A DNA stretch of 64,000 bases from an uncultured Acidobacteriota bacterium. GTDB taxonomy: Bacteria; Acidobacteriota; Vicinamibacteria; Vicinamibacterales; 2-12-FULL-66-21. Of this stretch, positions 1 through 64,000 are shown one piece after another. Where the stretch lies: positions 95,993-159,992 of the forward strand of contig CAVRYF010000006.1 of assembly GCA_963725325.1 (NCBI GenBank), given 5' to 3'. The stretch's first letter is position 1. Each line of letters starts with the position of its first letter. The position numbers and the translations under genes are program-made. The notes beneath the pieces were generated by a model that was given only the letters and a program-made list of their open reading frames with translations, had not been told where the DNA came from and ran no database searches.

Positions 1-913
1 CGTCCGTCTGGTCTTCCATCCGCATCGGCTTGTATTGCGCCTTCGGAATCTTGACGAAGTCGTCGACGCCGCGAACGGTGAATCGATCGTTGTCGCCGTT
101 GAAGACGGTGAAGTCGGCTGCTCCGAGCACCGTGCCGCGAACCAGGGTCAGGCTCATGGGCGGCCACGACGCGATGTCGGGCTGCAGTTCGACGGCCCCT
201 TTGCCGGCATCGGCCAGGATTACGAATGGTCTCATGCCTGCGGCCTCAAGCAGGCTCGTCATCGTCTGCGCCTGCCAGTTCGACATGTCATAGTTCGTGG
301 CGACCTCCTTCCGTGGAAAGTGCGCGGGTCCGTACACAACCAGGGCTCGGCGGCCGCGTTCCACGACTTCGCGGTGGATCAGATCCGCCGGAAACGTGTC
401 GCGGCGCACCGTCCACTTGCGGAGGTCATCTTTGGTCGTGACGTTGTCCCAGTCGATGGGCGGATCGCCGCCGATCACGCGATACCGCTTCTCTTTCGGC
501 AGCGTCGCATTCAGCGCGCCTATGGCGCGATAGAACTCCTCGACGTACGGGCCGTCGTTGGTGACGCCCGCAATCACGGTATCCTGCCAGACATGTCGCA
601 ACGCCGCATCGGAAATCGCGTCACCACGCACGAACCGATCAATCACGTCCTGGTACCGCGACGAGCCGAACTCGACGACGATGTCGGTGACCGTGCCCTG
701 AAGGCGCGGATCGCGCACGATCGCGAGGAGCAAGTCGTACCCCTGCCTGCTCCCATGTCCGCCCGGGAGCATCACGACCTGATGCGTTCTGAAAGCCTCG
801 ACGATGCCATCGATCGGATCGACGCGGACAGCTGGTTGTAACGCCTGCCCCGCGCTCACCAGAGCGAACGCCGCCAGAATTGCGGACATCCGGGGCATAT
901 CCACTCCCGTCAT
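1..913 (-). CDS. secreted hypothetical protein (partial; C-terminus lies beyond the left window edge)
   Basis: Absent from the ORF track because it runs off the edge. My minus-strand translation from the ATG at 913-911 gives MTGVDMPRMSAILAAFALVSAGQA (signal-peptide-like) and stays open to position 2. AAGGAG lies 7 nt upstream of the ATG. The + ORF 35..841 is its Arg/Asp-rich antisense shadow. Confidence 0.6.
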   Translation of the reverse strand, partial: MTGVDMPRMSAILAAFALVSAGQALQPAVRVDPIDGIVEAFRTHQVVMLPGGHGSRQGYDLLLAIVRDPRLQGTVTDIVVEFGSSRYQDVIDRFVRGDAISDAALRHVWQDTVIAGVTNDGPYVEEFYRAIGALNATLPKEKRYRVIGGDPPIDWDNVTTKDDLRKWTVRRDTFPADLIHREVVERGRRALVVYGPAHFPRKEVATNYDMSNWQAQTMTSLLEAAGMRPFVILADAGKGAVELQPDIASWPPMSLTLVRGTVLGAADFTVFNGDNDRFTVRGVDDFVKIPKAQYKPMRMEDQTD

Positions 914-1148
914 GCACGTACTCCTTCGCGCGAGAATACCTCAACCGTCGGCCCGGCCGGGGTAACTCAAGCCGTAATACTGGTTACGGGGAGTCTCAGG
1001 AAACCGGAAGGGCGTGGCGCGCGATTCGGGTTCTTTGGGGGCACGCGGAGTGGGGGGCTGGCGGTCGTGGTTAAACCGTCCACCGAATCGGATCAATCTC
1101 ATTGAAACTTGTGACAGGTGACAGGGACTCGTAAGACTTCTAGAAAAG

Positions 1149-1224
1149 TGGTGAGCCGCCTCGGAATCGAACCGAGAACCCGCAGATTAAGAGTCTGCTG
1201 CTCTGCCAATTGAGCTAGCGGCCC
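1149..1224 (-). tRNA. tRNA-Lys (anticodon CTT), CCA encoded
   Basis: The reverse complement folds as a cloverleaf: acceptor GGGCCGC/GCGGCTC, anticodon loop CTCTTAA, T-loop TTCGATT, 3' ACCA. Confidence 0.9.
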
Positions 1225-1336
1225 ACGGAGTGCGCGATGCGTCGGTCATGGCCGGACCAGCGCGATGGGGACAATTGCCGATTATATCAATCTCTCCGCC
1301 GAACGAAAAGCTTCCAAAAGCCCCCCGATCGGCGCC

Positions 1337-2248
1337 TCAGAACGTCTTCAACCCGTTGACCGGCAGCAGGGCGCCGTAGAGTGACGTCGCCGCGCAGATG
1401 AAGAGGTAGTTCCGCTTCGGGCCGCCGAAGACGACGTTCGAGCAGATCTCCGGGATCCGGATTCGGCCAATCAACGTCCCATCCACGTCGATGCAGTCGG
1501 CGCCATCGTCGGTCGCCGCCCACAGACGGCCCGCATCGTCGAACCGCATGCCGTCGAAACGGCCCGCGGTGCATTCGGCGAACACCTGGCCGCCGGAGAG
1601 CGTGCCGCCGGCGCCGACGTCGAAGACCCGGATGTGTTTCGGCAGGGCGGCATCGCGACCGCCGGCTGAGTCGACGATGAAGAGCCGGCGTTCGTCGGCG
1701 GAGAAGGCAATGCCATTCGGTCTGACGAAGTCGTCGGCGGCGACGCGAATCTCGCCAGTGGCGCCGTCGACGCGGAACACGAAGTTGCCGCCGACCTCGC
1801 TCTCGGACTTGTGACCCTCGTAGTCGGTCAGGATGCCGTACGGTGGATCGGTGAACCAGATCGATCCGTCCGACTGCACCACGACGTCATTTGGACTGTT
1901 CAACCGCTTGCCCTTGTAGCGGTCGGCGATGAGCGTCATGCGCCCGTCGTGCTCGGTGCGGACCACGCGACGGCCGCCGTGCTCGCAAGTGACGAGCCGT
2001 CCCTGACGGTCGACGGTGTTCCCGTTGGCGTAGTTCGACGGGTTGCGGAAGACGCTGACCGAGCCGTCGCACTCGTCGTAGCGCAGCATCCGGTTGTTGG
2101 GGATGTCCGAGAAGACGAGATGCCGGGCAGCGGGGAAGTACGCCGGACCCTCGGTCCACCGTCCGCCGGTCCACAGGCGCTCCACGTGCGCCGTGCGGTT
2201 GAAGCAGTCAAGGAACCGCGGATCCAGGACTTCGTAGTCGTTCGGCAT
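1337..2248 (-). CDS. SMP-30/gluconolactonase/LRE family protein
   Basis: ORF 1337..2365 trimmed to the ATG at 2248 (MPNDYEVLDPRF), because the longer form overlaps tRNA-Arg. Beta-propeller lactonase-like motifs are present (NSPNDVVVQSDGSIWFTDPPYG, RPNGIAFSADERRLFIVDS). Confidence 0.85.
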   Translation of the reverse strand: MPNDYEVLDPRFLDCFNRTAHVERLWTGGRWTEGPAYFPAARHLVFSDIPNNRMLRYDECDGSVSVFRNPSNYANGNTVDRQGRLVTCEHGGRRVVRTEHDGRMTLIADRYKGKRLNSPNDVVVQSDGSIWFTDPPYGILTDYEGHKSESEVGGNFVFRVDGATGEIRVAADDFVRPNGIAFSADERRLFIVDSAGGRDAALPKHIRVFDVGAGGTLSGGQVFAECTAGRFDGMRFDDAGRLWAATDDGADCIDVDGTLIGRIRIPEICSNVVFGGPKRNYLFICAATSLYGALLPVNGLKTF

Positions 2249-2335
2249 GAAAGGGAGCTTCAGGAACTGCGCCTGGGTCTTCACCTGGCTTGCCAACCGT
2301 AGCTCACGCTCTTGGTGGCACGCGTGAGCGAAGGT

Positions 2336-2412
<77 letters not shown>

Positions 2413-2604
2413 GTCAGTCGTCAGTCTTCAGTCGGCGGTCGTCAGGCTCAGTCCTCAGTCCGAGTCGCTAGTCCCAATCGTCAGTCGGAGTCTTCAGTCG
2501 GAGTCTTCAGTCGGTGATGGCAATCCCGTCGCGACTGCCGACTGGAACAGACGACTCGGACTGACGACTGTGACTGGCGACCGTCGACTCACGACTGTCG
2601 ACTG
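2413..2604. repeat. 192-nt word-repeat hairpin filling the whole spacer between the two tRNA-Arg genes
   Basis: The left half is built of CAGTC-type heptamers (gtcagtc gtcagtc ttcagtc ...). The right half is built of the complementary GACTG words (gactgacgactgtgactgg...). For example, cagtccgagtcg occurs in the left arm and in the reverse complement of the right arm. Confidence 0.8.
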
Positions 2605-2681
<77 letters not shown>

Positions 2682-2755
2682 ATGTCCGCGTCAACGCGAA
2701 CCCCCATCATACCGGGCCCGCGGAAGCGGGCGCAAGCCGCAACGGTTTCGAGGGA

Positions 2756-3139
2756 TCACCGCCTCGCGGGCGGGCCGAGCGGATTCTTCGCGAAGCACAG
2801 GTCCTCGACGATCCGCCCGCCGATCAGGTGCTGCTGGATGATCCGCTCGGCGTTGTCAGGCGTGACGTCGCGATACCACGCGCCTTCGGGATAGACGAGC
2901 GCGATCGGACCGTCGCCGCAGATCCGCAGGCAGCCCACCTTCGTCCGGTAGCATGGCCCGCTCGAGCCCGCGATGTTCAGCTCCTTCATCCGCTTCTTCA
3001 CGTAGTCCCACGTCTTCTCGCCATCGTCTTTGTCGACGCAGTCGGGGCCGAGGCAGACGAAGAGGTGACGGGTGAGCTGGCCGACGCCGAATGACTCAGC
3101 GGTTTCCGCCGGCGACGACTTGCGGTCTTTCTTGCCCAT
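2756..3139 (-). CDS. thioredoxin-like [2Fe-2S] ferredoxin domain protein
   Basis: 127-aa ORF with four spaced Cys ([10 protein letters not shown]...[25 protein letters not shown]), typical of this ferredoxin family. Confidence 0.7.
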
Positions 3140-3163
3140 CTGTGGCGATCATACCCGAGAGCC

Positions 3164-3240
3164 GCGAACGGCGAACGCCGAACGCCGAACTCCGAACGCC
3201 CAACGCCGAACGCCGAATCGCGAGTCGCGAGCAGCGAGCC
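3164..3240. repeat. tandem heptamer array (CGAACGC-like, about 10-11 units)
   Basis: cgaacgg cgaacgc cgaacgc cgaactc cgaacgc ccaacgc cgaacgc cgaatcg cgagtcg cgagcag. It lies between the ligD stop and the ferredoxin start. Confidence 0.85.
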
Positions 3241-3244
3241 CCGA

Positions 3245-5644
3245 TCACACTCCGTACTTCCCGAACACCGTCTCGAGACGCGCGGGCTTCGAGGTGCGCA
3301 GCCGAGCCCACAAGTCGCCGACCTCGCTAAAACGCGCCGGCGCGGTGACGATGGTGAAGTCGCGCGGGTCGACGCCGGCGTCGACTTCGTCCCAGGTGAG
3401 CGGCGTGGAGACGCCGGCGAAGTCGCTCGCGCGCGCACTGTAGGCACAGGCCAGCGTCTTCCCCAGGATGTTCTGCAGGAAGTCGACGTAGACAGTGCCG
3501 CGCCTGCGCTTCTTGACCATGCGCTCGACGGTCGCCACTTTCGGATGCCGGGCGGCGATCACCGTCGCGACGATCTGACAGAAGAGCTGTCCGGACTCGT
3601 ACGACGTGCCGGGCGGAAGCGGAATGTAGATGTGCAGTCCGCGCGATCCTGACGTCTTCGGCACGGCGGGCACGCGCATCGACTCGAGCTCGTCGCGCAC
3701 CCAGCGTGCGACGTCGAGCACGTGCGCGAGCGTCGCGCCTTCGCCGGGATCGAGATCGAGCGCGACGAAGTCGGCGTCGAGCGGCGATTGCACCCGCGAG
3801 AACCACGGGTCCTGCGAGATCGCGGCGAGCTGCGTCATATAGAGCAGCGTAATGAGCGACCCGCCGATGAAGCGCTCGGCGCCGCGCTCTTCGATCGGGT
3901 CGAGATCGTCGGGCAGGGCTTCCATTCGCACGCCCGCCGGCGGCTGTTCCTTCTGCCGGCGCTGCTGATAGAACGCCACGTGGTCGTCGACGCCGTTCGG
4001 AAAGCGCTTCATCACGAGCGGTCGATCGGCGACAACCGGAAGGATGAGTGGCGCAATCGTGGCGTAGTAGCGCAGCAGGTCGCCCTTGGTGAGCTTGAGC
4101 TTTGGCCAGAACGGCTTCGCGAGATTGGTGACGCCGATCCTCGCTCCGTCGGGGAGCGCGAGAGTCCCGTCCCGGCGCGTGTCCTCGAGCGCGCGCAGCT
4201 GGTCGATGACGGGCTGCATCTGGGCGAGGGCTTCCCTTACATCGACCTTTTTGTGCTGTTGAGCCGAACGGTTGGTCGAGACGCGCGCGGCGTCTTCGGA
4301 CTTCGCGCGGCGCGGTGCCTTGGCGTCAGCGGTTCTGTCCGCATTTATCAATGCCCCTGGGGCCCCACCCCCAGGGGCTTCTCGCGCGGCGACTTCCGCC
4401 TTCGCTGATGCTTCGGCGGACCGCCGTAGCCTTGGCGGAGGCTGGTCGCGCCGCGCTCGGGCCGCAGGCGCTTGCCCCTCTCTGACGACACTCGTTGGCT
4501 TCTTGTCATCTCTCAACCCCAGGTACACCGGATGGCGCAGCTTTCCGTCGTCAGTCCACTCCGTGAAGCGGACCTGGGCGACGAGCTCGGGGCGCACCCA
4601 GTGCGCGGTTTCGTTGCTCTCGATCTTGTCGGCAAACGGCGACTGTTTCGTCTCACGCGCCTTGAGGAGCTTCGAGACCCGCTCGAGCTCGTGCTGATCG
4701 AACCCCGTGCCCGCGTGCCCGACGTAGATGAGAGAACCCGGCTGGCTTGGGGCGTTCGGTCCGCTTTTATCAGCGCTCGCGGGGCCCCACCCCCGCTCGC
4801 TCTCGCGCGGCGACTTCCGCCTTCGCTGAAGCTTCGGCGGACCGCCGTAGCCTTGGCGGAGGCTGGTCGCGCCGCGCTCGGGCCGCAGGCGCTCATATAC
4901 CCCCAGCAGCAGCGCCCCGAAGTACTGCCGCGTGTTGCGCGGCTCGGTCCAGCCGCCGATGACGAATTCCTGCTCGTGATGGAGCTTGAGCTTGCGCCAC
5001 GAGGGGCTGCGGCGGCCCGACTGGTAGGGCGACCGCGCCTCTTTGACGATCAGCCCTTCCCACCCTTCTTTCTTCGCGCGCTCGTGCAGCGCGCGGCCAT
5101 CGTTGGTCACTTGTTCGCTGATGCGAATCGTGCTCGACTTCGACTTGCCGAACAGACGCTCGAGGTGCGCGCGGCGCTCGACGAGCGGCAGGCCGCGGAG
5201 ATCCTCTTTGCCTTCGCGCAGGATGTCGAACGCGATGAACGCGACCGGGTGTTCGCGATCGATGCGCTCGACATCTTTCGCGTCGCTCAAGTGAATCCTG
5301 CCCTGCAGCCGCTGGAATCCCACGGGATTCCCCTTCGCGTCGAGCGCAACGATCTCACCGTCGATTATGAGGGGCTCGGTAGCACCGAACGAGGCGAGGG
5401 CGGACACGATGGAGGGGAACTGCGAGGTCTTGTCGTTGCCCAGGCGCGACCAGACACGCACGAGCGCGCGCGGACGCGCCGGAGCAGTCTCACCAAGCCC
5501 GCGCTTGCGCGCGGGCTCGACTTCAATCAGCGCACGGATGCCGTCGTACTTCGGTTCGAAGACGAGAGACGTGCCGGTGAGCGGCGGATCGGCGAGCGTC
5601 GCGAGCATCGGTCGCGCGGCGCCGGATTTTTCTCGCCAGATCAC
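3245..5644 (-). CDS. ligD: ATP-dependent DNA ligase LigD, ligase + polymerase/primase domains, no phosphoesterase domain seen
   Basis: Adenylation motif EPKYDGIR, OB-fold end KLRHPVYLGLRDDK, and C-terminal LigD-Pol motifs (KTSGSRGLHIYIPL, YVDFLQN). The GTG at 5644 is the longest start and the ATG at 5608 (MLATLADPP) is an alternative. The gene is divergent from ku. Confidence 0.9.
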   Translation of the reverse strand: MIWREKSGAARPMLATLADPPLTGTSLVFEPKYDGIRALIEVEPARKRGLGETAPARPRALVRVWSRLGNDKTSQFPSIVSALASFGATEPLIIDGEIVALDAKGNPVGFQRLQGRIHLSDAKDVERIDREHPVAFIAFDILREGKEDLRGLPLVERRAHLERLFGKSKSSTIRISEQVTNDGRALHERAKKEGWEGLIVKEARSPYQSGRRSPSWRKLKLHHEQEFVIGGWTEPRNTRQYFGALLLGVYERLRPERGATSLRQGYGGPPKLQRRRKSPRESERGWGPASADKSGPNAPSQPGSLIYVGHAGTGFDQHELERVSKLLKARETKQSPFADKIESNETAHWVRPELVAQVRFTEWTDDGKLRHPVYLGLRDDKKPTSVVREGQAPAARARRDQPPPRLRRSAEASAKAEVAAREAPGGGAPGALINADRTADAKAPRRAKSEDAARVSTNRSAQQHKKVDVREALAQMQPVIDQLRALEDTRRDGTLALPDGARIGVTNLAKPFWPKLKLTKGDLLRYYATIAPLILPVVADRPLVMKRFPNGVDDHVAFYQQRRQKEQPPAGVRMEALPDDLDPIEERGAERFIGGSLITLLYMTQLAAISQDPWFSRVQSPLDADFVALDLDPGEGATLAHVLDVARWVRDELESMRVPAVPKTSGSRGLHIYIPLPPGTSYESGQLFCQIVATVIAARHPKVATVERMVKKRRRGTVYVDFLQNILGKTLACAYSARASDFAGVSTPLTWDEVDAGVDPRDFTIVTAPARFSEVGDLWARLRTSKPARLETVFGKYGV
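4331..4472. repeat. ~142-bp palindromic element, copy 1 (inside ligD, Lig-Pol linker)
   Basis: The 3' 92 nt (4381-4472) match 4802-4893 with a single mismatch. It contains a perfect hairpin, gcccctgggg-ccccac-ccccaggggc (4353-4378). Confidence 0.9.
4752..4893. repeat. ~142-bp palindromic element, copy 2 (inside ligD, OB-fold loop)
   Basis: Same element as 4331-4472, 421 nt away. Its 5' hairpin has a different stem sequence but the same ccccac loop. Confidence 0.9.
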
Positions 5645-5679
5645 AAAGGAGAAAAGAGAGGAAGGGACGGTCGATTACC

Positions 5680-5759
5680 GAGTATTCGGAGACTGACGAC
5701 CCGGGTCGGGGCGGGAGGAGGATGCCCCAAGTCCGGATCCGCTCAATCTCCGAATACTC
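5680..5759. repeat. 13-bp perfect inverted repeat (GAGTATTCGGAGA / TCTCCGAATACTC) enclosing palindrome GACCCGGGTC
   Basis: Arms at 5680-5692 and 5747-5759, in the ligD-ku divergent intergenic region. Confidence 0.75.
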
Positions 5760-6117
5760 TGTAACCGACTGCCAACATCTTCAACCAATTGGCGACATTA
5801 ATCAACAATCTTCCACGTCCGGGCCCCGCGAGCTCGACCTCGAGCGCCCAGTCATCCAATCTGCTTGGTTTTCAAAGAGATACCGGCGTCAGGCGGCAGG
5901 AAGGGTAACGGGCGCCGCCCCGCACGGCCGGGTCCGGCGCAGCCGCCCCGCGGCCGGAGGTGCAAAAATGTGCACTCGGTACCGAAACTGGTCCGAGAAG
6001 CCGATAATCAGAGCTGCCTTCGAAGGATCCGCGGTATGACGATCGGCATACCGGCATAGACCGCGCGACGGGGTCAGGCCCCGATCACAACCCCGATCAA
6101 GCAAGGAGCAGACGAAG

Positions 6118-6966
6118 ATGGCGGCTCGCCCCACGTGGAAAGGGTTCATGAAGATCAGCCTGGTGACGATCCCGGTGCGGGTCTTCCCGGCGACGGACGC
6201 GGCGGCGACCATCAGCTTCAACCAGCTGCACGCCGAGTGTCAGACGCGAATCCAGCAGAAGCGCTGGTGTCCGCACTGCGAGCGCGAGGTGCCCATCTCG
6301 GAGATCGTCAAGGGCTACGAATTCGAAAAGGGACGCTACGTCGTCATGTCCGAAGACGACATGTCGAAGGTGCGCCCCGAATCGACGCGCGTGATCGACC
6401 TCGTGCAGTTCACCGACGCGGCGGCCATCGATCCGATCTACGTCGAAAAGCCGTATTACCTGGCGCCGGATGGACCGATGGCACGCGAGGCGTTCGCGGT
6501 CATGCGTGAAGGCATGAAGGGAAAGGCCGGCATCGGCAAGCTGGCGCTCTACGGCCGCGAGTATCTCGTGGCCGTCCAGCCGCGCGACAAGGGCCTCGTG
6601 ATGTACACCATGCGCCACGCGAAGGAAGTCCGCAGCATGGACAACATCGAGGAGCTCGACTCGGTGCCCGAGAAGGTGAAGGCCGAGGAAATCAAGCTCG
6701 CCAAACAGGTGATCGGGAATTTCGAGGGCGCGCTGAATCTGGCGGAGTACAGCGACAAGTATCAGGAAGAGCTGCAGCGGATCATCGACGCCAAGGTCGC
6801 CGGCGAGGAGGTCGTGGCGACCGAGGAGGAGACGCCGCCCAAGGTCGTCAACCTCATGGACGCGCTGCGTCAGAGCCTCGACCGGGTCAGCACGGGGAAG
6901 AAAAAGGCCGCCAAAGCAGTCATAGAGAAGCCGGCCCGGGTCGCGGCGAAGCGCCGCGCGCGGTAA
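6118..6966 (+). CDS. ku: Ku protein (NHEJ DNA end-binding)
   Basis: 282 aa. The N-terminus RPTWKGFMKISLVTIPVRVFPAT and the motif YEFEKGRYV are typical of bacterial Ku. AAGGAG lies 8 nt upstream. It is paired with ligD. Confidence 0.93.
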   Translation: MAARPTWKGFMKISLVTIPVRVFPATDAAATISFNQLHAECQTRIQQKRWCPHCEREVPISEIVKGYEFEKGRYVVMSEDDMSKVRPESTRVIDLVQFTDAAAIDPIYVEKPYYLAPDGPMAREAFAVMREGMKGKAGIGKLALYGREYLVAVQPRDKGLVMYTMRHAKEVRSMDNIEELDSVPEKVKAEEIKLAKQVIGNFEGALNLAEYSDKYQEELQRIIDAKVAGEEVVATEEETPPKVVNLMDALRQSLDRVSTGKKKAAKAVIEKPARVAAKRRAR

Positions 6967-6994
6967 GCGTCATTGCGCGGTAAGCTTCTCTTGA

Positions 6995-9475
6995 ATGAGT
7001 CTGCGCCTTCGTCTGATCGTCGCGTTCTTCTTCCTGTCGGTCGTGCCACTGGCGGCCGTCACGCTCTTCACGTACGCGAGTAACGCGCGCGCGATGCGCG
7101 AGGCGGCTGGCCGCGAGGCCGAGCTGCTTGCCGGCGAGCTCAGCCAGCGCATGCAGGTCGTGACCGCTCAGTTGAGCGAGCGGGTCGAGCGCCTGATGGA
7201 CGTGGCCGAGGCGCGTGCGGAAGCGACCGCGGCGGAGAGCGCCCGCACGGCAGCGCTGGCCACGACCGGCACGGTCGAGCCGGCCGCGGCTGCTCCTCCC
7301 ACCCAGGAAACGCAGGTCGCTCAGGCGCTCGGCGAGATGGCGATGCTGCTCGAGAACGTCGAGTTGCGCGGCCTGCGCGGGCCGCGTCCGCCAGGCGCGC
7401 CTGGTGGTCCGGCGGTGGCCGTGGACGGTTCGGCGGGGGCGACGGCAATCGCGGCCGCTCCGACGTGCCGCCCCCGCCTGGCGCGCCAACTGCGCCGATT
7501 CCTCCGGTCGCCAGCGTCCCGCCGGCACCGGCCACGACGGCTGTCGCGCCTCCGCCGGGCACGGAAGCGCCACCAGCCTTCGGCCGCCGTGTTCGGCGGT
7601 TCGCGTCCAGCTCCGGGTGACGCGTCTCAGGCGCGCGGCTCGGCCGCGACCTCGACTCCATCAACGAGCGACAGCGCCGCGGCCGACGCGACCTCGCGAG
7701 GCAATCCTCCAACGCCGGGAGCCGTTCCACCCGCTGGCGTCGCTCCGTCGCCACCATTTCCACCGCCGTTTCCCGATCGCCGCCCGCCGCCAGGCGCCGA
7801 GGGGCCATCGGATCCCAACGCCACACCTCGCGATCGCATCATGATCGACGTCGGTCCGATGCGGCGCGACATCGTGCGCCAGTTCGTGCCCGAGGGCCAG
7901 TGGGAGAAGCTCACCGAGGAAGAGCGTCAGCGGATCATGGCCGAGGTCAACCAGCGCATGCTCGGCATCGCGCAGGGGATCCAGCTCGGCGCGGCCGAGG
8001 CGCAGAAGCGCGTCGCGGAAGCGCAGCGCGCGGCTGATGCCAAGGCGCAGGCCGCCGTGGCCGCCGCCGTCAAGCCCGCGCCTCGCAAGGCGCCGGTTGT
8101 CGCCGCCGCGCCCGTGGCCACGGCTCGAGCGACGCCAGCGCGGCGCAAGACCGCGCTCTCCGGCACACGGCTCGACGTCACCTTCGAACGCGACGGCAAG
8201 GTCGTGCGCGCCGCGAACGCCGAAGTCAACCTGCCCAATCTCCTCGCGACGGTCCTGACCACGACGCGGCGGGATCGCGGCGAGATACCGTTTGCCGTCG
8301 GGAAGGACGGGCGTCTCTACACGCAGACCGAGGACGACAAGAAGAACATCGAAGCCATCGGCGGCGGCATCACCAAGGCCGACGAACCGGCGGGGACGAT
8401 CAGAGTCGGCGACTGGATCGTCGTGTCGACGGCCGATCCGACCGGCTCGGGACTGCGCTTCGGCATCGCGCGTCCGGTCGGCGACTCGCTGCAGACGCTG
8501 CGCCGGACGAGCGCGCGCAACGCCGCCTTCGGCCTCGGCTTCATCGGCCTCGCGCTCATCGGCATCGTCCCGCTGTCGTCGCGATTGACGAAGAATCTCT
8601 CGACGCTCAGCGACGGCGTCCATCGGATTGCGGCCGGCGACTACAGCGCCCGCGTCAAGGTCGGAGCCCACGACGAGGTCGGCCGGCTGGCCCGGGCCTT
8701 CAACCAGATGGCCGAGGACGTCGAGCTGCACCAGCGCTCGGCAGTCGAGCAGGAGCGGATCAAGCGCGAGCTCGAGCTCGGGCGGCAGATCCAGATCGAC
8801 ATGCTGCCCCAGGGTCCGCTGCGCTTCGGGCTGACCGAGATCAAGGGCGTCTCGGTGCCGGCCAAGGAAGTCGGCGGGGATTTCTTCAACTACTTCTCGT
8901 TGACCGACGGGCGCATCGCGCTGCTCGTCGGCGACGTCTCGGGCAAGGGCGTCGGCGCCGCGCTCCTCATGGCGAATATCCAGGCGTCGCTGCGCACACG
9001 GCTCGCGCTCGGTCAGGATCTCGACGCGATCGCGCGCGAGATCGACGTCGACATCGAGGGCAACACGCCCGGGCCGATCTACGCGACGCTCTTCGTGGGC
9101 ATCTTCAACCCGGCGACGCGCGAGCTGCGCTACGTCAACGCCGGCCATAATCCCCAATACATCCTCCGCACCACCCGCACGCTCGAGCGCATGTCATCGT
9201 CGGGCCTGCCGGTCGGGTTGCTTGCGGGTCGAGGCTACGCCGAGGCGCGCGTTCAGCTGGCGGCCGGCGATCTCCTCTTCTTCTACACCGACGGCTGTGT
9301 CGAGGCCGAGAACGAGGCGGGGGAGATGTTCGGCGCGGAAAAACTGGAGAGCCTGCTCCTATCAGCGGCTGGAGCCGAAGACCTGCTGGCGCGCGTCGAA
9401 ACCGTGCTCGCCGACTATCGCGGCTCGCGCGAGCCGTTCGACGATGCCACGATGATGGTCGTTAAAGTCGGGTAG
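6995..9475 (+). CDS. HAMP domain-containing PP2C/SpoIIE-family protein phosphatase (membrane sensor)
   Basis: N-terminal TM segment, a long Ala/Pro-rich region, a HAMP domain (HRIAAGDYSARVKVGAHDEVGRLARAFNQMAEDV), then SpoIIE motifs (GGDFFNYF, LLVGDVSGKGVGAALLMA, FFYTDGCVEA, DDATMMVVKV). Confidence 0.85.
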   Translation: MSLRLRLIVAFFFLSVVPLAAVTLFTYASNARAMREAAGREAELLAGELSQRMQVVTAQLSERVERLMDVAEARAEATAAESARTAALATTGTVEPAAAAPPTQETQVAQALGEMAMLLENVELRGLRGPRPPGAPGGPAVAVDGSAGATAIAAAPTCRPRLARQLRRFLRSPASRRHRPRRLSRLRRARKRHQPSAAVFGGSRPAPGDASQARGSAATSTPSTSDSAAADATSRGNPPTPGAVPPAGVAPSPPFPPPFPDRRPPPGAEGPSDPNATPRDRIMIDVGPMRRDIVRQFVPEGQWEKLTEEERQRIMAEVNQRMLGIAQGIQLGAAEAQKRVAEAQRAADAKAQAAVAAAVKPAPRKAPVVAAAPVATARATPARRKTALSGTRLDVTFERDGKVVRAANAEVNLPNLLATVLTTTRRDRGEIPFAVGKDGRLYTQTEDDKKNIEAIGGGITKADEPAGTIRVGDWIVVSTADPTGSGLRFGIARPVGDSLQTLRRTSARNAAFGLGFIGLALIGIVPLSSRLTKNLSTLSDGVHRIAAGDYSARVKVGAHDEVGRLARAFNQMAEDVELHQRSAVEQERIKRELELGRQIQIDMLPQGPLRFGLTEIKGVSVPAKEVGGDFFNYFSLTDGRIALLVGDVSGKGVGAALLMANIQASLRTRLALGQDLDAIAREIDVDIEGNTPGPIYATLFVGIFNPATRELRYVNAGHNPQYILRTTRTLERMSSSGLPVGLLAGRGYAEARVQLAAGDLLFFYTDGCVEAENEAGEMFGAEKLESLLLSAAGAEDLLARVETVLADYRGSREPFDDATMMVVKVG

Positions 9476-9536
9476 TGGGACGGCCAGGACGCAGCGGCGC
9501 TGCGGGAGCGATCCAATCTGAAGGATAAGATCTGAC

Positions 9537-9728
9537 ATGCCCGTGCAGAAGTTCCGCACGATCGAGGAGATGAACAACGCGCCCACACGAGAGCCGGCAC
9601 AACCGGATTTCGTGCGGTTCCTGCGTCACTGCGCGCGCTACTGGGCGATTGCCCCGAAAGTCTACCCGCGCGGCGTGTTCAAGTTCCGCACGATCGAAGA
9701 TGCGCAGCGGGCTCGCGAGCATCACTGA
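9537..9728 (+). CDS. small hypothetical protein (63 aa)
   Basis: The ORF has balanced composition (MPVQKFRTIEEMNN...KFRTIEDAQRAREHH) with an internal KFRTIE duplication. The SD is weak and distant. No family was recognised. Confidence 0.4.
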   Translation: MPVQKFRTIEEMNNAPTREPAQPDFVRFLRHCARYWAIAPKVYPRGVFKFRTIEDAQRAREHH

Positions 9729-9773
9729 CCGCTCCGGGATGGGCCACGTAAGCCGTCGGTTAACTGTCTACTC

Positions 9774-9857
9774 GGGCCATTCGGGCTTTCTTGATCGGAT
9801 TCCAGTCGGAGTAGGGCCAGCCGAAGTTCGAGCCTTCCTTCACGGCGTGCATCACCG
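9774..9857 (-). pseudogene. ~26-codon relic of a PQQ-dependent dehydrogenase paralogue
   Basis: The minus strand reads VMHAVKEGSNFGWPYSDWNPIKKARM. The intact gene reads VMHQVKEGSNFGWPYSYWDPIKKARM at 22950-23033. I counted about 88 percent nucleotide identity over ~66 nt. No ORF context exists on either side. Confidence 0.6.
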
Positions 9858-9885
9858 TATAATCCCCGCACACCCTCAAAAAAGC

Positions 9886-10500
9886 ATGAACGGCGAAGGG
9901 ACTGGAGATCGCGCCGGCCTGAGCGACGAGGTAACTTCGACGTCGCTGGCTCTACTCGCTCGCGCCCAGGCGGGCGACGTGCAAGCGCTCGAAGATCTTC
10001 TCGGCCGGTTGCTGCCGCGCCTGAGAACCTGGATCAGCGGCAGGTTGCCAGGCCGCTATCGTGACCTGTGCGACACAGAAGACCTCGTGCAGGACACGGT
10101 CGTTCGAACCCTGCGGATCCTTCCAGCATTCGAAATCCGACACGACGCTGGCCTTCAGGCGTACCTGCGCCAGGCGCTGTGGAACCGGCTGCGGGAAGAG
10201 ATCAGGCGCTCGGGCCGTCGCGGGCCCTCCGAATCACTCGATGAATCGCTCGCAGCAACGGATTCCTCCCCGCTGGAGCGGGCGATAGGCCTCCAGGCGA
10301 TCGAGCGATACGAAGCGGCGCTGCAGAAGCTGGAGGACGACGAGCGCAGCGCGGTCATCGGTCGCCTCGAGCTCGGCTACTCGTATCCGGAACTGGCGCT
10401 GCTACTTGGCAGGAATACGCCTGATGCGGCGCGCAAGCTCGTCGAGCGTGCCATCCCGAGGATCGTCACCTGGATGCGAGATGACGCACCGGCCGCCTGA
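9886..10500 (+). CDS. ECF-type RNA polymerase sigma-70 family factor
   Basis: ORF 9649..10500 trimmed to the ATG at 9886. It has region 2 (DTEDLVQDTVVRTL) and a region 4 HTH (GYSYPELALLLGRNTPDAARKLVERA). Its stop overlaps the downstream kinase start. Confidence 0.85.
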   Translation: MNGEGTGDRAGLSDEVTSTSLALLARAQAGDVQALEDLLGRLLPRLRTWISGRLPGRYRDLCDTEDLVQDTVVRTLRILPAFEIRHDAGLQAYLRQALWNRLREEIRRSGRRGPSESLDESLAATDSSPLERAIGLQAIERYEAALQKLEDDERSAVIGRLELGYSYPELALLLGRNTPDAARKLVERAIPRIVTWMRDDAPAA

Positions 10501-12895
10501 GTACGCCCACCTCGTCGAGGCGATTGTTGATGGGCGATCGATCGACGTCGTCCCGTCGCTTGACGATGATCGGACGCTCTCTCAGCTACGGGTGCTGCTC
10601 GAGATTGCCCGCGTCCACCGCGAGGCTTTGACCGTCGACGGCGTTGCGGGAGCATCGGTCGGCGCTGCACCGCCGGTGTCACTCGGTCACTCCACGTCGC
10701 GTTGGGCACACCTGCACCTGCTCGAGTCAATCGGACACGGTTCATCCGGCATGGTCTATCGGGCGTGGGACAGCCGGCTCGCAAGGGAGGTGGCGCTCAA
10801 GCTGATGCCGGCGGGAGGGACGTCGACCTCGTCCACGCTCGTCGAAGCCAGACGCCTGGCTCGCATACATCACCCGCACGTGGTCTCGGTGTACGGCGCC
10901 GATCAGATCGACGGCCGGGTCGGCGTCTGGATGGAACTGCTGAGGGGCCGTACGCTGCACGACGTGGTTCGGGCACAAGGGCCGCTGAGCGCGCGAGAGG
11001 CGGCGCTCCTCGGTGCCGACGTGTGCTCCGCGCTCGCCGCGGTGCACGGCGCGGGATTACTCCACCGCGACATCAAAGCCCAGAACGTCGTCCGCGAGCA
11101 CGGGGGCCGCATCGTCCTGATGGACCTCGGTGCAGGCCGTGAGATGGCCGACGATCCCTCGCTCGACCTGGCGGGGACGCCACTCTACATGGCGCCGGAG
11201 CTGTTTGTCGGAGGGCCCGCGACCGTCAGGAGTGACATCTACAGCCTGGGCGTGCTGCTTTTCTTTCTGACGACCGGATCCGTGCCGGTGGTTGCTTCCA
11301 CCTTGACCGAGATCCGCCGCGCGCACGAGCAGGGCCCTCGGAAGTCGTTGCGGGACCTGCGGCCAGACCTTTCGCGTGCGTTTGTCGAGACGGTCGATCG
11401 GGCGATCGGACCTGATCCAGCAGACCGGTTTGCGAGCGCGGGCGAGATGGAGCGAGCACTGTCAGCCAGCATGGGGGCTCGCCCCGTCGTCGTTCCCGCC
11501 TCGCCCAACAGGTCCCCGCTCGGTCGCGTTCTTGGCAGGAGCATTCCTGCATGGGCGGCGATTGCGCTGGCGCTGCTGGGGGGCTTGCTGGTTCTGGTTG
11601 CCGAGAACGTCAATCCGTTCTCTCGACGTGTGTCACCCGGTGTGGCGGTACCTGCGGGCGGCGGGACAGACGCGGGCGTCCGTCCCCTCAGTGCCGACCA
11701 GGCAAAGATTGCCCGCGGCTTCGAGGAACTCGGCTCGACGCTCGCGAGTCGCGGCGAGTGGGACCAATCGGTGCCGCAGTATGCCGAGGCTGAGCGGATC
11801 TACCGCCTCAACACCAACCCGGACGCTCCGCTGGTTGGCACCGCGCTGGCCAGGCTCGGGTGGGCGCAGCAGCACGCGGGGCAGCTCGAGGCGGCGCGTG
11901 GCAACTACGAGCTCGCGCTCGCCAAGTTCGAGAACTTCGACGTCGCCGCATGGACCGAGACGACCCTGGTTGCTCTCGCATCGCTCCACCAGCGCGCCGG
12001 TCGTCAACAGGACGCCGCGGAGGCCCTCGGTCGCGCGCTGCGAGTTCGAGCGCGGGTCCTGCTGGGATCGCACGATGATGTTGGCGGCCTCGCCCGAGTT
12101 GGCGTGGCCGTCGATCGACTGGAGAGCTCGCTGGCGTCAGTGCCGCTCGATCAAGACGGCGACGGCGACTGGCTGCCGGATGCGCTCGAGGTTGCCCTGG
12201 GCTTGAATCCACGATCGTCCGATGGGGACGGAGATGGCGTACCCGATGGGGACGAGGACGTGGACGGCGACGGTGTGTCGAACTGGCTCGAGTTCGGGGT
12301 GACCGTCGATCCGACGAAGATGATTGCGCACTTCGGCGGAGTCGATCCCGAATGGCTCGGGTTTCAGCAACCGGACAACCGGCGGTTCGTCGGGCGTTCC
12401 CTGACGTCGGCAGCGGCTCCAGCCTGGAAGATACCGAGCACCGGGCAAAGCATCTACTTCCATCCCCTCACTGGCGCCCAGCGCGCGGCGGCCATGACCC
12501 GTGGATGGCGATTCGTGACGCGAGGAGAACTGCACGAGGGCGTCGGACGGGTTGCGCTCGATTTGAGTCCTGATGGACCGCTCTTCGACCTGGGTTTCTA
12601 TCAGGAGGGGGCGACCGGCACCGACGTCCGCGTGATTACGAGCGTCGTGCCGTTGACGGGTCCGCTCGAATCCGCGTCTCGCGTTGGTCCGTGGCCACTG
12701 CTGGGCCTCGACTACGAGCCGTCGACGAAAGGCGCGGCGCTCGTGGTGAATGGTGCACGGCGGCCCATCGAGCCCTACGCTGGCCACAATCAGTTTCAAG
12801 ACGACATGGGGTTCTTCTTTGCTGCGAGCATCGGGCCGGGCAAGTCGGCGCGAAGTGATGTGGATTTCAACATCGTCAGGCTCGTGATTCGGTGA
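10481..12895 (+). CDS. membrane Ser/Thr protein kinase with TPR-like, TSP3-like Asp-rich repeats and a C-terminal beta-rich ectodomain
   Basis: Kinase motifs are GHGSSGMVYRA, VALKLM, HRDIKAQN, DLGAG and YMAPE, followed by one TM segment (WAAIALALLGGLLVLV) and DQDGDGDWLPD...DGDGDGVPDGDEDVDGDGVSNWLE. The ATG at 10481 overlaps the sigma gene by 20 nt. Confidence 0.85.
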   Translation: MTHRPPEYAHLVEAIVDGRSIDVVPSLDDDRTLSQLRVLLEIARVHREALTVDGVAGASVGAAPPVSLGHSTSRWAHLHLLESIGHGSSGMVYRAWDSRLAREVALKLMPAGGTSTSSTLVEARRLARIHHPHVVSVYGADQIDGRVGVWMELLRGRTLHDVVRAQGPLSAREAALLGADVCSALAAVHGAGLLHRDIKAQNVVREHGGRIVLMDLGAGREMADDPSLDLAGTPLYMAPELFVGGPATVRSDIYSLGVLLFFLTTGSVPVVASTLTEIRRAHEQGPRKSLRDLRPDLSRAFVETVDRAIGPDPADRFASAGEMERALSASMGARPVVVPASPNRSPLGRVLGRSIPAWAAIALALLGGLLVLVAENVNPFSRRVSPGVAVPAGGGTDAGVRPLSADQAKIARGFEELGSTLASRGEWDQSVPQYAEAERIYRLNTNPDAPLVGTALARLGWAQQHAGQLEAARGNYELALAKFENFDVAAWTETTLVALASLHQRAGRQQDAAEALGRALRVRARVLLGSHDDVGGLARVGVAVDRLESSLASVPLDQDGDGDWLPDALEVALGLNPRSSDGDGDGVPDGDEDVDGDGVSNWLEFGVTVDPTKMIAHFGGVDPEWLGFQQPDNRRFVGRSLTSAAAPAWKIPSTGQSIYFHPLTGAQRAAAMTRGWRFVTRGELHEGVGRVALDLSPDGPLFDLGFYQEGATGTDVRVITSVVPLTGPLESASRVGPWPLLGLDYEPSTKGAALVVNGARRPIEPYAGHNQFQDDMGFFFAASIGPGKSARSDVDFNIVRLVIR

Positions 12896-12914
12896 CGGTC
12901 CGGCAGACGGGACT

Positions 12915-14855
12915 GTGACGAACGTGCTCGACGGGCAGACACTCCAGCGCCTCGTGCAGGTGACCGGGCCGCTCAGTGCGCGCGAGGCGGCCCTCATCGG
13001 GGTGGATGTGTGCACCGCACTGAGTGCCTTGCATCGGGTGGGTTTGGCTCACGGGGGCGTCACGGCAGACACGGTACTCCGGCAGCACGGCGGGCGGATC
13101 GTTCTCGGAGGTGTTGACGGCCGGGGTGAGAACGCGGGTCCGGCGTCGCCCTACACGGCACCGGAAGTGATCGCTGGGAAAACGGCCACGACTTCGAGCG
13201 ACATCTACAGCCTTGGTGTTCTACTCCTGTTTCTCTCGACCGGATCAGTCGCCTTGGCTTCGGTGAAGTTGAACGAGACACATACCACGGACCGAACTGG
13301 CGCGACGAGATTCCTGCGCGATGTGCGGCCCGACCTGCCGCGGGCGTTCGTGGAGATCGTCGACCGCGCGCTTGCGCACGCCCCCGGCGATCGGTTCGCG
13401 AGCGCCGAGGAGATGAGACGTGCGCTGGCCACCGTGATCTCACGCGCCTCGGATCGCCAGGAGGGCGACGCCAAGAGCCCTGCCGGCCTGCTGGCCTGGA
13501 CGCACCCCGCCAGGGTCGTCGCCGCCGTCGTGATTTCCGTACTCGCGATGATGGTCGCCGTCACGGTCGCGCCCCTCTCGTGGAGAGGCTTCTTGACGCG
13601 CACGGCGCCGGCTGCCGATCGCGGGATCGCTGGCGCCGTCCGTGGCCTGACCGCCGATCAGGCGAAGATTGCCTTCGGCTTCGAGGAACTCGCGTCCTCG
13701 TTGGCTGGTCGCGGCCAGTGGGAGCAGTCAGCAGCACAGTACGGGGAAGCCGAGCGTATCTATCGACTGAATATGGGCCCGGACGCGCCGCTCGTGGCCG
13801 CGGCGCTCACCAGGGTTGCCTGGGCGCACCAGCACGCGGGGCAGTTCGATCTGGCGCGCCGCGACTACGAGCTCGCGATCGCCACATTCGAGGATGCCGC
13901 CCCTGGCCCGCTTCTGGAAGTCGCACTTGGGGCTCTGGCCTCGCTCCAGCAACGTGATGGCCGCTTCGCCGATGCCGTCGCCTCGATCGATCGTGCGCTC
14001 ACGTTGCGCGCTCAGATCCTTCAGCAATCCGCCGATCCGACCCGAGGCCTGTCGCGTATCGGCATCGACTCTTCGGTGTTGGCCGCGCTGATGTCCTCAC
14101 ATTCCCTCGCAGACGACGAGGACGGCGACTGGCTGCCTGATTTGCTTGAAGTTGCCGTCGGATTGCGCCCGGATTCGAGCGATACCGACAGAGACGGGGT
14201 TCCGGACGCCGAAGAAGACCACGACCTCGACCGAATTTCGAACGTCGTCGAGTTCGGGTTGACCGCGGATCCCACGAAGATTGTTGCTCACTATGGCGCG
14301 GTGGACCCCGAATGGTCAGGGTTTCAGCAGCCCGCGAACCGGCGATTTTCGGGCCGTGCGGCGGGCGTGCCGTCCGTCGCAGCGTCGTGGAACGTTTCAG
14401 GCCCAGGTCAGCTGATGTACTACCAGCCTCTCACGAGTACCCAGAAGGCAACCGCACTCCGTCGCGGCTGGCGCCTGATGGCTCGAGGCTCGCTGCATCG
14501 TGGCGGCGCGTTCGCGAATGTAGACTTCGAACCTGGCGGTCCGCGTTTCGACTTGGAGTTCCTCCGCAATGCCGCTGACGGCGTCGACGTTCAGCTGAAT
14601 ACCAGCGTGGTGCCGTTCGAGGGACCCATCGAGCACGTGTCGGGAGGCGATCGCTGGGCGCTCACCGAGCTCTTGTACGATCCCACCCTCGGGCGCGCGA
14701 CGATTCTCATCGACGGGGTTCGACGGTCTCCCCAATACGCCGGCCACAAGCAGTTCCAGGAGGGTCTCGGGCTGTTCTTTGGCACTTGGGACGTCTTCGG
14801 TAAGGCCACATCGGGTGACGCCGATCTCGGCCTCGTGGTGTTCGTCATCCGCTGA
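12915..14855 (+). CDS. N-lobe-less pseudokinase paralogue of the upstream kinase (C-lobe remnant + TM + TPR-like + TSP3-like + C-terminal domain)
   Basis: It aligns to the upstream kinase from the alpha-D region onward (GPLSAREAAL, SDIYSLGVLL, DRFASA.EM.RAL). HRDIKAQN is replaced by AHGGVTADT, and DLG and the whole Gly-loop/Lys N-lobe are absent. The start is GTG. Confidence 0.7.
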   Translation: MTNVLDGQTLQRLVQVTGPLSAREAALIGVDVCTALSALHRVGLAHGGVTADTVLRQHGGRIVLGGVDGRGENAGPASPYTAPEVIAGKTATTSSDIYSLGVLLLFLSTGSVALASVKLNETHTTDRTGATRFLRDVRPDLPRAFVEIVDRALAHAPGDRFASAEEMRRALATVISRASDRQEGDAKSPAGLLAWTHPARVVAAVVISVLAMMVAVTVAPLSWRGFLTRTAPAADRGIAGAVRGLTADQAKIAFGFEELASSLAGRGQWEQSAAQYGEAERIYRLNMGPDAPLVAAALTRVAWAHQHAGQFDLARRDYELAIATFEDAAPGPLLEVALGALASLQQRDGRFADAVASIDRALTLRAQILQQSADPTRGLSRIGIDSSVLAALMSSHSLADDEDGDWLPDLLEVAVGLRPDSSDTDRDGVPDAEEDHDLDRISNVVEFGLTADPTKIVAHYGAVDPEWSGFQQPANRRFSGRAAGVPSVAASWNVSGPGQLMYYQPLTSTQKATALRRGWRLMARGSLHRGGAFANVDFEPGGPRFDLEFLRNAADGVDVQLNTSVVPFEGPIEHVSGGDRWALTELLYDPTLGRATILIDGVRRSPQYAGHKQFQEGLGLFFGTWDVFGKATSGDADLGLVVFVIR

Positions 14856-14997
14856 CCGCTACGGTCTCCTGACAAGTCTTCCCCGCCGACGACTTTCATG
14901 TCGTTTGGCGTGAGGATCCAACTTGTCTGTCCGCAAAGCCGCCTCTTCGACATTGGTGTGGTTGACGAGCTAGTGTGCCACTGGCTGGGAGGCCGAG

Positions 14998-17904
14998 ATG
15001 CGAACGCCGCGCGCTGCGGGATTGGTCGCGACCGCAATTCTCGTCTCGCTGTTGCATGTTCGCGGCGGGGCGGCACTGCTGTCGGAACATGTCGGCGCCA
15101 CAAACCCGACCCCCGAGGGCTTCACACGGTTCAGCACGACCACCGCCACCAGTCCCGTCCTCAACTATGCCACCGCGGCCGCCCCCACAGCGCCGACGAC
15201 GAGCTACGCGGCCTGGCAAGCCGCTGCGCCGCCGGCTCTGACGACGGTCGATTTTGAGGCTTTTGCGACCGGAACGCTTCTGACGGGCAACGAATACGCC
15301 GCCCTTGGCCTGACGCTCATTCAGCGCGACGGCGATCCCATGCGAATCGCCTCGCCAGGAGACGGCTCGTTCACATCGACCGCCAACGTCAGGTCTCCGA
15401 CGCATGTCGTATCGTCGTCCGCGATTCCTGGGTCTTCCTCCGGATACGACGGTTCGCGGTCCGAAAACTACGACTTCATCTTTGCCAATCCGATAATGGC
15501 TGCTGGCCTCTGGGTTGGTAATCTCAATCCGGGGTTCAACACCGTCGCCGTCGAGTTCCTCGACGCTGCCGGTGGGGTAATAGCTACGCAGCCGCTCAAC
15601 ACTCTCGACTCCAACCTCATTAGGGGCACCGGGCAATACGACAACCGGCTGTTCGTCGGTATCAATTCGGTGACGCCGGTCAAGCGAATCCGCGTCAACA
15701 ACGCGGCTGGCGATCAGGACGGGATCGTGTTCGACGACGTCGTCTTTGAACCCCCAGGCAATCCAGTACCAAGCCTGACCAGCCTCTCGCCTTCGAGTGC
15801 CGGCATCGGCGCGCAGAGTTTCACCCTCACCGTCAACGGCAGCGACTTCGTAAATGGGGCCGAGGTGCGGTGGAACGGCGCCGCCCGTGCGACGACGTTC
15901 GTTGCCGGTAGCCAGGTGCGCGCGACGATTCCGGCGAGCGATGTCGAGGCGACTGGTACGGCGAGCGTCATGGTGGTCAACCCCTCGCCCGGCGGGGGCA
16001 CGTCGAACGGACTCGTCTTCACGACGAAGCCGACCGTGTCACTCGATAAGACAAAGTTGACATTCGGCGCGGTGACGTCCGGCCAGAGCTTTCTGTTTCA
16101 GACGGCGGCACAGGTCGTTCGGCTCACGCAGACTGGCGGCGGGACAGTCACCTGGACTGCAGCGTCGAACCAGCCGTGGCTGCAGGTCAGCCCGTCGTCG
16201 GGCACCGGTTCGTCGAGTCTGTCAATCAGCGTGAGGCCCGCCACCGGACTGCCTCCAGCCGGCACGCTCACGGGTGCCATCAGCTTTACATTCGCTGGGG
16301 CATTCAATACCGCAGGCCCAATTACGGTGAAGCTCAACCTACTGAGCGGCACATCTGCAGAGCCCTTTGGCTTCGTCGACACGCCGTTCGACGGCATCTC
16401 TGGAGTGACGGGCGCCGTGCCGTTCACAGGCTGGATGCTCGACGACGTCGAAGGCGTGCGGGTCATGATTTGTCGGGCGGCGGTCGGATCGGAGGTCGCA
16501 CCAGCGGATCCGAACTGCGCCGGCATGAACCAGATTTTTGTCGGCTTCCCCGTGTTCATCGATGTCGCGCGGCCGGACGTCGAGGCGGCGTACCCTGAGA
16601 TTCCTCTCAACAGTCGCGCCGGCTGGGGCCTGATGGTCCTGACCAACATGCTGCCGAGCCAGGGGAATGGGACGTTCCTGTTCTACATCTGGGGCCAGGA
16701 TCGTGAAGGAAACACGAAGCTGCTCGGCACACGAACGATCACGTGCGACAACGCGCACGCGACGAAGCCGTTCGGGGCGATCGACACGCCCACCCAGGGA
16801 GGCGTGGCGTCGGGCACCGCTTTTGTGAACTTCGGCTGGGTGCTGACGCCGTTGCCCAAGACGGTTCCGACGGATGGTTCGACGATCAGCGTGCTCGTTG
16901 ATGGGGTGGTTGTGGGTACGGCTGATTACAACTACTTCCGCGATGACATCGCGAAAGCGTTTCCCGGTCTGAACAACACGAACGGGGCAATCGGTGTCCG
17001 TATGCTCGACACGACGACGATGACGAATGGAACGCATACCATCGTCTGGGTGGTCACCGACAATCAGGGAATCACCGAAGGGATCGGGAGTCGCTTCTTC
17101 AACGTCTCGAACGGAGTCGGGGCGGTGACGGGTTCCGTCGACGATACGCGGCCATCCGAGCGATCGATCTCGGCCGCTTCGACTGCTCCGGTCGACTTCC
17201 TGCCGAAAGACACGTCACTCGTGCTCGGGCGTCAAGGGTGGGATCTTGATGCGTCCTACCGTCTGTTGCCCGAGGATGACCTCGACAGGCTCGTCGTGCG
17301 CAGCGAGGAAGTCAATCGCATCGAGCTTCAGCTCGGCGCCGGGGAATACAGGGGGCACCTCCGCGTAGGCAGGGCGTTGAAGCCGCTGCCCACAGGGTCC
17401 CGTCTCGATGCGGCGACGGGCGAATTCACGTGGGCACCGGGGCCCGGTTTCGTCGGCCCGTACGATTTGGTTTTCGTCCGGCATGTCAACGGCCGCGCGG
17501 TGGCGCGCCGTGAGGTTCGCATCGTTCTGCTGCCCAAGGACCGCAGAGCGGCCGGGCCTCAGGTCGTGATCGATACGCCGGCGGCGCGGCGAGTGGTGAG
17601 CCAGCCATTCGCACTCGCAGGGTGGGCGGTGGATCTCGATTCGCCGTCAGGCACTGGTATCGCTGCCCCGCATGTCTGGGCGTATCCACTCGCGGGCGGG
17701 CGTCCGGTGTTTCTTGGCACCACCAAATACGGCGGCGCACGCACGGATGTCGAGGCGCTTCATGGCGAGGAGTTCAGGGGTTCGGGGTTCGACCTTGTCG
17801 TTCAGGGCCTCGCACCGGGGACCTACGACCTGGCGGTCTTCGCGTGGAGCATGTCGCGGGCTGACTTTCTGCCGGCGCGAACAGTGCGAGTCACGGTTCG
17901 ATGA
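14998..17904 (+). CDS. large secreted protein: N-terminal beta-rich domain, IPT/TIG, BACON-like, three Ig-like xIDTP..GW modules
   Basis: GGGAGG lies 5 nt upstream. Signal peptide [22 protein letters not shown]-like region [28 protein letters not shown]-like region [32 protein letters not shown]. Repeated modules begin [14 protein letters not shown] and VVIDTP. Confidence 0.8.
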
Positions 17905-17997
17905 TCTCGTTGCCGGTCTTGCGCATTCAAGTGCCTCCGTAAGGGTGGTCGTTCGCCCGGCGGTTGCCGTCAACTGATTCGTCTCTGAGGAGGACCC

Positions 17998-20900
17998 ATG
18001 GCCGTACGGCGAGCGCGGCGGCAACCAATCCTGGCGATCCCTGACACGCACCAAGCGACGGCCGTCACGCTTGTGCTGTGCCTTGGCTTGAGCATCGCGG
18101 GCTCCGGTCGCGTGTTCGCCCTGTTCGGGTGGCCGCGAGCAGCGACTGGCAGGGTCGCTGATGGCCAGCTCGTTGCCGTTGCGACACGGTCGAGTCCGTT
18201 CAGTTCCCAACCGTGGACCGCGGTGCCGACCTTCAGCGAACGTCCTATATCGGGATCGACTGCCGAGCTGCAGGAACAGGACGAGTGTCAAAGCAACGTA
18301 GAGGGTGCCCTGTGGCCACCATACTGTGACGGCTATACCTATTGCGATATGTATCGCGAGGTGTGCAGGCTCAGCGCGCGCATTGGCTATTTCCGCGTGC
18401 GATTCGAGAGCTCGTGTCCGCCGTGTCAAGCACCATTTCGTCTGACCGCAGGAGAGAGTCGTCGGCGGCCGCTCTCCACGTCCGTGATTCCGAACGCCTC
18501 GACCGTGCACGCCGACGATAGCTCGGCGCATACGCTGCCAGGCGAAACCGCCGTCGATCAACCGGCGACCGGCGATCTGCTGGTTCGAGTCAGTGTGTCG
18601 TCGACCGGAGCCCAGGCGACTGGTGGTAGCAGCATCGTTCCCGCGCTCAGCGCAGACGGCCGCTTCGTCGCGTTCGACTCCGGCGCGACAAGTCTCGTTT
18701 CAAACGACACGAACGGCAAGCGGGACGTGTTCCTGCACGACCGAACGACGTCTCAAGTCACGCGAGTCAGCGTGGCGCCTGGAGGTGTTCAGGCCAACGG
18801 CGATAGCCTATCGCCCGCCATCAGCGCGGACGGACGGTACATCGCGTTCCTATCGAGCGCCACCAACCTCGTGAGTGGAGACACTAACGGGGTCGCTGAC
18901 GTCTTCGTGCACGACCGTCAGTCGGGAACGACCGAGAGGGCGAACCTCGGGCCCTCAGGCGTCCAGGCCAACGCCGCGTCGTGGCCGTCGGACTTGGCCT
19001 GGTACCTCGAGGGGGACATGTCGCGGTCGCAGGTGGCGATGTCGGAGGATGGACGATACGTGGCGTTCATCTCGGGCGCCACTAACTTCGTCCCGCCCGT
19101 TGCGGGTGTTCCGGGAGCCGGGGTCTGCATTCGCGATCGCCAGCTCGCCCAGACCTCGTGCCTCGGTCGTGCCGGCCGTGATGTGACGATGAGCCGCGAT
19201 GGTCGATTCGTTGCGTTCTCCGACGGCGGCGTCTACATTCACGACCGGACGACTGTCCAGACGCAGCTCGTGAGCGTCAGTCGAACCGGTGGCGCCGGCA
19301 ACGCCGCGTCTCTTGCCCCATCGGTTTCCGATGACGGGCGATACGTGGCGTTTACCTCGGACTCGACCGACCTTCTGGCCTCTCAGGCCGGCGGCCCACG
19401 CGGCATTTACCTGCGCGATCGGCAAAACGGTACGACGACGATGATCAGCGGCGGGCGGAATTTCCACCCATCGATCAGCGGCGACGCGAGATATGTGGCA
19501 TACGCAAGGTTCGGCGTTGGAGAGGTCGTGCGGTTCGATCGGATGACCTCGCAGATCCGAGTCATCAGTCGACCGCTCAGTGGGACAGATGCGTCCAATG
19601 CCGCGAGCTTCGGCGCCGCGATCAGCGCCGACGGCCGGACAGTGGCTTTTGCCTCGGCGGCGACCAACCTGATTCCCGGCGACACGAATGGTCAGGACGA
19701 CGTGTTCGTCGCGCCAGTTGGCGATGAGCTGCCGACCATGGCGCTCGACAGGACGTCGCTGCGGTTCGGTGCCGTCAGCAACGGCGCAGGGTTTCTGTTT
19801 CAGACGTCTTTGCAGACCGTACGCCTGACCCAAACCGGACCCGCTACTCCAGTGACGTGGACCGCGATTGCAGCTCAGCCATGGATCCAAGTGAGTCCTT
19901 CGTCCGGCACTGGATCGTCGGCGTTGACCATCACGGTCGGTCAAAGCGCTGGCGTGCCGCCGACAGGAACTGTCGCCGGCGCCGTCAACATCGTGTTCAG
20001 CGGTGCCACGAACACTGTTGGGCAGGTGTCGGTGACGCTGAACGTAATGCCGAACGGAACGTCCCTCTTTCCGCTCGGCTTCGTTGACACGCCGACGGAC
20101 CATGCCACGGGCGTGACGGGAGCCATTCCCTTTACCGGGTGGGCGCTCGACGATGTCGAAGTCGTCAACCTCTGGATTTGCCGTGCGACGACCGCGGGAG
20201 AAGGAGCGGCCGCCGACGCCCGGTGCAACGGCAAGGCTCAGGTGTTTCTGGGCGACGGCGTGTTCATCGAGTTCGCAAGGACTGACGTCCAGCTGTCGTA
20301 CGCCAACTTCCCACATAACAGTCGAGCGGGCTGGGGATTCATGGTTCTGACCAACATGCTTCCTGCGCAGGGCAACGGCACCTACGTGTTCTACATCTAC
20401 GCGAAGGACGCAGAGGGGCGCGTCGTGCAGCTCGGTACACGCACGATCACGTGCGCCAATGCGAGTGCGACCAAACCCTTCGGGACGATCGACACGCCCA
20501 GGCAGGGTGACGTGATTTCCGGGACGAGCTACGTGAACTTCGGGTGGGCGTTGACGCCGCAGCCGAAGGCCATTCCCACGGACGGTTCGACCATCACAGT
20601 CATCGTCGACGGCGTGTCGGTAGGAAAAGCGGACTACAACCACTATCGGCCGGATGTCGCTGGCTTCTTTCCCGGGCTCGCCAACACGAACGGCGCGATC
20701 GGATTCCGCATCCTCGACACGACGGCACTTGCCAACGGCCGACATACGATCTCATGGACCGTGACCGACAATCAGGGCGTGACCGAAGGCCTCGGAAGCC
20801 GCTTCTTTACCGTGTTCAACGGTGCGGGCACTGCGGCGAACACAACGGAGGTCGCCAATCGCGGCGCGGCCGCCGCCGACACCAGTGCCGATGCCCTCGC

Positions 20901-21615
20901 ACGGATACCCTCCGATGGCGCGCCGGTGTTAGGGAGACTCGGCTGGTCCGACGACGCGCCATGGGTCGAATACCACGCCGAGCCTCCTGGCCGCACGGTC
21001 GTGAGGAGCGAAGAGGTCACACGAATTGAGTTGCGGATGGGAAACACCAAGGGACTGTATGCGGGCTACCTGCGCGTCGGTGACGCGCTCGTTCCGTTGC
21101 CAGCCGGCTCGCATCTGGATCGCGCTACCGGCCAGTTCACGTGGGCGCCGGGAGCCGGGTTCATCGGGTCTTACGATCTCGTGTTCATAAAGCGGGCCGA
21201 TGGCATGCGCGCGTTGCGTCAGGAGGTGCGAATCGTCCTGCAGCCGAAAGGGCGGCACCTTGTCGGACCGCAGATTGCTATCGACATGCCAACCACCCAG
21301 CAGGATGTTGGGCAGCCGTTCGTGCTCGCAGGGTGGGCGGCGGATCTCGATTCGCCGTCAGGCACTGGTATCGCTGCGCTGCACGTGTGGGCGTATCCGC
21401 TCGCGGGCGGTCCACCGGTGTTTCTTGGCACCGCCAAGTACGGCGGCGCGCGCACGGATGTCGAGGCGCTTCATGGCGAGGGATTCAGGGATTCGGGATT
21501 CGACCTTGTCGTTCAGAGCCTCGCGCCGGGGACCTACGACCTGGCGGTCTTCGCCTGGAGCATGTCTCGGGCCGACTTTCTACCGGCGCGAACAGTGCGA
21601 GTGACGGTTCGATGA
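17998..21615 (+). CDS. large secreted protein: Cys-rich N-terminus, ~8 PD40/TolB-like propeller repeats, BACON-like, three Ig-like modules (paralogue of 14998..17904)
   Basis: GAGGAGG lies 5 nt upstream of the ATG. There are repeated SADGR[FY]VAF.S.ATNLV..DTNG..DVF motifs. The C-terminal ~600 aa are collinear with the upstream paralogue. The first ~190 aa are atypical, so the start is uncertain. Confidence 0.78.
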   Translation: MAVRRARRQPILAIPDTHQATAVTLVLCLGLSIAGSGRVFALFGWPRAATGRVADGQLVAVATRSSPFSSQPWTAVPTFSERPISGSTAELQEQDECQSNVEGALWPPYCDGYTYCDMYREVCRLSARIGYFRVRFESSCPPCQAPFRLTAGESRRRPLSTSVIPNASTVHADDSSAHTLPGETAVDQPATGDLLVRVSVSSTGAQATGGSSIVPALSADGRFVAFDSGATSLVSNDTNGKRDVFLHDRTTSQVTRVSVAPGGVQANGDSLSPAISADGRYIAFLSSATNLVSGDTNGVADVFVHDRQSGTTERANLGPSGVQANAASWPSDLAWYLEGDMSRSQVAMSEDGRYVAFISGATNFVPPVAGVPGAGVCIRDRQLAQTSCLGRAGRDVTMSRDGRFVAFSDGGVYIHDRTTVQTQLVSVSRTGGAGNAASLAPSVSDDGRYVAFTSDSTDLLASQAGGPRGIYLRDRQNGTTTMISGGRNFHPSISGDARYVAYARFGVGEVVRFDRMTSQIRVISRPLSGTDASNAASFGAAISADGRTVAFASAATNLIPGDTNGQDDVFVAPVGDELPTMALDRTSLRFGAVSNGAGFLFQTSLQTVRLTQTGPATPVTWTAIAAQPWIQVSPSSGTGSSALTITVGQSAGVPPTGTVAGAVNIVFSGATNTVGQVSVTLNVMPNGTSLFPLGFVDTPTDHATGVTGAIPFTGWALDDVEVVNLWICRATTAGEGAAADARCNGKAQVFLGDGVFIEFARTDVQLSYANFPHNSRAGWGFMVLTNMLPAQGNGTYVFYIYAKDAEGRVVQLGTRTITCANASATKPFGTIDTPRQGDVISGTSYVNFGWALTPQPKAIPTDGSTITVIVDGVSVGKADYNHYRPDVAGFFPGLANTNGAIGFRILDTTALANGRHTISWTVTDNQGVTEGLGSRFFTVFNGAGTAANTTEVANRGAAAADTSADALARIPSDGAPVLGRLGWSDDAPWVEYHAEPPGRTVVRSEEVTRIELRMGNTKGLYAGYLRVGDALVPLPAGSHLDRATGQFTWAPGAGFIGSYDLVFIKRADGMRALRQEVRIVLQPKGRHLVGPQIAIDMPTTQQDVGQPFVLAGWAADLDSPSGTGIAALHVWAYPLAGGPPVFLGTAKYGGARTDVEALHGEGFRDSGFDLVVQSLAPGTYDLAVFAWSMSRADFLPARTVRVTVR

Positions 21616-21619
21616 TCCT

Positions 21620-22097
21620 GGCGGCGGGCGCTCGGACTGCCGCGGGATCTTCCGCCTTTAGGCGGAAGGATCCCTTCGAGTCGCAACGAACCACCCTCAC
21701 TCGTAACGGAAGGCGACGGTCGGATCGGTGCGCGCGGTACGCGGCTGCGCCGACAAACGCGTGGCTCTCGTCCTTCCAGGCCGAGATATCGAGGAATGAC
21801 GTGGTATCGCGAAAGACGCCCAGCTTCGGGCTGGTGGCGAACAGCACGACCAGCCGGTCGGCGTCGGGGAACGGCATCGGCCGGAGCACCACGGCGTTCA
21901 CGACGGTGAGGATGGCAGTGGTCGCTCCAATGCCGAGCGCGAGGGTCAGTACGGCCACTGCCGAAACCCGGATCGCGCCGCGTCATCCGGAGGGCGCCGC
22001 GAGCGTCCTGAAGCAGTCGCTCGGCGAACAGGTCCGATTCCTTGCGTCTCCAGTTCCAGTGCGAGCGAAGTCGGACGACCATCTGCCGCAGCGTCAT
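21620..22097 (-). pseudogene. truncated and frameshifted N-terminal remnant of an ADOP/MacB-type permease
   Basis: Two overlapping frames read MTLRQMVVRLRSHWNWRRKESDL..LQDARGALRMTRRDPGF, then AVLTLALGIGATTAILTVVNAVVLRPMPFPDADRLVVL...AAYRA. This matches the N-terminal ~150 aa of the intact ADOP genes at 33301 and 35980. The remaining ~700 codons are missing. Confidence 0.65.
21644..21674 (+). terminator. candidate stem-loop terminator after the cluster
   Basis: gggatcttccgcc-ttta-ggcggaaggatccc (13-bp stem with one bulge), 29 nt after the stop. No U-tract follows it. Confidence 0.4.
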
Positions 22098-22163
22098 GGT
22101 TGCGTAGGCAGGCGACTTTATTGATGCGTAGCGTGTCTACACAAACCGGCGGCGTCGCGAGAA

Positions 22164-23831
22164 CTAGCGCTGCGCCTTGACCTGCGCCGCTGTCACGGCT
22201 GACGCCCCCTTACCAAACGCGCGACGGACGAACGTGAGCGTGTCGGCGATGTCGACGTCGCTGAACGCCGCGGCAAACGGCGGCATCTGGACGGCATACT
22301 TCGCCCGGTTGGCCGGGAGGACCTGCGCGGGTCCCTGCAGGACGACTTTGATGAGCGTCGCCGGATCGCCCGCGACCACGCTGCTGCCGGCGAGCGGCGC
22401 CTGCAGTCCGGCGACGCCGGTGCCGTCGGGCATGTGGCACGCCGCACAGACCTGCTGATAGAGCTGCGCGCCGCGCGAGCCGTCGTTCGTCGCCGTGCTG
22501 GCTGGCGTCGTCTGGAGCGCCGGCCGCACCGCGGTGCTCGTCTCGCCGGTGTAAATCACTCTCCAGATGCGCCCTTTCTCGGTATCGCCGATGTAGAGCG
22601 ACCCGTCGGGGCCCACGGCCAGCCCGAGCGGACGAAAACGTGCGTCGCCCGTGCTGACGAACTCACGCTTGCCGGCAAAGTCATCGGCAAATGTTTCGTA
22701 GGTGCCGACCGGCATGCCCTTGTCGTCGAACGGCACGAAGGCGATCTGATAACCCGCCTGCGCGCGCGGCGCGCGGTTCCACGATCCGTGGAAGGCCACG
22801 AACGCGCCGTTTCTATACTTCTCCGGGAATTGCGTGCCGGCGTAGACCGTCATCTGGATCGGTGCCCAGTGTCCGGGGAACGCGATGACCGGCTTGTCGT
22901 ACGGATCGGGATCGACTCGCTTGATGTTGTCGCCCCCGAACTCGGGCGCGACCATCCGGGCTTTCTTGATCGGATCCCAGTAGGAGTACGGCCAGCCGAA
23001 GTTCGAGCCCTCCTTCACCTGGTGCATTACTTCGGAAACGCGCTCCGCATTGTCGAGCGCGTCGTAGTGTTCAGGATCGACGACGTTGAGGTTGTCGCGT
23101 CCCATCTGGACCATGAAGAAGCTCTTCGAGACCGGTTGCCACGCGAGCGCGAGGGCATGGCGATGGCCCGTCGAGAAGCGCACGCCATCGGCCTGCGTCT
23201 GATTCAGCTTGTTCGCATCGAAGCGCCAGAAACCGCCGTAGGTCTTCTGGAACTCGGTCGCGTCCATGCCTTTCGCGCCGAGCTGGCGGTCGGGCTTGCT
23301 GTAGACGTTGTAAGGAGATCCGATCTCGACGAGCATCCGTCCCTGATCGTCGAAGGCGAATGCCTTCGCGTCGTGATCCCGCTCAGCCGGCAGGTTCGAG
23401 ACGATCGTCTGCAACGGGCTCGTCGGCACGAGCTCGTCAGGCGTGTACTTGTATCGATACACGGCCGTCCGGCTCGAGTGATAGAGCCAGCCGTCGTGGA
23501 AGGCGATGTGCGTGCCGCCGTCGCCTGGGCCGAACTCCTTCGTCTCGTCGATGCGGCCGTCGCCGTTCGTGTCGCGCAGGGCGAAGATCTGACCGAGCCG
23601 CGTCTTGGCGTAAATATCGCCATTTGGCGCGACGGCGATGCCGCGCAGTCGCTCGGCGGTGTTCCCGGCTTTTCTGCCGACGACGAGATTGTCGGCCACG
23701 ACGAGCGCACGGAAGCCCGGCGGTAGCGTGATAGCGCCGTCGTCAGGGTCAGGCGCCGGGAGTTTTGATTGCGCGGCGCCGAGGGTGAAAGCCGAGACGA
23801 GGACAAGGGAAGAAAGGAGCAGATTCTTCAT
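22164..23831 (-). CDS. PQQ-dependent sugar (sorbosone-type) dehydrogenase with C-terminal cytochrome c domain
   Basis: Trimmed to MKNLLLSSLVLVSAFTLGAAQ (signal peptide). The propeller motif is GSNFGWPYSYWDP. The C-terminal haem motif is CAACH, with a downstream Met (QMPPF). Confidence 0.85.
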   Translation of the reverse strand: MKNLLLSSLVLVSAFTLGAAQSKLPAPDPDDGAITLPPGFRALVVADNLVVGRKAGNTAERLRGIAVAPNGDIYAKTRLGQIFALRDTNGDGRIDETKEFGPGDGGTHIAFHDGWLYHSSRTAVYRYKYTPDELVPTSPLQTIVSNLPAERDHDAKAFAFDDQGRMLVEIGSPYNVYSKPDRQLGAKGMDATEFQKTYGGFWRFDANKLNQTQADGVRFSTGHRHALALAWQPVSKSFFMVQMGRDNLNVVDPEHYDALDNAERVSEVMHQVKEGSNFGWPYSYWDPIKKARMVAPEFGGDNIKRVDPDPYDKPVIAFPGHWAPIQMTVYAGTQFPEKYRNGAFVAFHGSWNRAPRAQAGYQIAFVPFDDKGMPVGTYETFADDFAGKREFVSTGDARFRPLGLAVGPDGSLYIGDTEKGRIWRVIYTGETSTAVRPALQTTPASTATNDGSRGAQLYQQVCAACHMPDGTGVAGLQAPLAGSSVVAGDPATLIKVVLQGPAQVLPANRAKYAVQMPPFAAAFSDVDIADTLTFVRRAFGKGASAVTAAQVKAQR

Positions 23832-23976
23832 AGGCGTGGCTCTGCCCGACGATGCTAGCACGGCGGTACCTCGGGGTCTCGTGCCCGTCATGGTGGAGGA
23901 AACTTTCACCGTTCGGGGGGAAAACGCGGGGCTCGCTCCCTCATCATGGGTCACGCGTCAATGACGGGTCTATTCC

Positions 23977-24048
23977 CATGTGGACGGCATTACACGTGCA
24001 CATGTGGACGGCATTACACGTGCAGTTGATACGATTTGATACGAGGGA
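23977..24048. promoter_or_regulatory. two perfect tandem 24-mers followed by two 9-mers in a divergent promoter region
   Basis: catgtggacggcattacacgtgca occurs twice (23977-24000, 24001-24024), followed by ttgatacga-t-ttgatacga (24027-24045). The units contain CACGTG/CATGTG palindrome-like cores. Confidence 0.6.
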
Positions 24049-24101
24049 TCCGAGCGTGTCGAGCCGCGCCAGCACGATATATCGGTACCTGAGGAGTTGT
24101 C

Positions 24102-24485
24102 ATGTCGAACGAGTATCCCCTTCTGCCGGAGAAACGACATATACCTGCCGTCACGCGGGAGACCCCACCTGAGGCCCGTGCAACCGTGATCTCAACCCGC
24201 GATCACGAGCTGATCCGCGAGTGGGCGCGTGGCCTCGGCGCCGAACCGGCGACCGGAGAGGCAACCTCGTCGGGCCCCGCGACCGCGTTGAAGGTCGTCG
24301 ACGGTGGCACGGGCCTGCGGTTCAACTTTCCTGGCATGAGCCCCTTCCGCGAAATCTCCTGGGCGGAGTGGTTCGATCACTTCAACAGTCATGACCTCAC
24401 GTTCGTCTATGACAATGCGCGGGAAGGCGAGACACCAAGTGCCCGATACCGAATCGTCCCGACCGCTGAATTAACAAACAGGTAG
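24102..24485 (+). CDS. hypothetical protein (127 aa)
   Basis: GAGGAG lies 6 nt upstream of the ATG. The composition is coding-like. The C-terminal motif ISWAEWFDHFNSHDLTFVYDN resembles a widespread uncharacterised family, recalled from memory only. Confidence 0.6.
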   Translation: MSNEYPLLPEKRHIPAVTRETPPEARATVISTRDHELIREWARGLGAEPATGEATSSGPATALKVVDGGTGLRFNFPGMSPFREISWAEWFDHFNSHDLTFVYDNAREGETPSARYRIVPTAELTNR

Positions 24486-24602
24486 GAGCTGAATGGACGA
24501 GCGGCTGCGAGAGGTCTGTCGGGATGCCGACACTTCATGTACGGGCGTGGCCGCCAGACTCGGTCAACAGAAAGCGTAAGTTGTCGTCAGGGGATCGAAG
24601 GG

Positions 24603-24678
24603 TGGGGTGGATGACGGGGTTCGAACCCGCGACTTCCGGAGCCACAGTCCGGCGCTCTACCGCTGAGCTACACCCACC
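24603..24678 (-). tRNA. tRNA-His (anticodon GTG) with encoded G-1 and CCA
   Basis: Reverse complement is G GTGGGTG TA GCTC AGCGGTA GAGC G CCGGA CTGTGGC TCCGG AAGTC GCGGG TTCGAAC CCCGT CATCCAC C CCA. Confidence 0.9.
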
Positions 24679-24788
24679 ACAGGTGCAGAATTGTCACGCC
24701 GACGTGTGTCAATCGCACCCCAAGTAGGTGGGCACGAACCACATCGAGTAACTCTGGATTCTAGCACTCGCGCTCGGGCGCGGGCAAA

Positions 24789-25808
24789 TCAGCGCCGGTT
24801 TTCGATTCGTTTTGGGCCGCTCCGTGTGCCGGTGATGTCCACGAGGGTGCCGTTCGCGACGGCCACGGCAGTCGCATGGACCCGCTCGGACTGGCGGCTC
24901 TTCGCTTCGTACATCAACGTGTCCGCCCGCTGAATCAGCTCGGCCGCGAGCTGTCGTGCCACGCCACGGCGTTCCGCGACTGGACCCATCCGCAAGCAGA
25001 CCACGCCGACGTCGACGCTGACGGGATTGTCAGCGAGACGCTCGTCCTCACTGCCCCAGTCGTGTGCGGATACGGCCTGCCGGAACCGCTCCGCGATTTC
25101 CGTCGCTTCCACGCATCCGGGGAGTTGCGGGATGAGGAAACAGTACTCGTCGCCGCCGAAACGCGCATGCAGATCGCGGGCTTCGGTGTTGCGCTCGACC
25201 GCGAGGAAGTCGTCCGATCGGATCTGTTCGGACAGAATCCTGGCGACACGCTCGATGATCTGGTCGCCGACGGCGTGCCCGAACGTGTCGTTGTAGCGTT
25301 TGAAGCTGGTGATGTCTACAACCCCGACACTGCACCACCGAACCCGTTGCTCGACCGCGAGATACGATTCGACGCGCTCCATGAACCAGTTGAAGTTGAG
25401 GAGCTTCGTTTTCGGGTCGCGATGAGACTTGTCGGTCAGGTCGGCGACGACTTCCTCGAAATAGCGCGCGACGTTGCTGACGGTCACATCCTTTTCGGAG
25501 AGCTGGCTCTGCAGGCGGGCCATCTTGGCCGTGAAGCCCTCGGTCAACGCCTGAATCGCCTCGTGCTTCGATTCTTCGACGAGCTGCCGCTGACGGGCGA
25601 GCACCTGTTCCATGACCTCCAGCAACTGCGATTCGCCCTGCAGATCCAGTTTCAGGTTCAGCCTGACCCATTCGCGAAGGTCGTCGAGTGTGCGCGGCAT
25701 GGCCAATTGGGTCGGGACGGTCATTTCCTCGGGCATCTGAGCTGCTGCGGGTCCTCCGGTACCCGTATCAACTCTCGTGCCGGGTTCCGCCAGCCCAGCC
25801 TTAAGCAC
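24789..25808 (-). CDS. GGDEF-domain diguanylate cyclase with N-terminal coiled-coil region
   Basis: RYNDTFGHAVGDQII...RFGGDEYCFLIP (GGDEY active-site variant), with an RxxD-like I-site upstream. Confidence 0.85.
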   Translation of the reverse strand: MLKAGLAEPGTRVDTGTGGPAAAQMPEEMTVPTQLAMPRTLDDLREWVRLNLKLDLQGESQLLEVMEQVLARQRQLVEESKHEAIQALTEGFTAKMARLQSQLSEKDVTVSNVARYFEEVVADLTDKSHRDPKTKLLNFNWFMERVESYLAVEQRVRWCSVGVVDITSFKRYNDTFGHAVGDQIIERVARILSEQIRSDDFLAVERNTEARDLHARFGGDEYCFLIPQLPGCVEATEIAERFRQAVSAHDWGSEDERLADNPVSVDVGVVCLRMGPVAERRGVARQLAAELIQRADTLMYEAKSRQSERVHATAVAVANGTLVDITGTRSGPKRIENRR

Positions 25809-25851
25809 GGTGGTGGTCCGTGAGACGAGTGAACCGAGCCGAAAAAGGGGT

Positions 25852-25992
25852 TCAGGCGCGGAACGCGAATCGCACGACGAGCCCCGCGACGAACCCGACG
25901 ACCCACGCGATGATGGCGGCTCCGGCGAGGACCAGGCCGATGGTCTTCCATGGGATGCGTCGAACGGGTGATGGCGGCTTCATGAGAAGCAT
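25852..25992 (-). CDS. possible small membrane protein (46 aa)
   Basis: MLLMKPPSPVRRIPWKTIGLVLAGAAIIAWVVGFVAGLVVRFAFRA has a single TM segment. It lies 23 nt downstream of the preceding gene. It is the only plausible part of the Arg-rich ORF 25852..26760. Confidence 0.35.
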   Translation of the reverse strand: MLLMKPPSPVRRIPWKTIGLVLAGAAIIAWVVGFVAGLVVRFAFRA

Positions 25993-26015
25993 CTGACCGC
26001 GTCGCGAGCGTTGGC

Positions 26016-26906
26016 CTACGCGCGTGTCAGGGCGGCTTGGGCGGTTTCGGTCCTGATTCTCGCGGCGGCCAGTGACTCGGCGGTCTCCCGCACTCGTCGC
26101 GCCGCCGCTTCTTTCTTGCGCGTCGCGGCGTCGGCGTCGCGCTCGGCGGTTTCGACGGCTTCCTGCGCCGCGTCGAGCGCCTCGCGCGCCTTGGCCAGGT
26201 CGCGAACCGCGCGCTCGGCCTCCCGCGTGGTGCGCGCGGCCTCGAACTCCTCGCGCCGCGCGTGCTGTTCTGCCGTGCGCTCGGCGCGGACCGCGGCGGC
26301 CACGGCTTCCTTCGCTTTGGCGAGCGCCTTCTCGCGCGCGGCGTCCTTCTTTGGCGATCCAGCCCCGCCTGTCGGTTCCTTCGGTTTCACCGGCGCCGCG
26401 GCCGGCCGGGTTTGCCCGAGCGACACGGCCGCTGGCAGGCCAGCCAGCAGCTCGAAACCCGTTGGCTGGAGCACTTGCGTCAGGCGTCCAGGAGGGTCGG
26501 TCGACGCAGGCAGTGCGCGCAGCGTCGTCGCGATGGCCTGCCTCGTCGCGTCGGTTGCGGGTTGACCGGCGTCCCCGAGGATCGCGATCGCCAGTTTCAC
26601 CACCGCTTCGAGCGCGTCTTCGTGCGCCTTGCCTGCCGCGCGCAGGTCGGCTTTCTTTCCCGTAACGACCGCGGTATGTGCGGCGCGCAACGCCGCCGCC
26701 GCCGCCGTCAGGGCATGGAATGCCGGTCGACCTCGCCAGTAGACTTGATTGATTGCCCATGCGGCGACCGGAGGCTTCTGGAGCGCGCGTATCTCGGCGG
26801 CCGCGGCGCCCGAGGCTTTCGCGAGCGCGTTGCGCGCGGCCGTGAACTCATCGAGCGGCAGCTGATAGAGGCCGTCGATGTGCGCGTCTATGGGTCGTGG
26901 CGCCAT
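26016..26906 (-). CDS. hypothetical protein, Ala-rich with C-terminal coiled coil
   Basis: The 296-aa ORF has coherent composition (MAPRPIDAHIDGLYQLPLDEFTAARNALAK...). The overlapping ORFs in other frames are Arg-rich shadows. Confidence 0.6.
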   Translation of the reverse strand: MAPRPIDAHIDGLYQLPLDEFTAARNALAKASGAAAAEIRALQKPPVAAWAINQVYWRGRPAFHALTAAAAALRAAHTAVVTGKKADLRAAGKAHEDALEAVVKLAIAILGDAGQPATDATRQAIATTLRALPASTDPPGRLTQVLQPTGFELLAGLPAAVSLGQTRPAAAPVKPKEPTGGAGSPKKDAAREKALAKAKEAVAAAVRAERTAEQHARREEFEAARTTREAERAVRDLAKAREALDAAQEAVETAERDADAATRKKEAAARRVRETAESLAAARIRTETAQAALTRA

Positions 26907-26967
26907 CTCCGGACAGAATACAGGCTTCCCAGGCCTGTCCCAAACGCAGCCGCCCGGGAGCCGCCCG

Positions 26968-27078
26968 GGTGTCAGGCAGTGAATCGTGAATCCCGCTGCG
27001 TTCAGACATTTCTACGGCTGGATTCACGATTCACTGCCTGACACCGGCGGCTGGATTCACGATTCACTGCCTGACACC
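26968..27078. repeat. three-arm inverted/direct repeat (one left arm, two identical right arms)
   Basis: ggtgtcaggcagtgaatcgtgaatcc (26968-26993) is complementary to ggattcacgattcactgcctgacacc. That sequence occurs within two identical 30-mers at 27016-27045 and 27049-27078. Each arm contains GTGAATC twice. Confidence 0.9.
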
Positions 27079-27181
27079 GATGAACTGGCCCGATAGGGCG
27101 GGCACGGGAGGAGCGGGTCAGGGGACAGATATGATAGGCAGGCCGTGCAGAGCCCGGTACACACCGGGCTGGAAGGGCGTA

Positions 27182-27922
27182 ATGGAACCGGGTGACGTGC
27201 GCTTCAACGGTGGTTTTCCCGCGACCCGCCATTCGGCGATTGAGCGGATTCGTGACGCCGACCCCGAGACCCGGCGCGAGGCGTTCGGCGACCTGGTCGA
27301 CGGCTACTGGCGGCCCGTCTACAAGCACCTCCGTCTCACGTGGCACCTCGACGCCGAGGACGCGCGCGATCTCACGCAGGGCTTCTTCGCCGACGCGTTT
27401 CAGAAGGCCTGGCTCGAGCGCTACGAGCCGGGCAAGGCCAGGTTCCGCACGTTCGTTCGTGTCTGCGCCGACCGGTTCGTCATGAACATGCGACAGTCGT
27501 CTTCCCGGCTGAAGCGCGGCGGCGGCGTCCAGACGCTGCCGCTCGATTTCGAAGGCGCCGAGCGCGAGGTCGCCTCGCGCGGGCTCGTCGCGATTCCCGA
27601 TCCAGACGAGCTCTTTCATCAGGAGTTCGTGCGCGCGCTCTTCGACAAGACGGTGCAGGACCTGCGGGCGGAGTACGAAGAGCGAGGGCGCCCGATCCCC
27701 TTCGCCCTCTTCGAGCGCTACGATCTCACACCGGCCGAGGGCGTGAGCTACGCGCAGCTTGCCGCCGAGTTCAGCCTGACGCCAGCCCAGGTGACGAACA
27801 GCCTCGCGCAGGTCCGCCGCCGCTTCCGCGAGCGCGCGCTCGACGCGTTGCGCGGGCTGTGCGGCAGCGACCAGGAGTTTCGACGCGAGGCGCGCGATCT
27901 CTTTGGACTGGACGTCGAGTGA
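27182..27922 (+). CDS. ECF-like sigma-70 family factor (kinase-associated type)
   Basis: Trimmed to the ATG at 27182. It has a region 2-like segment (AEDARDLTQGFFADAF) and a region 4 HTH (VSYAQLAAEFSLTPAQVTNSLAQVRRRFRE). Its TGA overlaps the kinase GTG as GTGA. Confidence 0.72.
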   Translation: MEPGDVRFNGGFPATRHSAIERIRDADPETRREAFGDLVDGYWRPVYKHLRLTWHLDAEDARDLTQGFFADAFQKAWLERYEPGKARFRTFVRVCADRFVMNMRQSSSRLKRGGGVQTLPLDFEGAEREVASRGLVAIPDPDELFHQEFVRALFDKTVQDLRAEYEERGRPIPFALFERYDLTPAEGVSYAQLAAEFSLTPAQVTNSLAQVRRRFRERALDALRGLCGSDQEFRREARDLFGLDVE

Positions 27923-28980
27923 GCACGAGGGCGAGCGGGCTGTCGGACGCGGCGGTGAGTCGCCTCCGGGCGCTGGGCCGATGGCCGGAGTTCGAGTCCG
28001 GCCGCTACTCGGTCACGGAAGAAATCGGCCGCGGCGGCATGGGCACCGTCTTCCTCGCCGTCGACGAGGAGCTCGGCCGAGAAGTCGCGATCAAGATTCC
28101 CAACGCGCTCGCCAGCTCGGACCTCGAACGCCGGCTGCGAAGCGAAGCCCGCATCCTCGCCAGGCTCGAACACCCCGGCATCGTCCCGATTCACGACGCC
28201 GGCCGGCTCGCCGATGGCCGCCTCTTCTACGTCATGAAGCGGGTCAGGGGCCGGACGTTGAACGAGTGCCTCCAGGAGGTTCGCGATCGGACCGAGCGGC
28301 TGCGGATCTTCGAACGCATCTGTGAACCGGTCGCCTTCGCACACGCGCAGGGCTTCATCCATCGGGACCTCAAGCCGGAGAACGTCATGGTGGGGGCCTT
28401 TGGCGAGGTGATGGTGATGGATTGGGGGATAGCTAAGGCAGTCGGCAGTCTTCAGTCTTCGGTCGGCAGTCACAGTCTTCAGTCTCAGTCGACAGTTCCC
28501 GTCGACAGTTCCAGTCGACAGTCCGAGTCCGCAGTCCCAGTCCCCGGTCCGACCGAAACCGGCGACGGGACGGTCGTCGGAACCGTGGGCTTCATGGCGC
28601 CGGAGCAGGCGCGGGGAGCTGTCGCGGATGTCGACGAGCGGGCGGACGTGTATGGGCTGGGGGCGATTCTGTTTCTGTTGCTGACGGATCGCCTTCCTGA
28701 TGCGAATCCGTCGGAGAGTCTACGGGTGATGAATGTTCCGCGGCCGCTCGCGGCCATCTGCGCCAGGGCGCTGGCGGTCGAGCCCTCCGCGCGGTATCAG
28801 CGTGTGACGGCGCTCGAGGAAGACGTGGTGCGTTACCGGGACAACCGGAAGGTGGATGCGTATCGGGAAACCGTGGTCGAACGGGCGCTCAGGTTCGGAC
28901 GCACGTATCGAACGGCTATCCTGCTCGTGCTGGCTTACATCGTCATGCGGGCCGCGGTGGCGTTTTTTGCACGCTGGTAA
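27919..28980 (+). CDS. Ser/Thr protein kinase with C-terminal TM anchor and ~40-aa Ser-rich activation-loop insertion
   Basis: Kinase motifs GRGGMGTVFLA, VAIKIP, HRDLKPEN, DWGIAK and GFMAPE, with a C-terminal TM segment AILLVLAYIVMRAAVAFFA. The GTG start at 27919 overlaps the sigma stop. Confidence 0.85.
   Translation: MSTRASGLSDAAVSRLRALGRWPEFESGRYSVTEEIGRGGMGTVFLAVDEELGREVAIKIPNALASSDLERRLRSEARILARLEHPGIVPIHDAGRLADGRLFYVMKRVRGRTLNECLQEVRDRTERLRIFERICEPVAFAHAQGFIHRDLKPENVMVGAFGEVMVMDWGIAKAVGSLQSSVGSHSLQSQSTVPVDSSSRQSESAVPVPGPTETGDGTVVGTVGFMAPEQARGAVADVDERADVYGLGAILFLLLTDRLPDANPSESLRVMNVPRPLAAICARALAVEPSARYQRVTALEEDVVRYRDNRKVDAYRETVVERALRFGRTYRTAILLVLAYIVMRAAVAFFARW
28436..28550. repeat. CAGTC-word array inside the kinase CDS
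   Basis: ggcagtc ggcagtc ttcagtc ttcggtc ggcagtc acagtc ttcagtc tcagtc gacagttcccgtc gacagttccagtc gacagtccgagtcc gcagtcc cagtcc. It encodes SLQSSVGSHSLQSQSTVPVDSSSRQSESAVPVPG. Confidence 0.85.
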
Positions 28981-28998
28981 GGCGGATCATTCCGAAGA

Positions 28999-29215
28999 AC
29001 AACGGGACGCGGATTACGCGCATCACTACGGGACGCGGATTACGCGGATCGCCAAGGGACGGGGATTGCGCGGATTCAACACTGGACGCCGAGTGCGAGG
29101 ATCAGTTGGGTCTTCTGAGAACGGAGAGCGTTCTTGGTCAAACTTGAAGATGCGCGCGATCCGCGTAATCCGCGTCCCGTTGAATTGAGTGATCCGCGTT
29201 CCCGCTGATCGGGCC
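28999..29215. repeat. ~215-nt word-repeat hairpin (GGACGCGGATTACGCG-type words)
   Basis: The left arm is three degenerate copies of gggacgcggattacgcg (29003-29080). The right arm is cgcgcgatccgcgtaatccgcgtccc...gatccgcgttccc (29152-29212). The apex holds an inner hairpin, agaacg-gagag-cgttct. Confidence 0.85.
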
Positions 29216-29263
29216 GTACAATCCGCGATGCGAGCACGTAAGAGGACAGTTGGAGGACATGGC

Positions 29264-29626
29264 ATGAACAAACCGGTATTGGGACTGTTGCTCGGCGGCG
29301 TGCTTGGAATCTTCGACGGCCTCAGCGCGCTCATCTCCGCGCCGGAAGTTGCACCGGGGATCGTCGGGATCGTCATCGGGTCGATGTTCAAGGGCATCGT
29401 GGCTGGCGCCATCATCGGCTACATCGCCACGCGCGTGCGTTCGCAACAGACGTTGCTGCTTGCCGGCCTGGCGGTGGGCGCCTTCTTCGCGTTCATCATC
29501 GCTGCCATTCCGCAGCCGGACGGCACGCACTACTGGTGGCAGATCATGCTGCCGGGCAGCGTCCTCGGACTCATCGTCGGGTACGCGACGCAACGTTATG
29601 GGAGTTCGCGACGAATGACATCCTGA
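29264..29626 (+). CDS. small Gly-rich integral membrane protein (120 aa)
   Basis: GGAGGA lies 5 nt upstream of the ATG at 29264. There are four hydrophobic segments with GxxxG-type glycine zippers. Confidence 0.65.
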   Translation: MNKPVLGLLLGGVLGIFDGLSALISAPEVAPGIVGIVIGSMFKGIVAGAIIGYIATRVRSQQTLLLAGLAVGAFFAFIIAAIPQPDGTHYWWQIMLPGSVLGLIVGYATQRYGSSRRMTS

Positions 29627-29639
29627 GGCGATGGCTATC

Positions 29640-29900
29640 GGCGTCACATATTGCGCTCGGCAGCCTGGCCACGACTGGCATTGCGACGCTCGTCGACGCT
29701 ACGTCCTCCTCGGCGTGATCGGTGCCGGATGGGCTGGAGTGGCCCTCGGGGTTTACTCTATGACGTCGGGCTTTCGACCTGTGGGCATTTGGCGGCGTGC
29801 TGGCCATCCTGGCTATTGTGACGCTTTTGGCCGGCATCATCCCGGCACGCCGTGTGGCGTCGGTCGATCCGCTCATCGTGCTGAGAGCGGAGCCCCTGTG
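29640..29900 (+). pseudogene. frameshifted C-terminal remnant of an FtsX/ADOP-family permease
   Basis: The last frame reads FDLWAFGGVLAILAIVTLLAGIIPARRVASVDPLIVLRAEPL*, the canonical permease C-terminus (compare LLPAHRAATVDPAAALRGD at 33301). Upstream pieces such as IALGS and LLGVIGAG sit in other frames. Confidence 0.5.
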
Positions 29901-29916
29901 ACACGATCACTCCAGA

Positions 29917-31452
29917 GTGAGAATACCGAAGCGCGCCGTCATCGTTGCCGCCGTGATGCTCGTCGCCGTTGCGGGCCTCGCGCTCGCGGTGCGTGTGCTT
30001 CTCGGCGGGGATCGCATCAAAGCCGCGGTCGAAGCGCAGGCGTCTGCCGCCCTCGGCCGTCCGGTGACGATCCGGAGCGCCGTGCCGCGGCTGCTGCCGC
30101 GCATCGGCCTCGAGCTGGCCGGCATCTCCATCGGCGCCGGGCGTGAAGTCACCATCGATCAGGCGCGGCTGACGACGGGATTTCGCGCGCTCATGCGCGG
30201 CCGGGTCGAAGATGCCGAAATCTCGATCGAACGCAGCCGCATCGACCTGCGCTGGGCCCTCAGCCTGCTCGGCGCATTCGCGGACTCGGGCAGCAACGCC
30301 ACAAGAGCCACGCCGGCGGCGCTCCAGATTGACTCGATCGGGACGCTCGCCCTGCGCGACGTCACACTGGTCGCCGGTCACCGGACGCTCCTCGTGGATC
30401 TCGATTCGTCGCTGACCGGCGGCGATCGCTTCGTGGTCAGCCGGCTCCACGGCCGATCGGAGGGCTCGGAGCTGGTGGCCTCGGGCGCGCTCTCGAGCGT
30501 GGCACGGCGCACCGGAATGTTCACGCTCGACGCGCCGAGGCTCGACCTCGATGGCCTGATGGCATTCTTGGCCGCCGCGACGCCCGCCGGCGCGGCCCTG
30601 TCCGAGACTCCGGGCGCCCCGCCGGCTGCCGCTGTCCCGCTGCACCTCGACATCAGGGTTCGGGCACGTCAGGGCCGGGCGTTCGGCGCTGCGTTCACCA
30701 ACCTCGAGACGATGAGCCGCATGAACGGTGGAGCGGTGACGCTCGAAGGTTTGAAGATGGAGGTGTTCGGTGGCCGCTTTGCTGGCGGTGCCGGATTCGA
30801 TGGCCGTCAGCGTCAGCCGTCGTACGACTGGCGCGGCACGTTCGAGAACCTCGACGTGCCGGCGCTCGTCGCGTTTGCCGGCTCACCGGGATCGATGACC
30901 GGTCGGCTGGGCGGTTCGGTCGCGCTGTCCGCGATAGGCGTCGAGCCGCTCGAGGCCATCAAGAGGGCGCGCGGAACCGCCCGTGTCGTGATCACGGATG
31001 GAAAACTCCCGGGCCTGGAGATTGTCAGGAGCGTCGTGCTCGCGTTTGGACGGCCGTCGGGCGAGCGGCCGGCCGGGTCTGGTGAGGCATTCACGCGCCT
31101 GGCGGCCGCGCTGGCTGTGGGTGGACAGACACTGTCGACGGGCGATCTCACGCTGGCCTCCCGCGACCTCGACATGACGGGGAAGGGCACGCTGTCGCTC
31201 GTGTCGCAGGCCGTCGACCTGCATGCCGATCTCATGCTGTCGCGCGAGTTGAGCGCGCAGGCCGGACGGGACCTGTACCGCCTCGCGCGTGAGGGCGAGC
31301 GAATCGTGCTGCCTGCGCGGATCACCGGAACGGTTGCGTCGCCGACGGTCTTTGTCGACGTGCCGGCCGCGCTCAACCGCGCGATCCGCAACCGGGCCGA
31401 GGACGAAGTGAAGTCGTTTCTCGATCGGCTCGGGAAACGAATAAAGAAGTGA
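29917..31452 (+). CDS. AsmA family protein
   Basis: N-terminal TM segment plus RIKAAVEAQASAALGRPVTIRSAVPRLLPRIGLELAGISIG, and a C-terminal AsmA-like region. The start is GTG. Confidence 0.78.
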   Translation: MRIPKRAVIVAAVMLVAVAGLALAVRVLLGGDRIKAAVEAQASAALGRPVTIRSAVPRLLPRIGLELAGISIGAGREVTIDQARLTTGFRALMRGRVEDAEISIERSRIDLRWALSLLGAFADSGSNATRATPAALQIDSIGTLALRDVTLVAGHRTLLVDLDSSLTGGDRFVVSRLHGRSEGSELVASGALSSVARRTGMFTLDAPRLDLDGLMAFLAAATPAGAALSETPGAPPAAAVPLHLDIRVRARQGRAFGAAFTNLETMSRMNGGAVTLEGLKMEVFGGRFAGGAGFDGRQRQPSYDWRGTFENLDVPALVAFAGSPGSMTGRLGGSVALSAIGVEPLEAIKRARGTARVVITDGKLPGLEIVRSVVLAFGRPSGERPAGSGEAFTRLAAALAVGGQTLSTGDLTLASRDLDMTGKGTLSLVSQAVDLHADLMLSRELSAQAGRDLYRLAREGERIVLPARITGTVASPTVFVDVPAALNRAIRNRAEDEVKSFLDRLGKRIKK

Positions 31453-31461
31453 GCGATCTCT

Positions 31462-32403
31462 TCACGCCGCCGGCCTGAGCGGCGGGAGCCCCGCCTCGAT
31501 GCTCCTGCGGGAAGGCTCGAGCCAGGGCGGCAGCACGAGCGTCTCGCCCAGGTGCTCGCGGTCCTCGTCGACGGCGAATCCGGGGCCATCGGTCGCCAGC
31601 TCGAACAACACGCCTCCGGGCTCCTGAAAGTAAACCGACTTGAACCAGAAGCGATCGATCACCGGCGTCGCCTGGCGTCCGGCGGTTTCGACCTGGCCTC
31701 GCACGACGAGCTGATGCGTCTCGTCGTCCACGCGCCAGGCCAGATGGTGCACGCTGCCAACACCCCAGGCGCCGCGGCGCTCGTCGGACGCCTCGCGGAT
31801 GTCGAGCACACCCGTGGCGTTGTCGAAGCCGAAACGCGTCCAGCCGTTCTCCTCGGCGATCTTCCGGAAACCGAGAACAGAGGTCAGGAAGGCGGTCGTC
31901 GGCGTGAGGCTCCGTTCCCACAGCTGCGCGCTGTAGAGACCGCGCACCTGATGCTCCGGCTCGACGGTGCTGTGATCCCACGGCGAAAACGGACGATTGA
32001 ATGAACCGACAGGCTCGATGAGGGCGAGCCGGAGCCCATGGGGATCGACAAGCGACAACGTGCGCTCGCCGAATCTGGTCTCGATCGGGTTCACCCGTGC
32101 GCCGTAGGTCTCGAGGCGCTTTCCCCAGTACTCGAGGCTGCCCGACGGCACTTCCAGACCCACCTCGACGGCAAGCCCGTAACCGATCCGCGGCGGCGCC
32201 ATTTGCGCCCATGGAAAAAAGGTCAGATCCGTACCGGGATGTCCCTCGGCGTCGGCATAGAAGAGGTGGTAGGTGCCGGTGTCATCCTGGTTGACGCTCT
32301 TCTTGACGAGCCGCATCCCGAGGACGCCGCTGTAGAAGTCGAGGTTCTCCTGCGCGGGTCCGGAGATGGCAGTGATGTGGTGCAGGCCGTTGACGGGTCT
32401 CAT
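31462..32403 (-). CDS. ring-cleaving dioxygenase / VOC (glyoxalase) family protein
   Basis: The N-terminus GLHHITAISGPAQENLDFYSGVLGMRLVKKSVNQDD..YHLFYAD is typical of two-domain VOC dioxygenases. Confidence 0.85.
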   Translation of the reverse strand: MRPVNGLHHITAISGPAQENLDFYSGVLGMRLVKKSVNQDDTGTYHLFYADAEGHPGTDLTFFPWAQMAPPRIGYGLAVEVGLEVPSGSLEYWGKRLETYGARVNPIETRFGERTLSLVDPHGLRLALIEPVGSFNRPFSPWDHSTVEPEHQVRGLYSAQLWERSLTPTTAFLTSVLGFRKIAEENGWTRFGFDNATGVLDIREASDERRGAWGVGSVHHLAWRVDDETHQLVVRGQVETAGRQATPVIDRFWFKSVYFQEPGGVLFELATDGPGFAVDEDREHLGETLVLPPWLEPSRRSIEAGLPPLRPAA

Positions 32404-32423
32404 CAGGTGATTCTAGATCTGAT

Positions 32424-32465
32424 CAGGGCTCAGGGCTCAGGGCTCAGAGCCTTGAGCCTTGAGCC
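32424..32465. repeat. heptamer-word hairpin (CAGGGCT x3 / AGCCTTG x2)
   Basis: cagggctcagggctcagggctcag-agccttgagccttgagcc. The mismatches are G:U only if the + strand is read as RNA. Confidence 0.85.
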
Positions 32466-32480
32466 GGTTTACAGTAAGAC

Positions 32481-33249
32481 GTGCGCCGCGGTCCTATTCT
32501 CCTGCTCATCCTCGCCTGCGCTCTTGCAGCCTGGGCCCTCTACTCATACTGGACATCCGGATTCGTGTATGTCCTCGCGAGCGGCACGCCGGGTCAGGGG
32601 GCTTGGCTCGAGCGCGTGCGAGAGACCGTTGCCGGCTGGGGGCGGCTCGCGCCTCTTGTCTACACGTTGGCCGTCGTCGTCGAGGTCATCGTCGCGCCGA
32701 TTCCGGGCACGCTGCTCTACGCGCCCGCGGGCGCGATTTTCGGCGGGTTTATCGGCGGGTCGCTGTCGCTCGTCGGCAACGTCATCGGCGCGGCGATCTG
32801 CTGCGTGATCGGCCAGATGATCGGCGGGCGGGTGCTGGCCGAGCGCCTCGACGGCTCGCAGCTCGACCGATACCGCACGCGCCTCGAAAAGCGCGGGATG
32901 TGGCTGGTCCTGCTCCTTCGACTCAATCCGCTGACGACATCAGATCTCGGTGTCGTACGCCGCCGGTGTGGCGAGCGTGCCTGCGTGGAGAGTCGCCGTC
33001 GGCACCCTGTTCGGCCTGGCCCCCTGGTGCTACCTGCAGGCCTACTTCGCGGAACAAGTGTTCGAGTTCGTGCCCGGTCCCTACCTCATCGCCGGCGGTA
33101 TCGCCCTAATCATCATCGCCGTCGGCGTGGTTGCCGTCGGCAGCCGCCGGTCCGGGGACACTCAACCGGGACAGTCCCCAGGGACACTCAAAGGTGAGTG
33201 TCCCCAGGGACACCCAAGAGTGCCTGTCCCCGGGGACACCCAACAGTGA
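32481..33249 (+). pseudogene. TVP38/TMEM64 (DedA-related, VTT domain) membrane protein with a +1 frameshift near 32944-32950
   Basis: Frame 1 reads ...LLLRLNPLTTSDL and then turns Arg-rich. Frame 2 (ORF 32950..33249) continues the family sequence VSYAAGVASVPAWRVAVGTLFGLAPWCYLQAYFAEQ. One extra base lies in gatctcGgtgtcg. Confidence 0.65.
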
Positions 33250-33260
33250 TTGTCCGCGGC
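33152..33260. repeat. GGGGACAC-word hairpin cluster overlapping the 3' end of the TVP38-like gene
   Basis: Repeated ggggacac/gtgtcccc words. There is a perfect 10-bp stem, gggacactca-aagg-tgagtgtccc, at 33181-33204. Confidence 0.8.
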
Positions 33261-33300
33261 TCAAGGTTGGCAAATAGTTCGTACGTTCGGTCGCTCGACC

Positions 33301-35970
33301 TCAGTCGCCCCGTAGCGCGGCGGCCGGGTCGACGGTTGCGGCGCGGTGGGCGGGTAGCAGGCCGGCGAGGGTCGCGACGGCGAGCATGAGCGATCCGGCC
33401 GCTGCCAACGAAATCGCGTCAGTTGAGGTGACCTGATACAGCAACGTCCGAACGTAGCGTCCCAGCGCCAACGAGCCGCCCGCGCCCATTGCGATTCCGA
33501 TCAGGGCGACGGAGAGACAGTCGCGCAAGACGGCCCAGAGCACGGTCGCTTGCGAGGCGCCTAGCGCGAGTCTCAGCCCGATTTCCTTCGCCTGCCGGGA
33601 CACCGCGTAAGCGAGAAGACCGTACAGGCCGGCGCAGGCGAGGGTGAGCGCCGTGGCGCCGAGACCTGAGGCGAGCAGGGCCATGACCCGCTCCTTCACG
33701 AGCGATTGACGAATGCGATCGGCGACGGTCTCGATTCTGATCGGCACGCGGGCGTCGAGCGCCTGTGCCTCGCTCCGAATGCGCTCGACGATCGACGACG
33801 GCCGGCCGGCGGGCCGCATCTCGACGAACAAATTCCGATCGAGGTTCTCCTGTGTGATCGGAAGATACGCGATGCGACGGGCCGGTTCCTGCAGCGTCTG
33901 GTACTTGGAGTCCTGTACCAGACCGACGATCTCGAGGTTTCGCCGATGCTCGGCGCGGCCGATGCTGATGACGCGCCCGATCGGATTCTCATTCGGGAAG
34001 AACCGGCGCGCCAGCGACTCGTTGACGATGACCACCCGCGTGCCGGCCGGCGTATCGGTGGCCCCGAAGTCGCGCCCTCGCAGCACCCGCATGCCCAGCG
34101 TGCTGAAGTAGCCGGATGAGATCGCGTTGAAGTACACGTAACGCGACGCCTCCTCCTCCATTGGCCCGCCATCGACGGCGATACTTTGCGTCCAGTTGCC
34201 ATCCTCGTTGCTGATTGGCGGCATCATCGACAGGCTGGCTGATTCGACGCCGGGGAGTCCTGAGAGCCGCTCACGAAGCTGCGTGTAGTAGATGCCCAAT
34301 CGCTCGTCGTTGTATCCGGCGGCCTCCGCATCCATCGCGACGACCAGCACCTGGTCGCGGTCGAAGCCGGCGTCCTCGGCCAACACACTCGCGAGGCTGC
34401 GCACGAAGAGCGCCGCCCCGACCAGCAGCACCATCGTCACGGCCACCTGCGAGACGACGAGGACTCTGCCAGGTGACCAGCGTCTGAGAGAAGCGCTGCT
34501 GGCCTGTCCCGTTTCTTTGAGCGTCGGCACGGGACCGAGCCGAGTGGCGCGAAGTGCGGGAAACACCGAACCGATCACCACCGTGCCCAGCGTTAGTGAA
34601 AGTGCGAACAGCATCACCCGCCAGTTCGCGCTGACATCGAGGACGATAGGCGCGTCTCGAGAGGCCATCATGGCGACAAGCCCATTGCCCGCCCAGCCAG
34701 CGACGAGCACGCCGAGGCCGCCAGCGATCGCCGTCAACACCAGGGATTCGGTCAACAGCTGTCGCACGAGTCTGGCACGGCTTGCGCCAATGGCCAGCCG
34801 CACGGCGATCTCACGCTGACGCGCGACGCCTCGAGCCAGCAACAAGTTGGTTGCGCTGGCGCACGCAACCGCGAATAACAGCCCGACCAGCGCGAAGAGG
34901 ATCCACAGGGGCTCGGCGAACTGACGTCGGACGCGCGAGAAGCCGGCCGAGCCATCGAGGAGTTCCGTCTGCCTGCCCAGGTACTTGGCCCGTCGGTCGG
35001 CAGGTGCGCCAGGAGTCGTCGTGACCTCGAGCACGGCGGGCCAGATGCTCTTGAGGGCGACATTCGCCTGATCGGGGCTGACACCATCTCGCAGCCGTCC
35101 CATGAGGTGCAGCCATGAGCTCGTGGTTGATTTGAGCGCCCGCGAGTCCTGAATGGCCGTCAGGGGGATCGTGATTTCCGGAGCCAGTCCTGCCGCGACG
35201 CCAAAGAACCCGCGCGGCGCGACACCGACAATCGTGAACGGTCGACGATCGATGCGTACGATCCTGCCGATGACCGAGCCATCGCCGCCGAAACGGCGCT
35301 GCCAGCAGGCGTAGCTGATGGTCGCGACCAGCCCGCCCGCGCCTCCGCCAGGCTGGTCGTCCTCGACGCCGAAGGTCCGGCCGAGAGCGGCCTGGATGCC
35401 GAGCGTCGAGTAGAACTCGCCTGTTGCCAGCAGAACCTCGGCCGGCTCGAACTGGCCGTTCCAGTCCACGTTCACCGAGTCGAGGTTCCAGGCGAAGAAA
35501 CCAGAGAACATGCCGGTGCCGCGCGTACGCATCTCGCTGAAGATCGGGTAGGAAAAGCTCGGACTCGCGAAGTAGACCAGGCGTCCGGGATCGCGGACGG
35601 GGAGGGGCTTCAACACCAATCCGTCGACGAGGCCGAATACGCTGGTGGTTGCGGCGATGCCGAGCGACGTCACGAGGATGACGGCGGCCGAGAACGCCGG
35701 ATTCCTCCGCAGCGAGCGCAGCGCATACGCCACGTCCTGGCGCACGCCGTCGAGCCACGGCCAGATCCAGACGGAGCGCGCCTCTTCGCGTGCGAGCGTG
35801 ACGTTGCCGAGCGCGCGCCGGCTGGCACAGGCAGCGTCTTTCGCGGGCATCCCGGACCGTTCGAGGCGCTCCTGTTCCATCGCGCGATGGTTCTCGAGCT
35901 CTTCTGCCAGCTCCGCGTCGAATCGATGACGGCCGAGCCAGAACGCGACACGCCGGATCAACGTCCGCAT
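33301..35970 (-). CDS. ADOP-family duplicated MacB/FtsX-type permease
   Basis: 889 aa. The N-terminus is the family signature (FDAELAEELENHRAMEQERLERSGMPAKDAACASRRALGNVTLAREEARSVWIWPWLD). There are two FtsX halves, and the C-terminus is PAHRAATVDPAAALRGD. Confidence 0.9.
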   Translation of the reverse strand: MRTLIRRVAFWLGRHRFDAELAEELENHRAMEQERLERSGMPAKDAACASRRALGNVTLAREEARSVWIWPWLDGVRQDVAYALRSLRRNPAFSAAVILVTSLGIAATTSVFGLVDGLVLKPLPVRDPGRLVYFASPSFSYPIFSEMRTRGTGMFSGFFAWNLDSVNVDWNGQFEPAEVLLATGEFYSTLGIQAALGRTFGVEDDQPGGGAGGLVATISYACWQRRFGGDGSVIGRIVRIDRRPFTIVGVAPRGFFGVAAGLAPEITIPLTAIQDSRALKSTTSSWLHLMGRLRDGVSPDQANVALKSIWPAVLEVTTTPGAPADRRAKYLGRQTELLDGSAGFSRVRRQFAEPLWILFALVGLLFAVACASATNLLLARGVARQREIAVRLAIGASRARLVRQLLTESLVLTAIAGGLGVLVAGWAGNGLVAMMASRDAPIVLDVSANWRVMLFALSLTLGTVVIGSVFPALRATRLGPVPTLKETGQASSASLRRWSPGRVLVVSQVAVTMVLLVGAALFVRSLASVLAEDAGFDRDQVLVVAMDAEAAGYNDERLGIYYTQLRERLSGLPGVESASLSMMPPISNEDGNWTQSIAVDGGPMEEEASRYVYFNAISSGYFSTLGMRVLRGRDFGATDTPAGTRVVIVNESLARRFFPNENPIGRVISIGRAEHRRNLEIVGLVQDSKYQTLQEPARRIAYLPITQENLDRNLFVEMRPAGRPSSIVERIRSEAQALDARVPIRIETVADRIRQSLVKERVMALLASGLGATALTLACAGLYGLLAYAVSRQAKEIGLRLALGASQATVLWAVLRDCLSVALIGIAMGAGGSLALGRYVRTLLYQVTSTDAISLAAAGSLMLAVATLAGLLPAHRAATVDPAAALRGD

Positions 35971-35979
35971 GACGGTCTC

Positions 35980-38658
35980 CTACTCGCTCTTCAGCGCGAC
36001 TACCGGATCGACCCGCATGGCGCGCCGCGCGGGCACGAGCCCGGCCACCGCGCCGACGCTGGCGAGCACCGCGCATGCGCAGCCGAGCGTGAACGGATCA
36101 GTTGTCGCGACGCCGTAAATCAAGCCGTTGTGCACACGCTCGACGAGATACAGCGCATTTCCCAGCATGCGCGCGAGCGCCAGCGATGCGCCCAGCCCGA
36201 GGATTGTGCCTGCGAGGCCCAGCCGCATCGACTGACCAAGGGCGAGCGCGAGAATCCCGGAGCGGCGGGCGCCGAGCGCCAGTCTCAGACCGAACTCCGC
36301 GGTTCGTTGTTGAACCGCATATGCCATCGCGGCGTAGACGCCGACCGACGCCAGCACGACCGCGACGAGGGCGAACGTGCCGATCAGCAACAGATGGAAC
36401 CGCTCCCCGCGAAAGGCGTCGCGCACGCGCTCTTCCATCGTCTTCACACCGAGCACTGGGAGGTCGCGGTCGACGGCCAGCACCGCCTGACGCACGGGAT
36501 CGACGAGCGCGGCGGGTGGCACCGACGCCTGAACGACGAGTTGCAGCGGCGCCACTGGCTGCTGGGCAAATGGCAGATATAGGTTGCTGAAGTCGACCTC
36601 GTTGATTCCCACGTCCTTGATGTTCGAGACGACACCGACGATCTCAAGCGCGCCGGCTCTCAGCCAGGCCGTCCTCTGCCCAGGCAGAAGCCTGACTTCA
36701 CGGCCCACTGGATTGTCTCCGCCAAAGAAGCGGCGCGCGAGCGTCTGATTGATGATGACCACGCGAGGGCTGCCCTCGGCGTCCCGGTCGGTGAACTCGC
36801 GGCCGGCCAGTCGGGGAATCCCCAATGCCGCGAAGTATCCGGGACCGACCGCGCGAGCCACGGCCCGATCTTCCTCTCCAGGCGCGCGTGGTGGTCGTCC
36901 CATGACGCCGAACAACGCTATGGGACCGCTGTCGAGCGGAACGCTCGTCGCGACTGTCGCCGCCGCCACCCCGGGGATCGTGCGTGCTTTCTCGAGCAGC
37001 TGATTCGAGAAGTCCAGGATCGCCCGCGAATCGGCGTAGCGTGTGCCCGTGAGGGGGATTCCCATCGTAAACCGGTCGCTCGGATCGAAGCCCAGGGGGA
37101 CGTGTGTGAGCCGCACGAAGCTGTTCAGGAACAGGCCGGCACCGAAGACCAGCACGAAGGCGGTCATTACCTCTCCCACCACGAGCGCGTGGCGCACACG
37201 TCGCTGCATGACCGATCCCGCCACGGCGCGGGCGCCCGCCGCCAGCGTCGAGCTGAGATCGACTCGCGTGAACATCGCCGGGGCGAGTCCGAAGATCATG
37301 GTGGTCGCGGAGCACAACGCCAGCGCAAACGCGCAGACCCTCGCGTCGATCTGGATGAATCCCCCTCGCGCCAGATAGTCGTCCGGCACTGACGCCGAGA
37401 GAATACCGACGGCCCACACGGCAAGCAGCAGGCCGACCGCAGTGCCGGGAACCGCGAGCAACGCGCCTTCGACGAGCAGTTGACGAACCAGCGCCGGGTA
37501 GCCTCCTCCGAGCGCGGCCCTTATCGCGAATTCCCGCTGACGGCGGAGCGCGCGCGCTAGAAGAAGATTGGCAACATTGGCACAGCTCAGCAGCAACACG
37601 AACAGCGCCGCGCCGAGGAAGAAGTAGAGAGGCCGCCAGTTGTAGCCGGCGGAGGAGGCGCTGAGGTCCTCGACCATGACCCCGCGGCCCGAATGGCCAG
37701 CCGGATAGTCGGCCGCGAGCCTGGCGGCAATGCTCTTCAGCTCGGCTTCCGCGGCAGGAAGCGTGACACCCGGCTTCATCCGCCCGATCACGCTGAGTTC
37801 GCGCCTGCTGCGATCGCGCGACGCGGCCGAAGCAAAATCAATCAGAACGAACATGTCAGGATCGCTCATGAACACGAGCCGGGCGTCGGCGGCCATGACG
37901 CCCACCACCGTGTAGGGCAGATCGTCGAGGACGACCGGACGGCCGAGAATTCCGGGATCCGAGCCAAACAGCCGGCGCCAGCAGCCATCACTGAGGATGA
38001 CCGCGCGACTCGACCAGGCGCCCTCGGGGCCAAAGGGCCGGCCCATCGCTGGAGCCCACCGCAGCGTCGAGAAGAAGCTCGAGCTGACCGGCCTGATCCT
38101 GACGAATTCCGGAACCTCTCGACTACGCAACACGCGACGCGACGGGTTTGCGATCGCCGCCAGCTCTTCGAACGACTGACTGTGCGCCCGCCAATCGAGG
38201 TAGTCCGGAGCGGAGACCGGGTCCGCTGCTCTTGCTGGTCCCGGTGCGGTCGTGTGGGCGGCAACGAGGCGATCGACGTCGGGAAAGGGCAGGGGCTTCC
38301 ACATCTCGGTCTCGACGACGCTGAAGACCGTTGTCGTGGCCGCGATGCCAACCGCCAGCGTGATGATGGCGGTGACGGCGAAAATCGGTTGCCGACGCAC
38401 GCCGCGAGCCCCGTAGCGCACGTCCTGCCACAGTCGTTCGACCGAGGGCCAGATCCAAACCTCTCGCGCGTCCTCGCATGCCAGGGTGACGTTGCCGAGC
38501 GCACGCCGGCTGGCGTCCGCCGCCTCGCGCGTCTCCATGCCCGACTGCTCGAACCGTTGCTGCGTCATGGCCCGGTGGAACTCGAGCTCGTCGCGGAGCT
38601 CCGCCTCGCGGGAGCCGCGGACGATCCAGTATCTGAAGCGACGCAAGAGGGTGCGCAT
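35980..38658 (-). CDS. ADOP-family duplicated MacB/FtsX-type permease
   Basis: Trimmed to the ATG at 38658 (MRTLLRRFRYWIVRGSREAELRDELEFHRAM...). It has the same architecture as the gene at 33301 and lies 12 nt downstream of padR. Confidence 0.9.
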   Translation of the reverse strand: MRTLLRRFRYWIVRGSREAELRDELEFHRAMTQQRFEQSGMETREAADASRRALGNVTLACEDAREVWIWPSVERLWQDVRYGARGVRRQPIFAVTAIITLAVGIAATTTVFSVVETEMWKPLPFPDVDRLVAAHTTAPGPARAADPVSAPDYLDWRAHSQSFEELAAIANPSRRVLRSREVPEFVRIRPVSSSFFSTLRWAPAMGRPFGPEGAWSSRAVILSDGCWRRLFGSDPGILGRPVVLDDLPYTVVGVMAADARLVFMSDPDMFVLIDFASAASRDRSRRELSVIGRMKPGVTLPAAEAELKSIAARLAADYPAGHSGRGVMVEDLSASSAGYNWRPLYFFLGAALFVLLLSCANVANLLLARALRRQREFAIRAALGGGYPALVRQLLVEGALLAVPGTAVGLLLAVWAVGILSASVPDDYLARGGFIQIDARVCAFALALCSATTMIFGLAPAMFTRVDLSSTLAAGARAVAGSVMQRRVRHALVVGEVMTAFVLVFGAGLFLNSFVRLTHVPLGFDPSDRFTMGIPLTGTRYADSRAILDFSNQLLEKARTIPGVAAATVATSVPLDSGPIALFGVMGRPPRAPGEEDRAVARAVGPGYFAALGIPRLAGREFTDRDAEGSPRVVIINQTLARRFFGGDNPVGREVRLLPGQRTAWLRAGALEIVGVVSNIKDVGINEVDFSNLYLPFAQQPVAPLQLVVQASVPPAALVDPVRQAVLAVDRDLPVLGVKTMEERVRDAFRGERFHLLLIGTFALVAVVLASVGVYAAMAYAVQQRTAEFGLRLALGARRSGILALALGQSMRLGLAGTILGLGASLALARMLGNALYLVERVHNGLIYGVATTDPFTLGCACAVLASVGAVAGLVPARRAMRVDPVVALKSE

Positions 38659-38669
38659 TGCCGGAGGTC

Positions 38670-39008
38670 CTAGCCTGTCTGCAACACCCGCTGGATCGCG
38701 ACGACGAGACGCTCGAACTCCTCGCGCTCCGCGCCGAGCCGCTTGCGGCCCGCGGGCGTGACCGTGTAGAAGCGCGCGCGGCGGTTGTTGTCGGACGCGC
38801 CCCATTCGGCTTTGACCCAGCCGTTCAACAACAGGCGCTGCAGCGCCGGGTACAGCGAGCTCTCGCCGACCTGCAGCACGTCTTCGGAGACCTGGCGCAG
38901 CCGCTCGGCGATCCCGTACCCGTGCTTCGGACCCGTCGCGAGTGTTCTGAGAATCAGCAGATCGAGCGTCCCCGGCAGCAGATCAGGTGGTGTATTGGTC
39001 CGTCCCAT
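38670..39008 (-). CDS. PadR family transcriptional regulator
   Basis: LLPGTLDLLILRTLATGPKHGYGIAERL...SLYPALQRLLLNGWVKAEWG.SDNNRRARFYTVTPAGRKRL. Confidence 0.92.
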   Translation of the reverse strand: MGRTNTPPDLLPGTLDLLILRTLATGPKHGYGIAERLRQVSEDVLQVGESSLYPALQRLLLNGWVKAEWGASDNNRRARFYTVTPAGRKRLGAEREEFERLVVAIQRVLQTG

Positions 39009-39013
39009 GTTTC

Positions 39014-39084
39014 TCCCATCGTTAGACGATGGGAATGGTGGATCGGTTGGCGGGTGTTGTCAAGACCCATCGGCAGACGATGGG
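39014..39084. promoter_or_regulatory. two palindromes immediately upstream of padR (candidate PadR operators)
   Basis: tcccatcgt-tag-acgatggga (39014-39034, which overlaps the RBS) and cccatcg-gcaga-cgatggg (39066-39084). Confidence 0.45.
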
Positions 39085-39156
39085 AGACCGGCGTGTCCGC
39101 AGGTCAGGCGACGTGGCGGGCCAATACGGCGCCCGAGGGTGTGTCTGATCCCGGCG

Positions 39157-42135
39157 CTAGAACGTGAGCTTTACCGCCAGCTGCATGATGCGCTCGCCGG
39201 TGCTCGCAAGCGGGCGGCCGAACGTCGTCGTTCTCGTAAGCGTCGTCGTATTCGACACGCTGTAGTAGGTCGTGTCGACGCTGCTGATGTTGTCGCGATT
39301 GAAGAGGTTGAACGCCTCCCAGATCAGCTGGAGACGCGTGTGGCCAATCGGGATCTCGCGCGAGATGCGGGGATCGAAGGTGACGATCGACTGGAGCCGG
39401 AACTGGTTGCGCTCGGTGCCCGGCGCGATGTCGTTTCGCGTGTTGCCGTCGCCGTTGAGATCGACTGCGCCGACTCTGGCCGTGTAAGGCTGACCCGACT
39501 GCGCGGTGAAGATCACGCTGAACGACCAGTTCTTCGCGAGCGTTCCCATGAGACCCTCGAGTCCGCTGATGCCGTTCGTGTCGTACACGCCGCTCAACAC
39601 CAGTCGATGGCGCTGGTCGTTGTTGCCGACGGTCCGGTCCGCGTCGAAGTTCCTGGGGTTCGACGCGTATTTGACGTCATCTCCAGCGTTGCCGGGGACG
39701 ACGGCCGTCGCGTCGGGTACGGTGTCTTCGACCCTGCCGAGCGTGTAGGCGGCGCGGTACTGGAGATGATTCGACAGTCGGCGGTTCACCTCCAGCGTGA
39801 GGCCGTTGTAGCGGGACTCGGCCGTCGATTCGAAGCCGATCACTCGGGTGAAATTAGTGAACTCACGATCCGATCCGTAGAAATGGTAGGGGAACGTCTC
39901 GCCCGTCCCGGCCACGGTAAACGTGCGGACCGACGCCGTGCCGAGGTTGTGGTCGATCGATCGAGGCAGATCCGCGCCGTCCACGAAGAGGTAGGTGACG
40001 GTCAGACTCGTGTTTCGAACCATCGCCCATTCGAAGGCGACGTTGGACTGCATCAGCCGTGCGTTGGCGAAGTCCTTGTCGATATAGAAGATGCTGGGCC
40101 GTGCCGCCGTGCCGACGTTCGGAATCTGACTGAAGCTGTTGGGGTAGGTCGGTACCGTGTCGCCGGTGAAAGTGAGCGACACGATGTTGATGCCGTTATT
40201 CGAGTGGGCGGTGCCGAGCATGATCGACGGCGTCCGGCCGTAGAACAATCCCCAGCCGCCGCGGACGGCGTACTTGCCGCTCGGCGGGCTCCACGCCACG
40301 CCCAGGCGCGGGCCCCAGTTGTTCGTGTCGGCGTCGAGCCGGCCCGTGTCGATGTCCGCGGCGGCCAGTTGTGCGTCGGGATTGCGTACCGGCGGCGCAT
40401 CGGTCTTCATGAGGTCGTAGCGCAATCCGAGATTCACGGTGATGTCGGTCCTCGGCCTCCACTCGTCCTGGGCGAAGAAGGAGTACTCCTGGATGTTCGG
40501 ATGCGTTTCCGGACCCGTCGTGCCCGGCCCCTGGAAGTTCTGCTGGTAGAACTCGTTGGTCCCGTTCGGCCGGCCACCGGCAAACGACGCGAGCGTGCGG
40601 AAGGTATAGGACCCGCTGAAGAAGCCGGGGAAGTTGTTCAGGATGTCGTCGAACTGAAAATCGAACCCGCCCTTGAGCTTGTGTTGACCGCGGAGCCACG
40701 TCGCGGTGTCGGCGAGCTGCCAGCGCTTGATCGTCGTCTCGCGCGGGCTGAAGTTGTTGCGGCCGATGGTCAGCACGGTCGTGCCCGACTCCTGCACGAC
40801 GCCCTCGGGGTTGGCGCTGTTGGCGAGCCCGGGTTCCTTGTCGCGCGCGAGCTGGAACTTCACTTCGTTGAAGAGCGTGGTGCCGTAGATGCTCGTCCAG
40901 CTGGCGTTGAACGTGTTGGTTTTCACCAGGGAGGCGCCCGTGTGCTCGAGTGCGTTCTGCGCTCCGCCGTTTTCGAAACCCTCGCCGGTGAAGTTCTGCT
41001 GGTTGTAGCGGAAGGACAGGCGGTTGGTGTCGTTCAACTCGTGGTCGGTCTTGATCAGGAACACATCCTGATCGAGCTTGCGATTCCAGCTTTCGGCCAG
41101 GGGTTGCAAGCGGGCGATGCCCGCCTGCGTTGCCGGGTCCCCGGGGGTGTTCGCTGGAAGATTCAGGAACACCACGTTCGGCTGCGTGTTGCGCTGGCCG
41201 TCGTAGTTGAAGAAGAAGAAATCGCGGTTGGGCCGAATCGGCCCGCCGAGCGTGCCGCCGAACTGATTGTAATGATAGGGCGACTTCGGCCGGTTGTTCA
41301 GCTCGTTGATCGCGTTGTTCGCGTTGAGCGTCCTGTCGCGGTAGAACTCGAAAATCGATCCGCGCAGGTCGTTCGTGCCGGACTTGGTGACCACGTTGAT
41401 GACGGCGCCGCCGGCGCGGCCGTACTCGGCCGAGAACGAGTTCGAGTTGACCTGGAACTCCTTGACCGCGTCCTGGCTGAACTGGTACGGCGCGCGTCCC
41501 GAGCCGGTGCGGCCGACCGTCTGTCCGAAGAACGTGTTGTTGTTGTCGGCGCCGTCGACGACGAGGCTGTTGAGCGTGCCGCGCTGACCCGCGAAGCTGA
41601 TGTCGCCGGTGCGCACGTCGCGGGTGACGCCGGGCGTCAGCAGGGCGAAATCGATGAAGTTCCGTCCGTTCACCGGAAGGTTCTGCACCGAGGTCTCGGT
41701 GATGGTCGAGCTGACCTGCGAGCGGCTCGTCTCGATCACCGGCGTGCCGCCCGAGACGTTCACCGTCTCGGCGACGCCCGACACGGCCATCTGAATGCGA
41801 AGCGTGACCGTCTGCCCGACGGTCACGGTGAGCTCGGGCAGCTTGCGCGAATTGAAACCGGACAGATCCGCGGTGACGTCGTAGACACCGACCGGCAGGA
41901 GGAGCAGACGGAAGAGGCCGTTGTCGTCCGAGACCGTGGTCCGGGTGATGCCCGTCGACGTCTGCACGGCGGTGACCGTCACGCCGGGCATCACCGCTCC
42001 CGTCTGATCGACAATCGATCCCTCGATCGAACCCGTCGCGCTCTGCGCGCGCGCCGGCGTGACGACGAACGCCGCGAGCAGGGCCACGAGACCACAGGCG
42101 GAAAGTGATTTCCAGATCGACGTGCGGCGAAACAT
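39157..42135 (-). CDS. TonB-dependent receptor with N-terminal carboxypeptidase-regulatory-like domain
   Basis: GGAGGAGG lies upstream of the ATG at 42135. Signal peptide ...AAFVVTPARAQ. CarboxypepD_reg motif GSIEGSIVDQTGAVMPGVTVTA. Plug region, and a terminal beta-strand ending in F. Confidence 0.9.
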   Translation of the reverse strand: MFRRTSIWKSLSACGLVALLAAFVVTPARAQSATGSIEGSIVDQTGAVMPGVTVTAVQTSTGITRTTVSDDNGLFRLLLLPVGVYDVTADLSGFNSRKLPELTVTVGQTVTLRIQMAVSGVAETVNVSGGTPVIETSRSQVSSTITETSVQNLPVNGRNFIDFALLTPGVTRDVRTGDISFAGQRGTLNSLVVDGADNNNTFFGQTVGRTGSGRAPYQFSQDAVKEFQVNSNSFSAEYGRAGGAVINVVTKSGTNDLRGSIFEFYRDRTLNANNAINELNNRPKSPYHYNQFGGTLGGPIRPNRDFFFFNYDGQRNTQPNVVFLNLPANTPGDPATQAGIARLQPLAESWNRKLDQDVFLIKTDHELNDTNRLSFRYNQQNFTGEGFENGGAQNALEHTGASLVKTNTFNASWTSIYGTTLFNEVKFQLARDKEPGLANSANPEGVVQESGTTVLTIGRNNFSPRETTIKRWQLADTATWLRGQHKLKGGFDFQFDDILNNFPGFFSGSYTFRTLASFAGGRPNGTNEFYQQNFQGPGTTGPETHPNIQEYSFFAQDEWRPRTDITVNLGLRYDLMKTDAPPVRNPDAQLAAADIDTGRLDADTNNWGPRLGVAWSPPSGKYAVRGGWGLFYGRTPSIMLGTAHSNNGINIVSLTFTGDTVPTYPNSFSQIPNVGTAARPSIFYIDKDFANARLMQSNVAFEWAMVRNTSLTVTYLFVDGADLPRSIDHNLGTASVRTFTVAGTGETFPYHFYGSDREFTNFTRVIGFESTAESRYNGLTLEVNRRLSNHLQYRAAYTLGRVEDTVPDATAVVPGNAGDDVKYASNPRNFDADRTVGNNDQRHRLVLSGVYDTNGISGLEGLMGTLAKNWSFSVIFTAQSGQPYTARVGAVDLNGDGNTRNDIAPGTERNQFRLQSIVTFDPRISREIPIGHTRLQLIWEAFNLFNRDNISSVDTTYYSVSNTTTLTRTTTFGRPLASTGERIMQLAVKLTF

Positions 42136-42211
42136 GAACGAACCTCCTCCAAGCTCGTTTGCGGTCATTGCGCGCGGCCTCATGGCACTCTAAGCCCCGC
42201 GGAGTCGAGAG

Positions 42212-42901
42212 TCAACGCGCGTGGGAAGGACGAAAATGGCCGACGATGCCACCCCAGCACATGCCAGAGAACAAGCCGAGCGCACGGATCGACGACAGCG
42301 GCTCGCTGCGCACTTCGACGCGTCCGGCGCGAACGGCATCGCAGATGGCGTCGGCGTTCGGCTCTGCGTCGACGAGCGAGTAGGTCGTACCCATCTGGGC
42401 CAGCAGATGGAGGTCGGTGTTTCCGACGAGCGTCTTGTCGTGGGCGCGCGCCCACTGGATGGCCCTGCGATTAAAGTTCACCAGGCGCGTGTACATCGCG
42501 TTGATTTCGACCGCGTCGAATATCGAGGCGTGCCGGTCGAGTGCCACGCCAAGCGCGCTCGGGATCGGATAGAAGGGATGCGGGGCCACGACGAGCCCGC
42601 CGGACTGTCGCTTCAGGCGGGCGATGTCGTCGAAACTGCCGACGTCGGCGCAGGCGGCGGGGAAGTTGATCAGCAGGATGTGGTGCCGCTCGATGGTCCG
42701 CTCGATGCCCGCCAGGAGCACGACGCCCCGGTCGCGCGCGTAGGCCGCATGCGGCGCCGGATCGAAGTAGCGGTCGTGCAGGGTGATCGCCAGGGCACCG
42801 TAGCCGAGGGAGGCCGCACGGTCGACGAGCTGACGCGTGGAGTGTGTGATGCGATCCGCCGGATCCTCGTCGGTGTGCGTGTGGAGCTCGAGCTTGACCA
42901 C
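42212..42901 (-). CDS. PHP (polymerase and histidinol phosphatase) domain protein
   Basis: LELHTHTDEDPADRITHS...YGALAITLHD..., with metal-binding His/Asp motifs. Confidence 0.78.
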   Translation of the reverse strand: MVKLELHTHTDEDPADRITHSTRQLVDRAASLGYGALAITLHDRYFDPAPHAAYARDRGVVLLAGIERTIERHHILLINFPAACADVGSFDDIARLKRQSGGLVVAPHPFYPIPSALGVALDRHASIFDAVEINAMYTRLVNFNRRAIQWARAHDKTLVGNTDLHLLAQMGTTYSLVDAEPNADAICDAVRAGRVEVRSEPLSSIRALGLFSGMCWGGIVGHFRPSHAR

Positions 42902-43004
42902 TGCACGTCAGTGTAGCGTGCTCCGGCGGCAGCGGAGCATGACCGCGCGAAACGTCGAAGTCGAACGCGGTCGGCACTTTCGAGCGTAAGGTGCCAGCCA
43001 CCTC

Positions 43005-43034
43005 TTCACCGCCGACCCATATCGATGGCATAAT
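43005..43034 (+). promoter_or_regulatory. candidate sigma70 promoter giving a leaderless vapB mRNA
   Basis: TTCACC-18 nt-CATAAT. The -10 ends 6 nt before the ATG at 43041, and no SD is present. Confidence 0.35.
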
Positions 43035-43040
43035 AGTGGT

Positions 43041-43295
43041 ATGCGAACAACCATTGATAAGGCAGGCCGAGTGGTGATTCCGGCGGCCGTCCGCGAGCGC
43101 GCGGGCCTCGCACCGGGCACCGTCCTCGAGGTTGCCGTGGAGGAATTCGGCATTCGGCTCGAGCGCGTGGCGGCCGGGCCGCGCCTGATGAAGGTGGGCC
43201 GGCGACTGGTCGCGCGGCCGACGGTCGCTGCCGATGCGCGGCCAGCGATGGACATCGCAGCGCTCGTGGAAGAGGAGCGGAATCGGTGGCCCTAG
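43041..43295 (+). CDS. vapB: AbrB/MazE/SpoVT-family antitoxin (VapB-like)
   Basis: MRTTIDKAGRVVIPAAVRERAGLAPGTVLEV is a SpoVT-AbrB fold signature. It overlaps the PIN gene by 10 nt. Confidence 0.8.
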   Translation: MRTTIDKAGRVVIPAAVRERAGLAPGTVLEVAVEEFGIRLERVAAGPRLMKVGRRLVARPTVAADARPAMDIAALVEEERNRWP

Positions 43296-43771
43296 CCGAG
43301 AATGACGTCTTCCTCGATACGAGCGTGCTCCTCGCCGGCCTCGTCGACTTCGGGCCCCAGAGTGGACCGGCACAATCGGTCATGCACGCGGTGGCCGAGA
43401 AGGTGGTGCCGCCGCCGGCGACGGCGTGGCATTGCTGCCTGGAGTTTTATTCCGTCGCCACACGCCTGCCCGCGGAGTACCGCCTCGGACCGTCAGACGC
43501 CGCTCAGCTCCTGCAGGAAGAGATCTTCGGGCGGATGAAGGTGCACGATCTGCCGGCCGGAGATCGGCTGGCATTCTTGAGAACGGCCGCCCAGGATGCC
43601 ACGGCTGGCGGGCGGATCTACGATGCGCACATCGCCGAGGTGGCGCGGGCCGGCGGCGCGAAGGTCGTCGTCACAGACAACCGGCGCCATTTCCTGGCCG
43701 CCCTCCGATACGGCATCCGGGTCGAGACGCCCACAGAGTTTCTTGCCGGTCTCAAGTCCCGCCGCGGCTGA
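43286..43771 (+). CDS. vapC: PIN-domain ribonuclease toxin (VapC-like)
   Basis: VFLDTSVLLAG carries the first acidic residue, followed by ...DAHIAEVA...VVTDNRRHF. The start is GTG. Confidence 0.78.
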   Translation: MALAENDVFLDTSVLLAGLVDFGPQSGPAQSVMHAVAEKVVPPPATAWHCCLEFYSVATRLPAEYRLGPSDAAQLLQEEIFGRMKVHDLPAGDRLAFLRTAAQDATAGGRIYDAHIAEVARAGGAKVVVTDNRRHFLAALRYGIRVETPTEFLAGLKSRRG

Positions 43772-43872
43772 CTTCGTCCACCGGACCCCTTCGCCCGACG
43801 CCGATGAGCCCGTTCGTCGACGGTCGGCGCCTTACGAGGCGGGGAGACGACCGAATCCCGGAGGACACGAGA

Positions 43873-44304
43873 ATGTTTCGCAAACTGTTTTGGCTCAGCC
43901 TGCTTGGACTGCTGCTGTGCCACGTGCCAGTGTCGGCCGATAGCGAAGGCCGGTCGACTGCTGCGCCAGCAAAAGCCAGTTCGAGCAGCAAGCGCGTCGT
44001 CTGGACTCTTGTCGGCATCGGTGCCGGATTCGGCGCCGGGCTGCTCATCGGGCTGAATGCCTTCGACGACTCGATCAACAGCGACCAGAAGGTGTGGACG
44101 AGCGCACTTGTCGGCGCGGCGGCCGGGGGAGTGGCGGGTGGCCTGCTCAGCAGGAATGTCGGACGTGTGCCGCCGGTGAAGGCGACGCGCGTTGTCGCTC
44201 CAGGGACCGAGCTACGCGTCGCGCCGTGGGTCTCAGTGCGACCATCGACGTCGGCCGACGACGAGGTCCTGAGGCGGCGGGTCAGGGAAGTGACACTGCG
44301 GTGA
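43873..44304 (+). CDS. hypothetical exported/membrane protein with glycine-zipper segments
   Basis: GGAGGA lies upstream of the ATG at 43873. Signal peptide MFRKLFWLSLLGLLLCHVPVSA. Glycine-zipper segments GIGAGFGAGLLIG and GAAAGGVAGGLL. Confidence 0.6.
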   Translation: MFRKLFWLSLLGLLLCHVPVSADSEGRSTAAPAKASSSSKRVVWTLVGIGAGFGAGLLIGLNAFDDSINSDQKVWTSALVGAAAGGVAGGLLSRNVGRVPPVKATRVVAPGTELRVAPWVSVRPSTSADDEVLRRRVREVTLR

Positions 44305-44317
44305 ACACTTGATCGCC

Positions 44318-44680
44318 CTACGCCGTCTCTGACTCCGGCCCGAGCACGCGCATGATCGCGGCGGCGACGCGCCGCCAGGCGCCCTGCTCGCGCGCGAGCT
44401 CCTTGCGGCCCGTGCGCGTCAGCGTATAGAACCGCGCTTTGCGATTGTTCTCCGACGTGCCCCAGTCCGCGTCGATATAGCCGCGCTCCTCGAGCCGCTG
44501 CAGCGCCGGATACAGCGACCCGTGCTCGACGATGAGCACGTTGTCGGATTGCGCCTGGATGGCTCGGGCGATGCCCTGTCCGTGCTGGCGGCCGAAGATG
44601 AGCGTCCGCAGTATCAACAGGTCCAGCGTTCCCTGCAGGTGGGCGCTGTACTCGCCGTCGGTGCGTTTCCGGATCGACAT
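44318..44680 (-). CDS. PadR family transcriptional regulator (not followed by a permease)
   Basis: Trimmed to MSIRKRTDGEYSAHLQGTLDLLILRTLIFGRQHGQGIARAI...SLYPALQRLEERGYIDADWG.SENNRKARFYTLT. The longer ORF runs through a repeat array. Confidence 0.85.
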   Translation of the reverse strand: MSIRKRTDGEYSAHLQGTLDLLILRTLIFGRQHGQGIARAIQAQSDNVLIVEHGSLYPALQRLEERGYIDADWGTSENNRKARFYTLTRTGRKELAREQGAWRRVAAAIMRVLGPESETA

Positions 44681-44743
44681 CACCTCAGCGTCCCTCAAGC
44701 TCGGGTCGAATGTCAACATGAGCGTATCAGACACGATTCTTGG

Positions 44744-44824
44744 CACGATGACCACGATGGTACGATGACCACGATGGATTTTCTTTGTTGACATCGTGGT
44801 CATCGTCTCATCGTGTCCATCGTG
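44744..44824. repeat. ACGATG-word hairpin upstream of padR / mfs (divergent region)
   Basis: cacgatgac cacgatggt acgatgac cacgatgg - attttctttgttga - catcgtggtcatcgt ctcatcgt gtccatcgtg. The palindrome cgtgatcacg follows it. Confidence 0.85.
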
Positions 44825-44949
44825 ATTGATTCGTGATCACGCGTTTCTACCTTCGAGTTTTCGGTCTGTGGCACACTACTCTGCGCTGATGTTCGATCTG
44901 TTGTCAGCCGTACCCTCGCAGCAGTCCTCGGTGTCATCCTGCCGCGGCC

Positions 44950-46101
44950 ATGCGTGACGCCGGCGACTCGCACCAGAGCGGCCGGCCGCTCCTCTTCACC
45001 GGTTTCGTCGTCACCGGATTCGTGACGACGGTGCTTGGCCCCGTACTGCCGTGGCTGACAGCGCGATGGCACTTGTCGGACGCCGCGGCAGGCGCGCTCT
45101 TCACGATCCAGTTCACCGGCAGCATCGTGGCCGGCGGACTGTCGGGGTTGATCGTCGCGCGTCTCGGCGCCAGCGCCACGCTTTCCACGGGGTACGCGCT
45201 GATGGCCAGCGGTCTGGCCGGTCTTGCCCTCGGTGAACGCCTGACCGGTACGATGGCGATCGCGGTCGCGGGCGTCGGACTTGGACTTGTCGTGCCGGCA
45301 ACCAACTTGATCGTCGCCCGCCTCACGCCGCATCGGTCTGCAGCGGCGCTTGGCGCGCTGAATCTCTGCTGGGGCATCGGCGCCGCCACCTGGCCGGTCA
45401 TCGTCGCGCGGTTCAACCCCTCACCAGGCGTTCGCATCGCGCTGTTGCTCGCGTCGGGCCTCCTGCTCGCCACCTCCGCGCGAATGGCCTGGGCGCGCTT
45501 TCCGGCGCACGTCCTCCGGCACACCGTCAGTTCCTCGTCAGGTACGTGGTCGGGGCGACGGTTGACGATTCTCGGCTTGTGCATCGCGCTGTACTCGGGC
45601 GTTGAATCGGCCTTCGGCGGATGGATTGCCGAATACACGCGGCGACTCACCATCGATGCCGCGACCATGCGCTGGGAGACGGCCGCGTCTGCGTTCTGGG
45701 GTGGGTTGGCGTGCGGCCGCGGGCTGGTCGCCGCCGGACTGGCGTCGCGGTTCGAGAACGTCGCGCTATTCTCGGGCCTCGTGCTGGTCGGCACCTCGAT
45801 CGCGACGCTGCTCGTCGTGTCGGGGCTCTCGCCGGTACTGGTCGTCGCGGTGGTCTGTGGGCTCGGCATGGCGCCGTCGTTTCCGGTGACGATGGCGGCG
45901 CTCGCGCGGGAGGTGCCACCGAAGGTGGCGCAGCCGATGATCGCGCTCGGGTCGCTCGGCGCGGCGACGGTGCCGTGGCTCGTCGGCGCCATCTCGAGCC
46001 GCACGGGTTCGCTCTCGAGCGGCCTGAGCGCGCTCCTCGCCCTCCTCGCGGTCCTGGTCGTCATGCACGTGCTGCGCGTGAAGGGGGTTGCGCGGACGTA
46101 G
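44950..46101 (+). CDS. MFS transporter
   Basis: 383 aa with about 12 hydrophobic segments and typical MFS loop spacing. Confidence 0.82.
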   Translation: MRDAGDSHQSGRPLLFTGFVVTGFVTTVLGPVLPWLTARWHLSDAAAGALFTIQFTGSIVAGGLSGLIVARLGASATLSTGYALMASGLAGLALGERLTGTMAIAVAGVGLGLVVPATNLIVARLTPHRSAAALGALNLCWGIGAATWPVIVARFNPSPGVRIALLLASGLLLATSARMAWARFPAHVLRHTVSSSSGTWSGRRLTILGLCIALYSGVESAFGGWIAEYTRRLTIDAATMRWETAASAFWGGLACGRGLVAAGLASRFENVALFSGLVLVGTSIATLLVVSGLSPVLVVAVVCGLGMAPSFPVTMAALAREVPPKVAQPMIALGSLGAATVPWLVGAISSRTGSLSSGLSALLALLAVLVVMHVLRVKGVART

Positions 46102-46190
46102 TTGCGCAGGCTGCTGGCTGCTAGCTACTGGCTGTTGCTAACTAGCAACCGCGAGCTGCCTGCCGCCGCCAGCCGCGAGAAGCGAGCCCC
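46101..46190. repeat. GCTGCTG-word array with palindrome gttgcta-ac-tagcaac
   Basis: gctgctg gctgcta gctactg gctgttg ctaacta gcaacc. It uses the same word family as 58212-58304. Confidence 0.75.
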
Positions 46191-46213
46191 GAGACTGCCC
46201 TTCCCGCAACGGC

Positions 46214-46242
46214 TAGACATGAATTTATACACTATGTATAAT
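46214..46242 (+). promoter_or_regulatory. strong sigma70-type promoter, probably leaderless
   Basis: TAGACA (46214-46219), 17 nt spacer, TATAAT (46237-46242). The GTG start at 46251 lies 8 nt after the -10. The palindrome ATACA-cta-TGTAT overlaps the spacer and the -10. Confidence 0.55.
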
Positions 46243-46250
46243 TTCGTGTC

Positions 46251-46724
46251 GTGACCACGGAAGACTACCGCCGCGCGCTCGACGCCGCCATCCTTGAGTA
46301 CGAAGCGCTCGGCCAGCAGCGCCAGGACATCGACAAGAGGCTCTCCGAGCTGGCGCAGAGCATCAGCACGCTCTCGCGCCTCTGTGGCCTCACGCCCACG
46401 GTCCCCTGGGGCCTGACCGACGCCTGCCGCGTCGTCCTCCGGAGCGGCCTGCCGATGTCGCCCATGGATGTGCGCGATCGATTGCTGGCCATCGGGTTCG
46501 ACGTGTCGAAGTACTCGAGCGAGCTGGCTGCGATTCACACGGTCCTCAAGCGGCTCAACGAAGCCGGTGAGCTGCGGTTCCTCGTCGGCGGTCCGAAGCA
46601 GGGCGCGTACCTGTGGAACCGACCGCCGACTGTCATCGCGCTCGGCCCGGAAATCGCCGAGCTGATCAGGGGAGGCGCCAGTCCTGCGAAGCGACCGCCT
46701 GTTCGCAAGAGGCCAAAAGCATGA
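46251..46724 (+). CDS. hypothetical protein (N-terminal coiled coil, possible winged-helix C-terminal half, basic tail)
   Basis: 157 aa with coherent composition. It is coupled to the next gene by an ATGA overlap. Confidence 0.62.
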   Translation: MTTEDYRRALDAAILEYEALGQQRQDIDKRLSELAQSISTLSRLCGLTPTVPWGLTDACRVVLRSGLPMSPMDVRDRLLAIGFDVSKYSSELAAIHTVLKRLNEAGELRFLVGGPKQGAYLWNRPPTVIALGPEIAELIRGGASPAKRPPVRKRPKA

Positions 46725-47578
46725 TCGAGCTGTTCCAGCGCCGTAGATTCTTTGCGGACGAGATCGCCGCCGTCGGGGGCATCTCGACTCCGCGCCTCGT
46801 CGACGCGATCGCCGACGTGCCACGCGAACGGTTCCTGGATCCGGGCCCGTGGCTGGTGTACGGCGAGGCGGACGCCCTGAGGGGCGCCCGTCGCACGCCC
46901 GATGACGATCCGCAGCACGTCTACCACAACTACTCGATCGCGATCGATCCCGCGCGGCAGCTCTTCAACGGCACGCCGGGGTTCCTCGCTTCGCTCATCG
47001 ACAAGCTGGCGCTGGCGCCCGGCGCCAGCGTTCTGCACGTCGGCGCCGGGCTCGGCTACTATTCGGCGCTCATCGCTCACACGGTCGGCGCGTCGGGCCG
47101 TGTCGTCGCCATCGAGGTCGATCCCGGGCTCGCCGACCGGGCCCGCGGCAACCTGTCATCGATTCCGTGGGTCGAGCTGAGGACTGGCGATAGCAAGGGA
47201 CCGTTCGACGAGCCATTCGACGCCATCCTGGTCAACGCCGGCGTCACGCATCCTCAAGAGGCGTGGCTCGACGCGCTTGCGCCAGGCGGCCGCTTGATCC
47301 TGCCGCTGACCGTGACGATGCCGCAGATGGGAACCATCGGCAAAGGGGTCACGCTCCTCGTGACGAAGGGCGAGGATGATGCGTGGCCGGTGAGCGTGCT
47401 GGGTATGGTGGCCATCTACTCGGGCATCGGACTGCGCGACGACGCGCTGAACGAGACCCTCGGGCAGGCGCTGAGGCAGGCGCTCTTTACGCCCATCCGC
47501 CGGTTGCGCCGCGACGCGCACGAGCCGGGCGCCACATGCTGGCTCCATGGTTCGACCTTCTGTCTGTCCACGAACTGA
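46721..47578 (+). CDS. protein-L-isoaspartate O-methyltransferase (PIMT)-family methyltransferase with C-terminal extension
   Basis: VPRERFL, the SAM motif VLHVGAGLGYYSALIA, RVVAIEVD, and FDAILVNAGV. At 285 aa it is longer than canonical Pcm. Confidence 0.78.
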   Translation: MIELFQRRRFFADEIAAVGGISTPRLVDAIADVPRERFLDPGPWLVYGEADALRGARRTPDDDPQHVYHNYSIAIDPARQLFNGTPGFLASLIDKLALAPGASVLHVGAGLGYYSALIAHTVGASGRVVAIEVDPGLADRARGNLSSIPWVELRTGDSKGPFDEPFDAILVNAGVTHPQEAWLDALAPGGRLILPLTVTMPQMGTIGKGVTLLVTKGEDDAWPVSVLGMVAIYSGIGLRDDALNETLGQALRQALFTPIRRLRRDAHEPGATCWLHGSTFCLSTN

Positions 47579-47580
47579 CC

Positions 47581-48273
47581 GTGCTCCGAACGGTTTTTCT
47601 CGATGCCGGCGGCGTGCTTCTCTTTCCGAACTGGACTCGTGTCCATGCGGCGCTGGCCGGCCAGGGCGTGCTGGTGACGGCCGACGAGATCGCGCGCGCG
47701 GAACCCCGTGCCAGAAAACAGCTTGACGACCAGCGGACGATCGGCACGACGACCGACGCCAGCCGCGGGTGGCTGTTCTTCGACCTGATTCTGGAGCACG
47801 CCGGCATCCAGCGGTCCTCGCAGACGGCGGCGGCGCTGACCGAGCTGCACGCCTACCACCAGGCGAACAATCTCTGGGAGCTCGTGCCGGACGGGGTTCG
47901 TCCGGCGTTGCGCGCGCTCCGCGATCATGGGCTCACGCTTGTCGTCGTGTCGAACGCCAACGGCACGTTGCGTGCGCACATGGCGCGGATCGGTCTCTCC
48001 GCGCACGTCGACATCGTCATCGATTCACAGGACGAGGGTGTCGAGAAGCCGGATCCCCGTCTGTTCGAGATCGCGCTCTCACGCGCCGGCGCGCGCCCTG
48101 AGTCGACCATCCATGTCGGCGACTTGTATCAGGTGGATGTGGTCGGCGCGCGTGCGGCCGGCGTGCGCGCGGTGCTGCTCGACGAAACCGGGCTGCATCC
48201 AGACGCCGACTGCGACCGCGTGGCCTCGCTTGCGGAATTGGTCGAACAGGTGAGGAGCGGGGCGTTCGACTGA
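47581..48273 (+). CDS. HAD-superfamily hydrolase
   Basis: The GTG at 47581 puts motif I (FLDAGGVLL) at residues 6-14. Motif II is VVSNA and motif IV is HVGDLYQVDVVGA. An in-frame ATG at 47536 is the alternative start. Confidence 0.78.
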   Translation: MLRTVFLDAGGVLLFPNWTRVHAALAGQGVLVTADEIARAEPRARKQLDDQRTIGTTTDASRGWLFFDLILEHAGIQRSSQTAAALTELHAYHQANNLWELVPDGVRPALRALRDHGLTLVVVSNANGTLRAHMARIGLSAHVDIVIDSQDEGVEKPDPRLFEIALSRAGARPESTIHVGDLYQVDVVGARAAGVRAVLLDETGLHPDADCDRVASLAELVEQVRSGAFD

Positions 48274-48283
48274 GCGCTCCGAC

Positions 48284-49312
48284 TTATCGTTTGCGTGCGA
48301 CAAGCGCGCTTCGTCCTATCGCGCTCGGGACCTCGTGCGGCTCTGAGAATCCCGCCTCGACAAGCCACGACGCCATCTCTCGAACCGAGAAGCAGCGTCC
48401 CTGCGTGACGTGCATGAGCAGCACCGAGTAGCCGGCGATCGGCAGCGGGCCGGTCTTGTCCGCATTGAGGAACGCGTCGTGGATCACGGTGCCGCCCCCG
48501 ACCGGTAGCGCCAGGGCCGACGACTGCAGCAACTGCTTCACAATGGGCACGTCCCAGTCGTGCAGGACGTTCGACCAGAGATGCACGTCGTATCCCCGGG
48601 GCAGGCCATCGTTGAGCATGTCGCCGGCGACGACGTCGACCCGCGAGGCAAACCCACGTTTGTCGATCGCGCGCTGGGCGATCCGGTCGACGGGTGGCTT
48701 TTCGAAGACCGAGCCGGTGAGCGCTGGGAATTGCGCCGCGAGCGCACAGGCGTAGATGCCGGAGCCGCCCGCCACGTCCAGGAGGCGACGGCGATCAGCG
48801 AGGTCGAGTTGTTTGGCCAGCGCCTGCGCGAGCAGACGTCCGCGGCAGTCCATCGCAGCGGTGAACTCCTCGGCGACCTGCTCGGTCTCCATCGCCTTGT
48901 GCCAGTCGGCCTCGTTCTTCCGGCTGGCATAGTTCGCCGGCCGATCGTTGCGCAGCACCTCGACGAGATCGAGCGCGATCGGCCGATCGGTGAGCCTCGG
49001 GAAGTACGGGCCGAGGAACCAGGGCGACGAGGCGACGAGGTGCTCGCGCGCCTCGTCAGTGAGCCGAAGCGCGTCCCCGCTACGCTCCAGAAGCCCCCGC
49101 GCGACAAAGAGCGTCGTCATCACGTCGACTGGGCGCGCGTGAAAACCGAAGTGCCGGGCGATGTCGTCGACCGAACCGGGGTGGCCGTCGAGCCAGGTGA
49201 ACAGATCGAACCCCTTGAGCGCCGCGATGAGCATGTCAACGGCGTAGAGCTCGTCGCGGCTTCGATAAAGGAAAGTGGGATCTGTCCTGGGAGCGTCGGT
49301 CAGGTCACTCAT
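48284..49312 (-). CDS. class I SAM-dependent O-methyltransferase (family 2 type with dimerisation domain)
   Basis: Trimmed to MSDLTDAP. The SAM motif is LLDVAGGSGIYACALA, and the C-terminal catalytic region is LWSNVLHDWD. Confidence 0.83.
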   Translation of the reverse strand: MSDLTDAPRTDPTFLYRSRDELYAVDMLIAALKGFDLFTWLDGHPGSVDDIARHFGFHARPVDVMTTLFVARGLLERSGDALRLTDEAREHLVASSPWFLGPYFPRLTDRPIALDLVEVLRNDRPANYASRKNEADWHKAMETEQVAEEFTAAMDCRGRLLAQALAKQLDLADRRRLLDVAGGSGIYACALAAQFPALTGSVFEKPPVDRIAQRAIDKRGFASRVDVVAGDMLNDGLPRGYDVHLWSNVLHDWDVPIVKQLLQSSALALPVGGGTVIHDAFLNADKTGPLPIAGYSVLLMHVTQGRCFSVREMASWLVEAGFSEPHEVPSAIGRSALVARKR

Positions 49313-49334
49313 GTCCGCGACGATGCTAACCCAA

Positions 49335-50477
49335 TCAGCGCCGCCGGCCGATGCCGAATTGATCGCCCGTGGCCGTGAGCTTGCCGTTCGAGAAGACGAC
49401 TTCGACCATCTTTTCGCTCTGCACGGGCTTGCCCGCCTCGTCCGAGAGCGTCGCGACGACCTTCTTCGTCGCCGTGTCGATGATCTCACCGGTGGAGGGG
49501 TAGCCGTAGCGTCCGTCCAGGCTGAAGGTGATCCAACCTGGCTGATCGCGGACGTCGATCGTGGCGATCTGCTTCGGCGGCATCACGGTCGCGTCAAAGA
49601 TGTGCACCTTGCTGTTGGCGCCGTCGGCGAGCCAGATCTCCTTCTCGTCAGGCGTCAGCGCGATGCCGTGGCTGGGACAGCCGTGCCGCTTCACCGGGCC
49701 CTTCTCATAGCCCGTGACCTTCACCTGGTGCAGGACCTTCCCCGTCTTGATATCGCCGATTTCGAAGCCGAGCAGGTCGTTGACATTGACGAAGCACAGT
49801 GTCTGCTTCGCGTTGATCGTGAACGGGCGCACCGGAGCGCTGAAAGGCCCGACGCCGCCGACGACGGTATGGGTGCGCGGGTCGGCAATGGAGAGCGTTG
49901 GCGATCGCAGCCCCGCGAGGTATACGTGCTGACCGTCGGGTCCGTAGATCGTGTTGTGCGCGCCGGAGTCGGTCACGACCTTCTTCAGCACGTCGCCGCT
50001 CATCGCGTCGAGCGCGTGCCAATGAGGGCCTTCGAGAGACGGCAGGTAGAGGATCTTCCCGTCCGGTGAGAGCGCCATGCGATCGGCGCCGCCCTCGTAC
50101 TCGCGCACCCAGACCCGCTTGCCGGTTGCCAGATCGAACGCGCCGAGCCGCTTGATCGTCGAGACGTAGAGTCGTCCCGTCCTTGCGCTCGCGGCGATGC
50201 CCTTGACGTTCTCGGGCGGCTCTCCGGCCACGACGTCGAACGTCGGTATCCGTTTCACGAATCGGTGGCCGTTGTCCATGTCGTACACGACAAGACCGAT
50301 CCCGCCGTACTCGACGTAGTTTCGGATGCCCGGCGTGGCGACATAGAGAAGATGCTGGGTGCTTCTGGCGGCCGCATGCGGCTCACCCAGGAAGGCGAGC
50401 GTCACGAGGCACAGGCCCAGCTTCAGACTTCCCAGCTTCAGACTTCTAAACTTCAGACTTCGCACGTCAGACCTCAA
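49335..50477 (-). CDS. YncE/YVTN-like beta-propeller protein, exported
   Basis: Seven-blade-like repeats (LYV.., ..SPDGK.LY). The N-terminus is encoded by 15-bp tandem repeats. The start is either TTG at 50477 or GTG at 50465. Confidence 0.78.
   Translation of the reverse strand: MRSDVRSLKFRSLKLGSLKLGLCLVTLAFLGEPHAAARSTQHLLYVATPGIRNYVEYGGIGLVVYDMDNGHRFVKRIPTFDVVAGEPPENVKGIAASARTGRLYVSTIKRLGAFDLATGKRVWVREYEGGADRMALSPDGKILYLPSLEGPHWHALDAMSGDVLKKVVTDSGAHNTIYGPDGQHVYLAGLRSPTLSIADPRTHTVVGGVGPFSAPVRPFTINAKQTLCFVNVNDLLGFEIGDIKTGKVLHQVKVTGYEKGPVKRHGCPSHGIALTPDEKEIWLADGANSKVHIFDATVMPPKQIATIDVRDQPGWITFSLDGRYGYPSTGEIIDTATKKVVATLSDEAGKPVQSEKMVEVVFSNGKLTATGDQFGIGRRR
50416..50475. repeat. 15-bp tandem repeat x4 (two perfect) inside the N-terminal coding region
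   Basis: cccagcttcagactt occurs twice, followed by ctaaacttcagactt and cgcacgtcagacctc. It encodes SLKFR/SLKLG/SLKLG. Confidence 0.85.
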
Positions 50478-50481
50478 CCTT

Positions 50482-51489
50482 TCACTGGACGGTCATCACA
50501 AAAATCCCGTAGCCGACACCTGCGGCGTCCTTGCTGCGCGCCGATTGGAAGGCGATTCGCCTTCCGTCGCTGCTGACCACGGGGTTCGACGCCTTGTAGC
50601 CCGGGTACTCACCCCACCGCGTCACGCGTGTGAAGTCCTTGCTGTCGGGCTCGAGCTTCAGCTTCCAGATGTCGATGTAGTTCGAATTCTGCTCGAGCTG
50701 CTCGCGGCTCGACTCGACGAGCGCGTACTCGCCATTCGGGAAGATCCCTTCGACCTCGTTGTATTCGCCCTGCAGCTTGCGATAGACGGTGACCTTGCCG
50801 CTGGCAAGGTCGATACCTAGAACATCCGCGAAGGGCGTCCGATAGCAGGTGTAGACGAGCTCGGTGTCGTTCTGGCGAAAGTCCTGCGCTTCGAGCGTGC
50901 ACTCGGGCGTCTTCGCGCGGACGATCTCCTTCTTGTTCGTCAGCCGCGGCTGTGCGCCCTCGTAAACGATGTCGGCCGTGTAGATGACCGACTCGCCCTG
51001 GGCGAGGAGGTCCGGGTACTGGCCGCGCGTGTTCGACCAGGCGATTTTCATCGATCTCTTCGAGATGGCCACGCCCTCCGAGATTTTGTGCTCGAGCGCG
51101 AGCGGACGATCGCCAGGTTTGGCATCTGCCTTGAGGATCCACATCTCCTGATCCCGCGACCGCGTCGTCTGGATGTCCGTGAACGTTCGAGCGCCGATCA
51201 GGAAGTAGTCACCGTTGGGCAAGAACTGTGCGCGCAGGAAGCCCGCATGCGGGTAGTGGGTGAGGAGCCGGATGTTCTTCGTGGCGACGTCGACTTCGTA
51301 GACGTCGCCAAAGCTCTTTTCCATGAACGCGATGCGCTTGTCATCGGGAGACCAGGAGGCGCGCTCGCCAAAGTGCGTCAGGCGGACGATGTTCGCCGGC
51401 AGCTTCTCTTCCGGGCTGCCTTGCCTGGTGCCTTGCGGCGCGAAGCCTGCCAAGGCGAGCGTGAGAGCAAAGGTGAACAGTAATCGCAT
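50482..51489 (-). CDS. PD40/TolB-like beta-propeller protein, exported
   Basis: Signal peptide MRLLFTFALTLALAGFA, with motifs WSPDDKRIAF and SSDGRRIAFQS. Confidence 0.8.
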   Translation of the reverse strand: MRLLFTFALTLALAGFAPQGTRQGSPEEKLPANIVRLTHFGERASWSPDDKRIAFMEKSFGDVYEVDVATKNIRLLTHYPHAGFLRAQFLPNGDYFLIGARTFTDIQTTRSRDQEMWILKADAKPGDRPLALEHKISEGVAISKRSMKIAWSNTRGQYPDLLAQGESVIYTADIVYEGAQPRLTNKKEIVRAKTPECTLEAQDFRQNDTELVYTCYRTPFADVLGIDLASGKVTVYRKLQGEYNEVEGIFPNGEYALVESSREQLEQNSNYIDIWKLKLEPDSKDFTRVTRWGEYPGYKASNPVVSSDGRRIAFQSARSKDAAGVGYGIFVMTVQ

Positions 51490-51493
51490 GGGC

Positions 51494-52100
51494 CTAGCCC
51501 ACCGGACTGCGCTTCAATGCATAGGCGATCGACTCTGTCGGTGACGGATATGAACCCATCGGCGAGTTGCCGCGATAGTCGATGTCCTTGATGCCAATCT
51601 CGCTGGTGTAGAACGCGTCGACGGTCATGCGACGGACGAGCGTGAAGAACTCGATGCCCGGGGTCAGCTCCGGCGACGCGTTGCGGCGATACGCGATGAG
51701 GTCGAGGATCTCGGTCTGCTGCGCCGGGGACGCGGACACGAAGTCGGCGGCGCCGCGTCCCTTCATTCCCCATGGCTCCGTCCAGCCACGCGAATCCTTT
51801 CGCATAGCTCGCCTTCAGCTCGTCGTTCTCGGTCGAGATCATGTCGATCCACCCCGCCGCGCCGGCGGCGAGCGCACCAGGCGCGCCGTTCTCGACGGGA
51901 ACGATGAGATCGGTCAGCCGTTCGAGCGTCCGGAACTGTGCCGCGGTGAATGTTTTCGGCACATAGGTCCCGCCGGCCGCCGCGGCTGCCTGGGACGTCA
52001 TGTGGTGCACTTCTTCGGCCGCCACGCGGTCGATGAGGCCCGTGGCCGTGAATGCCAGCGCCAGGCGGCGCAGCGCGTCGCGTCGTGTGATGTCAGACAT
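51494..52100 (-). pseudogene. gluconate 2-dehydrogenase subunit 3 family protein (TAT signal) with a 1-nt frameshift near 51770-51785
   Basis: ORF 51378..52100 gives MSDITRRDALRRLALAF...YAKGFAWLDGAM. The family sequence then continues in ORF 51494..51805 (KGRGAADFVSASPAQQTEILDLIAY...FYTSEIG). The shift sits at a G4/C4 run. Confidence 0.62.
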
Positions 52101-53829
52101 TGGCCTTCCTCAGTTCCTCGGCGAGGTACTCGGCCGTGCGCCACGCGAGCGCGATGATCGAGTGCGTGGGGTTCTTGTCGGGATTGCTGACAAACGGCGC
52201 ACCGTCGGCCACAAACAGGTTCTTCACCTCGTGAGCCTGGCAGTACTTGTTGAGCGGGCTGGTCTTCGGATCGTCGCCCATCCGTACCGTGCCGACCTCG
52301 TGAATGATCGCACCGCCGCGCGAAATCGGCGGGCGGTTCGCGTCCGCGGCCGCGCCTCCGCGTCCGCCTCCACGCCCTCCGCCGGTCGCGACCTGGCCGC
52401 CCAGTCCTTCGAGGATCGCCCGGAAGGTCGTCTGCATGTGGCGGACCTGGTTGAGCTCGTGGTCGCTCCAGCCCCAGTGGAACCGCAGCACCGGGATCCC
52501 CCAGCGATCCTTCACGTCGGGATCGATCTCGCAGAAGGACTGCTCGTTGGGGATCATCTCGCCGCGCCCCGAGAGATTGATAGACGTGCCGTACTCGTCC
52601 CGGATGGCCTGCTTCATCTTCACGCCGTAGCCCTCGGTGCGATTCACGACGCCCGTGAACGAGCCGATGGTCGGCATGCCGTATCCGCCGCCGACCTCGA
52701 TGTGGTAGCCGCGCGGAAAGCCGAGCGCCTGCTGCGTGTCCCACCCCCACCATGGCACGTAGAGGTGCGAACCGTAGCCGTCGGAGTTGTAGTGCGGCAT
52801 GCCCGAGAGGGCGGGCACGGACGCCGACATGCTCGACCCGACCGTGTCCATCAGGTAACGGCCGACGGTGCCGGACGAGTTCGCGAGGCCCTGCGGATGA
52901 CGAGGCGACTTCGAGTTGAGGAGCAGGCGCGAGGATTCGCAGGCGCTCGCCGCGAGCACGACCGTGCGGCACCGCACCTGTTTCTCCGTGCCGTCCGTCT
53001 TGTCGATGTAGGAAACCGCCGTGACTTTGCCGGTCGCGTCCGTGACCAGCTCGCGCGCCATCGCGTTGGCCAGCACCTGGACGCGGCCCGTCTTCATCGC
53101 CGGGAAGATCTGCACGTAGCTCGAGGCGTAGTTCGAGGCCGTCATGCAGCCGCGGCCGCACTGGCCGCAGTAGTGGCAGCCGGGCCGTCCGTTTCTGGGC
53201 GAGGTCGTGACCGCCTGTCGCGCGGCGACGGCTCGGATATTCAACTTCGCGCACGAGCGTTGCACGAGCGTGTCGTGCACGCGCAAGGGTGCCGGCGTGT
53301 CGAAGATGCCGTCGGGCGCGCTCCGGATGTTCTCGACAGTGCCGACGACGCCGATGAAGGTCTCCGCCTTGTCGTAGTACGGCGCGAGATCCGCGTAACT
53401 GATCGGCCAGTCGAACCCCAGGCCGTCGCGCGTGCGCGGTTTGAAGTCGTAGTCGGCGAATCGCAGCGTGACGCGGCCGTAGTGGTTCGTGCGGCCGCCG
53501 AGAATCCGCGAGCGGAACCAGGAGAAGTCACTCCCGGGTGCCACCGTGTAGGGTTCACCCGCGAGCTGTGCTCCCCCGTAGGTCGCGCTGTAGGTGAAGC
53601 CCGTCGGCCGGCCCGAGTACGCCTCGCCCTTGGGGCCCGCGCCTCGATGTGGCACGTTGTACGGCCACATGTGCTCCTTGAGGTCCGAGATGCTCAACAT
53701 CGGACCGGCTTCCATGAGGAGGACGGAGACGCCGAGATCGGCGAGAACCTTGGTGACGGTTCCGCCGCCAGCGCCCGAACCGACCACGACCACATCGTGG
53801 ACGGTCCCCGTCTGCGTGACCTGCTTCAT
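52093..53829 (-). CDS. GMC family FAD-dependent oxidoreductase
   Basis: GGAGG lies upstream of the ATG at 53829. The Rossmann motif is DVVVVGSGAGGGTVTKVLADLGVSVLLMEAG. It overlaps the subunit-3 gene by 8 nt. Confidence 0.9.
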   Translation of the reverse strand: MKQVTQTGTVHDVVVVGSGAGGGTVTKVLADLGVSVLLMEAGPMLSISDLKEHMWPYNVPHRGAGPKGEAYSGRPTGFTYSATYGGAQLAGEPYTVAPGSDFSWFRSRILGGRTNHYGRVTLRFADYDFKPRTRDGLGFDWPISYADLAPYYDKAETFIGVVGTVENIRSAPDGIFDTPAPLRVHDTLVQRSCAKLNIRAVAARQAVTTSPRNGRPGCHYCGQCGRGCMTASNYASSYVQIFPAMKTGRVQVLANAMARELVTDATGKVTAVSYIDKTDGTEKQVRCRTVVLAASACESSRLLLNSKSPRHPQGLANSSGTVGRYLMDTVGSSMSASVPALSGMPHYNSDGYGSHLYVPWWGWDTQQALGFPRGYHIEVGGGYGMPTIGSFTGVVNRTEGYGVKMKQAIRDEYGTSINLSGRGEMIPNEQSFCEIDPDVKDRWGIPVLRFHWGWSDHELNQVRHMQTTFRAILEGLGGQVATGGGRGGGRGGAAADANRPPISRGGAIIHEVGTVRMGDDPKTSPLNKYCQAHEVKNLFVADGAPFVSNPDKNPTHSIIALAWRTAEYLAEELRKANV

Positions 53830-53971
53830 GCACTGCCTCCGCCGCGGACGATAACGAATTCTCACGCGGATCACAATAGGACGATCCCGTGCCGCCCACA
53901 CCGCGATCCGGTGGCATAATCCTCCAGTCCGTCCCCGGGGGTTGGTCAGAACCAGCTTGGAGTCACAAACC

Positions 53972-56104
<2,133 letters not shown>

Positions 56105-56131
<27 letters not shown>

Positions 56132-56176
56132 TCGCAGTCGTCAGTCGCAGTCGTCGGTCGCAGTCGACAGTCAGTG
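56105..56176. repeat. CAGTCGT/CAGTCG word array (13-nt period) spanning the peptidase stop
   Basis: cagtcgggagtcat cagtcgt tagtcg cagtcgt cagtcg cagtcgt cggtcg cagtcga cagtcag. It uses the same word family as 2413-2604 and 28436-28550. Confidence 0.85.
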
Positions 56177-56200
56177 CTCGTGAAGCACAGAGGAGCGTCA

Positions 56201-57130
56201 ATGGCAGGCGTCAGTCGGCGGGCGTTTCTCGGAGGGGCTGCTACGGCTGGCGCGCTGCTGTGGGTCGCGCGACCCGGCTTCGCCGCCGACGGCATGTATG
56301 TGTCGCTCAACGGCTCGCTCACGCGCCAGATGCCGTGGCCGGACTTCGTCCGCCTGGCCGGGAAGCTCGGCTACGGCGGCGTCGACGTCAACTTCACCGC
56401 AGCGAAGACGGACGGCGTCGAAGCTACACGCGCGCTGCTCAAGGAGGCGAACGTCAAGCCCGCCATCGCCAACCTCCCGATGCCGTTCGCAACTCCGGAC
56501 GAGACCGTGTTCCAGAACGGGCTGAAGCAGCTCGAGGAGAACGCGCAGTTCTCATCCGCGATCGGCCTCAACCGGATGATGGCGGTGATGTCGCCCGCGA
56601 GCCCCGTGCCGAAGGAGGAGCGCTACAAGTTCGTCAAGGATCGGGTGACGGCGATTGCCGCGGTGCTGGAGCGATCGAAGATCAGGCTGGGCCTGGAGTT
56701 CCTGGGTCCGGTGTATTTCCGATCGAACGAGAAGTCACCGCACACGTTCATCTACACCCTGCCGGAGACCGTCGCGCTCGCGGCCGAGTGTGGTCCCAAC
56801 ATCGGCGTCGTCCTCGACGCCTGGCACTGGCATCACTCGGGAGGGACGACGGCCGAAATTCTCGCCGCGGGCAAGTCGCGCATCGTCCACGTCCACGTGT
56901 CGGACGCGAAGCCGGCGCCGCCAGATGAGGTGCGTGACAATCAGCGCCACATGCCCGGGGAGGGCGTGATCGATCTGGTCGGGTTCTTCCAGGCGCTCAA
57001 GAAGGTTGGCTACGTCGATGGCGTCAGCCCCGAGCCGCTCGGCCGAGTCCCGGCCGACATGCCCGCCGAAGAGGGTGCGCGACTCGGGCTCGAGACGACG
57101 CTCGCGGTGATGAAGAAGGCGGGACTATAG
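56201..57130 (+). CDS. sugar phosphate isomerase/epimerase (xylose isomerase-like TIM barrel), TAT-exported
   Basis: AGGAG lies 5 nt upstream of the ATG at 56201. The TAT motif is SRRAFLGG. Metal-ligand pattern: LEFLG...DAWHWHH...HVHVSD...PGEG. Confidence 0.83.
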   Translation: MAGVSRRAFLGGAATAGALLWVARPGFAADGMYVSLNGSLTRQMPWPDFVRLAGKLGYGGVDVNFTAAKTDGVEATRALLKEANVKPAIANLPMPFATPDETVFQNGLKQLEENAQFSSAIGLNRMMAVMSPASPVPKEERYKFVKDRVTAIAAVLERSKIRLGLEFLGPVYFRSNEKSPHTFIYTLPETVALAAECGPNIGVVLDAWHWHHSGGTTAEILAAGKSRIVHVHVSDAKPAPPDEVRDNQRHMPGEGVIDLVGFFQALKKVGYVDGVSPEPLGRVPADMPAEEGARLGLETTLAVMKKAGL

Positions 57131-57136
57131 ACAGGC

Positions 57137-57243
57137 GTTCAGGGTTCAAGGTTCAAGGTTCAGGGTTCAAGGTTCAAGACCTTCGAGTGTGTACTTGAAG
57201 CTCTTGCTTGAACCCTGAACCCTGAACCCTGAACCTTGAACCC
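57137..57243. repeat. ~107-nt heptamer-word hairpin between convergent genes (possible bidirectional terminator)
   Basis: gttcagg gttcaag gttcaag gttcagg gttcaag gttcaag - apex hairpin cttcgagt-gtgt-acttgaag - cttgaac cctgaac cctgaac cctgaac cttgaac. No U-tract is present. Confidence 0.85.
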
Positions 57244-57259
57244 GCAATGCGAAGCGCGG

Positions 57260-58123
57260 TTACGCGCGAAGCTTCCGGTAGTTATCGAGGCAGCGCTTGG
57301 CCATCGCGAACTCGCCGTCGGCTCCGGCGATTTCCTGCTCGATCAAGTAGTACTCGACGCCGCCCGTGGCTTCCGCCGCGGCGAAGAGTGGTTTCCATTG
57401 CACGTCGCCTTCGCCGAAGGCCACTTTGTAGCCGCGGTCGTCGCCCTTGCCCCAGTCCTTGCAGTGGACGCTCTTGATGCGTCCGGGGTTCGCCTTGATC
57501 CACGCGACAGGATCGACGCCGACCTCGACGCACGTGCCCGCGTCGAGCTGCAGCACGACGTCTTTCGGCGTTCCGGCGGCCAGGACGTCCATCGGACGGG
57601 TATCGCCAATCGGACGCCATTCGGTCTGATGGTTGTGGAAGCCGGTCATCATGCCGAGCGGCCGCAGCTTTTCCTGTGCCGCCGTCAGCGACGCGGCAAA
57701 CGCCTTCCAGCCGTCGACATCGACGACCTTGCCCGCGCTCGCGACGATGATCGCCTTGCTGCCGATGATCTGATTGAGCTCGATGGTTTTTGGCAGGTTG
57801 TCGGCGCTCACGGCCTGCGCGCTGTTGTGCGTCGACAAGCACCTGATGCCCAGGTCGTCGAGCAGCTTGCGGTAGTCCTTGGCCGCCTCGGTCGTCCAGT
57901 TGAGGTACGGAGAGTAGAACTCGACCACCTCGTAGCCCATCTTGGCGATAGCGGTGACCGTGCCCTTCACGTCCTTGGTGAGCTCGCCGCGGACCGAGTA
58001 GAGCTCGATGCCGACGGGAACCTTCTTCGTCTGCGCCAGCAGGCCCGTGCCAAGAGAGGTAGCGAAGGGCATCGCGCCGGCCATGGCGAGGAACGCGCGT
58101 CGCGACAAGTCGTAGTTTTTCAT
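57260..58123 (-). CDS. sugar phosphate isomerase/epimerase (TIM barrel), TAT-exported
   Basis: Trimmed to MKNYDLSRRAFLAMAG (TAT motif). Contains GIELYSVR and HCKDW. Confidence 0.83.
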   Translation of the reverse strand: MKNYDLSRRAFLAMAGAMPFATSLGTGLLAQTKKVPVGIELYSVRGELTKDVKGTVTAIAKMGYEVVEFYSPYLNWTTEAAKDYRKLLDDLGIRCLSTHNSAQAVSADNLPKTIELNQIIGSKAIIVASAGKVVDVDGWKAFAASLTAAQEKLRPLGMMTGFHNHQTEWRPIGDTRPMDVLAAGTPKDVVLQLDAGTCVEVGVDPVAWIKANPGRIKSVHCKDWGKGDDRGYKVAFGEGDVQWKPLFAAAEATGGVEYYLIEQEIAGADGEFAMAKRCLDNYRKLRA

Positions 58124-58211
58124 GCGTGGAAAGTAACACAAGTCCGGACCTGCGCGCGACAGGAAGCGCTTGAAGGATTCAGGCGTTCTCGTGGTATTTT
58201 CGCGCAGCAAT

Positions 58212-58304
58212 CTCGCTGCTGGCTGCTCGCTGCTGGCGGCTGCCAAGTCGTCGGTCCGGGGTCAGATAGCAGCGAATGGGCAACAGCCATCAGCCAGCAG
58301 CGAG
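58212..58304. repeat. GCTGCTG-word inverted repeat in a divergent intergenic region
   Basis: ctcgctgctggctg (58212-58225) is perfectly complementary to cagccagcagcgag (58291-58304). The left arm reads gctgctg gctgctc gctgctg gcggctg. Confidence 0.8.
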
Positions 58305-58326
58305 CCGCCATCCAGTGAGGCGTAGA

Positions 58327-60087
58327 ATGAAGCGTCGACTCTCGATCACCTGCCTGGTTGTCGCGACCGCGCTCGGCGCGGCTTCAGCGGCCGCCCGTCA
58401 GGCAGCCTTTCACACTCTCAACGACCGGTTTGCGGCGCCGCGCCTGACGACGCTCGACGCGTGGAAGACGCGTGCGGGCTACGTGCGCCAGCACGTGCTT
58501 GCTTCGGCCGGCCTCCTGCCGCTTCCCGACAAGACTCCGCTTCGCCCGTCGGTCTTCGGTGAGGTCAAGCGCGCCGACTACTCGGTGTCGAAGGTGTACT
58601 TCGAGAGCCTCCCGGGATTCTTCGTGACCGGAAATCTGTACCGGCCGATTGGTGACGGTCCGTTTCCCGCCGTTCTGTCGCCGCACGGGCACTGGACCTA
58701 CGGACGGCTCGAGAACACACAAACGACCTCCGGACCCGCGCGCGCGATCGGGCTGGCCCGGCAGGGCTTGGTCGTCTTCACCTACGACATGGTCGGCTAC
58801 AACGACAGCCAGCAGCTGCCGCACACCTTCGGCAGCAGAAGCGAGCACATCTGGGGATTGAGCCTCGCCGGACTGCAGTTGTGGAACGGCATCCGCGCGC
58901 TCGATTTCCTGGAGACGCTGCCGTACGTGCGCCGCGACGCGCTCGCCGCGACGGGCGAGTCCGGCGGCGGCTCGCAGACGTTCCTGCTCGCGGCGGTCGA
59001 CTCGCGTGTGAAGGTCGCGGTGCCGGTGAACATGATCTCGCTGCACATGCAGGGCGGCTGCCTGTGCGAGAACCCGCCGGGCCTCCGTCTCGACGCCACG
59101 AACGTCGACATCGCCGCGACGATTGCGCCGCGCCCGATGCTGATGATTTCGGCGACCGGTGACTGGACCGCCGAGACGATGGAAGTCGAATACCCGGCGG
59201 TGCGGGGCGTCTACGAGTTGTTCGGGGCCGCGAACCGCGTGCAGGCCGTGCGAATGACCGCCGAGCACAATTACAACAAGGACAGCCGGGAAGCGATGTA
59301 CGCCTGGATGGCGCGGTGGCTGCAGCAGGCGCCGCCCGACAGCACTCCTGACATCAAGATTGTCGAGCGCCCCTTCACCGTGGAACCCCTGGCCGACCTG
59401 CTCGTGTTTCACCGGCGGTCGCTTCCGGCCGAGGCGGTGACGGCTGCGCAGTTGACCGACGCCTGGATCGCGGCGGCGAAGCGCCAGCTCGGAACGGTCC
59501 CGTCGCCGGACGCCGCAGCGGCACTTCAGCATGCGCTCGGCTTTGCGACGGTCGCCGGAGCTCCGTCGGCGTTCAACCGGACGGTGCTCCTGGCACACAG
59601 CGACCCGGCGGTGGGGAAGGCCCTCTCGAATGCCGCCTTCGCTGTGCGGCCGATTGCGTTCACGCCGTTCGACGAGGCTGCCGCCGCGAAGGTCCAGCAC
59701 TTCGACACCTACAACCGAACCGCCGTCAGCCAGCGCGTCGCGGACATCGTCGCCACCGTGCGGGCGAATCCGGGTGCGGCGATCGTCGCCGACGGCGATG
59801 CGGCGCTGGCCGCGCTCCTGGCGTCAGCCGTCGCGTCGGCACCCGTGGCCATCCTCGATGTCGGGCGCTTCGACACGTCCAACGACGCCGGCTATCTCGG
59901 CCGGTTGTACATTCCCGGCCTGAGACGCGCGGGCGATCTCCAGACGGCGGCCTCCCTCGTCCGTGGAAAGGTCCTCGTCCACAATGCGGGCGATCGCTTT
60001 ACGGTTACCGGAGTCGACGTGCAGTCCCGCACGCTGACGGCTGCGGAGATCACGGCCGCGCTGCGCCAGCTGGCCTCCAGGCGCTGA
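58327..60087 (+). CDS. alpha/beta hydrolase (acetyl-xylan-esterase-like) with C-terminal extension, exported
   Basis: Trimmed to MKRRLSITCLVVATALGAASAAA. The nucleophile elbow is GESGGGS, and the family-like segment PFPAVLSPHGHW is present. Confidence 0.78.
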   Translation: MKRRLSITCLVVATALGAASAAARQAAFHTLNDRFAAPRLTTLDAWKTRAGYVRQHVLASAGLLPLPDKTPLRPSVFGEVKRADYSVSKVYFESLPGFFVTGNLYRPIGDGPFPAVLSPHGHWTYGRLENTQTTSGPARAIGLARQGLVVFTYDMVGYNDSQQLPHTFGSRSEHIWGLSLAGLQLWNGIRALDFLETLPYVRRDALAATGESGGGSQTFLLAAVDSRVKVAVPVNMISLHMQGGCLCENPPGLRLDATNVDIAATIAPRPMLMISATGDWTAETMEVEYPAVRGVYELFGAANRVQAVRMTAEHNYNKDSREAMYAWMARWLQQAPPDSTPDIKIVERPFTVEPLADLLVFHRRSLPAEAVTAAQLTDAWIAAAKRQLGTVPSPDAAAALQHALGFATVAGAPSAFNRTVLLAHSDPAVGKALSNAAFAVRPIAFTPFDEAAAAKVQHFDTYNRTAVSQRVADIVATVRANPGAAIVADGDAALAALLASAVASAPVAILDVGRFDTSNDAGYLGRLYIPGLRRAGDLQTAASLVRGKVLVHNAGDRFTVTGVDVQSRTLTAAEITAALRQLASRR

Positions 60088-60250
60088 GCGACGCGGCCCG
60101 AGGACGCGGCGCGCAGTCGCTCGCGGCGAGGGCGAGATCGGGGGTATCGCCGCCTCGCCAAAGGCAACGTCGAGCTGCGCGCGAAGCTGCGACGAAGGCG
60201 AGGCCGCCGCGAGCATTGGAATGTCAGACCGGCGGCGTGTGATTCATGGT

Positions 60251-60274
60251 CTATATATAGTAATATCTATATAT
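60251..60274. promoter_or_regulatory. AT-rich palindrome abutting the arsR-like start (candidate operator/-10 region)
   Basis: CTATATATAG-TAATAT-CTATATATAT, with TATATAG/CTATATA as inverted repeats. It is the only strongly AT-rich patch in this region and ends at the ATG at 60275. Confidence 0.45.
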
Positions 60275-60514
60275 ATGCCGACGCCCCTGCAGGTGCTCAA
60301 GAGCGATTTCTTCCGCGCGCTCGCCCATCCCACGCGCATCAGCATCCTCGAGCGGCTCTCGCAGGGCGAGCAGTCCGTCCAGGATCTCCAGGGCGCCCTC
60401 ACCCTCGAGCAACCGGTCGTGTCCCAGCATCTGGCCGCACTTCGGGCGAGGAACGTCGTGACCGTGCGGCGGGAGGGCACGCAGGCACAACGGGGTCGGA
60501 TCTCGATTGTCTGA
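60275..60514 (+). CDS. ArsR/SmtB-family HTH regulator, apparently C-terminally truncated (79 aa)
   Basis: FFRALAHPTRISILERLSQGEQSVQDLQGALTLEQPVVSQHLAALRARNVVTVRREGTQ. The ORF then ends in QRGRISIV*, encoded by a palindromic element. The wing and C-terminal helix are missing. Confidence 0.68.
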   Translation: MPTPLQVLKSDFFRALAHPTRISILERLSQGEQSVQDLQGALTLEQPVVSQHLAALRARNVVTVRREGTQAQRGRISIV

Positions 60515-60555
60515 TTCCAGGGCCAGCGATCAGAGAATCGAGATCTGACCCCGTT
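60489..60555. repeat. 67-nt palindromic element covering the arsR-like stop codon
   Basis: aacggggtcggatctcgatt (60489-60508) is complementary to aatcgagatctgaccccgtt (60536-60555), matching 19 of 20 with the mismatch G:U on the + strand. There is an inner pair tctgat/atcaga. Confidence 0.85.
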
Positions 60556-60581
60556 ACCAATAGGCGCTATGATCTGGCGCC

Positions 60582-62075
60582 ATGAACAGGTCTGCGAGTT
60601 CGCTGGGGGTGCCAGGTCTTCCGGATTCGTCACTGCCCGCCAGCCACGGCGAGCTCCCGCGCTGGGATGTCGCCGACCTGCCGGCGCCGCCGCCGTTCAA
60701 CGCGGGGAACCTCTTCAAGATCATCGGGCCAGGCGCGATCATGGCGGCGACGTCGATCGGCGGCGGGGAGTGGCTCGTCGGCCCTGCCGCGGCGGTCAAG
60801 TACTCCTCGGCGATCTTCCTGATTGCGACGGTCGCGATTCTGCTCCAGATCATTTTCAATCTCGAAGCCATTCGCTACACCCTCTACACGGGGGAGCCGA
60901 TTTACGGCGGCATCATGCGCCTCAAACCCGGGGCGAAGTTCTGGGCCGCTTTCTACACCGTGATTGGGTTCTTCCAGCTTGGCTGGCCCGCGCTGGCCGG
61001 CAGCGCCGCGGCGACGCTGATGGGAGCGTGGATGGGCCGGATGCCGGGTGCGCCCGATCAGGCCGCGCAGGCCTGGGTCGCCACGGGCCTCATGCTGTTT
61101 GTCGTCTTGATCCTCTCATTCGGCGGGACGATCGAGCGGATGCTCGAGTACTTCGCGTGGACGATGCTGGGCGTGGTGTTCCTGTTTCTCATCACCATCA
61201 ACGTTGCCTTCGTGCCGATGTCGCACTGGTGGGAAACCTTCCTGGGCTTCTTCAGCTTCACCGGCCTGCCGCATCCGATTGACTGGGGCCTCATCGGCGC
61301 GCTGGCAGCCACGGCCGGTTCGGGCGGCATCGGCAACCTCACGGTGACCAACTGGATTCGGGACAAGGGCTTCGGAATGGGCGCCAAGGTTGGCGCCATT
61401 CCGAGTGCGGTCGGGGGTCACGCGATTCAGCTCACGCACGTGGGCACCGTGTTTCCGGCGACCGCGGAGAACCTTGTGCGCTGGCGCGAGTGGATGAAGT
61501 ACGTCCACGCGGATCAGTTGTGGGTATGGGGCCTGTTTTGTTTTCTCGGAATGTTTCTCAACGTGAATCTGGCCACGGCCATCATTCCCCACGGCACCGA
61601 CCTCCAGGGGCTCGCGGCCGGCGCCTATCAGGCGGAATATCTCAGCAAGATCTGGCCCGGCTTCTGGTTCCTCACGCTCTTCAACGGCTTCTGGATTCTG
61701 TTCAAGACCCAGCTCGGTAACACCGACATCCTGGTGCGCACGATTACGGACGCGGTCTGGATGTCGAGCAAGCGAGCGCGGGACTGGCAGATGGGCATCC
61801 GTGCGATCTATTACGGGATCCTGCTGGCGTTCTCGCTGTGGGGCCTGTTCGTGATCCGCTCGGCGTCGCCATTCCAGATGTTCAAGATCCTGGCGAACAT
61901 GGCGGGCATCGTGCTGCTCATCGCCGGCATCCAGATATTTCTCGTGAACCGCCGCTTCCTGCCCAAAGCCGTGCGCGCGCCTCTCTGGCGGGAGATCGGC
62001 CTGCTCGCGTGCTCGGCGTTCTACGCGTTCTTCGCCTATTTCGTCGTGAGGGATCTGTTGAGGTCGATGTTTTAG
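60582..62075 (+). CDS. Nramp-family divalent metal transporter
   Basis: 497 aa, about 11-12 TM segments. The N-terminal signature is IIGPGAIMAATSIGGGEWLVGPAAAVKY. Confidence 0.8.
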   Translation: MNRSASSLGVPGLPDSSLPASHGELPRWDVADLPAPPPFNAGNLFKIIGPGAIMAATSIGGGEWLVGPAAAVKYSSAIFLIATVAILLQIIFNLEAIRYTLYTGEPIYGGIMRLKPGAKFWAAFYTVIGFFQLGWPALAGSAAATLMGAWMGRMPGAPDQAAQAWVATGLMLFVVLILSFGGTIERMLEYFAWTMLGVVFLFLITINVAFVPMSHWWETFLGFFSFTGLPHPIDWGLIGALAATAGSGGIGNLTVTNWIRDKGFGMGAKVGAIPSAVGGHAIQLTHVGTVFPATAENLVRWREWMKYVHADQLWVWGLFCFLGMFLNVNLATAIIPHGTDLQGLAAGAYQAEYLSKIWPGFWFLTLFNGFWILFKTQLGNTDILVRTITDAVWMSSKRARDWQMGIRAIYYGILLAFSLWGLFVIRSASPFQMFKILANMAGIVLLIAGIQIFLVNRRFLPKAVRAPLWREIGLLACSAFYAFFAYFVVRDLLRSMF

Positions 62076-62093
62076 CGCGAGGGACCATTCGAG

Positions 62094-62378
62094 GTGGACG
62101 GAGGCAACGGGTTCACCTCGGAGACACGGAGCTGAATTCAGTGGGAGACGCACGGAGGCTGTCGAGGTGCGTCGACCAGCAGACCGGTCGCGTCGCCGGC
62201 CGAACGGCCGGCGAGTGGCATCGGGAGAGCGGCGCAACTCAAAGCACCCTGTGTGTTCCTCGGTGCTCTGAGTTGTGCCGCTCTCTCGATGCCGCCCGCG
62301 CTTCGCGCGGCGCGACCGGTCCTCCGTGCGTCTCCGTGGTCTCCGTGTCTCCGTGGTGAACCCGTTGTCTCCGTCTAC
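62094..62378. repeat. 285-bp nested palindrome (rod-like hairpin; MITE-like or structured RNA candidate)
   Basis: Outer arms are gtggacggaggcaacgggttcacctcggagacacggag...gggagacgcacggagg and cctccgtgcgtctccgtggtctccgtgtctccgtggtgaacccgttgtctccgtctac. The middle pair is gaccggtcgcg/cgcgaccggtc. Inner 32-nt arms lie at 62217-62248 and 62262-62293, with the apex near 62250-62260. Confidence 0.85.
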
Positions 62379-62398
62379 TCCCTGGCGAAGGAGCAATC

Positions 62399-64000
62399 CT
62401 GCAAACTCGAAAGAGCGATCACGTCGACATCTACCATGGCGTCGCAGTGCCGGATCCCTACCGATGGCTGGAGGACGACACCTCACCTGAAACAGCGGCG
62501 TGGGTCGAGGCGCAGAACAGCGTCACGCTTCCGTACCTGGCAGGTATCCCGTTTCGCGAGGCGCTCCGGGCCCGCGTGCTGCAGCTGAACGACTACGAGA
62601 AGTACTCCGCGCCGCTGCGCAAGGGACCCTATTTCTTCTTCAGCAAGAACGCTGGCCTGCAGAATCAGAGCGTCCTGTTCATCCAGCCAGGGCTCGACGG
62701 ATCGCCGGAAGTCCTAATCGATCCGAACACGTGGTCGCCGGATGGCACGGTGAGTCTCAGCGTGTTCGTCCCGTCGAAGAACGCGACGCACGCGGTTTAC
62801 GGCATCTCGCGAAGCGGGTCCGACTGGCAGGTCTACAAGGTCATGGACCTTGCCACGAAGACGACGCTCGAGGACACCCTCGAGTGGGTCAAGGTCTCGG
62901 GCGTGGCCTGGCACGGCGACGGATTCTTCTACAGCCGGTATCCTGCGCCGCCGGCCGGTCAGGAGAAGGCGTCGATCAACGAATACCATCAAGTGTACTT
63001 CCACCGCATCGGCACATCGCAGGCCGATGACGTGCTCGTGTACGAGGACCGCGCGAACGCGCAGCGGTTTCACACGGTCCAGACAACCGAGGACGAACGG
63101 TTCGCGATTCTCACGATTTCCGAGCGTGGCAAGGGCAAGGATGGCAACGCCATCTACGTGTCCGATCTCTCCTCGGGCCCGGCCGACCTGTCCACGCGCC
63201 CACCCTCGTTTGCGCCGATCGTCGCGGCAATCTCAGACGACTCCTTCGGTGTTGTCGACAACGTCGGTGACCAGCTGCTCGTGCAGACGAATCGCCGGGC
63301 GCCCAACTGGCGTGTGATCCTCATCGACCCGGGCCATCCGGACGAACTCAACTGGACCGACGTGCTGCCCGAACGGTCCGAGCCGCTTCAGGGTGCGGGT
63401 ACCGCAGGCGGAAAGCTCTTCGCCACATACCTGAAAGATGTGGTGACGAGGGCGTACGTCCATGGATTGGATGGCACGCTCGAGAACGAAGTCGTGCTGC
63501 CTGGCCCTGGCGCAGCCGCTGGTTTCGCGGGTTCGCACGACGACACGTTCGTGTTCTATGCGTTCAACTCGCTGAGCGTGCCGCCGACGATCTACCGCTA
63601 CGACATCGCGACGCGCACGAGTACCGTGTTCCGCCAATCGACGGTACCAGGCTACGATCCCGGGGCGTTCGAGACGACGCAGGTGTTCTACCGAAGCACA
63701 GACGGCGCCCGCGTGCCGATGTTTCTGGTCCATCGCAAGGGACTGCAGCTCGACGGTACGAACCCAACGCTCTTGTACGGTTACGGCGGCTTCAACATCG
63801 TCGTCTCGCCGACTTTCAGCGCCGCACGACTGGCGATTCTCGAGCGGGGCGTCGTCTTTGCGTCCGCGAACCTGCGCGGCGGCGGCGAATATGGCGAGTC
63901 GTGGCACCAGCAGGGCATGAAGCTGCGGAAGCAGAACGTCTTCGACGACTTCATCGCAGCAGCCGAGTGGCTCATCGAGAACAAGTACACATCGCCGTCG
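62399..64000 (+). CDS. prolyl oligopeptidase (S9A) paralogue without signal peptide (partial; continues beyond the right edge)
   Basis: Absent from the ORF track because no stop falls in the window. My translation reads ..TRKSDHVDIYHGVAVPDPYRWLEDDTSPETAAWVEAQN...ANLRGGGEYGESWHQQG. The frame opens after the TGA at 62357-62359. There is no in-frame ATG/GTG/TTG before the conserved region. AAGGAG (62388-62393) lies 5 nt upstream of the CTG at 62399. Confidence 0.82.
   Translation, partial: MQTRKSDHVDIYHGVAVPDPYRWLEDDTSPETAAWVEAQNSVTLPYLAGIPFREALRARVLQLNDYEKYSAPLRKGPYFFFSKNAGLQNQSVLFIQPGLDGSPEVLIDPNTWSPDGTVSLSVFVPSKNATHAVYGISRSGSDWQVYKVMDLATKTTLEDTLEWVKVSGVAWHGDGFFYSRYPAPPAGQEKASINEYHQVYFHRIGTSQADDVLVYEDRANAQRFHTVQTTEDERFAILTISERGKGKDGNAIYVSDLSSGPADLSTRPPSFAPIVAAISDDSFGVVDNVGDQLLVQTNRRAPNWRVILIDPGHPDELNWTDVLPERSEPLQGAGTAGGKLFATYLKDVVTRAYVHGLDGTLENEVVLPGPGAAAGFAGSHDDTFVFYAFNSLSVPPTIYRYDIATRTSTVFRQSTVPGYDPGAFETTQVFYRSTDGARVPMFLVHRKGLQLDGTNPTLLYGYGGFNIVVSPTFSAARLAILERGVVFASANLRGGGEYGESWHQQGMKLRKQNVFDDFIAAAEWLIENKYTSPS

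Follow-up and report, generated by a model that had tools for sequence, protein, structure and literature searches.

An in-frame array of CAGTC heptamer-type words in the activation loop of a Vicinamibacterales Ser/Thr kinase, probably tolerated as DNA with an incidental peptide

How an array of six- and seven-nucleotide words comes to lie in frame in the activation segment of a protein kinase, and whether what is preserved there is the peptide or the DNA, are the questions raised by a gene in the 64-kb stretch of DNA, from a soil acidobacterium, analysed here (the window). Heptamers are cited as the commonest long class of simple sequence repeats (SSRs) in many bacteria (Mrazek, 2007, as cited in PMC4679880), and the function and origin of heptamer repeat families, abundant as they are, are unexplained. 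Such families are normally excluded from gene interiors, the published ones being under-represented inside ORFs or confined to ORF termini, with occasional overlap of an ORF end (PMC4679880; PMC4692102). The first-pass annotation of the window had proposed that a nucleotide repeat family was exapted, or at least tolerated, at the main regulatory site of the kinase.

The kinase gene (27919-28980, + strand, GTG start) encodes 353 aa, and its product is an intact Hanks-type Ser/Thr kinase. It matches Pfam Pkinase (PF00069) at 1.3e-34 with 120.3 bits, against a curated cut-off of 31.7, its best solved relative is PknB of M. tuberculosis (3e-35), and the catalytic motifs IGRGGMGTV (GxGxxG), VAIK, HRDLKPEN, DWG (a DFG variant) and APE are found, with K59, D150, N155, D168 and G170 invariant among 55 orthologues. 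Orthologues differ mostly at third codon positions (5:1), and outside the insert the kinase is under purifying selection at the protein level. The protein ends in a C-terminal transmembrane tail without an extracytoplasmic domain; the hydrophobic tail is a helix in the AlphaFold2 model. Immediately upstream lies a gene for an ECF-like sigma factor (27182-27922, + strand), the reading frame of which is open from 27080; its likely start is M35 (27182), which yields the 246 aa found in orthologues, a 246-aa gene being called at the matching position in the syntenic loci L161 and L162. The sigma stop codon overlaps the kinase start (GTGA), and the kinase is predicted to be co-transcribed with the sigma factor. 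The adjacency of an ECF sigma gene and a Hanks kinase gene is thus borne out by this overlap, by a match to TIGR02937 (sigma70-ECF; 4.2e-6, over positions 1-164 of the 165 in the profile, though short of the curated cut-off) and by conserved synteny, the gene order in orthologous contigs being GGDEF protein, ~300-aa protein, sigma, kinase and small ORF, followed by AsmA and/or glyoxalase genes. The closest genomes are Acidobacteriota/Vicinamibacterales MAGs.

Pairs of this kind have been described for ECF43-type sigma factors and Hanks kinases, namely EcfP-PknT and EcfK-PknS (PMC13147305), and the likeness lies in an ECF-like sigma gene that stands immediately upstream of, and overlaps, the gene for a membrane-anchored Hanks kinase. 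Unlike in those pairs, the window kinase has a C-terminal membrane tail only and no sensor domain. The sigma factors may differ as well: whereas the group-specific sigma-2.2 motif of ECF43 carries a phospho-acceptor Thr in place of the acidic DxxD (PMC13147305), the sigma-2.2 region of the window protein, itself a sub-threshold match to the ECF model, reads DAEDARDLTQGFF (DAEDARDLTQ) and, judged by eye, keeps the acidic residues.

The enlarged activation segment that had been annotated is real. Between DWGIAK and GTVGFMAPE there are 47 residues, and the HMMER alignment to PknB leaves kinase residues 183-212 unaligned, an insertion of 30 aa immediately before the residues that stand opposite the ‘VTQT’ segment of PknB. 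This segment holds the PknB activation-loop threonines T171/T173; kinase T214 aligns with its first Thr and presumably corresponds to T171. The hypervariable part of the activation segment (K173-V220; 28435-28578, + strand) holds an in-frame array of CAGTC-core words (28437-28551, + strand), which are 6 or 7 nt long and form higher-order periods of 13 and 39 nt. Eleven CAGTC words occur within 28439-28542, where ~0.1 would be expected from base composition; TRF gives periods of 7, 13, 20 and 27 nt, and the words are imperfect (67-85% matches). As had also been noted, the array is one-armed, with no complementary arm found near it, and its frame is open. The earlier count of about 17 Ser/Thr acceptors is right for the whole 47-aa stretch but too high for the 40-aa insert quoted with it, which has 12 Ser and 3 Thr.

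Column identity in the hypervariable segment drops to 0.10-0.35, with gaps, and the insert is predicted to be disordered: in the AlphaFold2 model, built on 55 orthologues (pTM 0.70), pLDDT is 27-40 for residues 174-220 and elsewhere mostly above 70 except at the N-terminus. Directly downstream of the array, the motif T214-x-x-G-T218-V-V-G-T222-x (28558-28587, + strand) is conserved, with the consensus T-x-x-G-T-V-[VI]-G-T across orthologues; among 119 orthologues, 110 have T at -7 (and 6 have Asp there), 118 have G at -4 and 103 have T at -3. This is likely the canonical phospho-acceptor region, and its conservation right after the array indicates that the usual acceptor region is intact and stands apart from the array. 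Tolerance of a large insertion in the activation segment has a parallel in the ActPs2 pseudokinase family, which carries an insertion of ~200 residues in the activation loop (bioRxiv 10.1101/2025.01.12.632604); unlike ActPs2, the window kinase keeps all catalytic motifs, and its insert is hypervariable between strains and traceable to a DNA repeat family.

That family is dispersed. Twelve matches to CAGTCNNCAGTC occur in the window, against 0.18 expected and with none of 100 shuffles reaching 12, and they are confined to four places, 2415-2460 (+), 2533-2604 (-), 28439-28523 (+) and 56135-56172 (+). The window thus has tandem arrays of one short word at several unlinked loci, well beyond chance, as in a dispersed heptamer SSR family. 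Two non-coding arms, the first (2413-2514, + strand) abutting tRNA-Arg(CCG) and the second, in inverse orientation (2530-2604, - strand), abutting tRNA-Arg(TCG), fill the entire gap between these tRNA genes and fold as a long hairpin (-110.8 kcal/mol, z = -9.0). A further copy (56101-56176, + strand) overlaps the 3' end, namely the final ~9 codons and the stop codon, of a prolyl-oligopeptidase gene (53942-56131). Word arrays also stand at the gene end in the orthologous peptidase loci L163 and L164; in L164 the array passes into (TCAGTTA)n, which is the published TAACTGA heptamer as its reverse complement, and then into an inverted arm. In L163 a CAGTC array lies directly 3' of an esterase stop codon, and in L084, the kinase loop of which has no words, such an array lies directly 3' of the kinase stop codon.

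Coding and non-coding arrays are built alike, with AGTC cores 6 or 7 nt apart throughout. Over about 75 nt, each of the three non-coding arms in the window can be aligned gap-free to kinase arrays (spacing 7,7,7,7,6,7,6,7,6), with 84-95% identity in the cores and about 47% in the spacers. This alignment, with its common 7,7,7,7,6,7,6 spacing, bears out the proposal of the first-pass annotation that the insert is encoded by the repeat family of the tRNA-spacer and post-peptidase arrays. The spacer identity (0.47 versus 0.33 expected) covers 17 positions, too few to tell which copy derives from which. A search with the insert peptide against 1.84 billion representative proteins, of low sensitivity with this 38-aa low-complexity query, returned only two kinase fragments and hence no evidence of array translation in other protein families.

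Among published heptamers are TAACTGA, found in Beggiatoaceae, Cyanobacteria and Bacteroidetes (PMC4679880), and GGGNATC and GGGGA(C/T)T (that is, AGTCCCC) of Xanthomonas and Nostoc (PMC4692102). The window words, which consist of CAGTC plus one or two variable bases and include few AGTCCC words, do not share the unit of TAACTGA, GGGNATC or AGTCCCC. The CAGTC array is like the bacterial heptanucleotide SSRs in its ~7-nt unit, its AGTC/CAGT-type core and its variable copy number. It is unlike the published ones in being degenerate outside the 5-nt core, in the alternation of 7 and 6 nt that gives rise to 13- and 39-nt higher-order units, and in having one copy that is read in frame midway through a catalytic domain. 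GGGGATC arrays were seen in L007, L081 and L123.

Alignment with orthologues shows the insert to be strain-specific and length-variable. Across orthologues the loop ranges from 10 to 127 aa: it measures 13-127 aa in 120 orthologues of 64-87% identity and 10-72 aa in more distant relatives, the shortest loop among close orthologues (above ~70% identity) being 28 aa. Loop lengths of 39, 49, 52, 69, 77 and 127 aa occur in kinases whose 280 flanking residues are 98-99.6% identical. The long loops of L161 and L162 are made up of 7-8 near-identical 39-nt tandem units (13 aa and six words each), and since the unit sequences differ between the two lineages, the expansions appear to be independent and recent; in other lineages the loop shows periodicities of 21 nt (SRQSSVD) and 6 nt (SE). 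With head-to-tail units and copy-number polymorphism between near-identical alleles, the array is a coding VNTR. When the loops were placed on a neighbour-joining tree built from the flanks, nearly all lineages down to about 64% identity proved to have kept the array or a remnant, array states having been read from the printed loops after an automatic dipeptide classifier, which was too strict, had been dropped; orthologues at ≤63% identity mostly have short loops without words. Many independent assemblies of differing origin contain the array, which rules out an assembly artefact as its source.

The loop also accommodates other repeats. In the syntenic lineages L166 and L167 (with P0109), it carries the words as their reverse complement (xCGA[C/T]TG heptamers), which encode Asp/Cys/Leu-rich peptides of the ADCGLPIGN and DCRL types with few Ser, and on the tree of flanks these lineages are nested among forward-array lineages. 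More distant lineages have GC-rich hairpins in the loop (L114, L116 and L132) or CAACC words (L024). Some alleles contain an extra in-frame palindrome of 45 nt (SPFDEAQGDPEPVEG), predicted to form a hairpin of -38.8 kcal/mol (L032 and L082), which is present in some and absent from others of kinases that are 98% identical. The palindrome was not found outside kinase loops in the window and the fetched loci (2.0 Mb); as it was seen in kinase loops only, its status as a dispersed element could not be demonstrated. This block alone is a hairpin, and the kinase array itself is not an inverted repeat of the RPE, REP or MITE kind.

Rickettsia palindromic elements, which Ogata et al. in 2000 reportedly described as selfish repeats inserted in frame in coding genes, are comparable in that a conserved protein carries a nucleotide repeat in frame, at a permissive site on its surface, and apparently keeps its function. 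The 45-nt palindrome is their closest parallel, whereas the kinase array consists of one-armed tandem words and is not a palindromic mobile element.

Several measures point to the level at which the array is constrained. Column entropy over the first 60 nt of nine orthologous arrays is 0.22 in the cores and 0.87 in the spacers, and by codon position it is nearly flat (0.39/0.33/0.41); pairwise differences by codon position are 0.16/0.14/0.18 in the array versus 0.065/0.060/0.30 in the flanks. Core conservation between orthologues reaches 89-98%, and core words survive in all three reading frames. Codon usage is aberrant as well: AGT accounts for 68 of 177 Ser codons in the arrays (38%) versus 4 of 124 in other window genes (3%), and GTC for 80 of 88 Val codons versus 99 of 200. 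In these alignments the conserved object is the DNA word and not the peptide, with word phase being followed and codon phase not. The conservation of the cores nevertheless exceeds the expectation under pure neutrality unless homogenisation is frequent; the alternative is that the words have a function of their own.

These observations are probably best explained by colonisation of a permissive loop by a heptamer SSR family, the array being tolerated DNA and its peptide incidental. The activation segment would possess a structurally permissive, disordered stretch between DWG-x-AK and T-x-x-G-T-V-V-G-T, which in one Vicinamibacterales clade came to be occupied by a copy of the lineage-wide CAGTC heptamer-type family that elsewhere lies just 3' of stop codons and in the tRNA spacer. 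The cores would be renewed or kept whatever the reading frame, and the array would grow and shrink by 39, 21 or 6 nt at a time with the frame kept, presumably through replication slippage or unequal recombination. It might also be inverted or replaced and might take up further palindromic insertions, selection removing only those versions that are out of frame or contain a stop. The encoded peptide would then be nearly neutral, and because the protein tolerates whatever peptide results, the Ser/Gln/Val-rich sequence would be a by-product. A long flexible loop, or the DNA words as such, may bring some benefit, given that the array is kept so widely and that no loop among the close orthologues is shorter than 28 aa.

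The rival idea, that the Ser-rich insert was adaptively exapted for autophosphorylation at several sites, serving as a rheostat or docking platform that tunes kinase activation and the length of which is selected as a tuning knob, draws on the composition of the forward arrays, which are about 30% Ser and lie directly upstream of the conserved acceptor threonines, on the retention of the insert across a large clade, and on the fact that the forward-array alleles checked, whether from JGI, NCBI or metagenome-collection loci, are all in frame. It is nonetheless unlikely, since the reverse-orientation alleles encode peptides poor in Ser, the insert is unrelated or missing in other lineages, loop length differs threefold between near-identical kinases, the array shows no codon-level purifying selection and keeps rare AGT codons, and the canonical T-x-x-G-T acceptor motif is conserved separately, downstream. 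Of the two possibilities left by the first-pass annotation, tolerance is thus upheld and an exapted phospho-acceptor module is not; the absence of words from more distant orthologues and the intact gene under purifying selection outside the insert agree with its account of a word-encoded insertion. A role at the nucleic-acid level, with the CAGTC words as candidate sites for a protein or a complementary RNA (for instance, one with GACUG arms) that are kept in the kinase mRNA or DNA while the peptide is incidental, would fit the conservation of cores in all three frames, the position of CAGTC words on the coding strand at gene 3' ends and the complementary arm in the tRNA spacer, where the two arms pair strongly. 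Yet a scan of the window and four orthologous loci for GACTG clusters found no partner arm near the kinase, frequent homogenisation would account for the conservation of the cores too, and the reversal of orientation in some lineages speaks against an RNA role tied to one strand. On its own, the array RNA folds only weakly (z = -1.84), and the idea of a structured element was rejected; in the window, the Rfam scan returned four tRNAs only and no family for the array. We regard this explanation as quite improbable.

Slippage of words of 7 or 13 nt, which are not multiples of three, could instead make the array a contingency locus, in which frameshifts turn the kinase, and the sigma factor with it, off and on. 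Unit sizes of 6, 7 and 13 nt do dominate, and two alleles, L014 and L168/P0104, are frameshifted inside the array. Both, however, come from assemblies with ‘contig_N’ names, presumably long-read, and in L014 an unrelated extra nucleotide is inserted outside the array, so that sequencing error is the simpler reading of these frameshifts. Every other array-bearing allele for which the DNA was examined is in frame, the recent changes observed involve blocks of 39, 21 or 6 nt that keep the frame, and the imperfection of the words disfavours slippage by single units; on–off switching is possible but unlikely. SSR-driven phase or antigenic variation is known from coding VNTRs and contingency loci (Lin and Kussell, 2012, as cited in PMC4692102), with which the kinase array shares a tandem repeat inside an ORF and strain-level copy-number polymorphism. 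Unlike typical contingency loci, it lies mid-gene, not N-terminally, in a cytoplasmic signalling enzyme and not a surface antigen, its repeats are imperfect, and in-frame variation alone is securely observed.

Colonisation of a permissive loop by tolerated repeat DNA, the reading that we favour, brings together features that each have precedents: a heptamer SSR, a coding VNTR, an in-frame repeat, an activation-loop insertion and a sigma/kinase pair. We did not find their combination described in the literature. What is new is that an array of non-triplet words is read in frame within a catalytic domain, that it is hypervariable between strains and that it occurs in both orientations. A bolder and doubtful extension would be that the arrays, far from being passive microsatellites, are kept by a dedicated, sequence-specific mechanism, be it a word-binding protein or RNA or a templated or conversion-based renewal, and that the loop serves as a built-in evolvability module. 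If so, the same mechanism would act at gene 3' ends, in the tRNA spacer and inside the kinase gene, and rapid change in the length, orientation and frame of the loop would retune or switch sigma-factor signalling between strains.

An in-frame member of a heptamer family in a regulatory loop, with hundreds of natural alleles, amounts to a natural experiment that parts DNA-level from protein-level constraint: the core words persist in three frames and both orientations, and the encoded peptide appears free to change. The activation segment of a bacterial kinase can evidently take 30 to over 100 residues of arbitrary sequence with its catalytic motifs kept, and the locus offers a tractable sigma/kinase pair for asking whether loop length tunes signalling.

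The activation-loop site of the kinase, which holds the CAGTC-word array in the window, is occupied by repeats of other types in more distant orthologues (L114 6183-6356, L116 10499-10669, L132 7315-7437 and L024 10496-10573, in loci of related genomes), namely GC-rich hairpins (CTGGGGGGCGCGCCGCTAGCGCCCCCCAG, which encodes GGLGGAPLAPPS) and a CAACC word array with a 12-nt period. Many of the long activation loops, one 127-aa allele among them, fall within a subclade comprising 39 of the 120 orthologues (including P0017, P0043 and those of L001, L003 and L162), in which HRDLTPxN, mostly HRDLTPGN, replaces HRDLKPEN, with loss of the catalytic-loop Lys typical of Ser/Thr kinases. Two kinase alleles are frameshifted within the word array itself (L014 10512-10640; L168 6524-6640), and that of L014 carries a second 1-nt insertion further on, at ~10800. 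Both reside on contigs named 'contig_N', which we take to derive from long-read assemblies, and the frameshifts could represent sequencing errors, pseudogenes or phase variants.

Repeats also flank the sigma-kinase gene pair. A perfect 33-nt tandem duplication (two copies of CGGCTGGATTCACGATTCACTGCCTGACACCGG; window 27015-27079) lies ~100 nt upstream of the likely start codon of the sigma gene (27182) and may represent the duplication of a promoter or operator. Directly 3' of the kinase stop codon, a tandem array of 26-nt units (GGGACGCGGATTACGCG...; 29000-29182) is followed 103-133 nt downstream by an inverted copy, the 25-nt arms being 96-100% complementary; this array belongs to a word family other than CAGTC and displays the same tandem-plus-inverted architecture.

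Within the CAGTC family, two inverted CAGTC/GACTG arms fill the whole spacer between the minus-strand genes for tRNA-Arg(CCG) and tRNA-Arg(TCG) (window 2413-2604). As RNA, the paired arms are predicted to form a hairpin (-110.8 kcal/mol, z = -9), which could serve as a processing or termination structure of the tRNA precursor. The prolyl-oligopeptidase ORF (53942-56131) overlaps a further CAGTC array by ~27 nt at its 3' end (overlap at 56105-56131), and its C-terminal tail, ...DHGRQSGVISR-stop, is therefore array-encoded. Array-like tails are also found in the orthologues P0123, P0124 and possibly P0150, and most other orthologues end in ...GITPARAGTQ. Downstream of one peptidase orthologue with 82% identity (L164 2690-2850), the CAGTC words are replaced by (TCAGTTA)n followed by an inverted ACTGAAA arm; read on the opposite strand, TCAGTTA is TAACTGA, a heptamer reported from Beggiatoaceae, Cyanobacteria and Bacteroidetes (PMC4679880).

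Additional short-word tandem arrays in the window, at 3165-3217, 33155-33255, 44733-44824 and 50416-50476, comprise, in that order, CGAACGC (7.6 copies), a 26-nt unit (3.9 copies), CACGATGAC with an inverted CATCGTG arm, and CTTCAGA (7.7 copies). Heptamer arrays of GGGGATC/AGGGATC, or the complementary GGATCCC, follow gene ends in related genomes (L007 ~10985-11015, L081 ~14685-14715, L123 ~800-835) and are of the GGGNATC type known from Xanthomonas and Nostoc, where such repeats have been reported to form G-quadruplexes (PMC4692102). Finally, GTTCA[AG]G arrays with inverted TGAACC[CT] arms are located after a gene end in the window (57137-57178 and 57209-57243), and a related MAG carries these words at two positions (L014 9204-9251 and 19192-19244), indicating that several heptamer word families are common to these genomes.
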